Assembly (NCBI GenBank): GCA_040767085.1
Contig: JAXGPF010000004.1
Span: 64,001-128,000, forward strand
DNA length: 64,000 nt
Direction of reading: 5' to 3'
Origin: Kiritimatiellia bacterium
GTDB lineage: Bacteria > Verrucomicrobiota > Kiritimatiellia > JAAZAB01
The position numbers were made by a program, and so were the translations under genes. Of the stretch, positions 1 through 64,000 are shown piece by piece. The stretch's first letter is position 1. Every line of letters starts with the position of its first letter. The notes beneath the pieces were generated by a model. The model made no database searches, was not told the origin of the DNA, and saw nothing but the letters and a program-made list of their open reading frames with translations.

Positions 1-1101
1 CAGATTGGGCTGCAGGATGTCGAGGTCAAGGTGCAAGGGTCGGAAATCATGCCGATCTACGAGTTCGCCCAACAGGCCGCGGCGAAAATGAGCGTAACCC
101 CGGGGCTGAGCGGCGTGAACATCTCGATGGACATGACCAAGCCGGAATACCGGGTGCATGTGGACCGCGCGCGCGCGTCGGCGCTGGGCATTCCGGTTGC
201 CCGCGTCGCCGCCACCCTGCGGGGCTTGGTGGGCGGCGTGGTCTCCACTGAATACCGGGATGGCAGCGAGTACTACGCCATCCGCGTCATGGTGCCGGAA
301 CAGCAACTCACGGGGAAAGAGGACATCGAGGGGCTCATCCTGGAATCGCGTGACGGTCGCGCCATCTTCGTGCGGGACCTGGCGGAGGTTCGTCGTGCCG
401 TGGGCCCGGTCGAAATCACGCGCGAAAACCAGATCAAGCAGGTGATTGTCCGCGCGGATGCGGCGGGCGTCAGCGTGGGCGAGGCCATACGCCGCGCGCA
501 GGAAGCGGTGGCGGAGTTAACGCCTCCGCCCGGGGTGTCGTTCGCAATGGGCGGCCAAGCCCAGATGATGCGGGAGAACACGCGCACCATGGGGCTGATC
601 CTGGCGTTTGCGATGTTCTTGGCTTTCGTGGTATTGGCGATCCAGTTTGAAAGTTACCGGTTGCCCTTGATCATGTTGCTGTCCGTGCCTTTTTGCCTGG
701 CAGGCATGGTGTTCGCCCTCGGCGCCGCCAACCTGGCCGTCGGCGCCACGGTGGCGATCGGCGTGTTTATCGTCATCGCGGCCACGGTCAACGATGGCGT
801 CCTCTTGCTGACTTTTGCCGAAGAATTAAGGACGCAGCGGCAAATCGAGCCGTTCGACGCGGTGCTGACCGCCGCGAAAATCCGGCTACGCCCGCGGGTC
901 ATGACCACCGTCAGCACCATTGCCGGTTTCATTCCGCTGGCGCTGAATTTTGGCGAAGGCGGCGACTTGCTGAAACCCATGGCGGCGGCGGCCATCGGCG
1001 GGCTGCTGATGGAAATTGCCGTGGCGTTGGTGCTGATGCCCGCGCTTTATCTGTTGTTTACGCGTAATACAAATCCGCCCCAAACAGGAGGTAAGTTGTG
1101 A
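1..1101 (+). CDS. RND efflux transporter permease (AcrB/CusA family), C-terminal part, truncated by window edge
   Basis: Multiple TM helices; motifs LAIQFES, VNDGVLL, RLRPRVMTT typical of RND C-terminal half. Confidence 0.9.
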   Translation, partial: QIGLQDVEVKVQGSEIMPIYEFAQQAAAKMSVTPGLSGVNISMDMTKPEYRVHVDRARASALGIPVARVAATLRGLVGGVVSTEYRDGSEYYAIRVMVPEQQLTGKEDIEGLILESRDGRAIFVRDLAEVRRAVGPVEITRENQIKQVIVRADAAGVSVGEAIRRAQEAVAELTPPPGVSFAMGGQAQMMRENTRTMGLILAFAMFLAFVVLAIQFESYRLPLIMLLSVPFCLAGMVFALGAANLAVGATVAIGVFIVIAATVNDGVLLLTFAEELRTQRQIEPFDAVLTAAKIRLRPRVMTTVSTIAGFIPLALNFGEGGDLLKPMAAAAIGGLLMEIAVALVLMPALYLLFTRNTNPPQTGGKL

Positions 1102-1331
1102 AGATTCAGATACTTGGCACAGGTTGTCCGAAATGCAAGATGTTGTTTGCCAATGTCGAAACGGCGGTTAAGGCGTTGGGCATTGAAGCGCAACTTGAAA
1201 AAGTTGAAAAGATCACGGAAATCATGAAATTCGGCGTGATGGGCACCCCGGCCCTGGTGGTGGACGGCCAGGTCAAGAGTGTGGGCAAGGTGTTGAGCGC
1301 CGAGGAGCTTGGGAGGATGTTGGGAACATGA
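1098..1331 (+). CDS. Small redox-active disulfide protein (MTH895-like thioredoxin)
   Basis: MKIQILGTGCPKC...GVMGTPALVVDG, 77 aa; GGAGG SD before GTG start. Confidence 0.9.
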   Translation: MKIQILGTGCPKCKMLFANVETAVKALGIEAQLEKVEKITEIMKFGVMGTPALVVDGQVKSVGKVLSAEELGRMLGT

Positions 1332-1828
1332 AAACCGCAAAAAATATTGTCATCATTGCCGTGGTGATCGCGGCGGCGGCGGCGATCGTGATCCTTAAAC
1401 AGCAAACGCCCTCCGCCGCGGCGCGGGGGACGCCCTCCGCCGCGGCGGCTGAGGCCGCCGGCGTAGCGGCGGCAGTCACGCCGCCGGCCGGTATTCCCAT
1501 GCCGGCGCCGGCGGTTGATGCATTGAAAAAATTGCCCCGCCTGGTGGATTTGGGCGCGGATAAGTGCATTCCCTGCAAGCTGATGGCGCCCATCTTGGAT
1601 GAATTGAAAACCAGTCAGGCCGGAAGGTTGAAGGTTGATTTCATTGATGTATGGAAAAATCCGGCGGCGGGGGAGGAATATGGCGTGCGGGTCATCCCCA
1701 CCCAGATTTTCTACGCGGCCGACGGCCGGGAACTGTTTCGCCACGAGGGCTTCATGGCCCGGGAGGACATTTTGAACAAGTGGAAGGAATTTGGGGTAGA
1801 TCTGGCCGGCACAAGCCCGGGGCTGTGA
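1328..1828 (+). CDS. Membrane-anchored/exported thioredoxin-family protein
   Basis: N-terminal hydrophobic anchor, LVDLGADKCIPCK CxxC, IPTQIF cis-Pro motif. Confidence 0.88.
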   Translation: MKTAKNIVIIAVVIAAAAAIVILKQQTPSAAARGTPSAAAAEAAGVAAAVTPPAGIPMPAPAVDALKKLPRLVDLGADKCIPCKLMAPILDELKTSQAGRLKVDFIDVWKNPAAGEEYGVRVIPTQIFYAADGRELFRHEGFMAREDILNKWKEFGVDLAGTSPGL

Positions 1829-1873
1829 CCGCCATCTGTGCAATCTTCAATGTGCGCAAAAGGGATATAAAAA

Positions 1874-2575
1874 ATGTTGGAAGGCATTTTTACGGCGCTG
1901 ACGCGCGCGGTGGATGGCGCCCCCATCATGGCCATGCTGGCGGCGCTGGTTTGGGGCGTCTTGAGCATCGTCTTGAGTCCCTGTCATCTGGCCAGCATCC
2001 CCTTGATCGTCGGGTTCATTGACGAACAGGGGCACATCACCACGCGGCGCGCCTTCACCATCGCCTGCCTGTTCGCGCTGGGAATGCTCGTGACCATCGC
2101 CGGCATCGGCGTCCTGACCGCGCTGGCGGGGCGGATGCTGGGCGATTTGGGCGCCGCCGCCAATTACGGCGTGGCGTTAGTGTTTTTCGTCATCGGCCTG
2201 CATCTGCTGGAGATCATCCCGTTGCCCTTGGCCGGGCCGAACCGGGTTGGCCTGAAACGCAAAGGCTACCTGGCGGCGTTCCTGCTGGGATTGATTTTCG
2301 GGGTGGCGCTGGGGCCCTGCACCTTCGCCTACATGGCGCCGATGCTGGCGGTCACCTTCAAGGTCGCGGCGGATCGCGCGCTTTATGGCGCGGGCTTACT
2401 GGCGATGTATGGCGTTGGACATTGCGGCGTGATCGTGTTGGCCGGAACTTTCACGGAAATGGTTCAGCATTACCTTGATTGGAGTGAAAAGTCCCGGGGC
2501 GCGGTGATTTTGAAGAAAATCTGCGGGGTCTTGGTGCTGTTGGGCGGGCTGTATATGATCTATACCGCGCGCTGA
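1874..2575 (+). CDS. ccdA: CcdA/DsbD-like transmembrane disulfide reductase
   Basis: About 6 TM helices with SPCHL and LGPCT conserved PC motifs. Confidence 0.85.
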   Translation: MLEGIFTALTRAVDGAPIMAMLAALVWGVLSIVLSPCHLASIPLIVGFIDEQGHITTRRAFTIACLFALGMLVTIAGIGVLTALAGRMLGDLGAAANYGVALVFFVIGLHLLEIIPLPLAGPNRVGLKRKGYLAAFLLGLIFGVALGPCTFAYMAPMLAVTFKVAADRALYGAGLLAMYGVGHCGVIVLAGTFTEMVQHYLDWSEKSRGAVILKKICGVLVLLGGLYMIYTAR

Positions 2576-2646
2576 TTTTCAGGGCCGGGTCAGGGCCGGG
2601 GCGGCAGCCGCCGCGCCGGCCCGCCAAATCATAAAAAGGGAAATCC

Positions 2647-2979
2647 ATGAAAGCGTTGGCGGTGATTGATGGCGGCATATGCGGTTTCCAGACGCGCATT
2701 CATGCCGGAAGCGACGATGCGCAGAATGTGACGTTCAAGATCGCCAGCGCATGCGATAAGGCGCGCAAGTTCGGGGAGGCGTTGATGGCCAATGGTGCCG
2801 TGGATGGCTATGCCGAGATTGGCGCCGGATCCGGCGGCGTATTGTTGACCCATGCCCGCGAAAGCCTGAAGGGCTGTTGCGCCGCCTGCGCGGTGCCGAT
2901 TGGCGCCTTCAAGGCCATGCAGGTCGCCGCGGGGGTGGCCCTGCCGCAGGATGTAACGATCAAGATCAGCGCGGAGTAA
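2647..2979 (+). CDS. Small Cys-rich hypothetical protein (DUF6951-like)
   Basis: GICGFQT...SACD...GCCAACAVP pattern; purine-rich SD. Confidence 0.6.
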   Translation: MKALAVIDGGICGFQTRIHAGSDDAQNVTFKIASACDKARKFGEALMANGAVDGYAEIGAGSGGVLLTHARESLKGCCAACAVPIGAFKAMQVAAGVALPQDVTIKISAE

Positions 2980-3000
2980 CCCCCCTCAAAAGTAAAATCG

Positions 3001-3969
3001 TCACGGCCGCGCCGGGTTTGGGGCGGTTGTTTTAGTTGTGCATGCGGCGCAGGGATTCACCTCGATGCTGATGTGCCGCAAGTCCGAGAAAGAGCGCAAC
3101 CGGGCGCGGTAGTCGGCGGGCGTCCGCCCCTGGCCGGTCACCAAACTGATGATGGCCGCCTTTTCGGCGGCGCCCACGCGCCAGACATGCACATCCGTCA
3201 CGGCGCTGTCGCCGTCGCTTTCGATGGCGCGGCGGACGGCATCCGCTTCCGCGGGCGCGAGATCGCTGTCCGTGAGAATCTGGCCGGTTTCGCGCGCCAG
3301 GCTCCAGGCCCACCGCAGGATGATGGCGCCGCCGAGAATGCCCATGAGGGGGTCGGCCCACATCCAGCCCCACTGCCGGGCCGCCAGCAAAGCGGCAATG
3401 GCGAGCACGGAGGTGACGGCGTCCGCCAGCACGTGGAAATATGCCGCCCGCAGGTTGTGGTCGTGCCGCATGTGATCGGCATGTCCGGTGGGGCCGTGAG
3501 TGTGCCCGTGATTTCCCCGGAGCAGCCATGCGCTGGCCAGATTCACGGCCAACCCGATCAAGGCGACGAGCAGCGCCTCGTCGAACCGGATGGGCGTGGG
3601 CGTCAAAAGCCGCTGCCCCGACTCCCAGAACATCATGACGGCGACCAGTCCCAGGACGATGGCGCTGCCGAATGCCGTCAGGATGCCGACTTTGCCGGTG
3701 CCGAACGTGAACCGCGGATCGCGGGCGTGCCGGCGGGTAAAGGCGAAAGATGCCCAGGCGATCCCCAGGGCCGTCGCATGCGTGCCCATGTGCCAGCCGT
3801 CCGCCAGCAGCGCCATCGAGCCGGTGATCCAGCCGGCGGCGATCTCCAGGACCATGGTGGCGATGGTGAGCCACATCACCCAGGCCGTGCGCCGTTCCCC
3901 TTCGCGGTTCAACGCGCTGAACTCGTGCGAATGCCGGAGTTCATTCACCGCCATTCCGTGCCGTTGCAT
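3001..3969 (-). CDS. dmeF: CDF family Co/Ni efflux transporter, DmeF-like
   Basis: SMALLADGWHMGTH, His-rich loop, DHNLRAAYFHVLADA. Confidence 0.88.
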   Translation of the reverse strand: MQRHGMAVNELRHSHEFSALNREGERRTAWVMWLTIATMVLEIAAGWITGSMALLADGWHMGTHATALGIAWASFAFTRRHARDPRFTFGTGKVGILTAFGSAIVLGLVAVMMFWESGQRLLTPTPIRFDEALLVALIGLAVNLASAWLLRGNHGHTHGPTGHADHMRHDHNLRAAYFHVLADAVTSVLAIAALLAARQWGWMWADPLMGILGGAIILRWAWSLARETGQILTDSDLAPAEADAVRRAIESDGDSAVTDVHVWRVGAAEKAAIISLVTGQGRTPADYRARLRSFSDLRHISIEVNPCAACTTKTTAPNPARP

Positions 3970-4061
3970 GCCCGATTCTCCCTGCCGTCTGTTTAAACCA
4001 AGATTTTCTATAATTTTTGATCAAATATAGCGCAAAATCCAGCGTATGTAAACAAAAGTTG

Positions 4062-4107
4062 TTGACAATTTCTGCGCGCAGTTTTATATTTCGCCAAATG
4101 ACGAAAT
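4062..4107 (+). promoter_or_regulatory. Sigma70 promoter with overlapping ArsR-type operator
   Basis: TTGACA (4062-4067), 17-nt spacer, TATATT (4085-4090); inverted repeat ATTTCGcCA-aa-TGaCGAAAT at 4088-4107. Confidence 0.75.
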
Positions 4108-4168
4108 GAATTTATTGGTTTTGCCAAGACCGCTTGCGGGCCAAGTCATCGTGGCAAAGGAGGAATAG

Positions 4169-4552
4169 ATGCGGGATACATTGGATGTGCTGAAAGCGTT
4201 GGCGGACGAAAAAAGATTGCGTCTGTTGTTTGCGCTGAAGGGTGGTGAACTGTGCGCCTGCCAGCTCGTTGCCCTGCTGGCTATGGCACCGTCCACGGTA
4301 TCGAAACACTTGTCGCTATTACGCGCGGCGCGGTTGGTAGACAGCCGGAAGAATGGTCGCTGGATGTATTACCGGTTGTCCACGGAATTCAGGGCGCCTT
4401 TCACCGGCAGACTGCGGGCGTTGCTGTTCGAGCGGCTGGAAAGTGCGGGCCGGATTGCCGAAGACCGTAAGCGCCTGAAAATGATCTGCGACACAACCAA
4501 GGAATCGCTGTGTCGGAGCCGCTTTTGCATGACACAAACGAACGGCAAATAA
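4169..4552 (+). CDS. arsR: ArsR/SmtB family metalloregulator
   Basis: LKALADEKRLRLL, ELCACQL, STVSKHL, GRWMYYRL; extra C-terminal Cys. Confidence 0.92.
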   Translation: MRDTLDVLKALADEKRLRLLFALKGGELCACQLVALLAMAPSTVSKHLSLLRAARLVDSRKNGRWMYYRLSTEFRAPFTGRLRALLFERLESAGRIAEDRKRLKMICDTTKESLCRSRFCMTQTNGK

Positions 4553-4578
4553 ATCGGGAGGGAAAAATAAAGGCGGAA

Positions 4579-4848
4579 ATGGATGAACAAACGAAAGAAC
4601 TGATCGCCATAGGCGCTTCGATCGGCGCGCACTGTCAGCCCTACCTGAGGTATCATGTCGGTAAGGCCAAAGAGCTTGGTATTGACGCCGATCTTGTTTG
4701 TGACGCAATCCACGTCGGGCAAATGGTTGAAAAAGGAGCCATGTCCGCCATGCGGGATTTTATAAAATGTGGGCAGGATACTTTGAATCCGGATGGTTCG
4801 CCATATTGTACCGGCAAGACGAAGAGCGGGAAAAGCTGTTGTGGATAA
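4579..4848 (+). CDS. Carboxymuconolactone decarboxylase/AhpD-like protein
   Basis: TKELIAIGASIGAHCQPYLRYHV..A..LG; C-terminal CCG. Confidence 0.75.
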   Translation: MDEQTKELIAIGASIGAHCQPYLRYHVGKAKELGIDADLVCDAIHVGQMVEKGAMSAMRDFIKCGQDTLNPDGSPYCTGKTKSGKSCCG

Positions 4849-4874
4849 AAGGTGAAAAAAAAAAGGAACGACCG

Positions 4875-5549
4875 ATGCGTACAAAACATGAAGACCGGAA
4901 AACGTCCGATGCCGGGAATGCGCAGCAAGATGAATCGTCAGCCTGCGGCGCTGGTTGTGGCTGTCATGCCTCAGGGAAAGGCAATCGCGCGCGCGGGATT
5001 GCGGGGGTTATTATCATCCTGGCCGCCGGAGCGTTGGTGGCAAGAGCCATAGTGAAGAACAGCAGCGCTCCGTCCGCGCCGGCGCCAGACGAATTTGCGG
5101 CGCTTTCCGTTCCAGCGACGTCGGCACCGGCAACGGCGGCCACCGTGGCCCAGACCGCCGCCGTTGACACAATCGAAGAAATCGCTTCCTTTGCCGATTT
5201 GAATGTGGTGGCCGCCGATACGGGCGGGGTGTTCATCTTCCTCGCCGGTAAAAACGATCCGCAAGTCAAGACGCCCCTGCCCACCATGCGCAGCGCGGTA
5301 AAAACGATCGAATCCCGATCCCAAATCAAATTAGGAATCTTTAGGCTCAAAACGGACTCGCGGGATTATGCGCAAATCGCTATGCAAATGCCGGTGCCAG
5401 GCGTGCTGGCGATGGTTAAGGGTGGCGGAATGAGCGCCGCTTCCGGGGACATCACTGAGGCGAAACTCATTCAGGCGTTCGTTGGCGCATCGAGTGGGGG
5501 TGGCTGTGGCCCATCATCGGCCGGCTGTGGGCCACGCGGCTGCAATTAG
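4875..5549 (+). CDS. Membrane-anchored hypothetical protein with Cys/Gly-rich termini
   Basis: CGAGCGC before a TM segment; C-terminal GGGCGPSSAGCGPRGCN; AAGGA SD. Confidence 0.7.
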   Translation: MRTKHEDRKTSDAGNAQQDESSACGAGCGCHASGKGNRARGIAGVIIILAAGALVARAIVKNSSAPSAPAPDEFAALSVPATSAPATAATVAQTAAVDTIEEIASFADLNVVAADTGGVFIFLAGKNDPQVKTPLPTMRSAVKTIESRSQIKLGIFRLKTDSRDYAQIAMQMPVPGVLAMVKGGGMSAASGDITEAKLIQAFVGASSGGGCGPSSAGCGPRGCN

Positions 5550-5558
5550 GAGTCGAAT

Positions 5559-6269
5559 ATGGCGGAAATATTGAAATGGGTCACTGATACGCTCCAAGCG
5601 GCCAGCATGGGGCCGACCGCTTTGCCGCTGGCATTTCTGCTGGGCTTGGTTAGCGCCATCGCAAGCGCCTGTTGCACGTTGCCGGCCATGGGGGTGTTGG
5701 TCGCCTATTCGGGCACAAGGCAGGACACCAACCGGCGCGCGGCGCTGGCCTCGGCGGCCTGGTTCCTGGTCGGAACAACGCTGGCGTTGATCATCCTCGG
5801 GTTTGTGGCCGGCTTGATCGGTCAGACGGCGCAGGCGTTTCTCGGTCGGTACTGGAAACTATTCGCGGGCGTCGTGGCGGTGCTCTTTGGGCTGGCCACG
5901 TTGAAAATGCTACCCTTCAAGTTGCCGAGTCGGGCTCACAAAGAGAGCGCGGCGTCAGCTTCCGGCGGAAAGTTGGGGGCGGTATTGGGCGGGTTGTTTC
6001 TTGGCGGCGGTGTGGCGGCCGTTTCGTTGCCCTGCAATCCGGGCATCTACATTGTCATCGGCGCCAGCATCCTGATGGGGCGAATTCTGTGGGGCATGGT
6101 CCTCATGGCCGCTTTCGGAGTCGGCTTCAGCCTGCCTTTGGCCGCCATCCTGTTCGGCGTGTCGTTTGGCAAGGCGTCCTTCAAGCTGCAGAAGGCCGAT
6201 GTCGTCATCCGGATAGTGGCAGGTGTGCTGTTAATCTGCGCAGGTTTGTATTTGCTAGCTACTTTTTGA
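5559..6269 (+). CDS. CcdA-like transmembrane thiol protein
   Basis: About 6 TM helices, SACCTLP and SLPCNP motifs; AGGAG SD. Confidence 0.75.
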   Translation: MAEILKWVTDTLQAASMGPTALPLAFLLGLVSAIASACCTLPAMGVLVAYSGTRQDTNRRAALASAAWFLVGTTLALIILGFVAGLIGQTAQAFLGRYWKLFAGVVAVLFGLATLKMLPFKLPSRAHKESAASASGGKLGAVLGGLFLGGGVAAVSLPCNPGIYIVIGASILMGRILWGMVLMAAFGVGFSLPLAAILFGVSFGKASFKLQKADVVIRIVAGVLLICAGLYLLATF

Positions 6270-7324
6270 TGAAAAGTTCACTTCAGGCGGAAAAAAATTC
6301 ATCCCCTGCCACTGGTTTGGCGCCCGATGGTGTCGGGCACGTTGGGCCGGAATGGACCATCGGCGACCATCTCGGCGCCATCGGGGTCAGGTTGAACATC
6401 CGCCGGACACGCTACAGCGTGAACCCGGGATTATACGCATGCGGATCCCCCGGGCCGGATTCCCCGGTTTTTGTTTCGGCGAACTACAAGCTTTCGTTTG
6501 ATCTGCTGCGGCACTCGCTGGCAGGGATCGACGCGTGGATTCTGGCGCTGGACACCCGCGGGATCAACGTCTGGTGCGCGGCCGGCAAGGGCACCTTCGG
6601 CACGGAGGAACTGATCCGCAAGGTTAACGAATGCCGGCTGCATGATCGTATCGCACACCGTCGTCTCATTCTACCTCAACTGGGTGCGCCGGGTGTCGCG
6701 GCGCACGCAGTCAAGCAGCAGACCGGCTTTGCGGTGGTATATGGGCCGGTCTATGCCGCCGAGATTGCGGCCTTTTTGCGGGCAGGCCTCAACGCGACCC
6801 CTGGCATGCGCCGTGTCCGCTTCCGCTGGCACGAGCGGCTAGTCCTGGCGCCATTGGAACTGGTCATCGGTTTCCGGAAGATGCTGTTGCTCGGACTGGC
6901 GCTCGCGGTGCTGGCCGGCGTGTCCGCGCCGGGATTATCCTTGTCAACGGTGTGGAACATGGGCGGAATGGTGTTCGCGCTATGGTTCTGGTCTTATGTG
7001 TTCGCCGGTGTCCTCGGCCCATTGCTGCTTCCATGGTTGCCGGCGCGCGCGTTCTCGGTCAAGGGCGCCTGGCTGGGGGTTGCAATTGCTGCCTGCGGAA
7101 TTTGGGTGGCGGGTCCGGGCTGGTCCGTTCTGCGTTCCGCGGCCTGGCTGCTGCTGGTTGCGGCAGGCGCTTCCCACATGCTGCTCAGCTTTACCGGGGC
7201 AACAACGTTTACCTCGCCGTCCGGGGTGCTCCGGGAGGTGCGGCGGGCGCTTCCCGTGCAGCTGGCGATCGGCGCGATGGGGTTGGCGGTATGGATCACG
7301 GCCGGATTTTTGCCGGCATGGTGA
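6269..7324 (+). CDS. hgcA: Mercury methylation corrinoid protein HgcA
   Basis: Diagnostic cap-helix NVWCAAGK, SANYKLSFD, LPQLGAPGV, YGPVYA; C-terminal TM domain with SFTGATTFTSPSGV; ATG overlaps upstream stop (TGATG). Confidence 0.96.
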   Translation: MKSSLQAEKNSSPATGLAPDGVGHVGPEWTIGDHLGAIGVRLNIRRTRYSVNPGLYACGSPGPDSPVFVSANYKLSFDLLRHSLAGIDAWILALDTRGINVWCAAGKGTFGTEELIRKVNECRLHDRIAHRRLILPQLGAPGVAAHAVKQQTGFAVVYGPVYAAEIAAFLRAGLNATPGMRRVRFRWHERLVLAPLELVIGFRKMLLLGLALAVLAGVSAPGLSLSTVWNMGGMVFALWFWSYVFAGVLGPLLLPWLPARAFSVKGAWLGVAIAACGIWVAGPGWSVLRSAAWLLLVAAGASHMLLSFTGATTFTSPSGVLREVRRALPVQLAIGAMGLAVWITAGFLPAW

Positions 7325-7331
7325 GGAGCTC

Positions 7332-7685
7332 ATGATGAAATACTTATCACGCGACATCTCTCTGAAACTTGACGTCAACCGGTGCGTCGGCTGCGGAATG
7401 TGCGCGATCGTCTGTCCGCATGGAGTATTCGACGCCGCGGGCAGGCCCGCGCGTATTGCGGAGCGGGATGCCTGCATGGAATGCGGCGCCTGCGCCAGGA
7501 ACTGCCCGGCCAACGCCATTGCCGTCACCCGCGGCGTTGGATGCGCGGAGGCGATTATCTCCGGCATGATTACGGGTAAGCAGACCTGTTGCGGGGAGGG
7601 CGGATGCTGCTGCGCCTCAACCAGTTCACCCCCTGGCGTGTCCGCCGGCTCACGCATACCGGAGCGGAAGGAATGCGGCGCCTGA
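7332..7685 (+). CDS. hgcB: Mercury methylation ferredoxin HgcB
   Basis: CVGCGMCAIVCP and CMECGACARNCP 2x[4Fe-4S] motifs, GVGCA, C-terminal CC; GAGGAG SD; directly after hgcA. Confidence 0.95.
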   Translation: MMKYLSRDISLKLDVNRCVGCGMCAIVCPHGVFDAAGRPARIAERDACMECGACARNCPANAIAVTRGVGCAEAIISGMITGKQTCCGEGGCCCASTSSPPGVSAGSRIPERKECGA

Positions 7686-7857
7686 CAAAACTTCAATGAT
7701 CTTGCCGGATATCTTGATTGCGTTCAAGTGTTGTGTGTGTTTGGGTGTGCCCCGCTCGCGCATAAAATCATCATCGAATCAATGCGCGCCCGTCCGCGGC
7801 CATCGTCGCAGTTAACCACCAATGCAAAACTGAATCTTGCTGTCTGAGAGGAGTTAT

Positions 7858-8904
7858 ATGTTCGAGTTTAATAATTTTGTGACCGCCGGCAAATTCTTCC
7901 TGATGATTGCCGGGGAGCTGATCCTGATCTTCGTGGTGGTGGCCTTTATTATCGGCTTGCTGCTGGAATACCTGCCTCCGTCCCGCATCAAGGGATTTCT
8001 GGCCGGCCGGCTGATGTGGATGCAATATTTCCTGGGCGCCGGCCTTGGCGCCATCACGCCTTTCTGTTCCTGTTCAACGGTTCCCATCGTGACCGGCTTG
8101 CTCAAGGGCGGCGTCCCGTTCGGCCCGGTCATGGCGTTCCTGTTTGCCTCCCCGGTGCTCAACCCGGTCATCATCGGTTTGTTTCTCATGCTTCTGGGCA
8201 TCAAGGTGACGGTGGCCTATGTGGTCATAACCTTTTTAGGCGCGCTGCTCACGGCGGCCCTGCTGTCGAAGTTCGGACTGGAAAGGGATGTCAAGCTGCT
8301 GGCAAGCATGCAGGGTGGATGTTGCGGTTCGCCGGCCGTGATCGAACCGGCGGCCGCGCGCGCGGCTGCTGCCGGCGGCGGCTGTTGCTGTTCGGGGACC
8401 GCGGAATCAAGGGCAGCTCCGCCGGCTCAATCCAAATGCTGTGCGGCCATTATGGATGCGGACGACTCCGCGCGGGTGCCGTTCAAGCAACGCTTGAAAA
8501 GGGCATCGCAAGCGGCGGTCGCTACCTTCCAGGGGGTGTTCTGGTACCTGATGCTGGGCGCGGGCATCGGCGCCTTCATCTATGGCTTTTTCCCGAAGGA
8601 TCTCGTAGTGCGCCTGGCCGGGCCGGGCAACCCGTGGTCCATACCCATGGCGGCGGCATTGGGCGTGCCCATGTACATCCGGGCCGAAACGGTGATCCCC
8701 ATTGGCGCCGCCCTGATCGGCAAGGGTATGGGAGTCGGCACCGTCCTGGCCCTGGTGATCGCCGGGGCCGGCGCGAGCATCCCCGAGCTCATCATCCTGG
8801 GTTCGATCTTCAAAAAACGATTGGTCTTTGCGTTTGTTTTGACCGTGTTTGTGGTTGCGGTTACGGCCGGTTACCTTGTGGATCTCTTGGCTGTCTTGTC
8901 TTGA
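7858..8904 (+). CDS. DUF318 permease (ArsP-like) with Cys-rich loop
   Basis: TPFCSCSTVP, FLFASPVLNP, GVPMY, GAGASIPE motifs. Confidence 0.85.
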   Translation: MFEFNNFVTAGKFFLMIAGELILIFVVVAFIIGLLLEYLPPSRIKGFLAGRLMWMQYFLGAGLGAITPFCSCSTVPIVTGLLKGGVPFGPVMAFLFASPVLNPVIIGLFLMLLGIKVTVAYVVITFLGALLTAALLSKFGLERDVKLLASMQGGCCGSPAVIEPAAARAAAAGGGCCCSGTAESRAAPPAQSKCCAAIMDADDSARVPFKQRLKRASQAAVATFQGVFWYLMLGAGIGAFIYGFFPKDLVVRLAGPGNPWSIPMAAALGVPMYIRAETVIPIGAALIGKGMGVGTVLALVIAGAGASIPELIILGSIFKKRLVFAFVLTVFVVAVTAGYLVDLLAVLS

Positions 8905-9019
8905 TGTGATCGGGGCGTTGGGGCGGGGGCGGCCACCGCGAAGACGGACGCGTTCTGTCCGGCCGCGCGGGGGACTGCGCTTGCCGGGTAACGATCTGTC
9001 TAGAAACCAGTCATTCACC

Positions 9020-9478
9020 ATGGAACAACGTTTGAAAATTCTTTTTCTCTGCACCGGCAATTCCTGCCGGAGCCAGATGGCCGAGGGCTGGGCGCGGCAT
9101 CTGAAGGGCGATGTTCTGGATGCTTATTCCGCTGGGATCGAAACGCATGGCTTGAATCCAAATGCCGTGAAAGTGATGGCCGAAGCCGGGGTAGACATAT
9201 CCGGACAGCGGTCAAAGCATGTAGAGGAATTGCAGGATGTCGCGTTTGACTTTGTGGTGACGGTTTGCGATAATGCCCACGATGCCTGTCCGATATTTCC
9301 GGGCAGAACCAAAGTAGTGCATGTCGGTTTTGACGATCCGCCGCGCCTGGCGCGAAGCGCCAAGACAGAGGAGGAGGCCCTGGCTTGCTACCGCCGTGTG
9401 CGGGACGAGATCCGGGCCTTGGTTGAGAAATTGCCGGAGTCGCTTGGAACCCCCCCGGAAACAAAGCAAGGAACATGA
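9020..9478 (+). CDS. arsC: Arsenate reductase, thioredoxin-dependent (LMW-PTP fold)
   Basis: [29 protein letters not shown]. Confidence 0.93.
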
Positions 9479-10692
9479 ACGTGAGCGATACGATTGACCG
9501 CGCCAACGAGCGGAAATTGACGAATGTGTTTGAGCGCTACCTGACTGTCTGGGTGGCGCTCTGCATCATGGCCGGCATCTTGCTCGGGAAAGTGGCGCCG
9601 GGCGTGGCCAGGTATCTCGATGGCCTGGCTGTCTTTGTAAATGGCGCGCCGGTGGTCTCGATCCCCATCGCCATCTGCCTCTTCTGCATGATGTATCCCA
9701 TCATGGTCAAGATTGACTTTGCGTCCGTGATCAAAGCGGGCCAGAGCGGCAAACCCGTCTGGCTGACGCTGTTTGTGAATTGGGCCGTCAAGCCGTTCAC
9801 CATGTATGCCATCGCCCTTTTCTTCCTGGGCTTTCTGTTCCGGGGCCTAATTGGCGCGGAAGCGACCGACTTGGTGAAAATGCCTTTCGGCCTGGACCTG
9901 GCCGTGGGGGCCACGCATGGCGCGGGGATCGTGGTGCTGCATGAAGGGGTGAAAATGCTGCAGGTGCCCCTCTGGCGCAGCTATTTCGCCGGCTGCATCC
10001 TGCTGGGAATTGCGCCTTGCACGGCGATGGTGCTGGTGTGGGGGTACCTGGCCCGGGGCAATGACGGCCTGACCCTGATCATGGTGGCGATCAATTCGTT
10101 GTCCATGCTCCTCCTGTACGGCTTGTTGGGCGGTTTTTTGCTGGGGGTGGGGCGCCTGCCGGTGCCGTGGCAGGCGTTGTTGTTGTCCATCGTGATTTAT
10201 GTGGCGCTGCCGTTGGCGGCCGGCTATATGTCACGCAAGTGGATCATCCGGGCCCGGGGCGAGGCGTGGTTCAAAGAGAAGTTCCTGCATGTGCTTACGC
10301 CGGTTACGATCATTGCCCTTTTGACCACGTTGGTATTGCTCTTCAGCTTCAAGGGTGAGACCATCCTGGGCAACCCGCTGACGATTTTATGGATAGCCAT
10401 TCCCCTGTTCATCCAGACCATGTTGATTTTCTGGCTGGGTTATGGCGCAGCCAAACTCCTGAAATTGTCATACCGTGATGCGGCGCCTGCCGCTATGATC
10501 GGGGCTTCGAATCATTTCGAAGTGGCGATTGCCACTGCCACGATGTTGTTTGGGCTCTCGTCCGGAGCGGCCCTGGCGACGGTGGTGGGGGTATTGATCG
10601 AGGTGCCGCTGATGCTTTGGCTGGTGCGGATTTGCCTGCGGACGCAAAAATGGTTCCCGGCGGGTGTGGCGGAACGTGGCGGCGCGCCATGA
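9475..10692 (+). CDS. acr3: Acr3 family arsenite efflux transporter
   Basis: [40 protein letters not shown]. Confidence 0.95.
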
Positions 10693-11606
10693 ATGTACGG
10701 GAAAATCTGTCAACGGCCTGCCGGCATCAACGCAGCATGCGGGCGGTCAATCTGGGGCTGGGCGCCAACCTTTTGCTGGCGGCGGTGAAAACCGCCGCCG
10801 GCATCCTGGGGCACAGCTCGGCGTTGCTCGCGGATGGCGTCAACTCCACTTCGGACGTGGTGTTTTTTGTCATCGTGCGGGTTTTCATGTCATTCGCCGG
10901 TAAGCCGGCCGACCGCGAGCATCCTTATGGACACAACCAGATGGAAAGCATCGCCGCGTTGGTGGTGGGCGCCTTTGTCATGGCCACGGCGGTGGCGATA
11001 TTCTGGGATTCCGTCAACGCGGCGTTCGATATGTTTATAGGGAAGGCCGATCGAATTCACGCCGCCGGCTTCACGCTTTGGGTGGCGCTGGGAACTGTTG
11101 TCATAAAAATCGCGCTCACCGTCGTGACCCGTCTGCTGGCAGGGCAGACCGGAAATGCCGCCGTGCTGGCACTGGCGCAGGATCACCGGAACGACGCCTT
11201 TTCCGCGGCGGGTGCGGCGCTGGGAATCCTTGTCGGACGGATGGGGCATCACTGGGCGGACCCCCTGGCAGGCGCCATTGTCTCGCTGATCGTTTTCAAA
11301 ACCGGCATTCAGATACTCCGGGATTCATCGGCTAATTTGATGGATGCGGTGCCGGGCGACGCCCTCGACAAACAGGTGCGCGGCCTGCTCGCCGGCCTGC
11401 CGGCGGTGATTGAGGTGGAAGAAGTCCAGGCGCATCATTTCGGGCCATACCTGGTTTTGAATGTCACCATTGGCATCAACGGCCTCCTGAGTGTTGTGTC
11501 TGGCGACCAGATTGCTTCGGAAGTCGAACGGATTCTTGTGAAAAACGTCGGATTCACGCGCCGCGTGCATGTGCATTACCACCCGGCGCAAACGAAAAGC
11601 GGATGA
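10689..11606 (+). CDS. CDF family cation diffusion facilitator (FieF-like)
   Basis: [28 protein letters not shown]. Confidence 0.88.
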
Positions 11607-11765
11607 ATTATTGTTTCAGGATTTCCAGCGCGAACGGATGGCCGTCGTCCGCCAATGCCTGCCTACGCCTGGCTTCGGCGCGGCATGCAGTTCGGCGCTA
11701 AAGGACAGCAATCCGGATCCGGGTTTGCCGCCCGCATCAGGAAGTCTGATATTATTTTGAGAACC

Positions 11766-12740
11766 TTAACACCGGCCCGGCAGACAGCCGGCCTGGACCA
11801 GGTTGGCGCGGATACGTTCGAGCGGCGGACGGTCGTCGGCTGTAAATTCGCTGCCGGTGATCGTCTCATACGCCTGAATGTACCGGCGGGCGGCTTCGAG
11901 CCTGACTTCGTCCGGCATGGCCGGCGGGTTGCCTTCGCCGCGGAATCCCTGCGCGGCGAACCATTCGCGCACGTATTCCTTGTCAATCTTGCGCTGGTCC
12001 CGGCCGGCCTGGAAAAGCTCCGCATAGGTGTCGGCTAACCAGTAGCGCGAGGAATCCGGAGTGTGAATTTCGTCCGAGATCAGCAGCCGGCCGTCCCGGA
12101 GGCCTAGTTCGTACTTGGTGTCAACCAGGATCAGGCCGCGTTCCCGGGCGCGTTCAACGCCGAACCGGAACAGGCGCATGCAAATTCCAGCCGCGGCATC
12201 GAAGGTGGCGGCATCTATCAGTTTTTCCGCAATCGCCTGGGCGCGGGAGATCGGCCGGTCGTGCTTTTCGAACTTGGTGGAGGGGGTCAGGATGGGCTCC
12301 GGCAATTGCTGGTCGCGCCGCAGTCCTTCCGGGAGGACATGGCCGCAATATTCCCGCGCGCCCTGCTGGTAATTATACCAGAGCGACGTCTTGGTGACGC
12401 CGGTGATGTATCCGCGCACGACGAACTCCAACGCCAGTTGTTCGCATTCCTCCACCACCATCACGCAAGGGTCGGGTGTGGCCGCCATGTGATTGGGCGC
12501 CACCTGGCGCGATGCATTGAACCAGTAGGCCGCCAGTTGATTCAGCACCTGCCCCTTGAAGGGAATTGTGCCCAGGACCCGGTCGAAGGCCGAAATCCGG
12601 TCGGTGGCTACCATCACCATGCTGCCTTTGTGCCGGTAAATATCGCGGACCTTGCCGCGGGTTTTCCGGCCCAGGCCTTTGAAATCGGTGTTTTCCACCG
12701 TCCGGCTCAATTCCTGCCGCAAGCGATTTTCGGAAATCAT
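11766..12740 (-). CDS. purC: Phosphoribosylaminoimidazole-succinocarboxamide synthase
   Basis: GKVRDIY, TDRISAFD, LVDTKYELG, DEIHTPDSSRYW. Confidence 0.95.
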   Translation of the reverse strand: MISENRLRQELSRTVENTDFKGLGRKTRGKVRDIYRHKGSMVMVATDRISAFDRVLGTIPFKGQVLNQLAAYWFNASRQVAPNHMAATPDPCVMVVEECEQLALEFVVRGYITGVTKTSLWYNYQQGAREYCGHVLPEGLRRDQQLPEPILTPSTKFEKHDRPISRAQAIAEKLIDAATFDAAAGICMRLFRFGVERARERGLILVDTKYELGLRDGRLLISDEIHTPDSSRYWLADTYAELFQAGRDQRKIDKEYVREWFAAQGFRGEGNPPAMPDEVRLEAARRYIQAYETITGSEFTADDRPPLERIRANLVQAGCLPGRC

Positions 12741-12775
12741 AATGCCATCCCTCCCGTGGTTCCCGCCCACCCCGC

Positions 12776-13384
12776 TCACATGCCCGCACATACTTCCGCC
12801 CCGCGCGCCCACTCCACCAATACCCGCCGGCGATAAAGTCCCTCGCTTAAATGCGTGTTTTCAAAATTCAAACGCAACCGCAGGGCCGTTCCGTCCGCGG
12901 CGTCGCGGGCGGCGATAGCGCCTGACACCTGCTCCGCATTCCACTGCCGCTCCGGAATTTCCGCCCATTCGAGCAACCAGGCCAGCAGGTAAGCGAAAAT
13001 CTCGGCATCCACGCAATCGCGCGGCAACTCGCGGACGCAAACCTGCTCCGCGCCGGCCCGCAACTCCAATTTCACGGCGCCGGGCAATCCCAGCAATTCG
13101 CACTCGGCCATCACCGCGGCCAACGATTCGCGCCGGCCCGCGGCCGCTGTGCATTGAATTTCGCGCTCCAAAGCCAGGGTGGGAAACAACATGTCCGGCT
13201 GCAGCGGTCCGTCCATCAAGGCCGTCAACGCCATGGCATCGCAACGGGGATAATCCGAGCGCGTTTCCTGCAGGAGCGCCAGCCAGAACCGGGCGGCGGA
13301 GTTGGCGTAAGGCACGCCGCGCACGTACAACGGCCGCAGCGCCGGGCCGCCGGGGTGCTTGTCGTCCGCCAGCATGCGTGACAT
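12776..13384 (-). CDS. Hypothetical protein
   Basis: About 200-aa ORF between tRNA-His and purC; start uncertain. Confidence 0.6.
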   Translation of the reverse strand: MSRMLADDKHPGGPALRPLYVRGVPYANSAARFWLALLQETRSDYPRCDAMALTALMDGPLQPDMLFPTLALEREIQCTAAAGRRESLAAVMAECELLGLPGAVKLELRAGAEQVCVRELPRDCVDAEIFAYLLAWLLEWAEIPERQWNAEQVSGAIAARDAADGTALRLRLNFENTHLSEGLYRRRVLVEWARGAEVCAGM

Positions 13385-13474
13385 ACCTGGGATTCTCCTG
13401 GCCGGGCCGTGCGCCCCTGAAGACGGCAGGTTCAGGATGAAATCATCCCGGTCGGTCTGGGCCCCGCGTTGAAA

Positions 13475-13552
13475 TGGGGTGGGTAACGGGATTTGAACCC
13501 GCGACATTCAGATCCACAATCTGACGCTCTAACCAACTGAGCTATACCCACC
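13475..13552 (-). tRNA. tRNA-His (GTG)
   Basis: GGTGGGTATAGCTCAGTTGGTTAGAGC...TTGTGGA...GGTTCAAATCC...TACCCACCCCA; G-1:C73 pair and encoded CCA. Confidence 0.96.
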
Positions 13553-13622
13553 GGCAAAAACCGGGGAGCAGTATGGCACATCCGGGAGCGGATTTCAACC
13601 GGAATCTTGGGCGGCGCGCAGA

Positions 13623-14540
13623 TTATACCGAAACGCCCAGGATTTCCAGGACGCGGTTGAAATCGTCATTTGAATAAAAATCGATTTCCAGCGTGCCCTT
13701 GATCTTGCGGCCGCCGGCCAGGGTGCGCGAAGGCGCAATGCGCACGGCCGTCCCGAAATGCTGGTGCAGGACATCGGTCAGATGCCGCAGGTGCTCCGGC
13801 GGGATATCCACATCCTGGGTGCGCCGCGAACGGCGTCCGCCGCGCGCCAGGCGCGCGACAACCTTTTCCGTGTTGCGCACCGACCAGCCTTCCGCCGCCG
13901 CCCGGCGCGCCAGAAGGCAGCGTTCCTCCGGCAAAGCCACGCCCAGCAGCACCTTGGCGTGGCCGGCGGAAAGGCGGCCGTCGGACAACATGGTCTGCAC
14001 TTCCTCGGGCAAATCCAGCAGGCGCAGGGCATTGGCCACGGTGGCGCGAGCCTTCCCCACCCGGCCGGCAATGGCTTCCTGGGACAAGCCGAACTGGTCG
14101 GCCAACCGCTGGTAGCCGCGGGCCTCCTCCATGGGATTCAGGTCGGCACGCTGGAGATTTTCCACCAGCGCCATTTCCAGCGAGCCCTGGTCGCCAATTT
14201 CCACCACGCGCACCGGAACAACGGCCAGGCCGGCCTGGCGCGCGGCGCGCAAACGCCTTTCGCCCGCCACCAGTTCATACCGGCCGCCCTGCTTGCGCAC
14301 CAGCAAAGCCTGGAGCACCCCGCAGGATTTGATGGAAGCGGCCAATTCATCCAGCGATTCCGGCGTGAAGTCATCCCGCGGCTGCAGCGGGTTGACGTGA
14401 ATCAGATTCAGCGCCAACTCCGTCGGCGGTAAATCAGGGGACAGCGCCGCCGGGACCGCCGCTTCCGCGGCAGGCGCGGGCACGGGACTGTCCTTGATCA
14501 ATGCAGCCAAACCGCGCCCTAGACCATGTTTAGCGGCCAT
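13623..14540 (-). CDS. parB: ParB/Spo0J chromosome partition protein
   Basis: GLGRGLAALI, AGERRLRA, ENLQRADLNPMEEA, HTH. Confidence 0.95.
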   Translation of the reverse strand: MAAKHGLGRGLAALIKDSPVPAPAAEAAVPAALSPDLPPTELALNLIHVNPLQPRDDFTPESLDELAASIKSCGVLQALLVRKQGGRYELVAGERRLRAARQAGLAVVPVRVVEIGDQGSLEMALVENLQRADLNPMEEARGYQRLADQFGLSQEAIAGRVGKARATVANALRLLDLPEEVQTMLSDGRLSAGHAKVLLGVALPEERCLLARRAAAEGWSVRNTEKVVARLARGGRRSRRTQDVDIPPEHLRHLTDVLHQHFGTAVRIAPSRTLAGGRKIKGTLEIDFYSNDDFNRVLEILGVSV

Positions 14541-14703
14541 AAGCGTATTCTTTCTGCTTTCGGAATGAATTTTGAAATGATTTTGCGCCGGATGAACTTA
14601 GTGGGTAAATAAAAGCGCAATCACCTGCCATTGTCAATGAAAATTGCCACCAAACCCCGCAGCATACGTTGACATCCGCCCGACTTACCGTTACCATGCG
14701 CAC

Positions 14704-15768
14704 ATGCAAAGTCACCATCGCGCCGCCATGCATGCATCCGCCCCCACCCGGCCGGCGGCGCCGCGCTTCCCGGTAATTGACTTTCACAACCACGCCTGGG
14801 CCGGGTTTAATCCCGCCCGCGTGGCCCGCATCATGGACCAGGCCGGCATCGCTTTGTACGGCAATCTCACCGGCAACATGCAAATAGTCTGGGCAGGCGG
14901 CGGCTACCAATGGCAGGAAACCCCGTTCAACGCCGTCATGTCCCGCGCCAGGCCGCGGACGGCGCGGCGTTTCTTCAGTTTCACCGCCGCCACTTTCGCC
15001 CGGCCGGCTACCCGTCCGCTTTTCAATGATGCCGCCCGTTTTATTGACGAGACGCTGGCCATGCTGAACCAACATGCCCGGCAGGGCGCGCGCGGGCTGA
15101 AGGTCCTCAAGGAACTCGGCTTGCATCACCGCGACGGCCAAGGCCGGCTGATCTTCTGCGACGACCGGCGGCTGGCCCCGGTCTGGGATGAATGCGCCCG
15201 CCTGGGCCTGCCCGTGCTGATTCACCAGGCCGACCCGCGCGGCTTCTTCCAGCCGATCCGTCCGGCCAACCCGCATTATACGTCCCTGCAAAAATACCCG
15301 TCCTGGAGTTATGCCGACCGGCGCCGGTTTCCAGCATTCGCCGTGCTGCAGCGGCATTGCCGCCACCTGGTGCAACGCCATCCGCGCACCAGATTCATCC
15401 TGCCCCACATGGCCAACTTGCCCGAAAACCTGGAGTATGTCGGCGATTTGTTGGAGTCCTGCCCGAACCTGACCGTGGATTGCTCGGCGCGGATTGACGA
15501 CCTGGGGCATCATCCCGATGCCGCGCGCGCGTTTTTTATCCGGTGGCAGGACCGCCTGCTGTTCGGCACGGACATGCCGCCATCGGTTAAAATGTATCGC
15601 TGTTATTTCCAGTTCCTCGAGACGGATGACGACGGCATCATCCCGCCCGATTATGACGGCACCTTCGGCCGTTACCGCTGGCGGATTCGCGGATTAAAAC
15701 TCCCGGACAAGGTCCTGCGCAAGATTTATCATAACAATGCCGCAAGCCTGCTGGGCACAGGGCAGTGA
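14704..15768 (+). CDS. Amidohydrolase_2 family protein
   Basis: IDFHNH, GLKVLK, PVLIHQAD, ILPHMA, RLLFGTD. Confidence 0.85.
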   Translation: MQSHHRAAMHASAPTRPAAPRFPVIDFHNHAWAGFNPARVARIMDQAGIALYGNLTGNMQIVWAGGGYQWQETPFNAVMSRARPRTARRFFSFTAATFARPATRPLFNDAARFIDETLAMLNQHARQGARGLKVLKELGLHHRDGQGRLIFCDDRRLAPVWDECARLGLPVLIHQADPRGFFQPIRPANPHYTSLQKYPSWSYADRRRFPAFAVLQRHCRHLVQRHPRTRFILPHMANLPENLEYVGDLLESCPNLTVDCSARIDDLGHHPDAARAFFIRWQDRLLFGTDMPPSVKMYRCYFQFLETDDDGIIPPDYDGTFGRYRWRIRGLKLPDKVLRKIYHNNAASLLGTGQ

Positions 15769-16062
15769 CGGCGGCATCTTTTGCGTTTTCCAGGCATTGC
15801 CATCCAACGCCCGCAAGGCGGGCCGGCGCGGCAACACTTCCGGAACTTTTAATGCGGTTTCTGAGTTTTGCGCCATGTGCGGCTTTTGCGGCAAGGGATG
15901 GATGGTTTAAACTTTTCCGCCAGATGCCAGGGCAAATATCCAATACAATAATGCAAATATACATGCCTGACCGTTTGACCGGCTGGTTGACCCGAGCTAA
16001 CATGCAATAAATGATTTGATGTTTGTTGAAATGATTGTGAGCAATTTGGGAGTTAACGCTAT

Positions 16063-17445
16063 ATGATCAAGACTAAGGTAGGATTTGTCGTTTACGGCGT
16101 GCATAAGGACGGGCTGCAGGATCCGATGGGGGTCCCTTTCATTGACGACGCTCTGGTGGCCCGTTCCAAAGCGGCGCTGCGGAGCGCCGGGTTGGATTTG
16201 ATCGAGCATCCGGTGGTAGTGGCCTCGCGCATGGAAGCCCGCGAATGCTTCGCCAAGTTCAAAAAAATGGATGACGTGTCGGGGCTGGTGCTCTTTGCCG
16301 GCACCTGGGTCTGGGCCGCGCACCTGCTGGGCGCCTTGCGCGATTACGCCATGGCCGGCAAAAGCCTGGCCGTCTGGACCCATCCCGGCTCGCAAGGCTG
16401 GCGTCCGGTGGGCGGACTGGTGTTGCATGGCGCACTGATGGAGGCGGACATCCCGCACCGGTTCGTTTACGGGGCCGCCGAGGAATCCGACACGGTCAGC
16501 CGGATCGTCAGTTATTGCCGCGCCGGCGCCATGCGCCAGAGGCTGAACCAGGCGGTCTTCGGTGTCTTCGGCGGGCGCGGCATGGGCCAGAGCTGCGGCG
16601 TGGCCGATCCGTCCCAATGGATGCGATCCTTCGGCGTAGACCTCGATTCGCGCGACACCACGCAACTCATCCGCACTGCCGACGCGGTGACGGCCGCGGA
16701 ATTAAAGGCCGTGCGCCGGAAAATTCAGCCGCTGTTCAGCGAGCCGGTGCCGGCCGGCGCCGCCGCGGATCGCTCGCTGCGGGTGTACCTGGCGCTGAAA
16801 AAAATCCTGGCCGCCGAGCAGTGGGACGGCTACACCATCCAGTCCTTCCCCGGCCTGGGCGACGAGTATTGCGCCACCTGCCTGGCGCAAAGCCTGATGC
16901 TCGAAGACGGCGTCGGCACCTCCACCCTGAGCGATTTTAACACCCTGCTGACGGTCAAGCTGCTGACCGATTTCAGCCGCGAGCGCGTGTATTACGGCGA
17001 CCTCCAGCATATTGACAAGCAGCAGAAGGAAATCAAGATCATTGGCGATGGCGCCTGCCCGCCGTCGCTGGCCGGCAAACTCGGCCCCGCCGGCTTCGCC
17101 GAACACGGCATCCCCACTGAGGGAGAGGCCGGCGGCATATCCGTCAAACTCATCTGCAAGCCCGGCGATGGCGTGCTGGCGCGCCTGGGCCGCCGCGCGG
17201 GCAGATTCGAGCTGGTGGTATGCCGCTGCACCGTCTTCGAGCCGCCGGCAGCGACAATCGAAAAACGCCAGTTGGAATGCGGCATCCCATTCTGGCCGCA
17301 TGCCTTCGTCACCGCGCAGGCGGACATGGACAAGCTGCTGCAGGCCTGGAACAACGAATACGCCTGCCTGGGTTACGGCATGCACTTGTTCGACGACCTG
17401 CAAGCCTTCGCGGAGTTGGCCGGGATTGATTTTATTGCGCCGTAA
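16063..17445 (+). CDS. L-fucose/L-arabinose isomerase-like protein
   Basis: GVFGGRGMG, RLGR, WPHAFV...NEY pattern of FucI/AraA-like fold. Confidence 0.7.
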   Translation: MIKTKVGFVVYGVHKDGLQDPMGVPFIDDALVARSKAALRSAGLDLIEHPVVVASRMEARECFAKFKKMDDVSGLVLFAGTWVWAAHLLGALRDYAMAGKSLAVWTHPGSQGWRPVGGLVLHGALMEADIPHRFVYGAAEESDTVSRIVSYCRAGAMRQRLNQAVFGVFGGRGMGQSCGVADPSQWMRSFGVDLDSRDTTQLIRTADAVTAAELKAVRRKIQPLFSEPVPAGAAADRSLRVYLALKKILAAEQWDGYTIQSFPGLGDEYCATCLAQSLMLEDGVGTSTLSDFNTLLTVKLLTDFSRERVYYGDLQHIDKQQKEIKIIGDGACPPSLAGKLGPAGFAEHGIPTEGEAGGISVKLICKPGDGVLARLGRRAGRFELVVCRCTVFEPPAATIEKRQLECGIPFWPHAFVTAQADMDKLLQAWNNEYACLGYGMHLFDDLQAFAELAGIDFIAP

Positions 17446-17617
17446 TGGCGTTCGAAGTTCGGGGTTCACTAAAACCTCAAAACCAATCATTCTGAATTCA
17501 GACGCCTGCATGCTGAATTCATGTAAAACTTTTGTTTTGAATGTGCTCGACAGCTTGATAATTCTCCTGTTTCCTGTATGATTTCCAACTATCACAAACC
17601 CCTTTTGGAAAAAGCAT

Positions 17618-18679
17618 ATGCTGGAATTCAAACCGGACGCGGACAAGGTTTTTGAGCGGCTGACGGCCTGGTGGAACGGCGAGGTGCTCGACCGGGCGAA
17701 CATTGCCATCGTGGCGCCGAAAAAGGGAGCGTTATTAAAAAACATCCCGGCGCCGGCCACGCTGGAAAAACAGTGGACTGACATTGATTATGTCATCGAA
17801 AAACACTTCGCCCGCATGGCCGCCACCGCCTACATGGGCGATGCCTTGCCGTGCATGCGCGCGGAGCTGGGTCCAAATTTCCTCGCCGCCACCCTGGGTT
17901 GCAAGCTGAATTTTCTGCCCGATACCACCTGGACCGAACCGGCCATTGCCGACTGGCAATCGTTTCAGGGCTTGCCCGATTACCATGCCAGCCGTTGGTA
18001 CCAACTCACCGTCAAAATGACGGAGCGGGTTGCCGCCGAAGCCGAAGGGCGCTGCATCGCCCAGATGCCGGACTTGCATTGCGGCGGCGATGCGGTGGCG
18101 GCATTGCGCGGCAATGAGCCGTTTTTGCTCGATTTTTATGACAACCCCGGCCGCCTGCGCCAAACGCTGGGCATGGTTGACGATATTGCCTGCGAGATGG
18201 TGGATACATTTTACCGGCTCACCACCATGCACGGCCAGCCTGGCAGCACCGGGTTCCTGGTTTGGGGGCCGGGCAAAACTTTCCCGCTGCAGGATGACAC
18301 CCTGGCGCTGGTATCGCCCGCCGCCGCGCGCGAATTCCTGTTGCCCGGACTGCTCAAGCAGGCGCGCCATGTGGATCACGCCATGCTGCATCTGGATGGG
18401 CCCGCGGCGCTGGACAAGCTGGATATGCTGCTTGAGTCTCCCGAAATTCACGGCATTCAATGGCAGCCCGGCGCTGCGCATCGCCCCAAAATCCAATGGA
18501 TACCGCTGATGCAACGCATCCTGAAAGCGGGCAAGCTGCTTTATACCGGCTGCACCGCCGCGGAAGTCGAGCCGCTCCTGACGGCCTTGCCGAGCCGTGG
18601 TCTGCGCCTCAGCTTGACCGCGCGCAGCGAGGAGGAAGGCGAACATATTTTGAAGCTGGCGGCGAAATTGACGCATTAG
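17618..18679 (+). CDS. Uroporphyrinogen decarboxylase/MtaA-like (corrinoid methyltransferase superfamily) protein
   Basis: PDLHCGGDAVAALRG, LQDD...VSP...EF, HLDG, IQWQPG. Confidence 0.7.
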   Translation: MLEFKPDADKVFERLTAWWNGEVLDRANIAIVAPKKGALLKNIPAPATLEKQWTDIDYVIEKHFARMAATAYMGDALPCMRAELGPNFLAATLGCKLNFLPDTTWTEPAIADWQSFQGLPDYHASRWYQLTVKMTERVAAEAEGRCIAQMPDLHCGGDAVAALRGNEPFLLDFYDNPGRLRQTLGMVDDIACEMVDTFYRLTTMHGQPGSTGFLVWGPGKTFPLQDDTLALVSPAAAREFLLPGLLKQARHVDHAMLHLDGPAALDKLDMLLESPEIHGIQWQPGAAHRPKIQWIPLMQRILKAGKLLYTGCTAAEVEPLLTALPSRGLRLSLTARSEEEGEHILKLAAKLTH

Positions 18680-18737
18680 TGCCTTAAACCACAGTAACTG
18701 CCCAAAAATTGGAGGGCAGTTACTGTAGTTTAAGGCA
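18680..18737. repeat. 24-bp inverted repeat with 10-nt loop
   Basis: TGCCTTAAACCACAGTAACTGCCC (18680-18703) vs GGGCAGTTACTGTAGTTTAAGGCA (18714-18737), 1 mismatch. Confidence 0.9.
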
Positions 18738-19049
18738 TGGTGAAGGGGAAGGCGACAGGTAAAGGTGCAGTTAGCCCGCAAGCGGGCCAGATGATTCCGG
18801 ATTGGTTCCGGATCAAATTACACATTCACCACCTCACAGGAGGATGGCAAGCTTGTAGCCTGAACCGGCCGGCGGTATTCGGCTGCTTGGGCTTGGCGGG
18901 GCTGTGTCCGCCGAAGCCTTGGCGCAGGAGGATGGCCGCAGGCCGAAATGTAATATCCGCTCTTGGCGTTCCTGGCGTCCTGGCGGTGAAATGTGCCTCG
19001 CCAATAAGCCTGATTGAATTTAGAAAACAGGAAAGCAGGAAAATATTTT

Positions 19050-19943
19050 ATGCCAGGCAAAAAGAGCATATTTCACTTCAAATCAGGTAAATGGTATTTG
19101 CAAGCTGCGCCGGATGACGGCGCGCGCATTACCCGCCTGGCCTATGACGGATTCGATTTGCTGACTCCGGCGCCGTCCCGGTTCCGGCCGCCTAAACGGG
19201 ACTACGGCCTTTACGAAACGCGGCCTGTTGGCGGATATGACGATTGTTTTCCCAGCGTGGAAACCTGCCGGTTTCCCGGCCGGAACTGGCGAGTGCCCGA
19301 CCATGGCGAATTATGCTGGCTGCCATGGACGGTGCAACCGGCACGCGGCGGCCTGCGGTTTACCGTTCAATCGCAAAGGCTGCCGCTGACTTTCAGCCGT
19401 ACCATGATATTTTCTGAAAACCGGCTGACCTGGCAATTCGAGGTCAAGTCTGGGGCACGCGGGGCGCTTCCCTTCCAGCACATCATGCATCCGCTGATGC
19501 CGCTGGATCAAATTTACATTGCCGGATCGAAATTGCCGCCTTGCGGAATTATTTATGATGAAACCAGTAAAAAGCCTTTAAAACGGGTGCAAGCCGCGCG
19601 ATCCGGCAGCGCCGGCATACGCGCTATTCTGGAATCAATCAAGCCCGGCGAATTCAGGATGCTGATTTTAAGAAACGTAAAATCTGGAAATTTCATCCTG
19701 GCTTTTAAGAACGGGATATGTTTAAAAGTAAAATTCCCCCGAAAATATTTTAATTCACTGGGCATCTGGTGGAATAATCGCGGATATCCGGATGAGCCGG
19801 GCATTCGACGCTGCGAATGCGCATTCGAGCCCATCCCGGGACCAGCCAGTTCCCTGGCGCGCTCCGTCCGCTCCGGCGATGACATGATCGTTCTACCAGG
19901 ACAAAACCTGGCATGGAATGTTGTATGGGAAATAACAAGATAA
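19050..19943 (+). CDS. Galactose mutarotase/aldose epimerase-like protein
   Basis: GARIT.L, GGYDDCFPSV, DHGELCWLPW, H.MHP, CAFEP. Confidence 0.75.
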   Translation: MPGKKSIFHFKSGKWYLQAAPDDGARITRLAYDGFDLLTPAPSRFRPPKRDYGLYETRPVGGYDDCFPSVETCRFPGRNWRVPDHGELCWLPWTVQPARGGLRFTVQSQRLPLTFSRTMIFSENRLTWQFEVKSGARGALPFQHIMHPLMPLDQIYIAGSKLPPCGIIYDETSKKPLKRVQAARSGSAGIRAILESIKPGEFRMLILRNVKSGNFILAFKNGICLKVKFPRKYFNSLGIWWNNRGYPDEPGIRRCECAFEPIPGPASSLARSVRSGDDMIVLPGQNLAWNVVWEITR

Positions 19944-20257
19944 GGTTTTAAGGTGTTACGTTTTAAGGTGTTAAGGCCCAGTCAACTTTTCTTGGTGTAT
20001 TATACAAGGTTTTAAGGTGTTACGTTTTAAGGTGTTAAGGCCCAGTCATCTTTCCACTGGTGTATCATACAAGGTTTTAAGGTGTTACGTTTTAAGGTGT
20101 TAAGGCCCAGTCATCTTTCCTTGGTGTATTATACAAGGTTTTAAGGTGTTACGTTTTAAGGTGTTAAGGCCCAGTCATCTTTCCTTGGTGTATTATACAA
20201 GGTTTTAAGGTGTTACGTTTTAAGGTGTTAAGGCCCAGTCATCTTTCCACTGGTGTA
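19942..20257 (+). repeat. Tandem array of five 64-65 bp units
   Basis: Units start at 19942, 20006, 20071, 20135, 20199; invariant core AAGGTTTTAAGGTGTTACGTTTTAAGGTGTTAAGGCCCAGTCA. Confidence 0.97.
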
Positions 20258-20259
20258 AA

Positions 20260-20610
20260 ATGAGTTATCAATCATTTGAAGATTTGGAGGTTTGGAAAAA
20301 TTCATGCCGACTGGCTGTCAATATTTATAAAGAGATGAAAGATTGCAAAGATTATGGATTGAAAGACCAAATGACCCGCGCCGCGGTTTCAATCCCATCA
20401 AATATTGCCGAAGGTGCTGAAAGGAACAGTCGGCAGGATTTTATCCGTTTTTTACATATAGCCAAAAGTTCGGCTGGCGAGCTGCGAACACAGATTTATA
20501 TTGCCGAACAAATTCAAATAATATCAAAGGAAACAGCCGATGATCTGGTGGGCAAATTAAAGAAAATATCCGCCATGCTTCACAACCTAATTAAATCCTT
20601 AACACCCTAA
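20260..20610 (+). CDS. Four-helix bundle protein (23S rRNA IVS protein/Avd-like family)
   Basis: SFEDLEVWK...DQMTRAAVSIPSNIAEG.ER...FLHIAKSSAGELRTQ; AT-rich. Confidence 0.93.
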   Translation: MSYQSFEDLEVWKNSCRLAVNIYKEMKDCKDYGLKDQMTRAAVSIPSNIAEGAERNSRQDFIRFLHIAKSSAGELRTQIYIAEQIQIISKETADDLVGKLKKISAMLHNLIKSLTP

Positions 20611-20696
20611 CACCCTAACACCTTAACACCCTAAAACCCTAACACCTTAACACCCTAACACCCTAAAACCTTAAAACCTTATCCCCCTATCCCCCT
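20597..20696 (+). repeat. Tandem 8-mer array CCYTAAMA x10 plus CCYTATCC-type degenerate copies
   Basis: Direct read: ccttaaca ccctaaca ccctaaca ccttaaca ccctaaaa ccctaaca ccttaaca ccctaaca ccctaaaa ccttaaaa ccttatcc ccctatcc ccct-ATG. Confidence 0.97.
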
Positions 20697-21611
20697 ATGA
20701 CTTCTATTAATGAAATCGTGCGCCAGGCCTGGCGCGAAGGATGGACTGTCCCGGGATTCAACATCCCCTACCTGCCCATGATGCAGCCGGTCGTCAATGC
20801 CCTGCGTGACTGCAACAGCTTCGGCTTGATCATGGTGGCCCGGCTGGAGTGGATGAAATTCCAGGCCGGCAGCATCGAAGCCGTGCGGGATGAGTATGCC
20901 CGCGTCGGCGATCCGCGCCATACCCGGCTGCACCTGGATCACGTGCCGGTGATTGATGAAGACCGCCAGCGGGTGGATTACCTGGCCGACATCCGCCGCG
21001 CCATCAAGGCGGGGTACAACTCGGTCATGGTGGACGGCTCGCGTCTGCCGCTGGCTGGAAATGCCGCCTGCGCCAAAAAAGTGGTCGAACTGGCGCATGC
21101 CGCCGGCGTGGCCGTCGAAGCCGAACTGGGCGCCATCATGGGGCATGAAGCGGGGCCGCTGCCTCCGTACGATGAATTGTTCGAGTCCGGGCAAGGCTTC
21201 ACCGATCCGGATGAAGCCCGCCGCTTCGTGGCAAGCACCGGCGTGGACTGGCTGTCCGTGGCCGTGGGCAGCGTCCATGGCGCCATCAGCGTCGCCACGC
21301 GGGATCGTCCGAAAGTGGCGGCGCGGCTGAACATCCGGCACCTGGCTCAAGTGCGCCAGGCGGCGGACGTGCCGCTGGTGCTGCACGGCGGCACGGGCAT
21401 CCGCAAGGAATACATCATGGATGCCATCCGCAACGGTATCGCCAAGATCAACGTGGCCACAGCCTTGCGCCAGCCTTACGAAAAACACCTGCCGGAATCA
21501 CCGGAGAAGGCCTTGGATGCCGTTTATGCGGCAGCCTGCAAGGTCATCCGCGAAGACCTGGAAATTGCCGGCACCGCGGAACGACTGGTTGCGTCTCCAG
21601 GTGGCCACTGA
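20697..21611 (+). CDS. Class II ketose-bisphosphate aldolase
   Basis: LHLDH, SVMVDGS, VEAELG, VAVGSVHG, LVLHGGTG, KINVAT. Confidence 0.92.
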   Translation: MTSINEIVRQAWREGWTVPGFNIPYLPMMQPVVNALRDCNSFGLIMVARLEWMKFQAGSIEAVRDEYARVGDPRHTRLHLDHVPVIDEDRQRVDYLADIRRAIKAGYNSVMVDGSRLPLAGNAACAKKVVELAHAAGVAVEAELGAIMGHEAGPLPPYDELFESGQGFTDPDEARRFVASTGVDWLSVAVGSVHGAISVATRDRPKVAARLNIRHLAQVRQAADVPLVLHGGTGIRKEYIMDAIRNGIAKINVATALRQPYEKHLPESPEKALDAVYAAACKVIREDLEIAGTAERLVASPGGH

Positions 21612-21866
21612 AATAAAGCAAACGAATATCTCTCACAAAGACACCAAGGCGCAAAGAAGATGAGGATAATTTACCACGGAGCAGGATGAGCGGATGGAGG
21701 GATTAGCTGACCGCTAAGCGTTTACCGGCTGGCGCGGCAATGCTCAACGATCTTATAATTTTGTGTATTTTTGCGGCTTATACTCTCTCTGATCCGGGTA
21801 CTCAAGCGTAGCGGGTGGTCCAAAATTCAAATGAGTTGCGCGCGCCGGCAATGAGGAGAATAATTC

Positions 21867-23381
21867 ATGAATTTATACATGGGATTGGACATTGGCACCA
21901 GCGGCTGCAAGGCGGCGGTATTCGATGCCGAAGGCCGGTTGCAGGCCTTGGCCCGCCGGACCTACGCCCTGCATTTCACCCCTGACGGCGGAGCGGAGTT
22001 GGATGCCGCCGCGGTCATGCAAGCATGCCGGGCGGCCGTCGCCGAAGCGGCGCGCGGCAGGACGGCGAATATCCGGGCCCTGGCCGTATCGAGCCAGGGG
22101 GAAGCTTTTACCCCGCTTGACGCGGATGGGCAGCCGTTGTGTCCGGCCATGGTTTCTTCCGACACCCGCGCGGCTGGCGAGGTGGCGCGGGAACTGCCGG
22201 GCATGGACCAGGCAAGGTTATATGCAATCACCGGCCATACCCCCCACCCCATGTTCACCCTCTACAAAATGCTCTGGCTGCGCGCCAACCGGCCGGGAAT
22301 CTGGCAAAGCGCCGCCAGGTTTCTGTGCTTTGAGGATTTGCTGCACCATCAGCTCGGACTTGATCCCGCCATCAGCTGGCCGCTGGCCGGGCGCACCATG
22401 ATGTTCGATGTCCGGAAGCATGCCTGGAGCGCGCCGATCCTGGATTTGGCCGGATTGACGCCGGAGCAACTCGCCCGGCCCATGCAATCCGGCGCCATCG
22501 TCGGCGCCGTGAATGACAAGCTAGCCGCCGGCTGGGGCTTGCCGCCCGGCGTACTCGTCGCCGCCGGCGGCCATGACCAACCCTGCTCCGCGCTGGGCGC
22601 AGGAGCGACCGAATCCGGCTCGGCCATGTATGCCACCGGCACGGTGGATTGCATTACCCCCGCTTTTGCCAAACCGGTCTTCAGCGCCAGCCTCATGCGC
22701 GCGAATTTATGTACTTACGATCATGCCGCGCCAGGATTATACGCCACGATCGCCGTCAACCTGACTGGCGGCAATGCCCTGCAATGGTTTCATGACGAAT
22801 TCGGCCACCCCGAACGGGCCGCCGCCCGCGCCGGCGGCCGGGACGCCTACGAATTGTTGCTGGAAACCGCGGCGGCATCCTCATCGTCATTGCTGGCGCT
22901 GCCATATCTGGCGCCTGCCGGCACACCGTATTTTGACACGGTAACACCCGGCGCAGTGATGGGATTGCGCCTGACCACCAAGCGCGGCGACATCCTGCGC
23001 GCGCTGCTGGAAGGATTGGCGCTGGAAATGCGCCTGAATCTCGAAATCCTGGCGGAGGCCGGCGTTCCGGTCGAAAACCTGCGCGCCGTCGGCGGCGGCG
23101 CCCGTTCGGACTGGTGGAACCAACTCAAGGCGGATGCGGTCAACCGGCCGGTGATCGTCCCGGATGTGACCGAGGCCGGCTGCCTGGGCGCAGCCATGCT
23201 GGCCTGCGCCGCGCATACCGGCGCCGATACAGCCGCGCTGGCCAAATCCTGGGTGCGCCCCCGCAAGGAGTTCGCGCCGCGCCAGGACGCCGCGGCATTC
23301 TATACCGCCCGCTACGCGGCCTACCGCAACCTTTATCCCGCCCTGCGCGATTTTACCCGCCAGCAGAAGCTTGATCAGTAA
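21867..23381 (+). CDS. FGGY family carbohydrate kinase
   Basis: GLDIGTSGCKA, GGHDQ, GGGARS, EAGCLGAA. Confidence 0.92.
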   Translation: MNLYMGLDIGTSGCKAAVFDAEGRLQALARRTYALHFTPDGGAELDAAAVMQACRAAVAEAARGRTANIRALAVSSQGEAFTPLDADGQPLCPAMVSSDTRAAGEVARELPGMDQARLYAITGHTPHPMFTLYKMLWLRANRPGIWQSAARFLCFEDLLHHQLGLDPAISWPLAGRTMMFDVRKHAWSAPILDLAGLTPEQLARPMQSGAIVGAVNDKLAAGWGLPPGVLVAAGGHDQPCSALGAGATESGSAMYATGTVDCITPAFAKPVFSASLMRANLCTYDHAAPGLYATIAVNLTGGNALQWFHDEFGHPERAAARAGGRDAYELLLETAAASSSSLLALPYLAPAGTPYFDTVTPGAVMGLRLTTKRGDILRALLEGLALEMRLNLEILAEAGVPVENLRAVGGGARSDWWNQLKADAVNRPVIVPDVTEAGCLGAAMLACAAHTGADTAALAKSWVRPRKEFAPRQDAAAFYTARYAAYRNLYPALRDFTRQQKLDQ

Positions 23382-23415
23382 CAGGACGGCAGAATGCCGC
23401 CTCCCCGCCGTTAAA

Positions 23416-24315
23416 ATGAAACATGCTTACACATCCGGACAAGTGTTCTGGCCCGGCCGCGTTGAAAAAACGCCTTTCAATGTTTCCGTCGAACACCCGC
23501 TCTGCGTGATCTCCCACCGGTTCCGGGAACGCATCACCGCGCAGTTCGACATGCACTCCGGCTTGGAACTCGGTGTAATCCTGGCCGGCGCCATGCGCCG
23601 GTATTGGCAGGGCCACGCGATCACCGCAGGCCCGGGCGAAATGTGGGTTTGCGGCATGTGGGAGCCGCACGGCTGGGCGGTAACCCGCGCGCCATGCCAG
23701 GCCGTGGTGCTGATCGTCGATCCCTCGTTCCTGCTGCGCGCCGGCCGGGAAATAGCCGGTAAAATCAACTGGCTGGCGCCGTTCCGCGCCGCGCCGGCTG
23801 ACCGCCCGCGCCTGCCGCGCCGCCGGCGCGCCCAAGCCGCACAATTGGCGCGGGAATTGTTCAACCCGGCATATGCCGGCCGCCCGGTGGACGGTAATGC
23901 GCTGGACCGTGTGAAGCTGCTGGAATTGATGCTGCTGATCCCCCCGGGCTCCGCCCGGCCGGAATATCACGCGGATGAAATGCTCGCCCGCGTTGACCAG
24001 GCGGTCCAATTGATATTTAGCTCCCAGAAATATATCTCAACCCAGGCCGCGGCCCGCCATTGCGCCATGAGCCGCAACGCCTTTGCCGGGCTGTTTCAAC
24101 AGGCGATGGGATTGTCTTTCGCCGAATTCGCCTTGCGCTACAGGGTCAGCGGCGCGGCGCGCGCCATGTTGACGCGCGGCTTATCCGCCAAATGCATCGC
24201 CGCCGAATGGGGCTTCGCCGATCCGAGCCATTTTTACCGGTGTTTCCGGAAGTACCACCATTGCTCCCCCACCGCATGGATGCTGCATCACCATTCTGCA
24301 TCTCATCCGGGTTGA
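23416..24315 (+). CDS. AraC family transcriptional regulator
   Basis: N-terminal cupin (DMHSGLELG) and C-terminal WGFADPSHFYRCFRK. Confidence 0.88.
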   Translation: MKHAYTSGQVFWPGRVEKTPFNVSVEHPLCVISHRFRERITAQFDMHSGLELGVILAGAMRRYWQGHAITAGPGEMWVCGMWEPHGWAVTRAPCQAVVLIVDPSFLLRAGREIAGKINWLAPFRAAPADRPRLPRRRRAQAAQLARELFNPAYAGRPVDGNALDRVKLLELMLLIPPGSARPEYHADEMLARVDQAVQLIFSSQKYISTQAAARHCAMSRNAFAGLFQQAMGLSFAEFALRYRVSGAARAMLTRGLSAKCIAAEWGFADPSHFYRCFRKYHHCSPTAWMLHHHSASHPG

Positions 24316-24540
24316 TGCTGAATAATCCGTTGCCTGATGTCCGATCGGCCCAGCTTGCGGGCCAACCACATCCAGTTGCTACGGGACAAACCGGCACTTC
24401 CCGCCTGCACTTGCACCATGGTTTGAAACTGCAGATGCTAACCTCCTTTTTTCTTGTTTTTTGGGGCAGGTACTGTATTAAGTCACTAACCAGGGCCGGC
24501 TGCCGCCGTCTGAGATCCAACCGAAGCAACAAGGAATCCC

Positions 24541-27500
24541 ATGATCAGGCATGACCAACTGCATCATACCGTCTTTGCAGATGACTTTTCCCGCGCGCTG
24601 GACGATGCCTATCCCGCCGGGTGGGTCTGCGAAAATGACTGCGAACAGCCCTTCCGGCAGGGCGTGGTCAAGGATGGCGCATTCCATATCTGCCCGGCCA
24701 GCCATACCAATAAACACCTGCCGTTGACTCCGCCACTGGCGGATTTCCGCCTGGAATTGTCGGTCGCCGGCAATCCGTTTTTTTCAACCGCCGGACTGGA
24801 CATTTATTTTCGCTATGACCGCGAGACGCGGCGGGGGCTTCTCTTGCGCTATGCCTGGGGCATTTGCGGCGGGCAAACCCATTATGCCCAAAAACCGGTC
24901 CCGGAATATGTCTGCGCCTTGCTCGCATATGACGGTACGCGCCCGGCCGGCAAGCGCAAACTGCTGGCGGAACAGAAAACCGGCGGATTTCTGGCGGACT
25001 TGAACCGGACGCAGGCGCTAATTTTGTCGGTGGAGGAAAACCGCATCGTTTTCCAGCACGACGGGGTGACAGTTTTCGAAAACGCATTGGCTGCCGCTTC
25101 CGCTGCGCCGCCGGCGGGCATGCTGGCATTGAGCCGCGCCGACAAAGCCGGCGACCTGTCCGTCCGGAAAATCGCCATCCAGGCCCATGCCGCGCCGGAC
25201 CGCGCCATCATCCGCCCGGAGACCAAAACGGAATTCCCCGCCGAAATACACGGAATAATCTCTCCTTTTTACTTCCACGTGACGGCCGCACGCGAGCCGG
25301 GACGCGTCAGGCTGCGCCTGAAATTGACGGGCGGCCCGTCCAAAACTCCGGTTTATCCCGACATTGACCGCCAGCGCTTCAACGAAAAAATGATCAATCC
25401 CTACGTCCGTATCGAAGACGGAAATGGGCATGAAGTGGGTAAATATTTGATTTTCCGCGGGACGGTCGGCCTGGATGCGTTCCATTGGAATACCGCCTGC
25501 TCCGTCTGGGAGCACGCGGACGCCGCTTGCCCGTTGGAGCGGGAAGTGTTCCTCGAGGCGCTGCCGGAGCGCGCCGCCATTTTTATCGGCTACGATTATT
25601 ACATGGCGGAAGACTCGATTTGCAACCAGGGCGGGCCCGCCGAGGCGCTGATTGACGGCCAGGGCGGAGTCGTATGGGCCGGGCGCGCCCTGTATCAGGG
25701 CGGCGTGCAAATGGAAGTTCAATCTCCCGCCGAGAAGGAAATTTGCCGGCGGATTCCGCATGATATCCATGATTACCAGGGCGCGCTGACATTCGCCCGC
25801 CGCAATCATTTTTTCATCAAAGGGGAGCCTGTCAAATTCCAGGTCCGCGCGGCCAGCCGCGACGCCACCCTGGAAAAATCCATGCTGCGCGCGGTTGTCC
25901 AGTTAGAAAATGTCTTCGGCGAGCCGGCTGGCAAGCCTTTTAAGGTTCCGTTCCGCCGGAGCGCGCCCATGCCCGGATTCCCCGGGGCGCTGGAATATCT
26001 TACCGCTTGGTTCGACTTCCCGGACCTTGACGTGGGCGTGTATCATGTCCGCGTCCGCCTGGCCGGCGCCGGCGGCAACATGGAAGTGCGCCGGGCCTTC
26101 GAAGTCATGCCGGAAAACCCCGCGGATAAATCCGCGCCGCTGGTTTCAGGACTGCCGGAACTGTATCCGAATATTCTCTCGGGAATCAAGAACGAGCATT
26201 TCCATCCCTGGGGCGGGCTGGTGGCGGATACCGCCCACTACAACAGCGGCGGGAACAACTATTTCAAAGTGGCGCGCGCATGGAACGCGCCGGATTTGCT
26301 GCACGCCTACGGCCGGAAGTTCAATTGCTGGCTCAAATCCTGGTGCAATGTTTTCGAAGAAAAGGGGATTGAACCCAACCGCGATTTGATCGAAAAAAGC
26401 GATGGCGCGCATATAACCCTCTCCCGGTTCCGCGACGGCGATTTGTGGGGCATCCAGCGCTACCGCGATCCGCGCCGGTTTGCGCTGTTGATCGAATTCC
26501 TGCACAGCGGACGATTCCGTCCCGCGCCGGAAGGCCTGCTCAACCCCGATATGCTGGAAAGACGCGGCGCGCCCGAAGGCTTGACTGCCGCCGAGTATGC
26601 CGCACTGACGCAACACCATTGGAAGGAATGGATCCTTTTCGCCAGCGCAAAGACCGCGGAAGAATACCGCCGCCGGCACGACCGGATTAAAGCCATCAAT
26701 CCGGATTGCGAACCGCTGGTCCATGGCGGCGCCATTCCCGCCTATGCCTGCGGATACAAGACGGGGTATTTTTCCCTCAATTCCGCCTACGACCTGCGCG
26801 GCGACATCCCGCGGACGATCCCCGGACCGAACTCGTTCGAGGATTATCCGTTCTCCTCGGGCTATCCCATCGCCCGCGGCATCTGCCACCTGGCGGCCGC
26901 CAAGCTCGAAGCACCTCACCTGCGCCTCCTGCCGGAAGTTTTCGGCATTAACGGCGAAACACGCGATGGCCGCGTGGTGCTGGCCAATCCGCCCTATGGC
27001 CGCTCCGACCCGCCGCCAGGATTTTTTATCAAAATGTTTTACGAATACAGTTTTGCCGCCGTCTGGTTCGATGCGCAAAAATTCCGGTTCTGGAACGACC
27101 ATGGCTATCACGCCAAGACCTGGGATCGCGAAAATTACGAAGAAATGCTGCAGGCCTATGCGTTCATCGCGCGCGTCAAACCCGACCGGCCGCCGCGGAC
27201 GACGGCTTTCTGTTACAGCCGCGCCGCCTGCCTCGCACATCCGGAATACTTCGAGGAGGACGATGATTTTATCTTTCCCGGCGTGGCGCCGGCCAATCCG
27301 GCCGAGGAAGCAACCGCTTATGCCTATGAACAGGCGCGCCTGGCCGGCCAGCAGAACGGCTTTTTCATGCGGCTCGAGGATTGCGCCGGGCTGAAACCCG
27401 GCGACGCGGACCTGCTGGTGATTCCGCCGTTATGCGGCGTTGACGCCGAAACCAAGGCGCATATACGCAATCTGCACCGGCAGGGCGTCGCCATCCTTGG

Positions 27501-28122
27501 TTTCTGGAACGCGGAAGGATTGGAAGACATTTTCGGCGTGGAACCCGCGCCGGCGGTCAAGGCGTCGCGCATCGTTCCCGCCGGCCGCGCCAGGACGGCC
27601 CTGGGCGAGGCGGCGGAGCGGACCGATCACGAGCTATGTCTCATCCGGCACCGGACCACTGCCGCCGAAACGCTGCTGGCCGACGCCTCGGGCGCGCCGG
27701 TGCTGGTTCTGAACGAGACGCCCGGCGGTAAGGCCGCATTTTTCACGCTGCCGCCCATGTTCGTCAAGCGCTCGCGCACGCCCATGGTTTATGGCCAGCG
27801 CAGCAACAGCCGGCTGATGAACCGGGCCGCCGCCTGGATTCAGGAAATCCTGGGCAGCAAGACTGTCGCGACTACCGCGGGAACCTTGATCGCCTTTGAG
27901 GATGCCGGACGCAACCTCCACGCAATCGTTTCCGAAGACCGCTGCCCTCTGCCCGGCCGGCCGATCCGGCCGCTGGTCCGGATCAATCTGCCGGGATTAT
28001 CCGCGCGGCGGATCGCGTCCGACAGGGAATATGAGATTACAGCGATCAGGAAGCAACACGCCCTGCTGCGCTTTACCCTCGCGCCCTACGAATCGGCGCG
28101 GATCAAAATCGTCCCGGAATGA
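24541..28122 (+). CDS. Large hypothetical protein, possibly glycoside-hydrolase-like multidomain
   Basis: 1193-aa ORF with host-like codon usage, AAGGA SD; C-terminal region resembles beta-galactosidase trimerisation-type domain. Confidence 0.6.
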   Translation: MIRHDQLHHTVFADDFSRALDDAYPAGWVCENDCEQPFRQGVVKDGAFHICPASHTNKHLPLTPPLADFRLELSVAGNPFFSTAGLDIYFRYDRETRRGLLLRYAWGICGGQTHYAQKPVPEYVCALLAYDGTRPAGKRKLLAEQKTGGFLADLNRTQALILSVEENRIVFQHDGVTVFENALAAASAAPPAGMLALSRADKAGDLSVRKIAIQAHAAPDRAIIRPETKTEFPAEIHGIISPFYFHVTAAREPGRVRLRLKLTGGPSKTPVYPDIDRQRFNEKMINPYVRIEDGNGHEVGKYLIFRGTVGLDAFHWNTACSVWEHADAACPLEREVFLEALPERAAIFIGYDYYMAEDSICNQGGPAEALIDGQGGVVWAGRALYQGGVQMEVQSPAEKEICRRIPHDIHDYQGALTFARRNHFFIKGEPVKFQVRAASRDATLEKSMLRAVVQLENVFGEPAGKPFKVPFRRSAPMPGFPGALEYLTAWFDFPDLDVGVYHVRVRLAGAGGNMEVRRAFEVMPENPADKSAPLVSGLPELYPNILSGIKNEHFHPWGGLVADTAHYNSGGNNYFKVARAWNAPDLLHAYGRKFNCWLKSWCNVFEEKGIEPNRDLIEKSDGAHITLSRFRDGDLWGIQRYRDPRRFALLIEFLHSGRFRPAPEGLLNPDMLERRGAPEGLTAAEYAALTQHHWKEWILFASAKTAEEYRRRHDRIKAINPDCEPLVHGGAIPAYACGYKTGYFSLNSAYDLRGDIPRTIPGPNSFEDYPFSSGYPIARGICHLAAAKLEAPHLRLLPEVFGINGETRDGRVVLANPPYGRSDPPPGFFIKMFYEYSFAAVWFDAQKFRFWNDHGYHAKTWDRENYEEMLQAYAFIARVKPDRPPRTTAFCYSRAACLAHPEYFEEDDDFIFPGVAPANPAEEATAYAYEQARLAGQQNGFFMRLEDCAGLKPGDADLLVIPPLCGVDAETKAHIRNLHRQGVAILGFWNAEGLEDIFGVEPAPAVKASRIVPAGRARTALGEAAERTDHELCLIRHRTTAAETLLADASGAPVLVLNETPGGKAAFFTLPPMFVKRSRTPMVYGQRSNSRLMNRAAAWIQEILGSKTVATTAGTLIAFEDAGRNLHAIVSEDRCPLPGRPIRPLVRINLPGLSARRIASDREYEITAIRKQHALLRFTLAPYESARIKIVPE

Positions 28123-28178
28123 TATGCAGGACCGGCGAACCGAGCAAACGCAAGGGACAAGGAGTTCCAAGCCAGGGC

Positions 28179-28263
28179 TGGTGGTGGGGGGACGATTCGA
28201 ACGTCCGAAGGCATAGCCAACAGATTTACAGTCTGCCCCGGTTGACCACTTCGGTACCCCACC
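28179..28263 (-). tRNA. tRNA-Tyr (GTA)
   Basis: GGTGGGGTACCGAAGTGGTCAACCGGGGCAGACTGTAAATCTG...long variable arm...GTTCGAATC...CCACCA. Confidence 0.95.
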
Positions 28264-28410
28264 ATGTTCGGCCAAAACCCGCCGAATTCCGGATATGATT
28301 CCAGACCGGGCCGGGCATTGCAAGCAAAAACTTCCCTCGTTTTGAATTTCACTCGCGCGGTGGAACCAACCTGCGCGCATTTTCGCATAAAATATTTTTT
28401 TGTAAATATC

Positions 28411-29796
28411 TGTTCGTAACAAGTCAAGTGTCCGCTTTTTGTAACAAGTGATCTGTCCGATTTGTTATTGTGTGTTGTTGCTCCTGGGGTGAGGATTTTC
28501 CTCCCCCGCGGGGGAGGAAAAAGTTTATGCGACGTCCTCCAGCGACGCCGAAATGTTCAACGGTCCTTGGTAGCGGCCAACCACATGCGGGCCATAACGG
28601 ATGGACACCGTGCCATCGAGGTGCTCGCAGACTTTAACCCGGCACTTGGCGAAGCTGAAACGCCATTTTGATGGTCCAATCTGCAAGCGGCGACTCCCGA
28701 CAGCCACGGTATTGTCATTTTGAACCTCTCGCGCATGCTGCACACAGAAAATGCTGTCCAAATCCTGCTCACCGCAAGGCACGAAACACGTTCCTGTTTC
28801 CCGCGCCTTCACCTTCATGTTGCGATTGAAGGAAGGCAGAAACTGTTGTTGAATATAGACGTTGGCCTCGGCCATCGTCCGGATTCCCGCCTGCCTTAAT
28901 TCCTGCGGCAGGCGCCCTTGCCAGGTCTTAAACATCCGCTCTATTCGCCCACGTCCCTGGGGGCTATAGCTCGGAATATGTTCGATCCCCAACTGTTGCA
29001 ACGCCCGTCCAATTTGCGTCAATTGACGCCGGTCCACCGCCCCGCCTTCTTTGGGCGTATAAAAGAAATGACTGCCACGATCCGTGTACAGACTGCAGAA
29101 AACCCCATGTTTAATAATGACTTCTTTCAACCCCTTCATCACCGTTAATGTCCCTTCCTGGGGCACAAGATAGGCCGTGTAGACTTCGCTGGTGGCATCG
29201 TCCATCACCAGGATCAGATCCTGCTTCTGGCCCGCCAGCAGGGGCAACCAGGCATGGGTGCTGCCATCCACCATCAACATCATCCCCGCCATTGGTCGCC
29301 GTTCCCGCTGCTGCCGATGCGGCCCTCGTTTCCGGGCCTTCGCCACCAACCCGGCCGTCTGCAAGGCGCTCTTGACCCACTGATAACTGAGCTCGATCCC
29401 ATGCTCCGCCTGCAGCTTCTCGTGAAAATGCCTCACATTGAAATCCATGTATTCTTCTCGGTACAACCTCAGCACCTGCTTCACCGTCGCAAGGGGCACG
29501 CGCCGCGGCCCCGGTATCTTCCGCCGACGATCCAGCAGCCCGTCGTAACCATACCGCTCGTAGCGCCCTTTCCAGCGCCGCATGGTCCGGTAGCTCACAC
29601 CTAGTATCTCCGCCGCCTCCCACCACATTAACCGCCCTTCAATCGCACGCAAGATCACTTCCTGTACCTTCATTGCCCGCTCCAGTGCTGCCTTCGGATA
29701 TTCATCCATATAACCCCCCTTTGAATGCACCATCCTGACAGCTTTAAGCGGACAAATCATTTGTTAATTATGCGGCCAAGTCATTTGTTTACGACA
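28411..29796 (-). mobile_element. Insertion sequence, IS1202-like (former ISNCY), with 15-bp target site duplication
   Basis: Ends TGT...ACA with reiterated subterminal AACAA..GTCCG motifs; flanked by TTTTTTGTAAATATC at 28396-28410 and 29797-29811. Confidence 0.88.
28525..29709 (-). CDS. DDE transposase (HTH + rve integrase core)
   Basis: DGSTHAW, MDDATS, YTDRGS, SPQGRGRIER.F.T.QGRL. Confidence 0.92.
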   Translation of the reverse strand: MDEYPKAALERAMKVQEVILRAIEGRLMWWEAAEILGVSYRTMRRWKGRYERYGYDGLLDRRRKIPGPRRVPLATVKQVLRLYREEYMDFNVRHFHEKLQAEHGIELSYQWVKSALQTAGLVAKARKRGPHRQQRERRPMAGMMLMVDGSTHAWLPLLAGQKQDLILVMDDATSEVYTAYLVPQEGTLTVMKGLKEVIIKHGVFCSLYTDRGSHFFYTPKEGGAVDRRQLTQIGRALQQLGIEHIPSYSPQGRGRIERMFKTWQGRLPQELRQAGIRTMAEANVYIQQQFLPSFNRNMKVKARETGTCFVPCGEQDLDSIFCVQHAREVQNDNTVAVGSRRLQIGPSKWRFSFAKCRVKVCEHLDGTVSIRYGPHVVGRYQGPLNISASLEDVA

Positions 29797-29811
29797 TTTT
29801 TTGTAAATATC

Positions 29812-29840
29812 TTGACTCTTCCATCGCCCGCCGTTATCCT
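29812..29840 (+). promoter_or_regulatory. Putative sigma70 promoter of pckG
   Basis: TTGACT-17nt-TATCCT immediately after the right TSD copy. Confidence 0.6.
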
Positions 29841-29918
29841 CTCGCCCCTTAACGCGGACACATTGTCCCGTACCGGCGGCGCCACCGCCCCGGTTGAGCG
29901 GAATCAGCGGGGAAAACC

Positions 29919-31733
29919 ATGACAGCAGCGCCGACCAAAAACACAAACCTTATCCAATGGGTGCGCGCCGCGACGGAACTCTGCCAGCCCGACAAGGTGC
30001 ATTGGTGCACCGGCACGGACACAGAATACCACGCGCTTTGCGATCAAATGACCGCGTCCGGCTCTTTCATCAAGCTCAATCCTGCCAAACGCCCGGGATG
30101 TTACCTTGCGCGTTCGCATCCCAGCGACGTGGCGCGCGTGGAAGACCGCACGTTCATCTGCACGCCCTCCCGCGGCGATGCCGGTTCGAACAACCACTGG
30201 GCCGACCCGGACGCCATGCGGAGCAAGCGGAATGAATTGTTTCAAGGCTGCATGCGCGGCCGCACCCTCTACGTGATTCCCTTTTCCATGGGGCCCCTGG
30301 GCGCGCCGCTGGCCAAGATCGGCGTTGAAATAACCGATTCGCCTTACGTCGTATGCAACATGCGCATCATGACCCGCATGGGGCAAGCCGTCCTGAACGA
30401 ACTCGGCGATGACGGCCGTTTCATTCCCTGCCTGCATTCCGTGGGCGCGCCGCTGGCCCCGGGCCAGGCGGACGATCCCTGGCCCTGCGAACCCGATCCG
30501 GCCAAAAAATACATCGTGCATATGCAGGATGAACCGTCCATCTGGTCTTACGGATCCGGATACGGCGGCAACGCCCTGCTGGGCAAAAAATGCCTGGCCT
30601 TGCGGCTGGCATCGTATATCGCCCGCCGTGAAGGCTGGCTGGCCGAACACATGCTGATTCTCGCGATTACTTCGCCGCAAGGGCGGAAATATTACATCGC
30701 CTCCGCTTTTCCCAGCGCCTGCGGCAAAACCAACCTGGCCATGATGCAGCCGACCCTGCCCGGCTGGAAAGTCCGTTGCCTGGGCGACGATATCGCCTGG
30801 ATGCGCATTGGCTCCGATGGCCGCTTGTACGCCATCAATCCGGAATACGGCTTTTTCGGCGTGGCCTCCGGCACTTCCGACCAATCCAACCCCAATGCCA
30901 TACAGACCATCCAGCGCAACACGATTTTTACCAATGTCGCGCTGACCACCGATCGCGATGTATGGTGGGAAGATATGACGGCAACACCGCCCCACCACCT
31001 GACAGACTGGGAAGGACGCCCCTGGACCCCCGGTTGCGGCCGCAAGGCCGCCCACCCCAATTCCCGCTTCACCGCCCCGGCTTATCAATGCCCGTCAATT
31101 GATCCCGAATGGGAAAACCCGGCCGGTGTGCCAATTTCCGCCATTCTTTTCGGCGGGCGCCGGCCTTCCACCATCCCGCTGGTCGCGGAAGCGGTTGACT
31201 GGGAACAAGGCGTCTTCATGGGATCCTCCGCCGGCTCGGAGACCACATCGGCTGCCCTGGGAAAAGCTGGCGTCCTGCGCCGCGATCCATTCGCCATGCT
31301 GCCCTTCTGCGGCTATCACATGGGCGATTACCTGGCCTACTGGCTGTCAATCCCGCAGCGCGCCAACCGGCGCAAATTGCCGATGATTTACTTCGTCAAC
31401 TGGTTCCGCAAATCATCCGACGGCCAATGGCTCTGGCCGGGATACGGAGAAAACAGCCGGGTGCTGAAATGGATTTGCCAACGCGTGGATGGGACAGCCG
31501 CCGCCGTCAGCACGCCCATCGGCAACCTGCCGGCGCCGGACGCCCTGGATCTCAACGGATTGAGCCTGCCGCCCGACCACCTGCGCCAACTGCTGGAAGT
31601 GGACCGGGACGCCTGGCGGCACGAAACCGACGATATTGAGGCCTACTACCAGACGCTTGGCGAGCGGCTGCCGCCGGCTTTGTGGGAACAATTGCAGAAA
31701 TTGCGCCAACGCCTGGCCGCCAGCCAGGTTTGA
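29919..31733 (+). CDS. pckG: Phosphoenolpyruvate carboxykinase (GTP)
   Basis: [49 protein letters not shown]. Confidence 0.97.
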
Positions 31734-31739
31734 GCGGTT

Positions 31740-33491
31740 TTAACCGGCCGGGCGCCAGGCCTGCACATTCAACTGCAAGATGGTGCGGTCCTGCCAGGTA
31801 TTCTCCTGCAACTGGAAGGCCAGGTCAAAGGCGCCGGGCGGCGGCGGATCGCCAGCGCGGCCGAAGGCAATCGCCTCGTAACGCAACCGGCCGTCGGTAA
31901 CCTTTAATTTTAAATGTTTGCGGCCGACAATCCGCGGCGCTTCCGCGACACGCAACCCGCGCGCCGCCAATACCGGCGCGGGATGGCTCTGGCCGAAGGG
32001 CCGCATATCCTGCATGGCTTCCAGCAATTGCCGGTCCAGTTCCGGCAGTTCCACCCAGCAGTCTACGCGCTGCACCGGGCGCAAATCCGCCCCGCGCAAA
32101 CGCGCGGTCGCGGCGGCGTTGAAAGCGGCGCTGAATTCCGGCAAGGCGGCGCGGCGCAGCGCCAGCCCGGCGGCCGAGGCGTGACCGCCGAAGGCGGCCA
32201 GATGCCGGGAACATTCCCGCAGGCATTCCAGCAGGTTGAACCCATCAATCCCGCGGGCGGAACCGCGGCCCAGGTCATCGCCATCGAACGACACCACCGC
32301 CACCGGCCGGCGGTAACGGGCCGTCAGGCGCGCGGCAACAATGCCGATAACCCCCGGATGCCAGCCTGCGCTCGCTGCCACCAGGCCGAATTGCGCAGCG
32401 GAATCGAACTGGCGGCCCCTGCCCTCAAGCTGCTCGACCGCCTCATCGTAAATCCGGCTTTCGATTTCCTGCCGCGCACGGTTGGCGCTATCCAGTTCGC
32501 CTGCCAGAACGGCCGCGCGGGCCGGATCTGACGTCAGAAGCAATTCCAGGGCGGGCTCCGGCGTTTGCAGCCGGCCCACGGCATTCACCCGCGGTGCCAG
32601 GCCGAAAGCCACATGGCCGGCGCTGATCTCGCCCGTGAGGCCGGCACGCTCGATCAATGCCTGCAGTCCGACGCGTCCGATGGAATGCAGTAGTTCCAGC
32701 CCATGCCGGACCAGGACGCGGTTATCCTCCAGCAACGGCGCCACATCCGCCACGGTGCCCAGCATGACCAGGTCCAGCCAGGCTTCCAAATTCAGGCGGG
32801 CGGCGGCCGGCCGGCCCCCTGTGGCCAGCGCGCGGCAGAGCTGGTAAACCACGCCCACTCCCGCCAGCATGCAAGCCGCCGGGTCGCTGCCCAACTTGGG
32901 ATTCACGACGGCGGCAGCCTGCGGCAGTTCCGCACCCGGTTCGTGATGGTCGGTGATAATCACGTCAATCCCGGCGGCCGCCGCCAGCGCGCAGGTCTCC
33001 GCGGAGGTGATGCCCGTATCCACCGTAATTATCAGGGCGGGATTGCCCAGCGCGCGACAACGGTCCAGGGCCGCGGGAGTGAACCCGTAGCCCGTCTGCA
33101 TCCGATTGGCCAGGCAGGGCGTAACAGAGGCCGCTCCGAGCGCGCGCAAGACCTGGAGCAGGAGCGCCACGCTGGTAATGCCGTCGGCGTCGTAATCGCC
33201 GAAAATCACGATTTCTTCCCGGGCATCCACCGCCCGCCAAAGGCGCGCCGCGGCGGCCGGCATATCCGGCAAAAGCAGCGGATCGCCCAGGTCCGTCAAG
33301 GCCGGCCGCAAAAACCGGCGTACGGCGGCGGCGTCCGGGAGCGCGCGGGCCGCCAGCACGGCGGCGGCCGCGCGCGGCAGATTGAAGTCCGACGCCAGTT
33401 GCGCGATGCGAGCCGGATCGACGTCGGCCGTGCGCCAGATCCGCCCGGCGCCGGCCGCCGCTGTTTGCGCGCAATCGCAGGCCATGGTCAT
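31740..33491 (-). CDS. recJ: ssDNA exonuclease RecJ
   Basis: GDYDADG, TVDTG, TDHH, GTVADV, GSAR, FGGH; ATGA overlap with secDF stop. Confidence 0.95.
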   Translation of the reverse strand: MTMACDCAQTAAAGAGRIWRTADVDPARIAQLASDFNLPRAAAAVLAARALPDAAAVRRFLRPALTDLGDPLLLPDMPAAAARLWRAVDAREEIVIFGDYDADGITSVALLLQVLRALGAASVTPCLANRMQTGYGFTPAALDRCRALGNPALIITVDTGITSAETCALAAAAGIDVIITDHHEPGAELPQAAAVVNPKLGSDPAACMLAGVGVVYQLCRALATGGRPAAARLNLEAWLDLVMLGTVADVAPLLEDNRVLVRHGLELLHSIGRVGLQALIERAGLTGEISAGHVAFGLAPRVNAVGRLQTPEPALELLLTSDPARAAVLAGELDSANRARQEIESRIYDEAVEQLEGRGRQFDSAAQFGLVAASAGWHPGVIGIVAARLTARYRRPVAVVSFDGDDLGRGSARGIDGFNLLECLRECSRHLAAFGGHASAAGLALRRAALPEFSAAFNAAATARLRGADLRPVQRVDCWVELPELDRQLLEAMQDMRPFGQSHPAPVLAARGLRVAEAPRIVGRKHLKLKVTDGRLRYEAIAFGRAGDPPPPGAFDLAFQLQENTWQDRTILQLNVQAWRPAG

Positions 33492-36013
33492 TTTTTTACG
33501 GCTTTCCCCGGCCGTTTCGAGCGGTACAGGTTCAGCATGACCGGCACGGCGATATATATGGTCGAATAAGTGCCGGCGACCACGCCGATAAATAGCACCA
33601 ACGCAAAATCGTTGATGGCGCCGCCGCCGAACACCAGCAGAATGGTGACCGCCAGGAAGGTGGTCAACGAGGTGAGGATGGTGCGGCTGAGCGTCTCGTT
33701 CAGGCTGGCGTTGCACAATTGCTTGAAGGTCTGCCGGTCGTCGGCGGCGTTGGGCTGCGCCTTCAGTTTTTCGCGGATCCGGTCGAAGATCACGATCGTG
33801 TCGTTGATGGAATAACCCACGATCGTCATCAACCCCGCGATCACCGTCATGTTAATCTGCCGGCCCAGCAGGCAATAAACGCCTACGCACACCAGCACGT
33901 CATGCACCAGGGCGACAATCCCCCCGATGGCGTAAGCGAACTGAAAACGCCAGGCGATATAGATCACCATGCCGATCATCGAAAAGAGCAGGGCCTTGGC
34001 CGCCCGGCCCACCATCTCGTTGCCGATCTGCGGACCGACCACATCCTCGCTGAGCAATTTGAAGCCAGCCTCCTCGAATTTCGTCGTCATGGTCTGCTTG
34101 GCCAGTTCGGCGCTGGCGGCATCCGTGCGCAGTTGGAGTCGCTCGCCGCCGCCGCTCAATTCACGCTGGTACTGAATCTGGGTTTCGCGCGCGCCGGCTG
34201 CCGCCAGCGCGTCCCGGATCGCCGCCAGCCCCGGCTTCTGCTGCTCCGCAAAGCTGAAAGTCAAAGACGCGCCGCCGGTGAAATCCGTGCCGAGGATGCG
34301 CGTGTGGTCCTTGGCCGCCCGGATTCCCACCAGCACGCTGCACACCAGCACCACGATGATCGAAAACGTCAGTGCGGGCTTGTACAACTTCAGGAAGTTG
34401 ATTTTCCCGGTGCCGCGGAACATGTTCAACATGCGGATGCGCTGGACCTTGCCGCGGCGGATGACCAGGTCGAAAATCAGGCGGGTCACCACCAGGGCGG
34501 AATACATGCTCACCATGATGCCGGCGGTCAGGGTGACGCCGAACCCGCGCACCGGCCCGGTGCCGAAAATGAACAGCAGCACCGCCGCCATCACGGTGGT
34601 CAGGTTGGAATCCAGGATGGTCAGGAAGGCCTTGTCGTAACCCGCGACCACCGCGGGCCCCAGGCGCTTGCCCAGGTTCTGCTCCTCCCGGATGCGCTCG
34701 AAAATCAGGACGTTGGCGTCCACCGCCATGCCGATAGTGAGCACAATGCCGGCGATGCCGGGCAGGGTCAGCACGGGCAGGCCTACGCCTCCCCCGCCGG
34801 CGCCGGTAAACAAGCCCATGACGCCGGCGGTAACCATCATCGCCAGCGGCAGCAGCAGCATGTTGCACAGCAGTCCGAGGTTGGCGATCAGCCCGCCCCA
34901 GAAATAATAGATCAGCATGAATACGACCACGGCCGCGCCGCTGAAAAACGCCGCGCGCAACCCGCTGGCGATGGAGTCCCGGCCCAGGGACGGGTCCACG
35001 CTGCGCGATTCGATGATTTTCACCGGGGTCGGCAGCGAGCCGGCGCGCAGGACGATGGACAGGTCCTGGGCTTCTTTCAGGCTGAAATTGCCTTCAATCA
35101 TGGCTTCCCCGCCGTAAATCGCCGTCTTGATGAACGGCGCGGAATACAATTTGCCGTCCATGACGATCGCCAGGTAACGCCGGCCGTTTGGATTGGGATT
35201 GCGGGCGCCGCCGGGCGCGTAGTCCGCCGTGATATTGGCAAAGCGGCGGGCGCCCTTGGCGTCGAACGACAGCGAAACGTAAGGCTGGCTGGCAGGACCG
35301 TATTCCACCTTGGCGTTGCGCACGGCATTGCCTTTCAATTCGCTGCGTTGCCGGACAAAATACGGGATATAGAGCTTATGGCCGCCGATCAGCCGTTCCT
35401 CCAGCATGAAGCGGTAGCCGGGCGGCGCCTGGAAACCGGTGATTTGCGCGCGCCAATCCTCGCCCAGCGCTTCGCCCGCCGCGCGGATGCGCTGGTAATA
35501 ATCGCCGCGGCGGCCCTCGGCATCCATGTGCACAATTTTAAAACCATCCGGCGCCAGCCCCTTGTCAAACAGCTTGCGCACCAGATCGTCGTTGTCCTCG
35601 TGCACCATGCTGAATTCCAGGAAAGCCGCGCTCTGGATCAACTGCGCCGCGCGCTCCTGGTCTTCCGCGCTGGAGCCGGGAATCTGCACGGCAATGCGGT
35701 TATGATGCTCGGGATAAATTACCGGTTCCGCCACGCCCAGAGCGTCCACGCGGTTGCGGATGATCTCGAGGGCTTGCTCCTGGGCCTCGCGCACCTTGCC
35801 CGGCAGGCGGTCCCGCACCTGGGCGTCGGTCAGATCGCGGTACTCCTCGCGCAACTGGCGGAAAAGGTCTTCCTCGTCGATCTCCACCGTAAAACTGGCG
35901 CCGCCGCGCAAGTCCAACCCCAGCTTGATCTTGTCCGGCGGAATGACCAGGGCCAGCGAGAATGCCATGAATACCGCCAACAGCAGCCACTTCCAAATCG
36001 CGTGCTTGTCCAT
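33488..36013 (-). CDS. secDF: Fused protein translocase SecDF
   Basis: LGLDLRGG, GMAVDANVLIFERIREE, GTDFTGG, GYSINDTIVIFDRIRE. Confidence 0.96.
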   Translation of the reverse strand: MDKHAIWKWLLLAVFMAFSLALVIPPDKIKLGLDLRGGASFTVEIDEEDLFRQLREEYRDLTDAQVRDRLPGKVREAQEQALEIIRNRVDALGVAEPVIYPEHHNRIAVQIPGSSAEDQERAAQLIQSAAFLEFSMVHEDNDDLVRKLFDKGLAPDGFKIVHMDAEGRRGDYYQRIRAAGEALGEDWRAQITGFQAPPGYRFMLEERLIGGHKLYIPYFVRQRSELKGNAVRNAKVEYGPASQPYVSLSFDAKGARRFANITADYAPGGARNPNPNGRRYLAIVMDGKLYSAPFIKTAIYGGEAMIEGNFSLKEAQDLSIVLRAGSLPTPVKIIESRSVDPSLGRDSIASGLRAAFFSGAAVVVFMLIYYFWGGLIANLGLLCNMLLLPLAMMVTAGVMGLFTGAGGGGVGLPVLTLPGIAGIVLTIGMAVDANVLIFERIREEQNLGKRLGPAVVAGYDKAFLTILDSNLTTVMAAVLLFIFGTGPVRGFGVTLTAGIMVSMYSALVVTRLIFDLVIRRGKVQRIRMLNMFRGTGKINFLKLYKPALTFSIIVVLVCSVLVGIRAAKDHTRILGTDFTGGASLTFSFAEQQKPGLAAIRDALAAAGARETQIQYQRELSGGGERLQLRTDAASAELAKQTMTTKFEEAGFKLLSEDVVGPQIGNEMVGRAAKALLFSMIGMVIYIAWRFQFAYAIGGIVALVHDVLVCVGVYCLLGRQINMTVIAGLMTIVGYSINDTIVIFDRIREKLKAQPNAADDRQTFKQLCNASLNETLSRTILTSLTTFLAVTILLVFGGGAINDFALVLFIGVVAGTYSTIYIAVPVMLNLYRSKRPGKAVKK

Positions 36014-36018
36014 GCGTT

Positions 36019-36378
36019 TTACTCCTTCGTATCCTTGCGCAAATCGTTGTCATCCTGCAGCACCCGGGTCACCGCGGAGCGGACCGCTTCCACCTTGGTG
36101 TTGTCGGCAATCTTGATGACAAACACATCGGGCTTGACGTTGGCCACCACGCCGATCAATCCCCCGGCAAACAACACCCGGTCGCCGGTCTTGATCGAGT
36201 CAATCAACTTGCGCCGTTCCTTCTCCCGGCGCTGTTGCGGCAGGATCATCATGAAATAGAACAAAGCCACCATGATCACCAGCCAGCCGATCAGCAACCC
36301 CGGAGATTGCTGCTGACCCGCGCCGCCGGGACTCCCGCCCATGCCCAACGCCAGCATACTCGCCATTGATGTCATCAT
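36019..36378 (-). CDS. yajC: Preprotein translocase subunit YajC
   Basis: FYFMMILPQQRR...IKTGDRV..GG; tgt-yajC-secDF synteny. Confidence 0.93.
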   Translation of the reverse strand: MMTSMASMLALGMGGSPGGAGQQQSPGLLIGWLVIMVALFYFMMILPQQRREKERRKLIDSIKTGDRVLFAGGLIGVVANVKPDVFVIKIADNTKVEAVRSAVTRVLQDDNDLRKDTKE

Positions 36379-36404
36379 CCGTGTCCCCCTGCATCCTCGC
36401 TTGG

Positions 36405-37556
<1,152 letters not shown>

Positions 37557-38159
37557 TTAAAATGCCTGCCGGCTTTTCATGGCGTTGGCCAGGGTGAGGG
37601 CATCGGCATAAGCCACACCGCCGCCGGCAGGGATGCCCATGGCAGGACGCGAGACCAGCAGATTGCGCCCGGCCAGGCGGCTGCGGATGAAACTGGCCGT
37701 AGCATCGCTTTCTACATTGCTGTTCAGCGCCAGGATAACTTCCCGGAAGGATGCCCGCTCAATCCGCGCCAGCAGGGAACTCATCCGCAAATCCTGCGTA
37801 CCCATCCCGTTCATCGGCGAAAGCCGCCCCATCAGCGCATGGTAGCGACCGCGGTAGCCGCCGGCCTGCTCGATCCGCATGATGTCGGCCGGCGCCTCCA
37901 CCACGCAAAGCAAGCCGTCGTCCCGCGCCGGATCAGTGCATAGCCGGCAGGGATCCTCCTGCGCCGCCGTCAAGGCGCCGCACCGGCCGCAGCAGCGCAG
38001 GCTGGCAGCCACTTCCTGCAAGGCGGCGGACATCTCCGCGGGCAGATTGGATTGATCCGTCAGCAGACCGAACACCAGCCGCTCGGCGGAGCGGCGGCCG
38101 ATGCCGGGCAGTCGCCCGAAACAATCGCGCAGTTTTTCGAATGCGGGATGATAGCGCAT
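37557..38159 (-). CDS. recR: Recombination mediator RecR
   Basis: LPGIGRRSAER, C4 zinc finger, CVVE, toprim domain. Confidence 0.94.
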   Translation of the reverse strand: MRYHPAFEKLRDCFGRLPGIGRRSAERLVFGLLTDQSNLPAEMSAALQEVAASLRCCGRCGALTAAQEDPCRLCTDPARDDGLLCVVEAPADIMRIEQAGGYRGRYHALMGRLSPMNGMGTQDLRMSSLLARIERASFREVILALNSNVESDATASFIRSRLAGRNLLVSRPAMGIPAGGGVAYADALTLANAMKSRQAF

Positions 38160-38210
38160 GGTGAAGATCAATCGCGGGCGTCCGCCGCTTTTTCCACGGA
38201 CCGCTCAGGG

Positions 38211-38528
38211 CTACATTCCCGGCAAATCCGGCATCCCCATTTCCGACATCAGGCGGCGCATCTCGGCCGCGCCATGCTTGCGGGCGGCATCCAGGGCGCC
38301 TTCCACCGCCGTCAGCACCATTTTTTCCAGGACGGCAGGCCGGGCCGGGTCCATCGCCGCCGGATCAATTTTAACAGCCGCCACCGAACCGTCGCCGCGG
38401 GCGGTGACCGTCACCTGGCCGCCGCCCGCGGAGAAATCTACCGTCTGCTGGCGCAGTTGCGCCTGGATTTTCTTCACATTGCGCTGCATGCTGGCGGCGT
38501 CTTTGATCATCTTGAACATGTTTTTCAT
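38211..38528 (-). CDS. ybaB: YbaB/EbfC nucleoid-associated protein
   Basis: SAGGGQVTVT.GDG; dnaX-ybaB-recR synteny. Confidence 0.92.
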   Translation of the reverse strand: MKNMFKMIKDAASMQRNVKKIQAQLRQQTVDFSAGGGQVTVTARGDGSVAAVKIDPAAMDPARPAVLEKMVLTAVEGALDAARKHGAAEMRRLMSEMGMPDLPGM

Positions 38529-38542
38529 AGCGGCCTTGCTCC

Positions 38543-40315
38543 CTACTCCCGGATTTCCTGAATGCTGCCGTTAAACTTGTCTAAAACCTTCTGCACTTTC
38601 TCATCTGCCATCCATTTGCGCACGGCGGACTTGCCGCCGGCGGGCGCGGCCGGTTTCTCGTCCTTGCCCGGCTTGGCAGGTTCCACCCGGTGACTGGCGG
38701 CGGCCGGCGGAGTCGCGCTTTTGCCTGTCGGCGCGCCGCCGGTGGCCGGCAATTGGTCGCACAATTCGAAAGCCACCTCCACGGGGCGGCGCAAAGTTTC
38801 CTCCACGCCTTTCTGGACGGCCAGGCGGTTGCGCGATTGCTGCAATTGTTCCAGGCGGTCGGCAAATTCGCGGTCAATGCCGATGACCACTTTATCGCCC
38901 TGGACGGACAACGGCGCCGCGTCCAGGAGGTACGTACGGGCCCGGATGGCAATACGCCCCACCCTTTCTATAACCAGGGGCCATTCCCGCAGCAGACGCA
39001 AGTAGTCGCCTGCCGGCGGCTCGGGCACGGCGGCGGAGGCCGCCGGCGCCAGTTTCAATTCGCCGGCGGCTGGCGGCGTTTTAACCGCCGCGGCGGCGTT
39101 CCGTCCGGCGGCCGGCGCTGCCGCCACGGCCGCGGGGCGCGGCGGGGGCGGCGTCATGGGCCCGCCGGGGGCGCCGGGCAATTGGCGCCGCAAGGTTTGA
39201 ATCTGCTCGAGCACTTCGTCCAGGCTGACCGCATCGCGCAGCCGGGCGCAGCGGATCAAGGCGGTTTCCACCAGCGTGCGCCGCGAAAGCGCATAGCGTA
39301 TGCGGTCCAGCGTATCCATGAGGATTTCCGCCATGCGCAGCAGGCGGCCGGCTTCCGCCTGCTCCGCCTGGCGGGCCAAAAGCGCCGTTTCCGACTCGAT
39401 CAGTTCGCCGGCGGCCGCGGCGCCGACCTCGACCAAAATCAGCAGGTTGCGGAAATGCTCCAGCAGTTCCACCAGCAGGCGCTGCATGTCTTTCCCCTGC
39501 CCGTCCAGTTCGTCCACCAATTTCACCGTCTGCAGAATGTCGCCGGCCAGGATCGCCCCGGAGAGGGTTTCCAGGGCATGGCGCGAAATCAGGCCGAACA
39601 CCGCGAGCACATCGGCTTCCTTGATCTGCCGGCCCTGGAAGGAAATCATCTGGTCCAGGGCGGACTCGGCATCGCGCAAGCCGCCTTCGGCGGCGCGCGC
39701 CAGCGCCAGCAAGGCATCGCGGTCCACATCCACCTTTTCCGCGCCGGCAATCAATGCCAGGCGCTCGACTATCAGCGGGGCGGGGATGCGCCGCAGGTCA
39801 AACCGCTGGCAGCGGGAGAGAATGGTGGCGGGGATGCGCTCGGGATCGGTGGTCGCCATGAAAAATTTTAAATGCGGCGGCGGCTCCTCCAAGGTCTTCA
39901 ACAAGGCGTTAAACGCCTCGTTCGTCAGCATGTGGACTTCGTCAATGATGTAGATTTTAAACCGGCCCTGCGGCATGAACCGGGCGTTGTCGCGCAATTC
40001 GCGGATATTGTCAATGCCGCGGTTGGAGGCGGCGTCGATTTCCTGGACATCCAGGTTGGTGCCGGCGGCGATTTCGCGGCAGGAGTCGCACACCCCGCAG
40101 GCCTTGACCGCGGGGCCCTTGACGCAATTCAGCGCCCGGGCGAAAATCCGGGCGATGGTGGTTTTGCCCACGCCGCGCGGACCGACAAACAGGTAGGCAT
40201 GCGCCACGCGTTCCGATTGGATGGCGTTTTGCAGGGTGGTGATCACATGCGCCTGGCCCACGACATCGTCGAACTGCTGGGGCCGCCACTTGCGGGCTAT
40301 AACTTCATAAGCCAT
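38543..40315 (-). CDS. dnaX: DNA polymerase III subunit gamma/tau
   Basis: ARKWRPQQF, GPRGVGKTT, IIDEVHML, LKTLEEPP, SRCQRF. Confidence 0.96.
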   Translation of the reverse strand: MAYEVIARKWRPQQFDDVVGQAHVITTLQNAIQSERVAHAYLFVGPRGVGKTTIARIFARALNCVKGPAVKACGVCDSCREIAAGTNLDVQEIDAASNRGIDNIRELRDNARFMPQGRFKIYIIDEVHMLTNEAFNALLKTLEEPPPHLKFFMATTDPERIPATILSRCQRFDLRRIPAPLIVERLALIAGAEKVDVDRDALLALARAAEGGLRDAESALDQMISFQGRQIKEADVLAVFGLISRHALETLSGAILAGDILQTVKLVDELDGQGKDMQRLLVELLEHFRNLLILVEVGAAAAGELIESETALLARQAEQAEAGRLLRMAEILMDTLDRIRYALSRRTLVETALIRCARLRDAVSLDEVLEQIQTLRRQLPGAPGGPMTPPPPRPAAVAAAPAAGRNAAAAVKTPPAAGELKLAPAASAAVPEPPAGDYLRLLREWPLVIERVGRIAIRARTYLLDAAPLSVQGDKVVIGIDREFADRLEQLQQSRNRLAVQKGVEETLRRPVEVAFELCDQLPATGGAPTGKSATPPAAASHRVEPAKPGKDEKPAAPAGGKSAVRKWMADEKVQKVLDKFNGSIQEIRE

Positions 40316-40369
40316 GATCAAATCCTTCCGGTTGTCTTTGCCGCGATATTTTCCCGCCCGGGGCGCGCA

Positions 40370-41522
40370 TTAGCGCGCCGCCGCATTTCCACCGGCCTTC
40401 CCGTTGCCCGCGGCGGCGCGGTTGTGCTTCAGCCAGGCTTCAATAAACTGGTCCAGTTCGCCGTCCAGCACGGCGGCCACGTTGCCGGTTTCGGTTTCCG
40501 TGCGGTGGTCCTTCACCATGGTATAGGGCTGCATCACGTAGGAGCGGATTTGACGTCCCCAGGCGATCTCGCCCTTCTCCCCGTAAAAACGCTCCATCTC
40601 CTTCCGCTTCCGGTCCTCGCGCCATTCGTACAGACGGGCGCGGAGCAATTTCATGGCCTTGGCCCGGTTGGCGTGCTGCGAACGCTCGGTCTGGCAGGCC
40701 ACGACAATGCCGGAGGGCAGATGGGTGATCCGGATCGCGGAATCGGTTTTGTTCACATGCTGCCCGCCCGCCCCGCCGGAACGATAGGTATCCACCTTCA
40801 AATCCTCGTCCTTGATTTCCACGTCAAAATCGTCATCAATTTCCGCCACCACGTCCAGCGAGGCAAAGGAAGTATGCCGCCGGTGGTTGGCGTCAAAGGG
40901 ACTGATCCGCACCAGCCGGTGCACGCCGCGCTCCGCCGCCAGGCAGCCGTAGGCATACTCGCCGTTCACGGCAAAAGTCACGCTCTTGATCCCGGCTTCA
41001 TCGCCCGGCAGCATGTCCAGCACCGCCAGTTCGAAATCCCGGCGTTCGCAGTACCGGCGATACATGCGGAAGAGGATTGCCGCCCAGTCGCAGGACTCGG
41101 TGCCGCCCGCGCCGGCATGCAGGCTGAGAAAGGCGTTGTTGCGGTCGAATGGTCCGGCCAGCAGCGACTGAATTTCCAGCCGCGCGAAGGCGGCTTCCCA
41201 CTGCGTTAATTCCTCCCGGACATGCGCGGCGGCGGCCGCCGCCTGGTCGGCATCGGACTCCTCCCGCGCCAATTCGAGCATGACGCGGGAATCTTCCAGC
41301 CGGCGGGCCAGCGCGCGGCAGGGCTCCAGCACCGCGCGGTGGGCATTGGCCTGGTTGATCAGCGCCCGCGCCGCACTGGCATCTTCCCAGAAATCCGGCG
41401 CCGCCATCCGTTGTTCGAATTCAGCAAATTGTTTTTCGCGCTGGGCGCAGTCAAAGATACCTCCGCATTTCGCCCAGCCGCCGCTCCATTTCCTCAAGAC
41501 GCTCTTCCAGTTCCTCCAGCAT
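40370..41522 (-). CDS. prfB: Peptide chain release factor 2 (programmed +1 frameshift)
   Basis: 23-codon leader MLEELEERLEEMERRLGEMRRYL then CTT-TGA-C; +1 frame carries SPF and GGQ motifs. Confidence 0.96.
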
Positions 41523-41648
41523 GTCCAGCTTCCCCTATGCAAAATCCGCCCGCGCGCCGCCTGGCGGTCAATTTATCCGGCATTGCCAAAAAACGCATTA
41601 TGCCCGATCCCCCGGTATTTGGCAAGCCGGCAAAAAGAAAAATCCATC

Positions 41649-41720
41649 TGATCCGCAGATTGCGCAGATTCAGAAACGGAGGGATGATCCGCAGATTGCG
41701 TAAATTCAGGGACAGAGGGA
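41649..41720 (+). repeat. Two tandem 36-bp units with 9-bp internal periodicity
   Basis: TGATCCGCAGATTGCGCAGATTCAGAAACGGAGGGA / TGATCCGCAGATTGCGTAAATTCAGGGACAGAGGGA. Confidence 0.85.
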
Positions 41721-41723
41721 TGG

Positions 41724-41803
41724 CACCAATCATGGCGGCAAACTCGCCTTGCGAGACGTCGAGATACTCACGAACGACTCGAATATCAGGGGCTTGATCT
41801 CGT
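41724..41803 (-). pseudogene. 80-bp duplicated fragment of the HTH antitoxin gene
   Basis: Near-identical to 42764-42844 (2 substitutions, 1-nt deletion). Confidence 0.88.
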
Positions 41804-41851
41804 TTCAACTCAATTGGATAAAACAATGGCCTGCATTCATCTTGTGTGCCT

Positions 41852-42226
41852 TTATTTTTTTGGAAAATACTTGACCATATTCAATCCCTTGAAGTCCTCA
41901 TCCTGCGTCCAGAGAGTTGCCGCATGTTCGCGTGCGGCCGCGAGGATGATGCTGTCCGCCATCGGCAACGAGTGCTTCAGGCTGAACGCAGCGGCAGATA
42001 ACGCTCGCTGCGGCGTAAGATCGACCAAGTGGCCGCGTTGCATGGCGGCGGCAGCCAGCAACGCCGCTTCTTCTCCTGATTCGCGCAGGAGAACCTTAAA
42101 GACTTCGCAGATGGACACGGTAGGCACAACCAGCGAATCCAAATCCTTGAGAGGAACGGCAAAACGTGAAGCGTTTTTTCCGTCGGAAAAGTATTCCAGC
42201 CAACCTGATGAGTCCACGACATTCAT
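41852..42226 (-). CDS. vapC: VapC-family PIN toxin
   Basis: VVDSSGWLEY, E, LPMADSII, LWTQDEDF. Confidence 0.92.
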   Translation of the reverse strand: MNVVDSSGWLEYFSDGKNASRFAVPLKDLDSLVVPTVSICEVFKVLLRESGEEAALLAAAAMQRGHLVDLTPQRALSAAAFSLKHSLPMADSIILAAAREHAATLWTQDEDFKGLNMVKYFPKK

Positions 42227-42429
42227 ACTCGATCCGCCTCTCTCGAAAAGTCCGTGTTGATTCCTTTCACAAACCCCCTGAGGTCCGAAATGTCGCGTTC
42301 CGGGATAAGCTCCACGCGTCCTGAATACTCAATCACCTGCATCCTCTGTCCGGGGCGAAGTTGCAGGTTATCTCGTACCGGACGGGGGATAACGATCTGA
42401 TATTTGGGTGATACCGTCACTGCATGCAT
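42223..42429 (-). CDS. AbrB/MazE-family antitoxin
   Basis: VSPKYQIVIPRPVRDNLQLRPG; own TTGACA promoter and CCATCGAT..ATCGATGG palindrome upstream. Confidence 0.9.
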   Translation of the reverse strand: MHAVTVSPKYQIVIPRPVRDNLQLRPGQRMQVIEYSGRVELIPERDISDLRGFVKGINTDFSREADRV

Positions 42430-42500
42430 GATGAATCCTCCATCGATCTGTTTTCGTAGTACAATATTCCAATCGATGGGTCGCTGTCAATTATCTTTAA

Positions 42501-42634
42501 GCCCAACGGCGAAATGTTAAGCGCAACTGACGGAGACCGCAAACTCGGCTTCCGATCGAACGGCAATTTTACAAATCAGGCTTTTGAAATCCGCGTCGCC
42601 CTGGTTGAGAATCGCCTGGATTTGTTTGTTGGGC
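42501..42634 (-). other. attC-like recombination site (composite)
   Basis: GCCCAAC...GTTGGGC boundaries; internal CAAATCCAGGC/GCCTGATTTG stem; 65 bp shared with 45431-45495. Confidence 0.7.
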
Positions 42635-42932
42635 TGGTTCTTTGTCCATGCAGAGCGTCAAGAACTGCAGCCGGATTGTGTGCAGCGATGGTCAGAAGCG
42701 CTTTCGCCGGCCCCTCGGGCTGGCGTCGGCCTTGCTCCCAGTTCTGGAGGGTCCGGGTGCTGACACCAATCATGACGGCAAACTCGCCTTGCGAGACGTC
42801 GAGATGCTCACGAACGACTCGAATATCAGGGGGCTTGATCTCGTAGAACCGGCTGGGTGTTCGGCGTCCCGCCTTGATCTCTCCGGCCTCCTTGATGCTG
42901 GCGACCAACCTGGCAAACGTGTCTGCTTTCAT
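42576..42932 (-). CDS. HigA/NadS-like Xre HTH antitoxin
   Basis: SQGEFAVMIGVSTRTLQNWEQGRRQPEGPAKALL. Confidence 0.9.
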   Translation of the reverse strand: MKADTFARLVASIKEAGEIKAGRRTPSRFYEIKPPDIRVVREHLDVSQGEFAVMIGVSTRTLQNWEQGRRQPEGPAKALLTIAAHNPAAVLDALHGQRTSPTNKSRRFSTRATRISKA

Positions 42933-43243
42933 GTTAACCACTCCTTGACCAACTCCCGGAGGAATTTTAGTTGCGCCGGCGTGAGGTCATCTTGATCTAT
43001 CTTCTTGTACGGCAAAAGCATGTAGATCGTATCCGGCATATCCCAGTAGTATATGACCCGCAGGGCACCGCGCTTGCCAATACCGGGTAGCTTCCACCGC
43101 ACCTTCCTCAATCCACCTCAGCCGCGGATGAGGTCCCCGGCATCCGGCCTGAACATCAGCGCCGTCTGCAATCTTCGGTACTCTTCATCCGGCAAGAGGC
43201 TTCTGATCTCTTTCGTGAACACGGAGGTCTCAATGAAAATCAT
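42929..43243 (-). pseudogene. RelE/HigB toxin with in-frame TGA at codon 42
   Basis: MIFIETSVFTK...AGDLIRG*GGLRKVRW...GKRGALRVIYY; TGA at 43118-43120. Confidence 0.85.
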
Positions 43244-43302
43244 GGAAATATCATACGCCAATGACGTATATTGTCAATCTCCGATTTCATCCTTTTTCTG
43301 CT

Positions 43303-43361
43303 GCCCAACGTCACTTCTATGGCGCGGCCTTCAGGCCGTCGCTTGCAGGAGCCGGTTCGGC
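43303..43361 (-). other. attC site (59 bp)
   Basis: Minus strand GCCGAAC...GGCCTGAAGGCC...GTTGGGC imperfect palindrome between cassette genes. Confidence 0.75.
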
Positions 43362-43419
43362 GGTCTTCTGATCGAGGGCCTCCAGGGCGCGAGAAATCGC
43401 CTGAATCGCAAGACGGAAG

Positions 43420-44520
43420 TCAAAGCCGGCGCACGCGTTCGAGTCGCGCGATCTGTTTCTGTCGCCGCTCGCTGTTCGTCTCGTCCGATTCCTTCGACTG
43501 CGGGACAAGCGACCACGGGCATCCGGCGCCTTCCATGAGGATGTCCCCGATCTTGCCGTACTCTTCGGCGGCGGCGAGTAGACGCTCGCGGGCTTCGCCC
43601 TTGAACAACGCAGCCTTCACCTTGAGCCAGCGGGAAGCGATAGGACGATTCTGCGTGAGCACGTCGTAGCACCAACCGCTGCCCTGCATACACGCCTTCG
43701 GGTCCTTAACCTTGCCCGCCTCGACATCGCGCAGATACTGGAGCCAAAACGCGTAGGCGGCATCGCCGGAAAGATAGTGGCCTTCAATCTTATCCTTGCG
43801 GTACCACATGTCGACGGCCTGCCTCAGGGCGGCGAGCGTCAGTTTGCGTTCATCGGCGCGCTCGCTGGCCAACTTGGGCTCCAGCCAGACGACCACTCCC
43901 CAAGGCCACTTGTCCCTGCCGCCAGCGAAGCCGGCAGCCTCGTCGTACCAGAACGGTTCACCGCCCCGCTTGTGATACGGATGAACGCACCACCATCGCC
44001 TGCCCTCGTCGGCGTACCCGATGATCAGGCCCTCCTCTTCGGCGACATAGTTCACGGGAATGCCGCGGTCGAGGCTCGTCTTGATCGCGGCACAGACTTC
44101 AGCGCGGAAGGCCTTGCCTTCCCCGGCGTTCCGTTCCGTCCTCCCCGGGAACGACTCGTATATCTTGGTTCGCCAGGGAATCGCCTTGTTGCTGTTCTCG
44201 ATGCACATGTACCCGCAGCAGGGATGTCCGGCGCTGGGACAGAGTCGGTTGTCGATGCCGACACGGAACGCGAACCCGCCGTAGCACACGAGGTCATCGT
44301 ACGTCATCGTTTCGCCGACGGCCTGGAGGATTCGAGCCTGCGCTCCGTGAACACTCGATCGACAGTCGGCGGGGCTGAAGCCCTTCACGCCATCGAGCCA
44401 CACCTTGCCGTCCTCTCGCCTGACCTTGGATGCCATGTTGTTACCTCTGTTCGTGTCGGCGGCAACGGCCACGCCTGCCGCAATCACCGCACAAAGCCAT
44501 GCGACCACGCCCTGTTTCAC
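43420..44520 (-). CDS. Exported hypothetical protein (gene cassette)
   Basis: 366-aa ORF, signal-peptide-like N-terminus, AGGAG SD directly after GTTGGGC. Confidence 0.7.
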   Translation of the reverse strand: MKQGVVAWLCAVIAAGVAVAADTNRGNNMASKVRREDGKVWLDGVKGFSPADCRSSVHGAQARILQAVGETMTYDDLVCYGGFAFRVGIDNRLCPSAGHPCCGYMCIENSNKAIPWRTKIYESFPGRTERNAGEGKAFRAEVCAAIKTSLDRGIPVNYVAEEEGLIIGYADEGRRWWCVHPYHKRGGEPFWYDEAAGFAGGRDKWPWGVVVWLEPKLASERADERKLTLAALRQAVDMWYRKDKIEGHYLSGDAAYAFWLQYLRDVEAGKVKDPKACMQGSGWCYDVLTQNRPIASRWLKVKAALFKGEARERLLAAAEEYGKIGDILMEGAGCPWSLVPQSKESDETNSERRQKQIARLERVRRL

Positions 44521-44531
44521 TCGATTCTCCT

Positions 44532-44590
44532 GCCCAACGTTACGGCTCTGTGGTCCCGTGTAGCGGGTACGCTGAAGCCGGAAGTTTTTA
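44532..44590 (-). other. attC site (59 bp)
   Basis: Minus strand TAAAAAC..CGGCTTCAGCG...CACAGAGCCG..GTTGGGC directly after a stop codon. Confidence 0.72.
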
Positions 44591-44830
44591 CTATTCCATC
44601 CCCAGCCTAGCGATAATGTCTTTTGCTTGTTCTGTTTGATTTTCAGGAACCATAACTTTCATGCTTCCTGCGCCTATACTCATTCCACCCATTTGGACGG
44701 AAGAAAATATTTCGTTTTCGACGTAGCAAGTGATATTCGCTTGCTCCAACGCCGCGCGAATCATTCCAGCTTGGACAGGATTGCGTGGCTGATAAACAGC
44801 TATAAACTTGGTATTATCTTGTTCGTTCAT
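44591..44830 (-). CDS. DUF2007-like putative signal transducing protein (cassette)
   Basis: AGMIRAALEQANI.C.V.NE...KVMVPE...A..II, 79 aa, AT-rich. Confidence 0.75.
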   Translation of the reverse strand: MNEQDNTKFIAVYQPRNPVQAGMIRAALEQANITCYVENEIFSSVQMGGMSIGAGSMKVMVPENQTEQAKDIIARLGME

Positions 44831-44840
44831 TTATTTTCAC

Positions 44841-44926
44841 ATCCAACGTCAGCGTTAATGCTGAGGCGCGCCTGGTGCGCCGCTAACGGGTGGCTGTAAG
44901 CCGTACCGTTCAGCGGCTGGTTAGGG
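44841..44926 (-). other. attC-like site
   Basis: Minus strand CCCTAAC (contains stop TAA) ..GCCGCTGAACGG...CCGTTAGCGGC...GTTGGAT. Confidence 0.7.
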
Positions 44927-45430
44927 ATTACTCTTCTTTGCTTGTCGTATCCAGTGAGGGATGGAAATCAACGATGCGACAGCGATTCCCACTCCCAAAG
45001 AGATCGTGCAGTAGAATGGTATGAAGATGAACGCGATGGCCGACGTGGATGACACTGGTCCATCAGTGTACAACGGCAGCCAGACCGAAACATGTGCGGG
45101 CACCATGAGTGCCAGTATGCCGACAAGACCGCAGACACAGAAGAAACAGAAACGAGCTCTCGTGAGCGTGCTCGTGAGAGCACGCAAGATGACAGAAAGA
45201 ATGCCAAAAGGAATCAGTCCAATGATGGCAAGAAGGAACAGATTGTGCCCCTCTGCAAACTGTCGGTGGGCAATATCTCGCAATGACTCGACTGGCGCTA
45301 TGCTGCCGACTGTGATTTCGAGGAGGAAGATCACAAGAGAGGGGGTAACCAAGCCAACCACGACGATGAGGTTCAGGCACGTCCGCCTGAACTTATCGAA
45401 CTGTCCATCTGTTTCGTTCATTCTCTGCAT
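44921..45430 (-). CDS. Four-TM hypothetical membrane protein (cassette)
   Basis: Hydrophobic ORF starting right after GTTAGGG and ending in CCCTAAC. Confidence 0.7.
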   Translation of the reverse strand: MQRMNETDGQFDKFRRTCLNLIVVVGLVTPSLVIFLLEITVGSIAPVESLRDIAHRQFAEGHNLFLLAIIGLIPFGILSVILRALTSTLTRARFCFFCVCGLVGILALMVPAHVSVWLPLYTDGPVSSTSAIAFIFIPFYCTISLGVGIAVASLISIPHWIRQAKKSNP

Positions 45431-45520
45431 CCCTAACGGCGAACTGTTGAGCGCAACTGACGGAGACAGGAAGCTCGGCTTCCGGGCGAACGGCAGTTAC
45501 GCTCGGCCGGTCGGTTCGGA
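45431..45520 (-). other. First att site of the array (attC-like hairpin or attI-derived)
   Basis: Minus strand TCCGAAC...GAGCGTAACTG...CAGTTGCGCTC...GTTAGGG. Confidence 0.65.
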
Positions 45521-45868
45521 ATTTCCCCAAGCTTATCCTGGCCGGACTTTCCATCTATGCCGGATGATAGGCGATTCCCCGATTAATACGCAATATTTTT
45601 CTGTTTTCCTTGGTTGACCGAGCGGAAAGTACAAGAATCCTTGACTGACACCTTGACCCTTCGTGATCTTCGTGCCCTTCGTGGTTAATCAGCAAAGGAA
45701 CAAAGGGGCAGAGGGGCAGAATCTGGGTCTTTCGCGTTCCTTGTGTTCTTTTGCGGTTAATTCATTCCCTTCGTGGCCTTCCATGAGATAAAACGCAGCC
45801 GTGGGTTCACGCAGGATCGAGCATAAATTGCATTGAATTGACACCGCCGCCAAACTAGACTGCCCGGC

Positions 45869-47125
45869 ATGGAAGCACTCTGGCAAAGTCTCGCGCCGCA
45901 CCTGCCGGTACTGTTGATTTTCAGCCTGACCTACCTGGGGGTGGCGCTGGGCGGCATCCCGGGCCTGGCGCTGGATCGCACGGGCGTGGCGCTGCTGGGC
46001 GCCATCGCCATGGTGGCCGCCGGCTGCGTTTCCATTCCCGACGCGCTGTTGATGGTGGACGCCAACACCATCATCCTGCTTTACGCTTTGATGCTGCTCT
46101 CCGCCCAGTTCCGCCTGGCCGGCAGCTACACCATGACCGTCCTGCACCTGCGGCGTTTCATGGGGCGCCCGGCATCCTTCCTGCTGCTGGTCATGCTCAG
46201 TTCCGCCATCCTCTCGGCCATCCTGGTGAATGACGTGATCTGCCTGGCCTTGACACCGGTGCTGACCGTGCTCCTGCTGCAGTCCGGGCTGAATCCCGCG
46301 CCTTACCTGCTGGGCTTGGCCATCGCCAGCAACATCGGCTCGGCCGCCACGATCATCGGTAACCCGCAGAACATGCTGCTGGGCCAAACCGGGCACCTGG
46401 ACTTCGGGGCATTCCTGGCATGGTGCGGCCCGCCCTCTTTCTTGGCGCTGCTGGCCGCCTACGGCTGGATTATGCTGGCCTACCGCGGACGGCTGCGCCG
46501 CGCCGGCGGCGCTGCCCCTGCGGCGCCCGGCGGCGGGGCCTGGCCGGTGTTCAACCCGCACCAGAACCGCAAGGCGCTGGCCATGGCCATCCTGTTGATC
46601 GCCCTCTTTTTCACGAATATTCCCCGGGAACTTACCGCGCTGGCGGTGGCCGGGGTGCTTTTGTGCAGCCGGAGCATGCACACCCGCGAAATGCTGGCGC
46701 TGGTGGACTGGCACCTGATCACCCTGTTTTGCGGGTTGTTCATCGTCACCGGCGTGCTGTCACGGACGGGGCTGCCCCTGGAATTCATGCATTGGATCAC
46801 GGCCCAGGGCGGCAATCCGCAAAACCCATACGCGCTTACCGCACTGGCCGCCGGCCTGAGCAATCTGGTGAGCAATGTCCCGGCGGTGATGCTGTTGCTC
46901 CAATTCCTGCAGCCGGATGATCCCGCTACCTGGTATATCATGGCCCTGGCCAGCACTTATGCCGGCAACCTGATCACCATCGGCAGCATTGCCAACCTGA
47001 TCACCATCGAGCAGGCGGGGCTTTGCGGCGTTAAAATCAGTTTCCGCGAACACGCCCGGGTGGGCGTGCCGGTGACCGTTTTGTCATTGCTGATCCTGGC
47101 GGCATGGATTGCCGTCTGTTTTTGA
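45869..47125 (+). CDS. ArsB/NhaD (SLC13-like) anion transporter
   Basis: LDRTGVALLGA, ASNIGSAATIIGNPQN, LVSNVPAV, STYAGNL..GSIANLI. Confidence 0.88.
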   Translation: MEALWQSLAPHLPVLLIFSLTYLGVALGGIPGLALDRTGVALLGAIAMVAAGCVSIPDALLMVDANTIILLYALMLLSAQFRLAGSYTMTVLHLRRFMGRPASFLLLVMLSSAILSAILVNDVICLALTPVLTVLLLQSGLNPAPYLLGLAIASNIGSAATIIGNPQNMLLGQTGHLDFGAFLAWCGPPSFLALLAAYGWIMLAYRGRLRRAGGAAPAAPGGGAWPVFNPHQNRKALAMAILLIALFFTNIPRELTALAVAGVLLCSRSMHTREMLALVDWHLITLFCGLFIVTGVLSRTGLPLEFMHWITAQGGNPQNPYALTALAAGLSNLVSNVPAVMLLLQFLQPDDPATWYIMALASTYAGNLITIGSIANLITIEQAGLCGVKISFREHARVGVPVTVLSLLILAAWIAVCF

Positions 47126-47220
47126 CCAACCCAATGGATCCTTTACCACCGCTTCTCCGTTTTAGCGAGAATTCGGTTCGGAATGGCGGTTATGGCCTGC
47201 GCATCCTATCCCGGACACCG

Positions 47221-47606
47221 CCCTTGTAGTGGCGCAACTGTGTTGCGCTTCCCGTCCCGGACGCCACTGTAGCGGCGCAACTGTGTTGCGCATCCCATTC
47301 AGAACGCCGAACGCAGTTCGGCCACTACATCCGGAAATTTCCCATCATAGCAAGCGCGGCGGCATAATTTGCTCACGGCTGCGTCATTCCAGGAAAAGAC
47401 GGCTCGGTACGGAGACATCGCCCTACCGGGAGAATGCTCTGTAGGTAGGGCGACGTTTCCGACGGAGCCGCGGTCGGACGGCTCGCCCGGAGGTCTCGCC
47501 CCACCATTTCATAAGCATTTGCCATGGATATAGCCCTTGTAGCGGCGCAACTGTGTTGCGCATTCTATCCCGGATGCCGAACGCAGTTCGGCCGCTACAT
47601 CCGGAA
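47221..47606. repeat. Cluster of GTAG-type REP-like palindromes
   Basis: 3x TGTAGYGGCGCAACTGTGTTGCGC, 2x GCCGAACGCAGTTCGGCCRCTACA, and CGCCCTACC/GGTAGGGCG pair; lies between the transporter and kinase genes. Confidence 0.85.
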
Positions 47607-47690
47607 GTTTTCAGCATGGAATGAGCGGCCGTGCTTAATTTCCGCGGAAACTGCTTGCCAAGCCGGCGTCTTTCCCTATTATTTCCCCCC

Positions 47691-48920
47691 ATGTCCAATA
47701 CGGCTACCATTCAGATCGAGCAGCAGGAAACCATGGTCATGGACCAGGCCGCGCGCACCGCCGCCGCCGGGATGACGGCTGCCGCCCGGACTGAAAAGCG
47801 GCCGGTCGACCCGGAATTCGAGGAATTGGTTGCCAATTACCGCGCCATCCTGCACAACCGCAGCATCCCCTACCCGGTAGCCTACCAGTTCGTCAAAGAG
47901 CTGGGCCACGGTCGGCAGGGCGTGGTGTTCCTCGGCATCCGGCACGGCGCCCGCGGCTGCCTGACCCACCATGCCATCAAACTGTTCGATCCCAGCATCT
48001 ATTCCAGCGCTTCACGTTACTGGACGGACATGGGCCGCGTTGCCAAACAAATCTCGCTGCTGCAGCCGATCAACAACAGCAACCTGGTCTCGCGCGATTT
48101 TTACGAGGAATGCAACGGCATCGGCTACATGCAGATGCAGGCGATTGACGGCGTGGATTTGCATTTCCTCTTGGACCGCAAGCAGATCGAGGTAGCGCGC
48201 CGGCGGAGCACGCCCGAGGAATGGGAGCATTTTTCCCGCGTGCTGTTTCAGGTGGAAGACGACCGGATCAGCCTCCAGCCAGGCGCGGCACTGCACATCC
48301 TGCGCAACGTGCTGCGCGGCCTGGACGTGCTCCATGACAACGGCTTCCTCCACGGCGACATCAAACCGACCAACATCATGATTGACGTCCAGGGGACCAT
48401 CAAGGTGGTGGACTTCGGCCGCGCCGCCCGGATTGGCGAAAAGGTCAATATCCTGCTGGGCAGTCCCCTTTACATGGCCCCGGAAGTCCACCGGCGCGAA
48501 CCGGGATTCGTCCAGTCCGACATTTTCAGCACCGGCCTGCTGGGCCTGGAACTGCTGCGCGGGCGGCAGATTACCGCCTATGCGGAATTGAACGAAAATG
48601 CCCTGATGGACTTTAAAAACGCCCTCGTGCGGCACCTGGAAGATTTTCTGCCGGAAAGCGTCCTGCAGAACATCGAATTCACCAACGTGCTGCGCCGTTT
48701 CCTGGAGTCGGAAATCGTCAACCGGTACGCCAGCGCGCGCGAAGCGGAATCGGGCGAACAGAGCCTTATGTCCGCCCGGCAATGGATGTCGGATTTCGAA
48801 CGCGAAGCGGAATACGAGCGCGAATTGGAAGACTACCTGGACAAGCTGGTGGACCCGGAAACCGGCGCTTTGAATCCGCATTTCGCGTCAGACAACCTGA
48901 CGGCCGTGATCATCACCTGA
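47691..48920 (+). CDS. Hanks-type Ser/Thr protein kinase (cytoplasmic)
   Basis: LGHGRQGVVF, AIK, HGDIKPTNI, DFG, YMAPE, SDIFS. Confidence 0.92.
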   Translation: MSNTATIQIEQQETMVMDQAARTAAAGMTAAARTEKRPVDPEFEELVANYRAILHNRSIPYPVAYQFVKELGHGRQGVVFLGIRHGARGCLTHHAIKLFDPSIYSSASRYWTDMGRVAKQISLLQPINNSNLVSRDFYEECNGIGYMQMQAIDGVDLHFLLDRKQIEVARRRSTPEEWEHFSRVLFQVEDDRISLQPGAALHILRNVLRGLDVLHDNGFLHGDIKPTNIMIDVQGTIKVVDFGRAARIGEKVNILLGSPLYMAPEVHRREPGFVQSDIFSTGLLGLELLRGRQITAYAELNENALMDFKNALVRHLEDFLPESVLQNIEFTNVLRRFLESEIVNRYASAREAESGEQSLMSARQWMSDFEREAEYERELEDYLDKLVDPETGALNPHFASDNLTAVIIT

Positions 48921-48927
48921 CGGTCAA

Positions 48928-49836
48928 TCAGGCAGCGGGCGCGGCGCGCAATCCCAGGAGGCGCTGCGCCGCCCAGGCCGCGGCAAACGTCAGGCCCACT
49001 CCCGCCAGGCCGGCCAGTCCGCCGGCCAGCCAGGCATTGCGGATCCCGGGCAGGATGTAATCCGGCAGCAGCCCGGCAAAGGCCGGCGCGGATGCATGCA
49101 GGAAGTGATATTTCGCCGCCACCCACTCCAGGCCGTCCGGCCAGGTGGACGCCAACGGGCTTAACAGCAGCGCCATCACCGCGGCCGCTGCCAGCGGGGC
49201 AAGCGTCAGCCGCCGCGCGCCGCTTTGCGCCGGCTTGGACGCGAAAGCCGCGCAAAGCACGGCGGTAAGCACAGCTTCACCCAGGCCGATCAACGCATGC
49301 GCCCCCAGCATGGACGGCAGCACCGTCCCCAGGGCCGCCTGGCCATCCAGGGCCAATTCCAGGCTGACCGCCAGGGCGGCCAGCATGACGGAAATCCAGG
49401 CGGCCAGCATGCCGGCCAGACGGCGTCCCGCCGGAGTGCCAGTCCTGGCCGCCAGTTGCTGGCGTATCCAGCCGCCGGCGCCGGCGCCGATCAACGCCAT
49501 GTTAAAGAGGTTGGCGCCCAGCACGGACATCCCGCCGTCGGCAAACACGAGGCTCTGCACGGCCACCACCAGGGCTATAGCCAGGATGCCGGAGGGAATC
49601 CCCAGCAAGCTGGCGGCGACCACCCCGCCCAGCAGATGCCCGGAAGTGCCATGCAACACGGGAAAATTCAGCATCTGCCCGGCGAAAATCAGGGCGGCGA
49701 CGGCGCCAAAACGGCCGGGGGACGGCTGATCCGGGGAGCGGGCGCTGCGCCAGGCGGCGGCAATGATTACCACCGCGCTGACGGCGGCGGTTACGGGGCA
49801 AAGGTTGCCTTGCAGCATGGAATCCGGAATATGCAT
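48928..49836 (-). CDS. cbiM: ECF cobalt/nickel transporter S component CbiM/NikMN (with PDGLE domain)
   Basis: MHIPD N-terminus, GTSGHLLG, FADGG..LGAN, PDGLE. Confidence 0.9.
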   Translation of the reverse strand: MHIPDSMLQGNLCPVTAAVSAVVIIAAAWRSARSPDQPSPGRFGAVAALIFAGQMLNFPVLHGTSGHLLGGVVAASLLGIPSGILAIALVVAVQSLVFADGGMSVLGANLFNMALIGAGAGGWIRQQLAARTGTPAGRRLAGMLAAWISVMLAALAVSLELALDGQAALGTVLPSMLGAHALIGLGEAVLTAVLCAAFASKPAQSGARRLTLAPLAAAAVMALLLSPLASTWPDGLEWVAAKYHFLHASAPAFAGLLPDYILPGIRNAWLAGGLAGLAGVGLTFAAAWAAQRLLGLRAAPAA

Positions 49837-49881
49837 AAGATGCTCCCTGAGTTAAACGCAATATCGCAAAACATTGGTGCC

Positions 49882-49910
49882 TTTATAGCGTGACCATAAA
49901 ACTGCGTCAA
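49882..49910 (-). promoter_or_regulatory. Putative sigma70 promoter of cbiM
   Basis: Minus strand TTGACG-17nt-TATAAA. Confidence 0.6.
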
Positions 49911-49940
49911 GCGTTGTTTTAGACGGCGGTCGGGCGGCAT

Positions 49941-50140
49941 CTTTCCGGATAGCGCCACATCCTGCTTCATCAGACTACGCAGGACAAGCAGTGGCCGTGC
50001 ACGCCGAAGCCATGCGTAGGCGGGCGTTCGGCGTCTTTCCGGATTGCGCCACGCAGTGGCGCCACTACAACCAGATTACTGTAGCGGTCCGGCTTTGCCG
50101 GACATTCCGGAATCCGGATTACACCACATACTGCTTCATC
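49941..50140. repeat. REP-like palindrome cluster
   Basis: Repeated CTTTCCGGAT.GCGCCAC..GCAGTGGC, CTACA/TGTAG ends, GCCGAAGC hairpin. Confidence 0.7.
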
Positions 50141-50178
50141 CCGTCGTCCGTGTCATAAGGCGAATTGCTTTGGACGCG

Positions 50179-50934
50179 TCAGAAAGGCGTCGCTAAATCC
50201 ACGAATTCCGCCGCGATTTTAAACCGCCGCGCCAGCAGTTCCGCCAGCGCGCGCACGCCAAAGGTTTCCGTGGCATAATGCCCGCCGAAAATCGCGTTGA
50301 CACCGTATTCCCGCGCCAGGTGCCAGGCCGCCAGGGTCGGCTCGCCGGAAAGAAACACATCCACCCGATCGCGCCCGGCCTCGTCCAATTCCGCCGCGCC
50401 GCCGCCGGAGACCACCGCCACCGTGCGCACCAAGCGCGGGCCAAATTCCATGGTCCGCAGTTCCGCGCCTAAAATCCGGCCGGCCAATTTTTTGAAATCC
50501 GCATAGGGCATGGCCCGGGGCAGACGGCCGGCGAAACCGATCTGCGCCCCATGATACCAGCCGAACTTGCGGAGCTGCCGCAAGCCCAGGGCGCGGCAAA
50601 TGCAGGCATTGTTGCCGTAGCGCGGATGGGCATCCAACGGCAGGTGGCAGGCATACAGCGCCATGCCGCGGTCGAGCAGAAATTTCACGCGGTTGTAATT
50701 CAAGCCGGTGATGCGTTTCAGGGAATCGCCCCAACTGATGCCATGATGGCAGACCAGCAGGCTGGCCTGGCGGCGCGCGGCGGCCTGGAAGAATTCCAGG
50801 CTGGCATCCACGCCGCAGCAGACCCGGCGCACCGGCCCGTCGCCCGCCACCTGCAAGCCGTTATGCGAAACGTCCTGCCATTCCCCGACCTTCAGTGTCC
50901 GATCCAGAAATGCCGCGATAGTTTCAATATTCAT
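50179..50934 (-). CDS. Nif3/YbgI-like dinuclear metal center protein
   Basis: NGLQV.G, VCHHG, CHLPLDAHP, GGHYATETFG. Confidence 0.92.
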   Translation of the reverse strand: MNIETIAAFLDRTLKVGEWQDVSHNGLQVAGDGPVRRVCCGVDASLEFFQAAARRQASLLVCHHGISWGDSLKRITGLNYNRVKFLLDRGMALYACHLPLDAHPRYGNNACICRALGLRQLRKFGWYHGAQIGFAGRLPRAMPYADFKKLAGRILGAELRTMEFGPRLVRTVAVVSGGGAAELDEAGRDRVDVFLSGEPTLAAWHLAREYGVNAIFGGHYATETFGVRALAELLARRFKIAAEFVDLATPF

Positions 50935-50953
50935 TTTAGCCGCCTCCGCTGTG

Positions 50954-52621
50954 TTATTCCGAGTATTCCGCCCGGACTTCATCCATGATCCGGGGCACAT
51001 CCGGATATAGCACGTTGAAACCGCCGTCCGGCTGGCCATGCACTACGAACGAACTTTCGTAGACGATGAATCCGGCATGGCCCAGTTGGCGGCTCTGGCG
51101 CAGGTAATTCCGGAACATGCGCTGCCAGCGCGGGCGGTAAGTGATGGAGGCCATGTATTTCCGGAAATGCCGCGGCAGACTGCGCGGAGTGGCGGCGGCG
51201 CGCGTCAGGCGGTCAAAACGCGCCGGGGTATCGGTCATCAGGGTGATTTCATCCGCCAGCCCTTCCCGCACCCATTGCTGCCAGTCAAACACGATCGGGA
51301 AAAATCCGCCGCGGACCTCGTCCCGCCCGACATGGACATGCATGCGCTTGCCGCGCCGATGGATCAAGGCCGCCGCGTCGCGGACGAAAAGCGTATAAAA
51401 ATCGCCCAGCACCATCCAGCGTCGCCGGTGCGCGCCCGGCGCCCCGGGATCAAACCCCCGCCGGCGGCACTCATCCAGCACGGGCGGTTCAAAGCCGTAA
51501 TTTTCCCATTCCATGCTGCGATTATGATTACCCACGCGCAAGTCCACGCCGTCCACCCCGGCCGCCAGGCATTCGCGCACATGCTGCAAAAACATCCGTC
51601 GCACCGCCGGATACGCTGGCGACAGCGCGCCGATAACGTCAGCTTCCTTGCCCTTGGCCAGCGCCAGGCCGCCCTGGTCATTGTCCAGGGCGAAGCGGGT
51701 TGCGCGCAGGAAACGTGTGCCGCCCTTGGGGTGCCAGCCGAAAAAATAGCCTTGCGGGATCAAATCATCCCGCAAGCGCCGGCCGGCGGCACTCAGGCGC
51801 CGCTGCAATCCCGCATACCGGGCCGCGCGGGAAAACAAGCCGTAGGTGAATGGCAATGCCCCGCCCTGCTCGTCGCGCAATTCCACCAGTTCGCTCAAGC
51901 GATGGCTGAATTTTTCCCGGGCGGCGCCCCGCACCCGCAACGCCAGAAACGGTTCACGGATGCTCAGGCCTGTCAGATAAACAACGCGCCCCTGCTGGTC
52001 TGCCGACTCGCGCACGGTTACCGGCCCGCGATAACGCCGGTAACGGCAATTGTCCGAGCTGACCAGGATTTCGAGCCGGCCGCGCCACCGACCCGGTGCG
52101 TCCGGTCGGTCGGACCGCACAACGATCTCGCCGATGCGACGCCGGTCCAGGTCCGCGGGAATATCATCCTGCCGGCGCCGGATACGCAAATGCCGGTTGC
52201 GCACGAGGCACTCGGCCGCCCAATGCACGCGCCCGCTGAGCGCATCCAGGCGGCCGGCACGGCGGGCGGCCGGTGTGCCGAATGGGTGGGTTTGGTCAAA
52301 TGCCAGGTCAAAGGGCTTGTAAACCGCGTAAATTTCCATGCCCAGGGCATGCGCCAGACGCACTGCCACCGGCAGGAATTCGCCCCGGAACGCACGCCGG
52401 GTGGTGTCGTAATTCCGGATCAACTCGGCCGAAAGCGGCCCTTCCCAAAGCCGCTCGCGATGCCGCCATGTGTAAATCCAGTAAATGCGGTTAATGCCCC
52501 AGGACTGGTAAAGTTCAAACAGGCGCTGCAGGCTGTCGGGGGTAAAAGAAGTGTTGATCAGGTCGTCCGGAAAATCAAAACAGATCGAATACCGGTAAGC
52601 CGTTGAACTGGAATGCGGCAT
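50954..52621 (-). CDS. Hypothetical protein, putative TIM-barrel glycoside-hydrolase-like
   Basis: LAHALGMEIYA, LSPAYPAVR, GVDGVDLR, DWQQWVREGLAD resemble GHL10-type pattern. Confidence 0.55.
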   Translation of the reverse strand: MPHSSSTAYRYSICFDFPDDLINTSFTPDSLQRLFELYQSWGINRIYWIYTWRHRERLWEGPLSAELIRNYDTTRRAFRGEFLPVAVRLAHALGMEIYAVYKPFDLAFDQTHPFGTPAARRAGRLDALSGRVHWAAECLVRNRHLRIRRRQDDIPADLDRRRIGEIVVRSDRPDAPGRWRGRLEILVSSDNCRYRRYRGPVTVRESADQQGRVVYLTGLSIREPFLALRVRGAAREKFSHRLSELVELRDEQGGALPFTYGLFSRAARYAGLQRRLSAAGRRLRDDLIPQGYFFGWHPKGGTRFLRATRFALDNDQGGLALAKGKEADVIGALSPAYPAVRRMFLQHVRECLAAGVDGVDLRVGNHNRSMEWENYGFEPPVLDECRRRGFDPGAPGAHRRRWMVLGDFYTLFVRDAAALIHRRGKRMHVHVGRDEVRGGFFPIVFDWQQWVREGLADEITLMTDTPARFDRLTRAAATPRSLPRHFRKYMASITYRPRWQRMFRNYLRQSRQLGHAGFIVYESSFVVHGQPDGGFNVLYPDVPRIMDEVRAEYSE

Positions 52622-52803
52622 GACCACCTCCTGTTGCCTGCGGCGGCTACGACCCTTGACGGACATGCGTCAAATTCCGGGATCAACGCACAGGCTTGGG
52701 CCAATTTCAAAAGCCCCCCGGCGGGTTTACCCCGCCGGAGATCAAGATTATGCAAAACGCCACATGTTGTTCCAGATGCGTTGACCCCGGCCGGGCAGCG
52801 CCA

Positions 52804-55764
52804 TCACGGCCGCGGCATGGCGTGCTCGTCGGCCGGGGCGATCACCACGACTTCATGGGCGTAATCGCGTTTGCGCTTGCCGCGCTTCTCGCTGTCCCAC
52901 CAGTCGCGGGTGACTTTGTCCAGGTACTCGGCATCCGACTCGCCGTGCTTGCCGGTGAAGTCGGACAGGTCAAACTCCTCCGGCAGCGGCAGGTAACGCC
53001 GATGATCCTCCGGCAGACTGACTTGAAACCCGTTTTTCAAATCCTCGGGCGTCCAGAACCCGGAAGCGCCCCATAAATCGCCCGGGCGTGAAATTTCCAT
53101 CTGCTTGCCCAGCATCAGCAGACGGAAAGCCTTTTTCTGGATTCCCATCGCCGCGACGTCAACCTTGACGTTGGCGACGGCCGGTGTCCGGTCGGGAAAC
53201 AGGGCCACCGCGATCCAGTTGCCCTTTTTCAGGGCAGAGCGCACGGCGACCGGCGTGGCGCCGCTGTCCGCCACCACCGGCGGGCGGGCATGCTCGCGCA
53301 GGCAGGCGTTCAGCGCCGCCGCCAGCGCGGGATTGCCGTTTTGCGACAACTCGGCGCCGGCGTCAAAATGCAGGGCAATCACCCGGCCCTGGCCGATAAT
53401 TTTTTCGGTGACCGCCGGCGCGCCGTCGGCGAAGGCAGCCAGGACCGCCGCGCCGTCCGCGACGGTTGTCAGCCGCCGGGGCGTTTCCCTGGCGATGGCA
53501 ATGGTCTGGCCCTTCCAGGTGAACGCAGCGGCAACGGGCGGCGCTAATGCGCCGTAAGCCACCCCGGCCATTTCCACGGTGCGGTCGAGTTCATTGGCCA
53601 TATCCGCGCGGGCGGAGCTCCAGTCAGCGTCAATGGAAACCACGGCGCCCCCGTTTTCCACGAACTGGCGCAAACCGTCCAGCGCCTCTCCCGGCAGGCC
53701 GCGGGCGGCGAAGGGCGTGGCCACCAGCACGCGGTAATTTTCAAACAACTCCGTCGCCTGGCTGTAAATCCGCCGGACATCCTGGTTGCGCTGGACGGCG
53801 TTGAACAGGGCGCCCAGCCGGTTCCACGGCGGCACCGGATCCGGCGCCAGCATTTCCAGCGCCTGGTGATTCTCCAGGAAAGCAACGCGCGCCAGCGGCT
53901 CGGCATCAGCGAACATGCGGATGGTGTAAATGTGGCGGGCGAATTGCTGGGCGTAATGCGGATCGTTGCCGAACATGATCAGCCGCCAGAGATGGTTGAA
54001 GGTGAACATCAGCCCGCCCGGTCCGCCCAGCATGTTCATGGTGGTATAATGCCCCCAGGGGGCGTAAATATGGGTCCATTGCAGGCTGTTGGGATACCCC
54101 CGGCTGGCGCCGAGAATGAAATCCGCCCCCAGGCGCGACAGCGCGATGTTGTCCATGCCAAATGACCATTTGCCGGGGATGTAGACCGTGGTGACGCCCA
54201 TCCGCAGCCCGCGCTTGTGCGCATGCTCCACCAGGCCCCGGAAGTAATCGGTCATGACTTTCTGCTTGAAAAGGATGTAGCGCCGGCGCCAGGGGTCGGC
54301 CGGGTCTTTCCAGCGGGTGCGCAGCTCAAGCCGCGCGGCGAAATCCGCGGGGAGTTTTTCGCCGAAATTTTCCAGGCAGAATTTTTCAATGGCCGGCAGG
54401 TCGTCGCCGTGAAAATCGGCGTAGTTGAACCACAGTTCGTCCAGGGTTAGCAGGCCCTCGAAATTGCCCAGCGGTTTGAATTTATCCGCGTATTCGTCCA
54501 GCATCATCCGGCAGCGGTCAAGGCAGGCGGGATTCAGCAGGTCTTCCATGTAGTGGCTGCCGCCGTACAGGTAAAACTCGCCATTGGCGTTCCGCGCGCC
54601 GTACTTTTCGGCGAATTCCCTGGAGCGCGAACAGGAATGCCAGGCCGCCCAGACATTCATTCCTTCCGGTGTCGCCAGCCGGATGAGTTCCGCCAGCGGG
54701 TCAATGCCGATGTATTGTTCCTGGGAGTCGGGCACCGTGGTTTTGTGAGAAACCTTCTCGCCGTACATGTCGGTCCAGTAGATGATGTCCGTGATGCCCA
54801 GCCATTTCAACTGGAGGATGTCGTGTTTCAGACGGTTCAGGAAAAATTCCCGGCCATCCGCCCCATCAACCCTATGATTGCGCCGCCAGGACATGCCGTC
54901 GTAGGTAATGAAAAACCGGCCGCCGATCTCGGTCACCGGCGGCAGGGTGAGGTAGCTGCCGCGCAGCATTTCATTGCCGAACCAGTTGGTGCCCGGGAGA
55001 TTGCGGGCGAGTTCGTCAAGCTTGATGTCGGCTTCCGCCTTTGTGCGCCGCGCGGCCAGTTCGCCGGCCGGCAGGCTGGTCAGACGCGGGGCGCCCGCCG
55101 CCCAGTCAATGGCGTTCAGCACCCATTGCAACTCCGCTCCGGCCGGCTCCTTTTCAGCCTGCTTGTAATCGGTCGGGTCGTACCAGTAACCCGGCAGCGC
55201 CCCGTTAAACACCACCCGGCCCGCGCCGGCGGCGCCGGCCACGGCCACCGCCGCGCCTTCGCGGTCAATCAACGCCGCGATCCCGTCCGGCCCCGGTTCC
55301 AGGTAAAGGTGGTCGCTGAAGGCGTGTTCGAATTCCGCCGGCAGCCCGGCGGCCAGCGGATGGGCCGGATCCTGCACCCGCAGGATGCTGTCATCGCGGC
55401 GGTCAAGGACTTTAAGGGCGACATTGGGGAAGAGGGTTTCCGGCCGGTAGCGGCCGCAGGCGGCATGGTTCAGGATCACGCCGCCGCCGCAGGCTACAAA
55501 GATTTTGATATTCTTGATTTGTTCCGGCTGTTCCAGGCTGGTGCTGCCGACATATAGCACGTCGGCTTGCATCAAATCCTCGACGGTGATGGCCTTGAGC
55601 AGGACGGGTTGCGTTCGGGCGTCTTTTTTCAGGGCATCCAGCACCGCCCGGGCGCCGAAGCCGGTTTTAAACACCGCCACCTTGACCGGTTCGGCCAATC
55701 CGGCCGCGGCCGCCGCGGCCAATCCCAGCGCCAGCAATCCGGACTTCAAAAATAAACAGCGCAT
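52804..55764 (-). CDS. Large exported hypothetical protein (GATase-like + GH-like domains)
   Basis: Signal peptide; FVACGGGVIL and HPLAAGLP (ThuA/class I GAT-like); later FVENGG trimerisation-like domain. Confidence 0.6.
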   Translation of the reverse strand: MRCLFLKSGLLALGLAAAAAAGLAEPVKVAVFKTGFGARAVLDALKKDARTQPVLLKAITVEDLMQADVLYVGSTSLEQPEQIKNIKIFVACGGGVILNHAACGRYRPETLFPNVALKVLDRRDDSILRVQDPAHPLAAGLPAEFEHAFSDHLYLEPGPDGIAALIDREGAAVAVAGAAGAGRVVFNGALPGYWYDPTDYKQAEKEPAGAELQWVLNAIDWAAGAPRLTSLPAGELAARRTKAEADIKLDELARNLPGTNWFGNEMLRGSYLTLPPVTEIGGRFFITYDGMSWRRNHRVDGADGREFFLNRLKHDILQLKWLGITDIIYWTDMYGEKVSHKTTVPDSQEQYIGIDPLAELIRLATPEGMNVWAAWHSCSRSREFAEKYGARNANGEFYLYGGSHYMEDLLNPACLDRCRMMLDEYADKFKPLGNFEGLLTLDELWFNYADFHGDDLPAIEKFCLENFGEKLPADFAARLELRTRWKDPADPWRRRYILFKQKVMTDYFRGLVEHAHKRGLRMGVTTVYIPGKWSFGMDNIALSRLGADFILGASRGYPNSLQWTHIYAPWGHYTTMNMLGGPGGLMFTFNHLWRLIMFGNDPHYAQQFARHIYTIRMFADAEPLARVAFLENHQALEMLAPDPVPPWNRLGALFNAVQRNQDVRRIYSQATELFENYRVLVATPFAARGLPGEALDGLRQFVENGGAVVSIDADWSSARADMANELDRTVEMAGVAYGALAPPVAAAFTWKGQTIAIARETPRRLTTVADGAAVLAAFADGAPAVTEKIIGQGRVIALHFDAGAELSQNGNPALAAALNACLREHARPPVVADSGATPVAVRSALKKGNWIAVALFPDRTPAVANVKVDVAAMGIQKKAFRLLMLGKQMEISRPGDLWGASGFWTPEDLKNGFQVSLPEDHRRYLPLPEEFDLSDFTGKHGESDAEYLDKVTRDWWDSEKRGKRKRDYAHEVVVIAPADEHAMPRP

Positions 55765-55946
55765 ACGCAGCTCCTCCTGTTTGACTTGACAAAAAGAATC
55801 CAGTTCGACCATGCTCCACAGTCAAACATGCTTTTCAAATTAGGCTGCCGCCCGTTGTTTGTCAATGAATTACCGCGGCATGAAATTACCATTTCCGCCT
55901 GCATCAGGAAGTCTGAAGTTTGACTTATATCGGTCAAACATTGTAT

Positions 55947-57626
55947 CCAGAAAGTGTGATAGCGCGCAAATAAAATTTCAGAAAAGTCTTGACAAATAGT
56001 TGGTGGTCAATATATTACACTTGCGGGAAGCGTAGTTTTCTTGGTCATCAATTTGGTGAAAGGCTTTTGCCGTGAAATTCGTTATTCAAGCAAGCCGCGA
56101 GATGTTGGAAAGCAATGCCGGGTTAGTGTTGGCGGGAAAGATTTTAGCCGGACTGGATTTGGATCGGCGGGCGAACGGAATAGCGATTGAGAAAATGCTG
56201 GAGCCACGGATCAAGAATGCGGATGTGATACGCGCATATTTTGGGTTGCTGGTGTTGGGGCGTACGGCATTTGAAGACATTGAATTGTTTCGCGAGAGCG
56301 GATTTTTTCGGCGGGCGCTTGGGATTAAACGTGTGCCGTCGGCGGAGACATTGCGGCAGCGTTTGGATGGTTCGAACGGGCGATTTGACGAGATGATCAA
56401 AGAAGCGAATGCAGAGATGTTGAAAACGGCGAAAATGAGCAGTGTGCGGACGGAATTGGGCGAATATATGCCGGTAGATGTGGATGTGTCGCCGTTTGAA
56501 AATGCCAAATCCCATAAAGAAGGGACCGGTCGGACATACAAGGGTACCGATGGGTATGCGCCGAACTTTGCGTATGTGGGCGCGGAAGGATATATGTTGA
56601 ATTGCGAGTTGCGGCCCGGGACGCAGCATTGTCAGAAGGGGACGCCAGAGTTTTTGCAAGAAACATTCAGGTTGTTGCACCGCCTGGATGTCAAAGAGAG
56701 CGTGTTGGTGCGAATGGATTCCGGCAATGATGCGGCGCAAAACGTGAGGATGTGTCGCACGGAAGGCAAGCATTATTTGATCAAACGCAATCTTCGCCGG
56801 GAAAAATTAGAAGACTGGCTTGGGATAGCGCGGATTTACGGCGTGGCGCATGAGCCGCGCGCCGGCAAGACCGTGTATATTGGATCATGCATCCGGTTTA
56901 TGGATGATGGGCGCGGGAAATTGGAGCCATGGCGCATAGTATTTGAAGTGACGGTGCGGACGATTACCGCCAAAGGCGAGCAGCTTTTAATTCCGGAATT
57001 GAAAGCGGATACATACTGGACGGATTTAGGTGAGCATCCAGAAACCGTGATTGATTTGTATCATGCGCACGGCACCAGCGAGCAATTTCACAGCGAACTG
57101 AAGAGCGATATGGATGTTGAACGATTGCCGTCGGGCAAATTCAAGACAAACGCCACGGTATTGCAGGCGGCCATGATGGCCTTCAACGCTTTGCGGCGCA
57201 TTGGGCAAGGATTATTGATGTTGAAGGAACGTTTGGGATTAACGCTGGACGTAGAACGTCTGCGGTTGCGGAGCGTGTTGCGCGATATTATGTATCTGGC
57301 GTGCAAATATGTTGAACGCAGTCGCGGTTATTTTTTGAAAATCAGCCATAGCAGCCGCTGGTTGTTTGCGGTGCAGTGTTTATACGCGCGGTTATAATGG
57401 CTGATGTGGACTGGTCAGTAGTTGGGTCACAGCCGGAGTGTGTCCCAAAAAGGCAAAATAATCAGTTGACTTACTCGAAGGATGTGGTAATTTGGCAAAA
57501 ACGTGAGAAAAATGTGTTGGTGACGGAGAATTTAGAAATGGGCCATTGAAAATCCGGCGATGGCTGATTGCAAAACACAATTCCGGAAAAATTAGCGTGA
57601 CGGGCAAAGCCCGTCACGGATTCAGG
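55947..57626 (+). mobile_element. IS1380 family insertion sequence
   Basis: Imperfect IRs CCAGAAAGTGTGA / TCACGGATTCAGG; flanking direct repeat TTGTAT at 55941-55946 and 57627-57632. Confidence 0.88.
56072..57397 (+). CDS. IS1380 family transposase (DDE_Tnp_1_4-like)
   Basis: SAETLRQRLD, VDVDVSP, LRPGTQH, VRMDSG, HGTSEQFHSELKSD, LPSGKF.TNA. Confidence 0.92.
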   Translation: MKFVIQASREMLESNAGLVLAGKILAGLDLDRRANGIAIEKMLEPRIKNADVIRAYFGLLVLGRTAFEDIELFRESGFFRRALGIKRVPSAETLRQRLDGSNGRFDEMIKEANAEMLKTAKMSSVRTELGEYMPVDVDVSPFENAKSHKEGTGRTYKGTDGYAPNFAYVGAEGYMLNCELRPGTQHCQKGTPEFLQETFRLLHRLDVKESVLVRMDSGNDAAQNVRMCRTEGKHYLIKRNLRREKLEDWLGIARIYGVAHEPRAGKTVYIGSCIRFMDDGRGKLEPWRIVFEVTVRTITAKGEQLLIPELKADTYWTDLGEHPETVIDLYHAHGTSEQFHSELKSDMDVERLPSGKFKTNATVLQAAMMAFNALRRIGQGLLMLKERLGLTLDVERLRLRSVLRDIMYLACKYVERSRGYFLKISHSSRWLFAVQCLYARL

Positions 57627-57671
57627 TTGTATAGTTGATTTTTCAGGCAACATCTCAACGAGGAGCATGCC

Positions 57672-58748
57672 ATGGATATGACCCAACCTAACCCGGCCAA
57701 TTATCGCATTCCATTTGTTTTAAACGACTTTAACGGCATGCCGTACCGCTACCTGGGCCGCTCCGGACTGCGCGCCTCCAATATGGGGCTGGGCGCGTGG
57801 AAATTCGGTTTCCCCGCCACCGGCGACGGCGCGCGCACCGATGCCCGCGACGCCTGGAAAATCCTCGATCGCGCCATTGAACTGGGAGTGGCGTTCTGGG
57901 ATACCGCCAATCGCTACAACGATGCCTCCGGCAATTCCGAACGCGTGATCGGCCAATGGTTCAAGCAAAACCCCGACCAGCGCCGCAACGTGGTGCTGGC
58001 TACCAAGGTAGTCGGCGGCATCGACGGTTGGACGCCCAACCATTGCGGCGCTTCCCGCGCCAACATCCTGGACGCCACGGCCGCCTGCCTGCAGCGTTTG
58101 CAGTTGGATTACATTGACATTTTATACCTGCACCGCTTCGACGGCGCCACCCCGGCCGAGGAAACTCTGTCGGCCATCGAAGACCTGGTCGCCCGGGGCT
58201 GGATCCGGTATTTCGCCGTCTCGAATTTCACCGTCGAGCAAATCAAACTCTTTCAGGATGCCGAAAGCCGGGCCAGTTGCCGCTGCCGCGCCGTGGCCGT
58301 CCAGAATAAATTCGATATTCTTGGCGGCGAATCTCCGCGCCACCCCGGAGTGCTGGAATTCGCGGCGTCGGGCGCGCTCAGCTTTATCGCCTATACCCCG
58401 CTGGGTGGCGGCTGGCTGACAGGCCGTTACCTGGACCTGGCCAAAGCCGGCCCGGGCGACCGCCTGTATGACGAAAAAAACCTGGACCGGGCCGCGGCGG
58501 CCGTCAACCAGGACAAAGTCCGGGCCTTGCATGAAATCGCCTGCGCCGGCGGCATCTCGGCGGCCCAACTGGCGTTGGCCTACATGCTGACCCTGCCCGG
58601 CATGGGCCCCTGCATCCCCGCCGTCTCTTCCGTCGCGCAACTGGAAGCCAATGCCGCCGCCGGCAAACTGACACTGCCGCCGGAACAAATCCGGCAGGTA
58701 CGAGAAATCTGCGGCCAAGCCGGCATGCCGGCCGGCGGGGAAAGCTGA
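57672..58748 (+). CDS. Aldo/keto reductase
   Basis: LGRSGL, DTANRY, SE, VLATK, LQLDYIDILYLH, VSNF, YTPLGGG.LTG. Confidence 0.93.
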   Translation: MDMTQPNPANYRIPFVLNDFNGMPYRYLGRSGLRASNMGLGAWKFGFPATGDGARTDARDAWKILDRAIELGVAFWDTANRYNDASGNSERVIGQWFKQNPDQRRNVVLATKVVGGIDGWTPNHCGASRANILDATAACLQRLQLDYIDILYLHRFDGATPAEETLSAIEDLVARGWIRYFAVSNFTVEQIKLFQDAESRASCRCRAVAVQNKFDILGGESPRHPGVLEFAASGALSFIAYTPLGGGWLTGRYLDLAKAGPGDRLYDEKNLDRAAAAVNQDKVRALHEIACAGGISAAQLALAYMLTLPGMGPCIPAVSSVAQLEANAAAGKLTLPPEQIRQVREICGQAGMPAGGES

Positions 58749-58894
58749 CCGTTTAATAAAAACCGTAAAAACACAAAATATTTACACGAAACCCGCTCCC
58801 GCTGACGTTATCTTGATTATGCCGGTTAAAGACCAGGCTGGAACACACAAGCGTTGCTTGCAAAAGCTGACTTTCGAAAGCAACTCGATTGTGA

Positions 58895-60784
58895 ATGAAA
58901 TTGCTGCGTATGTCATTATTTTTTAAAAGATTTTTCAAGGCCGCCAGCGCACTGACCGCTGGAGCGCTGCTCCTCCCGCTGTCCGGTTGCCGCTCGCCCG
59001 CCGACTATCGTCAGCAGGCTGACCGGACGGCCTACGGGATCGTCGAGCGGGCGCAACAGAAAGTCTTGGATAAATCCGAGCCTTTCGCCATCGAGCCGCC
59101 GGCCGATACCCTGCGGCGCAAGCTGCTGCTGGACCAGGATTTGCCCCATGCCGGCCCCGCCGCGCTGGGCTCGGAGCATTTGCCGGCCATCCCTCACTGG
59201 CCGGATACCGGCGCGCCGCCGACGCCGGCACTGGATCCGGCCGCCGCGTTGCCGGAGATCACCCGCCTGACTTTGACCGACACACTGCAGATCGCCGCGC
59301 GCAACAACCGGGACTATCAATCCCGCAAGGAAGACGTTTTCCGGGCGGCCCTGGCGCTGGACCTGGAAGCCAACCAGTTCCGCAGCCTGCTGGCCGGGGA
59401 TGCCGGCTCCGAATTCGAAGCCAATTACCGGGGCGAGGATAATATCCGCGGGGTGGCCAATCAAGGCAGCCTTTCCTGGCAGCGGCGGCTGAAATACGGC
59501 ACACTTCTGACCACGCATTTCGCGGTGGACCTGGTCAAACTGCTGACGCTGGAACGCTCGTCCTCGCTGGGCCTGATGGCGGACGCCACCATCACCATTC
59601 CGCTGCTGCGCGGCGCCGGTCGCCATATTGTCGGCGAACCCCTGACCCAGGCCGAGCAGGACCTGGTTTACGCCCTCTTCAACTTCGAACGTTACAAGCA
59701 GAACCTGAGCGCGCGCGTGGCCACGGAATACATGTCGGTCATCCAACAACTGGACCAGGTGGACAATGCCGAAGATAATTACCGCCGCCTGGCCTCCTCC
59801 ACCGAGCGGGCGCAACGCCTGGCCGACGCCGGCCGCCTGCCCCAGATCCAGGTGGACCAGTCGGTCCAGGACGAACTCCGCTCGAGCGACCGGCTGACCT
59901 CCGCCCGCCAATCTTATGCGGGACGGCTTGATCAGTTTAAGATCACCCTCGGCCTGCCGGTGGATGCGGAGATTGAACTGGACCGCGATGAATTGCCGCA
60001 ACTGGCCCGGACGGCCGGGCTGGCCGCCGGCGAGCAGGACAAGGATAAGGACGACGGAAACGGCGCGGCAGACAGGGATGCCGCGACCGCCCGCGGCCCG
60101 CTGGAAATGGATTCCAGGCAAGCCATCAAAATCGCCCTGGAGCACCGACTGGACTTGCGCGCGGCGCTGGGGCGGGTGTACGACGCCCAGCGGCACGCCG
60201 TGGTCGCCGCCGATGCCCTGCGCATGGGGCTGACGGTCAAGGGCGGCGGCGCCATCGGCGAAAGCCGGAGCCTCTCGTCGGCCGACCTGCCGGACGCCCG
60301 GCTGCGATTCGACGAAGGCGTTTATTCCGCCGGGCTCAATCTGGACTTGCCGTTGGAACGCACGGCGGAGCGCAATGCCTGGCGCAACAGCCTGATCGCC
60401 CTGGAGCGGGCCGTGCGCGACACCCAGAACCTGGAAGACCAGATCAAGCTGGAGGTGCGCAATTCGCTGCGCGAAATGCTCCAGGCCCGCGAGAGCTACC
60501 GGATTCAAAAGCAATCATTGTCCGTGGCCGAGCGGCGGGTGGACAGCACGGAATTGTTTCTCGAAGCCGGCCGCGCCCAGGTACGCGACATCCTGGAAGC
60601 CCAGGAAGCGCTGGTGTCCGCCCGGAACTCGCTTACGGCAGCCATGGTCAATTACCGCGCCGCGGAAATCAAGCTGCAGCGCGACATAGGCGTCCTCGCC
60701 GTGGACACCGACGGCCGCTGGCAAGAATATATACCGGCTGACCACCAGCCGGTCACGGATTCAGGGGAGAAGAATGATGAATAA
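58895..60784 (+). CDS. TolC family outer-membrane lipoprotein
   Basis: Lipobox LSGC; OEP repeats (IPLLRG, LALEHRLDL-like, FEAGR..RDILEAQ). Confidence 0.85.
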   Translation: MKLLRMSLFFKRFFKAASALTAGALLLPLSGCRSPADYRQQADRTAYGIVERAQQKVLDKSEPFAIEPPADTLRRKLLLDQDLPHAGPAALGSEHLPAIPHWPDTGAPPTPALDPAAALPEITRLTLTDTLQIAARNNRDYQSRKEDVFRAALALDLEANQFRSLLAGDAGSEFEANYRGEDNIRGVANQGSLSWQRRLKYGTLLTTHFAVDLVKLLTLERSSSLGLMADATITIPLLRGAGRHIVGEPLTQAEQDLVYALFNFERYKQNLSARVATEYMSVIQQLDQVDNAEDNYRRLASSTERAQRLADAGRLPQIQVDQSVQDELRSSDRLTSARQSYAGRLDQFKITLGLPVDAEIELDRDELPQLARTAGLAAGEQDKDKDDGNGAADRDAATARGPLEMDSRQAIKIALEHRLDLRAALGRVYDAQRHAVVAADALRMGLTVKGGGAIGESRSLSSADLPDARLRFDEGVYSAGLNLDLPLERTAERNAWRNSLIALERAVRDTQNLEDQIKLEVRNSLREMLQARESYRIQKQSLSVAERRVDSTELFLEAGRAQVRDILEAQEALVSARNSLTAAMVNYRAAEIKLQRDIGVLAVDTDGRWQEYIPADHQPVTDSGEKNDE

Positions 60785-62540
60785 TATTCTGCAAATATTT
60801 GCCGGGCGCCGGCGCGCCATCCGCGCGGCGGCGGCACTGTCCGCCTTGGTTGCAACGGCGGTGTTTTACGCCGTCTGGAATGCGCGCCGCCCCGCGGAGC
60901 AGGATTACCCGATCGCCGCCGCCCAGCGCGGACCGCTTACCATTTCCCTCATCGAATCCGGCTCCATTCAGAACAGCCGCAGCGCCATAGTCAAAAACGA
61001 GGTGGCGGGCAATACCACCATCATTTACCTGATCCCCGAAGGTACGCAGGTGAAACAAGGCGATTTACTCGTGGAACTTGACTCCAGCCAGCTCGAAGAT
61101 AACCGCACCAAGCAGCAAATCACCGTTATGAACGCCGAAGCGGCCTTTGTCCGCGCCCGTGAAAACCTGGAAGTCGTGCGTAACCAGAACGAGAGCGATA
61201 TTGCCAAGGCGGAACTGGCCCAGCGGTTCGCCCAGCAGGACCTGGTGAAATACCGGGAAGGTGAATACCCGCGCGAATTGCAGAAAGCCGAGTCGGACAT
61301 CAACGTCGCCCGCGAAGAACTCCAGCGCGCCCGGGACAAGTTCGAATGGTCTGCGCGCCTGGCCAAGGAAGGCTACCTCACCCGCACGGAACTGCAGGCG
61401 GACGACCTGGCCGCCAAGCGCGCGGAAATCAATCTCGCCCTGGCGGAATCGGCCCTGCAATTGCTCGAAAATTACACCCACCAGCGCAGTCTCGACCAAC
61501 TGACCAGCGACGTTGAGCAGACCGCCCAGGCACTGGAGCGCGTCCGGATCAAAACCGCCGCCGACCTGATCCAGGCCGAAACCGAATTGAAAACCCGCGA
61601 GTCGGAATATAAACGCCAGCAGGCGGAACTGGAAAAGATCGAAAGCCAGATCGAAAAATGCCGGCTCACCGCGCCCGTGGACGGCATGGCGGTTTACGCC
61701 ACCAGCAGCGCAGGCGGGCGCTGGCGCCTCTCCGAACCGCTCCAGGAAGGCCAGCAGGTGCGCGAACGCCAGGACTTGATCCACCTGCCGACGGACGATG
61801 CCATGATCGCGGAAATCAAAATCCAGGAAGCGGCCTTGCGCAAAATCAAGGTCGGCCTGCCGGTCCGGATCACGGCGGACGCCCTGCCCGGGGCCGTTTT
61901 CACCGGCCAGGTCAGCCATATCGCCTTCCTGCCGGACTCCCAAAGCGCCTGGCTGAATCCCAATCTCAAGGTTTACAATACCACCGTCAAGATCGAGGGC
62001 AATGCCGCCCAACTGCGGCCGGGGATGAGTTGCCGGGCCGAAATCATCCTGGCCCGTTACCAGGACGCCATTTTCATCCCCCTGCAATCCGTCACGCGCG
62101 TCGAGGGACAGACCGTCGTTTACCTCCCCGGTTCCCGCGAACCGGAAATGCGGCAGGTTACTATTGGCCTCGACAATAACCGCGTCGTCCATATCCGGGA
62201 CGGATTGCAGGCGGGCGACCTGGTGCTCCTGGCTCCGCCGCTCGCCCCTTCAGCGCAAGGCGAGGACGAACCGGCGCCGGACGATCCGGCGCCCGCGGCG
62301 GAACCGGAAGCCGGCGCGTCGCTGCCGGCCAACGGCAACGGCACACCGCCGGCCGCCGAGCCGGCGGCCAGACCCCGCCCCGCCCGTCCGGCAGACGGAG
62401 CCCGTCCAGCAGACGGAGCCCGTCAGACAGACGGAGCCCGTCCGGCAGGCGGGGCCCGCCAGGCAGGCCCTGCCCGCCAGGCAGGCCCTGTCCGCCAGAC
62501 AGGCCCTGTCCGCCAGCCGCCCCGGGAGGCCGCCCCATGA
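60777..62540 (+). CDS. MacA/HlyD-type periplasmic adaptor with long coiled coil
   Basis: EGTQVKQGDLLVELD, APVDG, LRPGMS; hexapeptide-repeat C-terminus. Confidence 0.88.
   Translation: MNNILQIFAGRRRAIRAAAALSALVATAVFYAVWNARRPAEQDYPIAAAQRGPLTISLIESGSIQNSRSAIVKNEVAGNTTIIYLIPEGTQVKQGDLLVELDSSQLEDNRTKQQITVMNAEAAFVRARENLEVVRNQNESDIAKAELAQRFAQQDLVKYREGEYPRELQKAESDINVAREELQRARDKFEWSARLAKEGYLTRTELQADDLAAKRAEINLALAESALQLLENYTHQRSLDQLTSDVEQTAQALERVRIKTAADLIQAETELKTRESEYKRQQAELEKIESQIEKCRLTAPVDGMAVYATSSAGGRWRLSEPLQEGQQVRERQDLIHLPTDDAMIAEIKIQEAALRKIKVGLPVRITADALPGAVFTGQVSHIAFLPDSQSAWLNPNLKVYNTTVKIEGNAAQLRPGMSCRAEIILARYQDAIFIPLQSVTRVEGQTVVYLPGSREPEMRQVTIGLDNNRVVHIRDGLQAGDLVLLAPPLAPSAQGEDEPAPDDPAPAAEPEAGASLPANGNGTPPAAEPAARPRPARPADGARPADGARQTDGARPAGGARQAGPARQAGPVRQTGPVRQPPREAAP
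62381..62515 (+). repeat. 18-bp coding tandem repeat (about 7.5 units)
   Basis: Encodes ARPADG ARPADG ARQTDG ARPAGG ARQAGP ARQAGP VRQTGP VRQ. Confidence 0.85.
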
Positions 62541-63241
62541 ACACCGCTGACCAGCCGGCGCTGCCGTTGCTTGTCGAACTCCGCCGGGTCCGCAAACATT
62601 ACACGATCGGCGGCGCCACCGTGCAAGCCCTGGCCGGCGTGGACCTGCAAATCCGGCGGCAGGAATTCTGGGCCATCATGGGCCCCAGCGGCTCAGGCAA
62701 GAGCACGATGCTGAACCTGCTGGGCTGCCTGGACCGGCCCACCGCGGGGCAATACATCCTCAACGGCCACGATGTGAGTTCCCTCGACGACGACGCCTTG
62801 AGCGATATCCGCCTGCGCGAGTTGGGCTTTATTTTCCAGAGTTTTAATCTGATTCCGCAGTTGACCGTCCGCGAAAACATCGAGTTGCCGCTGTTTTACC
62901 TGGGCTGGGATGCGGCCCGTTCCGCCGAACGCGCCGCCGACCTGGCGGCGAAGGTCGGCCTGGGCAACCGCCTCCACCACCGGCCCACGGAATTGTCCGG
63001 CGGCCAGCAGCAGCGCGTGGCCATCGCGCGGGCCCTGGCCAACGACCCGGCCGTGCTGCTTGCCGACGAGCCGACGGGCAACCTCGACACTGCCACCGGT
63101 CAACAGATCATGGATTTCCTGATCCACCTGCACCAGAGCGGCAAAACCATCATCATGGTGACGCATGAACCGGAAGTCGCCGCCTATGCCGCCACCCGCA
63201 TGCACATGCGCGACGGCGTGATTGACCGGATCGAGGCCTGA
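62537..63241 (+). CDS. ABC transporter ATP-binding protein (MacB/LolD-like)
   Basis: [39 protein letters not shown]. Confidence 0.95.
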
Positions 63242-63243
63242 CC

Positions 63244-64000
63244 ATGCATCAATCCCGCATCATCCGCAACATCCAACTGGGAATCAACACCCTGATGCTC
63301 CATAAACTGCGCTCCGGCCTGACCGTCCTGGGCGTGGTGTTCGGCGTCGGCAGCGTCATCGCCATGCTGGCCGTGGGCGAAGGCGCCGGCCAGGAAGCCA
63401 TGCGCCAGATTCGCAAACTCGGCAGCAACAACATCATCCTGACTTCCCTCAAACCGACCGCCGACGAGCAAGCCTCCTCGCAACGCACATTCATGAGCAT
63501 CTACGGTCTGCTGCACGAGGATGAAGTGCGCATCCGCGAAACCATCCCCGGCGTCCGCCGCACCGTCCCCGTCAAGCAAATCCGGCGCGAAGGCCGCCTG
63601 GGCGAGCGCGCCCTGGAAATGCGCCTGATGGGCACCACCCCGGACTGGTTCGAACTGGTGAACCGGCCGCTGTTGGCCGGCCGCACCCTGACAGCCGCCG
63701 ACATGCAAAGCTGGTCGCCCGTCTGCGTCCTCACCGAACTGGGCGCGCGGCGCCTGCTGGCCGCCCGGCACACGCTCGGGCAATCCGTGAATATCGGCGG
63801 CGAGTTGTACCAGGTCGTCGGCATCGTGCGCAACGAGGACTCGGAAGGCGGGGTGCAGACCCCCGACCAGCAGACCGACGCCTACATTCCCCTGAACGTC
63901 GCCCTGGCGCAGTACGGCGATGTCTCGATCCGCATCACCGCCGGCACGCAGGAGCGCGAGCTGGTGGAACTGCACATGATCCTGGTGGAAACGCGCTCGA
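63244..64000 (+). CDS. MacB-type ABC permease, truncated by window edge
   Basis: HKLRSGLTVLGVVFGVGSVIAMLAVGEG...LGSNNI. Confidence 0.9.
   Translation, partial: MHQSRIIRNIQLGINTLMLHKLRSGLTVLGVVFGVGSVIAMLAVGEGAGQEAMRQIRKLGSNNIILTSLKPTADEQASSQRTFMSIYGLLHEDEVRIRETIPGVRRTVPVKQIRREGRLGERALEMRLMGTTPDWFELVNRPLLAGRTLTAADMQSWSPVCVLTELGARRLLAARHTLGQSVNIGGELYQVVGIVRNEDSEGGVQTPDQQTDAYIPLNVALAQYGDVSIRITAGTQERELVELHMILVETRS

Follow-up and report, generated by a model that had tools for sequence, protein, structure and literature searches.

A PF05635 four-helix-bundle gene between complementary repeat arrays at an operon junction of a Kiritimatiellia bacterium

Four-helix-bundle proteins of family PF05635 were first met in the intervening sequences (IVSs) of 23S rRNA, and to our knowledge what this '23S rRNA IVS protein' family does, and how ORF-bearing IVSs arose, have been standing questions since the 1990s. 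In the Coxiella burnetii IVS, as set out in the available portion of PMC4990558, a gene of this same family, encoding S23p, lies within a 28-bp stem, is preceded by variable heptamers ahead of its ATG, and is carried in an element that is excised by RNase III; the authors of that work were doubtful that the IVS-encoded protein is produced. The same portion cites ORF-bearing 23S IVSs from Leptospira, Brucella and Xanthomonas, and quotes the Xanthomonas family protein as a homopentameric toroid.

Other described systems resemble individual aspects of the locus presented here. The DGR accessory protein Avd (4dwl, and the RNPs 8ub7 and 8ube) shares the four-helix-bundle fold, at a sequence identity of approximately 10%. 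REPIN/RAYT systems, in the available text of PMC3116915 and PMC3337134, involve a single-copy gene flanked by inverted short repeats that are also scattered through the genome and form hairpins. Arrays of the heptamer TAACTGA in Beggiatoaceae, Cyanobacteria and Bacteroidetes are likewise tandem 7-nt intergenic words, mostly located just 5' of start codons and patchy across phyla, but the available portion of PMC4679880 draws no connection between them and inverted partners or PF05635.

The locus belongs to a window of 64,000 nt, the whole stretch of DNA that was analysed, from a Kiritimatiellia bacterium (GCA_040767085.1, contig JAXGPF010000004.1, positions 64,001-128,000, forward strand; source genome G000), an organism found in sludge or digester communities. 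An AT-rich insert at 19939-20697, spanning the interval from the stop codon of an upstream ORF to the ATG of an aldolase gene, consists of repeat units, a PF05635 gene, and octamers that repeat the upstream words in reverse complement. The reading that is favored here, with a probability of roughly 0.6, is that of a selfish, optional cassette with the build of an ORF-bearing 23S rRNA IVS, located in this case between genes of a sugar operon. Among the marks of an IVS, an enclosing stem of approximately 20-30 bp and variable tandem repeats ahead of the ORF were found, and location within 23S was not. With respect to the Coxiella element as described in the accessible part of PMC4990558, 114 cassettes have a median size of 489 bp against 428-444 nt, and arms of about 30 nt against a 28-bp terminal stem; species-variable octamer blocks stand where Coxiella carries GACAGAT heptamers in three or four copies, depending on the strain, before the start codon, and gene decay in some copies is common to both. 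The differences, within the same partial descriptions, are that the Coxiella IVS occupies helix 45 of 23S, helix 25 being the other site of ORF-bearing 23S IVSs, whereas this unit lies at a junction of operon protein genes, that the upstream arm is amplified here as five 64-bp units, and that RNase III excision, demonstrated for the rRNA element, is for the cassette a prediction by analogy.

The insert, its arms and its protein

The features of the locus are as follows.

19014-19943, + strand: upstream operon gene, 309 aa, from the ORF list; its last codons and TAA (19941-19943) form the left edge of the insert
19939-19968, + strand: outer left arm (inverted pair I1), with perfect complementarity of its first 15 nt to 20669-20683
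19942-20257, + strand: upstream repeats, 4.9 copies of a 64-bp unit (Tandem Repeats Finder period 64, 96% matches, score 579)
20260-20610, + strand: four-helix-bundle gene, 116 aa, with profile matches to PF05635, TIGR02436 and NF008912; its last codons and TAA lie within the downstream array
20597-20697, + strand: downstream array of about 12 C-rich octamers (CCYTAAMA-type), reverse complement of the upstream words
20654-20683, + strand: outer right arm, partner of 19939-19968 (I1)
20697-21611, + strand: downstream operon gene, class II ketose-bisphosphate aldolase (PF01116, E 2.6e-61); its ATG abuts the array

The coordinates and repeats given by the initial annotation proved correct on re-examination, including its two statements on the edges: the first repeat overlaps the upstream TAA (Tandem Repeats Finder start 19941/19942 against 19941-19943), and the last runs into the aldolase ATG, the array ending on the A of that codon at 20697. 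The name 'epimerase' that it gave to the upstream gene had to be dropped, the 309-aa ORF matching no Pfam or NCBIfam family; orthologues with 63-75% amino acid identity are present in three congeners. The aldolase also matches NCBIfam aldolase families, each below its equivalog cut-off. GC content is 0.37-0.43 within the insert versus 0.58-0.72 in the flanks (39% for the cassette against 61% for the genome), and GC skew goes from +0.2 to +0.33 on the upstream side to -0.6 on the downstream side. The ORF list and a Pfam search of the surroundings revealed no transposase adjoining the cassette, in agreement with the earlier statement that it has none of its own; there was no Rfam match in 19000-21700, and consensus scans found neither a sigma-70-like promoter inside the 64-bp unit nor a terminator-like site in 18600-21900. 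No target-site duplication is visible at this element.

The upstream side had been described as an array of 8-mers; the octamers are indeed there, not as a plain array but within the 64-bp units, each of which is composed of a block of approximately 35 nt with 4.5 G-rich octamers (GGTKTTARGG-type words) followed by a 29-nt leader that is unique to this locus within the genome. The blocks lie at 19942-19976, 20006-20040, 20071-20105, 20135-20169 and 20199-20233, and the final unit reaches the start codon of the four-helix-bundle gene. Tandem Repeats Finder reports the downstream array as 12.2 copies of TAACACCC (20600-20697, period 8, 86% matches). Fifty-one inverted pairs run across the insert, of which I1-I25 involve the downstream array; the longest, 19939-19968 with 20654-20683 (30 nt, 83%), is the outermost stem of the minimum-free-energy fold. 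The complementarity of the arms exceeds chance: the duplex of any one of the five blocks with the downstream array has -39.1 kcal/mol, against -16 +/- 2.5 for shuffles (n=200, z about -9), and the whole segment folds at -215.2 kcal/mol against -181.8 +/- 6.3 when shuffled (n=20, z -5.3). The suggestion that the flanks could pair and loop out the ORF is thus upheld by a stable predicted long-range fold, in whose ensemble 72% of the downstream array pairs with the upstream units, and the 100-nt 3' array would have room to pair three blocks simultaneously.

The assignment of the 116-aa protein is secure for PF05635 (E 6e-37, 126.5 bits, cut-off 33.8), TIGR02436 (124.6 bits, cut-off 24) and NF008912 (166.4 bits, cut-off 124), and PDB entry 2gsc is matched at E 1e-17. 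An AlphaFold2 model (pLDDT 96.7) displays four helices, with TM scores of 0.90 to 2gsc, 0.82 to 2rld, and 0.78-0.79 to the Avd structures 4dwl and 8ub7, so that the fold which the initial annotation described as common to this family and Avd is also that of the model. The deposited structures of the relatives 2gsc and 2rld contain five chains each, and by analogy a homopentameric ring may be expected for the 116-aa protein. In public records such genes are labeled just 'four helix bundle protein', and no element is marked. The possibility of a DGR was considered and rejected because there is no reverse transcriptase nearby: neither such a gene nor a template/variable repeat was found beside the cassette, and the sole RVT_1 match of the genome is on contig C22.

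Recurrence in congeners and other phyla

In a genome of the same genus, G004, the junction is empty, consisting of a plain spacer of approximately 70 nt, and the C-terminus of the upstream gene differs. Two other congeners carry the cassette, with three upstream units and about 17 octamers in G002, and two units, about three octamers and a 1-nt frameshift in the gene in G003. The empty junction and the differing repeat numbers bear out the earlier proposal of an optional, repeat-bounded unit. The unit count, five in G000, three in G002 and two in G003, indicates that repeat number shifts fast, in the manner that slippage would give. Nucleotide identity between congeners is 94% for the four-helix-bundle gene (third positions 87-90%), 86% for the aldolase (69-71%) and 77-78% for the upstream gene (65-67%); the cassette is more conserved than its flanks. 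Decay is seen in the frameshifted G003 copy and in stops within several matches. Chance or an assembly artefact was rejected as an explanation, since three genomes, as well as metagenome contigs from several studies, contain the cassette.

G000 has two PF05635 genes. The second lies between cpaF-like and tadB-like genes, with the same layout but different words (arms GTGTTCR/YGAACAC); at this junction G000 and G001 share the cassette, G002 has a gene-less hairpin and G003 a small palindrome, and G004 shows a plain spacer.

Complementary flanks, which the initial annotation had suggested looking for at homologous loci, were scored by alignment, with 300 control gene flanks and 1047 non-cognate pairs as reference; this approach superseded an earlier duplex test with mononucleotide shuffles, in which 19 of 28 loci had z <= -3. 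Sixty-three of the 88 PF05635 loci of relatives exceeded the 99th percentile of the control gene flanks and 72 of 88 the 95th percentile of the non-cognate pairs, and from other phyla 51 of the 74 scored loci exceeded the former threshold; significant arms were absent in 25/88 and 23/74 loci, respectively. Gene junctions in many bacterial phyla carry the gene-plus-arms layout, and a Nostoc plasmid record, pNsp_c of Nostoc sp. ATCC 53789, presents it as well; a tblastn search of phage records gave no match at E 1e-5. Over 114 loci the median arm length is 30 nt, or some 4-5 words, with a period of 7 nt in 56 loci, 8 nt in 12 and no clear period in 40. That this is an ordinary small gene with slippage-prone simple repeats in its untranslated regions, whose complementarity is incidental, could draw on the ease with which short tandem repeats arise and on the 40/114 arms that lack a clear period. 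Nevertheless, a score of 13 is reached by 1% of control flanks as opposed to 72% of the loci in relatives and 69% of those from other phyla, and words differ from locus to locus while both arms of a given locus still match each other; this explanation, which was rejected on the control-flank comparisons in relatives and other phyla, hardly deserves credence.

The surroundings of these loci bear on a further possibility, namely a host-serving regulatory module in which the protein would bind the G-rich repeats of its own leader and regulate itself, with the stem or its slippage-prone length tuning the downstream gene. Of 103 loci, 82 have a downstream neighbor that runs in the same direction, the distance from the end of the arm to an ATG has a median of 21 nt, the G-rich arm lies on the 5' side of the gene (G>C upstream in 103/114), and repeat number differs between species, all of which would suit such a module. 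On the other hand, co-directional neighbors are expected of any bacterial gene, neighbors, among them the sugar operon, Tad pilus genes and a pseudopilin gene, are unrelated across loci, in G004 an operon that is otherwise the same lacks the insert, and copies decay, as noted above; a regulatory role for the host is therefore quite improbable.

Evidence for movement comes from pairs of loci with at least 70% protein identity in different contexts: 75% of 32 such pairs share arm 6-mers, against a background of about 1%. Locus L056, from another genus, has the cassette type of the window at a different site, and genome G013 has two copies that are 92.6% identical at different sites. Taken together, these comparisons indicate that gene and arm words move as a pair to unrelated sites.

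Pairing in the transcript or in DNA

In terms of the IVS-like cassette, the element would be co-transcribed with the operon, and the G-rich 5' blocks of its RNA would pair with the C-rich 3' array to form imperfect duplexes of approximately 30 bp. Host RNase III, of which G000 encodes one, would cut the arm duplexes in the way known from rRNA IVSs, thus freeing the cassette RNA and splitting the cistron before it from the one after it. By virtue of their periodicity the arms could pair in many registers, so that the stem would outlast insertions and deletions, and the Avd-like, putatively pentameric protein would probably bind the element's own nucleic acid and aid its maintenance or spread. 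The fixed arm polarity suggests a role tied to one strand, for which the transcript is the simplest setting. The (+,+) neighbor orientation (59/103) resembles that of ordinary genes and was not counted as evidence for co-transcription, and the 10 of 103 cassettes that are antisense to both neighbors imply that operon co-transcription is not obligatory. Public RNA-library contigs X19 (20409-20638) and X20 (20391-20609) cover just the 3' half of the gene and may reflect DNA carry-over; in all four public runs the contigs break at the repeats, and the two RNA-library contigs do not display transcription, ends or joints. Arm mismatches were G.U-compatible rather than of A.C type in 67 versus 47 cases at the 63 relatives' loci (p 0.075), with no such excess over all 114 loci (99 versus 110). 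The lack of an excess provides no mark of RNA rather than DNA pairing; this comparison is probably uninformative because A/G differences distinguish the word variants of both arms. The 23S gene of G000 is uninterrupted and has no IVS, none of the 165 loci examined lies within a 23S gene, and no four-helix-bundle locus displays 23S similarity. The arm-less loci (25/88 and 23/74), the 0/165 count in 23S and the G.U null were counted against the IVS-like reading.

Arrays without a gene also occur. Triple GGTKTTAR arrays number 95 in G000, 32 in G002 and 16 in G003, with none in G001 or G004 and no match to a reversed-pattern control in any genome, and they are thus confined to the three congeners that carry the window's cassette. 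G000 contains 137 AT-containing arrays of period 7-8, belonging to few word families, as compared to its two PF05635 genes. Since such gene-less arrays occur in many places, a purely RNA-level role does not explain them. They can be accommodated by a DNA-level element of REPIN/RAYT type, in which arms and gene-less arrays would be DNA hairpin or slipped-strand sites, the protein a partner in trans, and the scattered arrays and hairpins non-autonomous derivatives. The array counts and their confinement, the gene-less hairpins at the junction of the second cassette, the unbiased arm mismatches, and direct repeats of 14, 9 and 8 nt that flank three other copies are all in line with this explanation. 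However, the three array-bearing congeners may be a single clade, GTGTTCR arrays are present in G002 (32) and G003 (20), where the cognate gene was not found, and the AAAGGGGC (12) and AATTCAG (8) arrays of G000 have cognate genes that were encountered in other genomes only. A general target-site duplication is not supported either (5/114 loci versus 25/1134 non-cognate pairs); for the G013 copy with the 14-nt duplication, none of 30 relatives had an orthologous site matching the downstream flank, which outside G013 matched just two repeat-derived stretches of 32-36 nt, both in G018. The arm polarity, fixed relative to the gene, also speaks against it, and we know of no nuclease or recombinase activity in PF05635. 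A DNA-level element is consequently regarded as unlikely. In comparison with REPIN/RAYT systems as described in the available text, the flanked gene here is PF05635 only, with no Y1 (IS200/IS605-like) transposase, the repeats are tandem 7-8-nt words rather than one 20-25-nt palindrome, and a putative dependence that would tie the scattered arrays to the gene is partly contradicted by the GTGTTCR case.

A more speculative, and distinctly unlikely, proposal is that pentamers of this four-helix-bundle protein are trans-acting readers of 7-8-nt arrays that would bind tandem words on single-stranded nucleic acid, approximately one word per subunit, and drive the formation, spread or maintenance both of their own arms and of the scattered gene-less arrays or hairpins, in a REPIN/RAYT-like manner without a transposase. 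If true, this would account for the orphan 'IVS protein' family as well as for the heptamer arrays of many bacteria, and rRNA intervening sequences would be one special landing site.

Novelty and meaning for the family

The initial annotation considered this its best candidate for an undescribed system. The setting outside rRNA is new, and no description of a gene-plus-arms design outside rRNA was found in the literature searched; the design itself already exists in the ORF-bearing 23S IVS of Coxiella, as the available part of PMC4990558 presents it, and the element is accordingly one of a known kind placed in a new setting. The finding is of relevance to annotation, in that public records mark no element around a 'four helix bundle protein'. 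It also raises the questions of whether RNase III splits operon mRNAs at such sites, whether the pentamer binds its own words, and whether scattered heptamer arrays are offspring of these cassettes. Such questions become testable in cultivable carriers, for instance at the Nostoc plasmid locus; Bacteroides thetaiotaomicron also carries a PF05635 family member. If most members of the family are stem-flanked cassettes at gene junctions, the rRNA cases would be the exceptions, and the element a widespread mobile unit.

Organization of the element and fold of its protein

The window's element is a widespread cassette of the type found in intervening sequences (IVSs) of 23S rRNA, located here at an operon junction: a PF05635 four-helix-bundle gene lies between complementary arrays, or arms, of 7-8-nt words. 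This arrangement, put forward in the initial annotation, was confirmed at 19939-20697, a segment whose GC content is 0.37-0.43, versus 0.58-0.72 in its flanks.

Features of the cassette (gene and both arms) and its borders
19941-19943: TAA of the upstream ORF (309 aa), left border of the segment
Upstream array: 4.9 tandem copies of a 64-bp unit, 96% matches
20260-20610: four-helix-bundle ORF, 116 aa; PF05635 (E 6e-37), also TIGR02436 and NF008912
20600-20697: downstream array, about 12 octamers of TAACACCC type
20697: start of the class II aldolase gene, right border of the segment

The upstream octamers that had been noted earlier are present, not as a plain array but within the tandem units, each of which combines a G-rich block of 4.5 octamers with a 29-nt leader that is unique to these units within the host genome (G000); the last unit reaches the start codon of the PF05635 gene. 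On the other side, the first octamers lie within the final codons of the ORF and the last one at the aldolase ATG. The complementarity of the arrays was borne out by 51 inverted pairs, the longest of which matches 19939-19968 with 20654-20683 and is perfectly complementary over its outermost 15 nt. The label 'epimerase' for the 309-aa ORF found no confirmation.

The AlphaFold2 model of the 116-aa protein (pLDDT 96.7) resembles structures 2gsc (TM 0.90) and 2rld (TM 0.82), followed by Avd, the accessory protein of diversity-generating retroelements (4dwl and 8ub7, TM 0.78-0.79); at the level of the model, the common fold with Avd that had been suggested is thus upheld, and the likeness of PF05635 to Avd is also described in the available text of PMC10053308. 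No reverse transcriptase was detected near either of the PF05635 copies in G000, the sole RVT_1 match being on another contig. Among 31 diverse sequences, Q37, S44, E51, and E74 do not vary, R40 and N48 are almost invariant, and this strongly conserved polar motif looks like a putative binding or active site. In the alignment of family proteins, these six residues accompany the patterns S-x3-N-I-A-E-G and G-S-x2-E (window 20260-20610).

Recurrence of the gene with its arms

Of 41 related genomes, 39 contain PF05635, in as many as 17 matches per genome; internal stops interrupt some of the matches. Local complementarity between the 160 nt 5' and the 160 nt 3' of each gene was scored against two controls, 300 gene flanks from G000 and 1047 non-cognate pairings. 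Complementary flanks, which the initial annotation had proposed to look for at other loci of the family, are frequent: of 91 related loci, three were left out for short flanks, and 63 of the 88 scored exceeded the 99th percentile of the control gene flanks (72 exceeded the 95th percentile of the non-cognate pairings). The same 99th-percentile threshold was passed by 51 of 74 loci in a wider set, drawn from the best 80 of a species-wide genome collection after removal of two without a profile hit and four with short flanks; its members come from Verrucomicrobia, Bacteroidota, Gammaproteobacteria, Planctomycetes, Cyanobacteria, Clostridia, and others. Words differ from locus to locus, and the two arms within a locus match. 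Over the 114 positive loci, median arm length is 30 nt and median cassette size 489 bp, with an arm period of 7 nt in 56, 8 nt in 12, another value in 6, and no clear period in 40. A further example of this layout comes from Nostoc sp. ATCC 53789, in a complete plasmid record where the only annotation at the locus is 'four helix bundle protein'.

When the comparison is restricted to cassette pairs in different genomic contexts, arm 6-mers are common to 75% of 32 pairs with a protein identity of at least 70%, and to about 1% of those below 45%; words within one protein clade are variants of a common core. The gene and its arms move as a pair. A window-type cassette in another genus (73% aa identity) carries identical GGTKTTARGG words 5' of a pseudopilin-like gene, and the related genome G013 holds two copies at different sites (L063 on C16 and L037 on C153), with an identity of 92.6% over 434 nt. 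A 14-nt direct repeat, which takes in the ATG of the downstream gene together with its ribosome-binding region, lies on both sides of one of the two copies, and two further cassettes have flanking direct repeats of 9 and 8 nt. Overall, such repeats are no commoner than in controls (5/114 versus 25/1134), and the window's element has none.

Junctions and scattered words within the genus

An empty junction, which had been proposed as something to look for in relatives, exists in the same-genus genome G004 (aldolase 81% aa identity), where the site contains only a plain spacer, about 70 nt long. In the congener G002, the upstream units of the cassette are longer and number three, each with its own local hairpin, and are accompanied by about 17 downstream octamers, while that of G003 has two units and about three octamers, its gene being broken by a one-base deletion; G001 has no aldolase orthologue. 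In the G002 locus (L005, 2900-3170, minus strand), each upstream unit contains a complete local hairpin of G-rich words, CCCC loop, and C-rich words, the 3' half of which is missing from the window's 64-bp units. The four-helix-bundle gene is conserved far above its neighbors.

Nucleotide identity at the aldolase junction (overall; third positions)
Four-helix-bundle gene: 94%; 87-90%
Aldolase: 86%; 69-71%
Upstream gene: 77-78%; 65-67%

This sequence comparison fits a more recent common origin for the cassette than for its flanks; the high conservation may also reflect selection on the sequence itself.

G000 holds exactly two PF05635 genes, the other lying in the following feature:
C25:253677-254254 (locus L002, about 1320-1960), minus strand: second PF05635 cassette, between cpaF-like and tadB-like genes

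Its layout is that of the window with different words, GTGTTCR upstream and the complement downstream to the next ATG. The cpaF/tadB junction contains a plain 35-nt spacer in G004, a spacer with a small palindrome in G003, a gene-less hairpin of another word family with G003's palindrome on both sides in G002, and a cassette in G000 and G001, the latter with about 35 downstream heptamers. Since what it contains differs among congeners, the junction is a site of turnover for elements of this class. Hairpins of the AATTCAG family that lack the gene lie at G000 C22:298481-298633 and C25:47922-48052, and in L193 (about 1290-1500), bounded by palindromes of the type TTTCAAAAC-N4-GTTTTGAAA; G000 has 13 such palindromes (0 in the reversed control), 8 of which adjoin arrays, and in G003 a lone palindrome stands at the position of G002's hairpin.

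Words are also scattered without the gene. G000 contains 137 AT-containing arrays of period 7-8, which belong to a few word families; for only 24 of these arrays does an inverted partner lie no more than 600 bp away. The window's words recur within an intergenic mosaic repeat that is present in about 26-40 copies. This mosaic (for instance C2:12320-12480) consists of successive arrays of GTTTTAAGG, GAACAC, TTGCCCC, and CACGAAG words, and has words in common with the arms of both G000 cassettes.

Runs of three words in a row (G000; G001; G002; G003; G004)
GGTKTTAR: 95; 0; 32; 16; 0
GTGTTCR: 62; 477; 32; 20; 0

Reversed-pattern controls gave 0 in each of the five genomes. GGTKTTAR matches are present in exactly the three congeners holding the window's cassette, and the cognate gene of GTGTTCR words was found only in G000 and G001; in these five related genomes, too few for a test, arrays and cognate genes tend to co-occur, yet arrays can exist without the gene. 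Very long solitary GTGTTCG/GGTGTTC heptamer arrays lie at G000 C6:41583-41797 (30.7 copies) and C26:83813-83971 (22.7 copies). In two DNA metagenome runs, the words at window 20597-20681 are joined to many different flanks, and the summed contig depth rises far higher there (up to 486); the downstream words are therefore also present elsewhere, at numerous further sites or in different organisms of those communities.

Predicted pairing in the transcript and relation to known systems

Pairing of the flanks in RNA, as envisaged in the initial annotation, is supported by prediction: the segment folds at -215.2 kcal/mol, versus -181.8 +/- 6.3 for 20 shuffles, and 72% of the downstream array pairs with upstream units in the predicted ensemble, mainly with units 1, 3, and 5 simultaneously. 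Each of the five octamer blocks is predicted to pair with the downstream array over about 30 bp (duplex energy -39.1 kcal/mol, versus -16 +/- 2.5 for shuffled controls). Of the 114 positive loci, 103 have a G-rich upstream arm (G>C); such a fixed polarity of the arms with respect to the gene favors a strand-specific role, the simplest version of which would act in the transcript. A scan of the element matched no Rfam family, and consensus scans detected no promoter within the 64-bp unit and no terminator.

In Coxiella, according to the available text of PMC4990558, the IVS has a 28-bp terminal stem and is excised by RNase III; tandem heptamers, whose number varies by strain, lie 5' of the S23p start, and the ORF decays. 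An RNase III gene is present in G000, and the arm length, about 30 bp, fits this enzyme. Since testing the arm mismatches for G.U pairs gave a null result and public RNA libraries yielded nothing decisive, RNase III cleavage of the cassette arms is proposed by analogy with the rRNA IVS. Unexplained intergenic heptamer arrays have also been described (PMC4679880), with no link to the PF05635 family drawn in the available text of that report. Full-text searches of papers open without subscription found no published description of PF05635 cassettes outside rRNA. With RNA processing and mobility as putative properties, the IVS-type cassette is, as far as the full-text literature searched extends, undescribed in an operon-junction setting.
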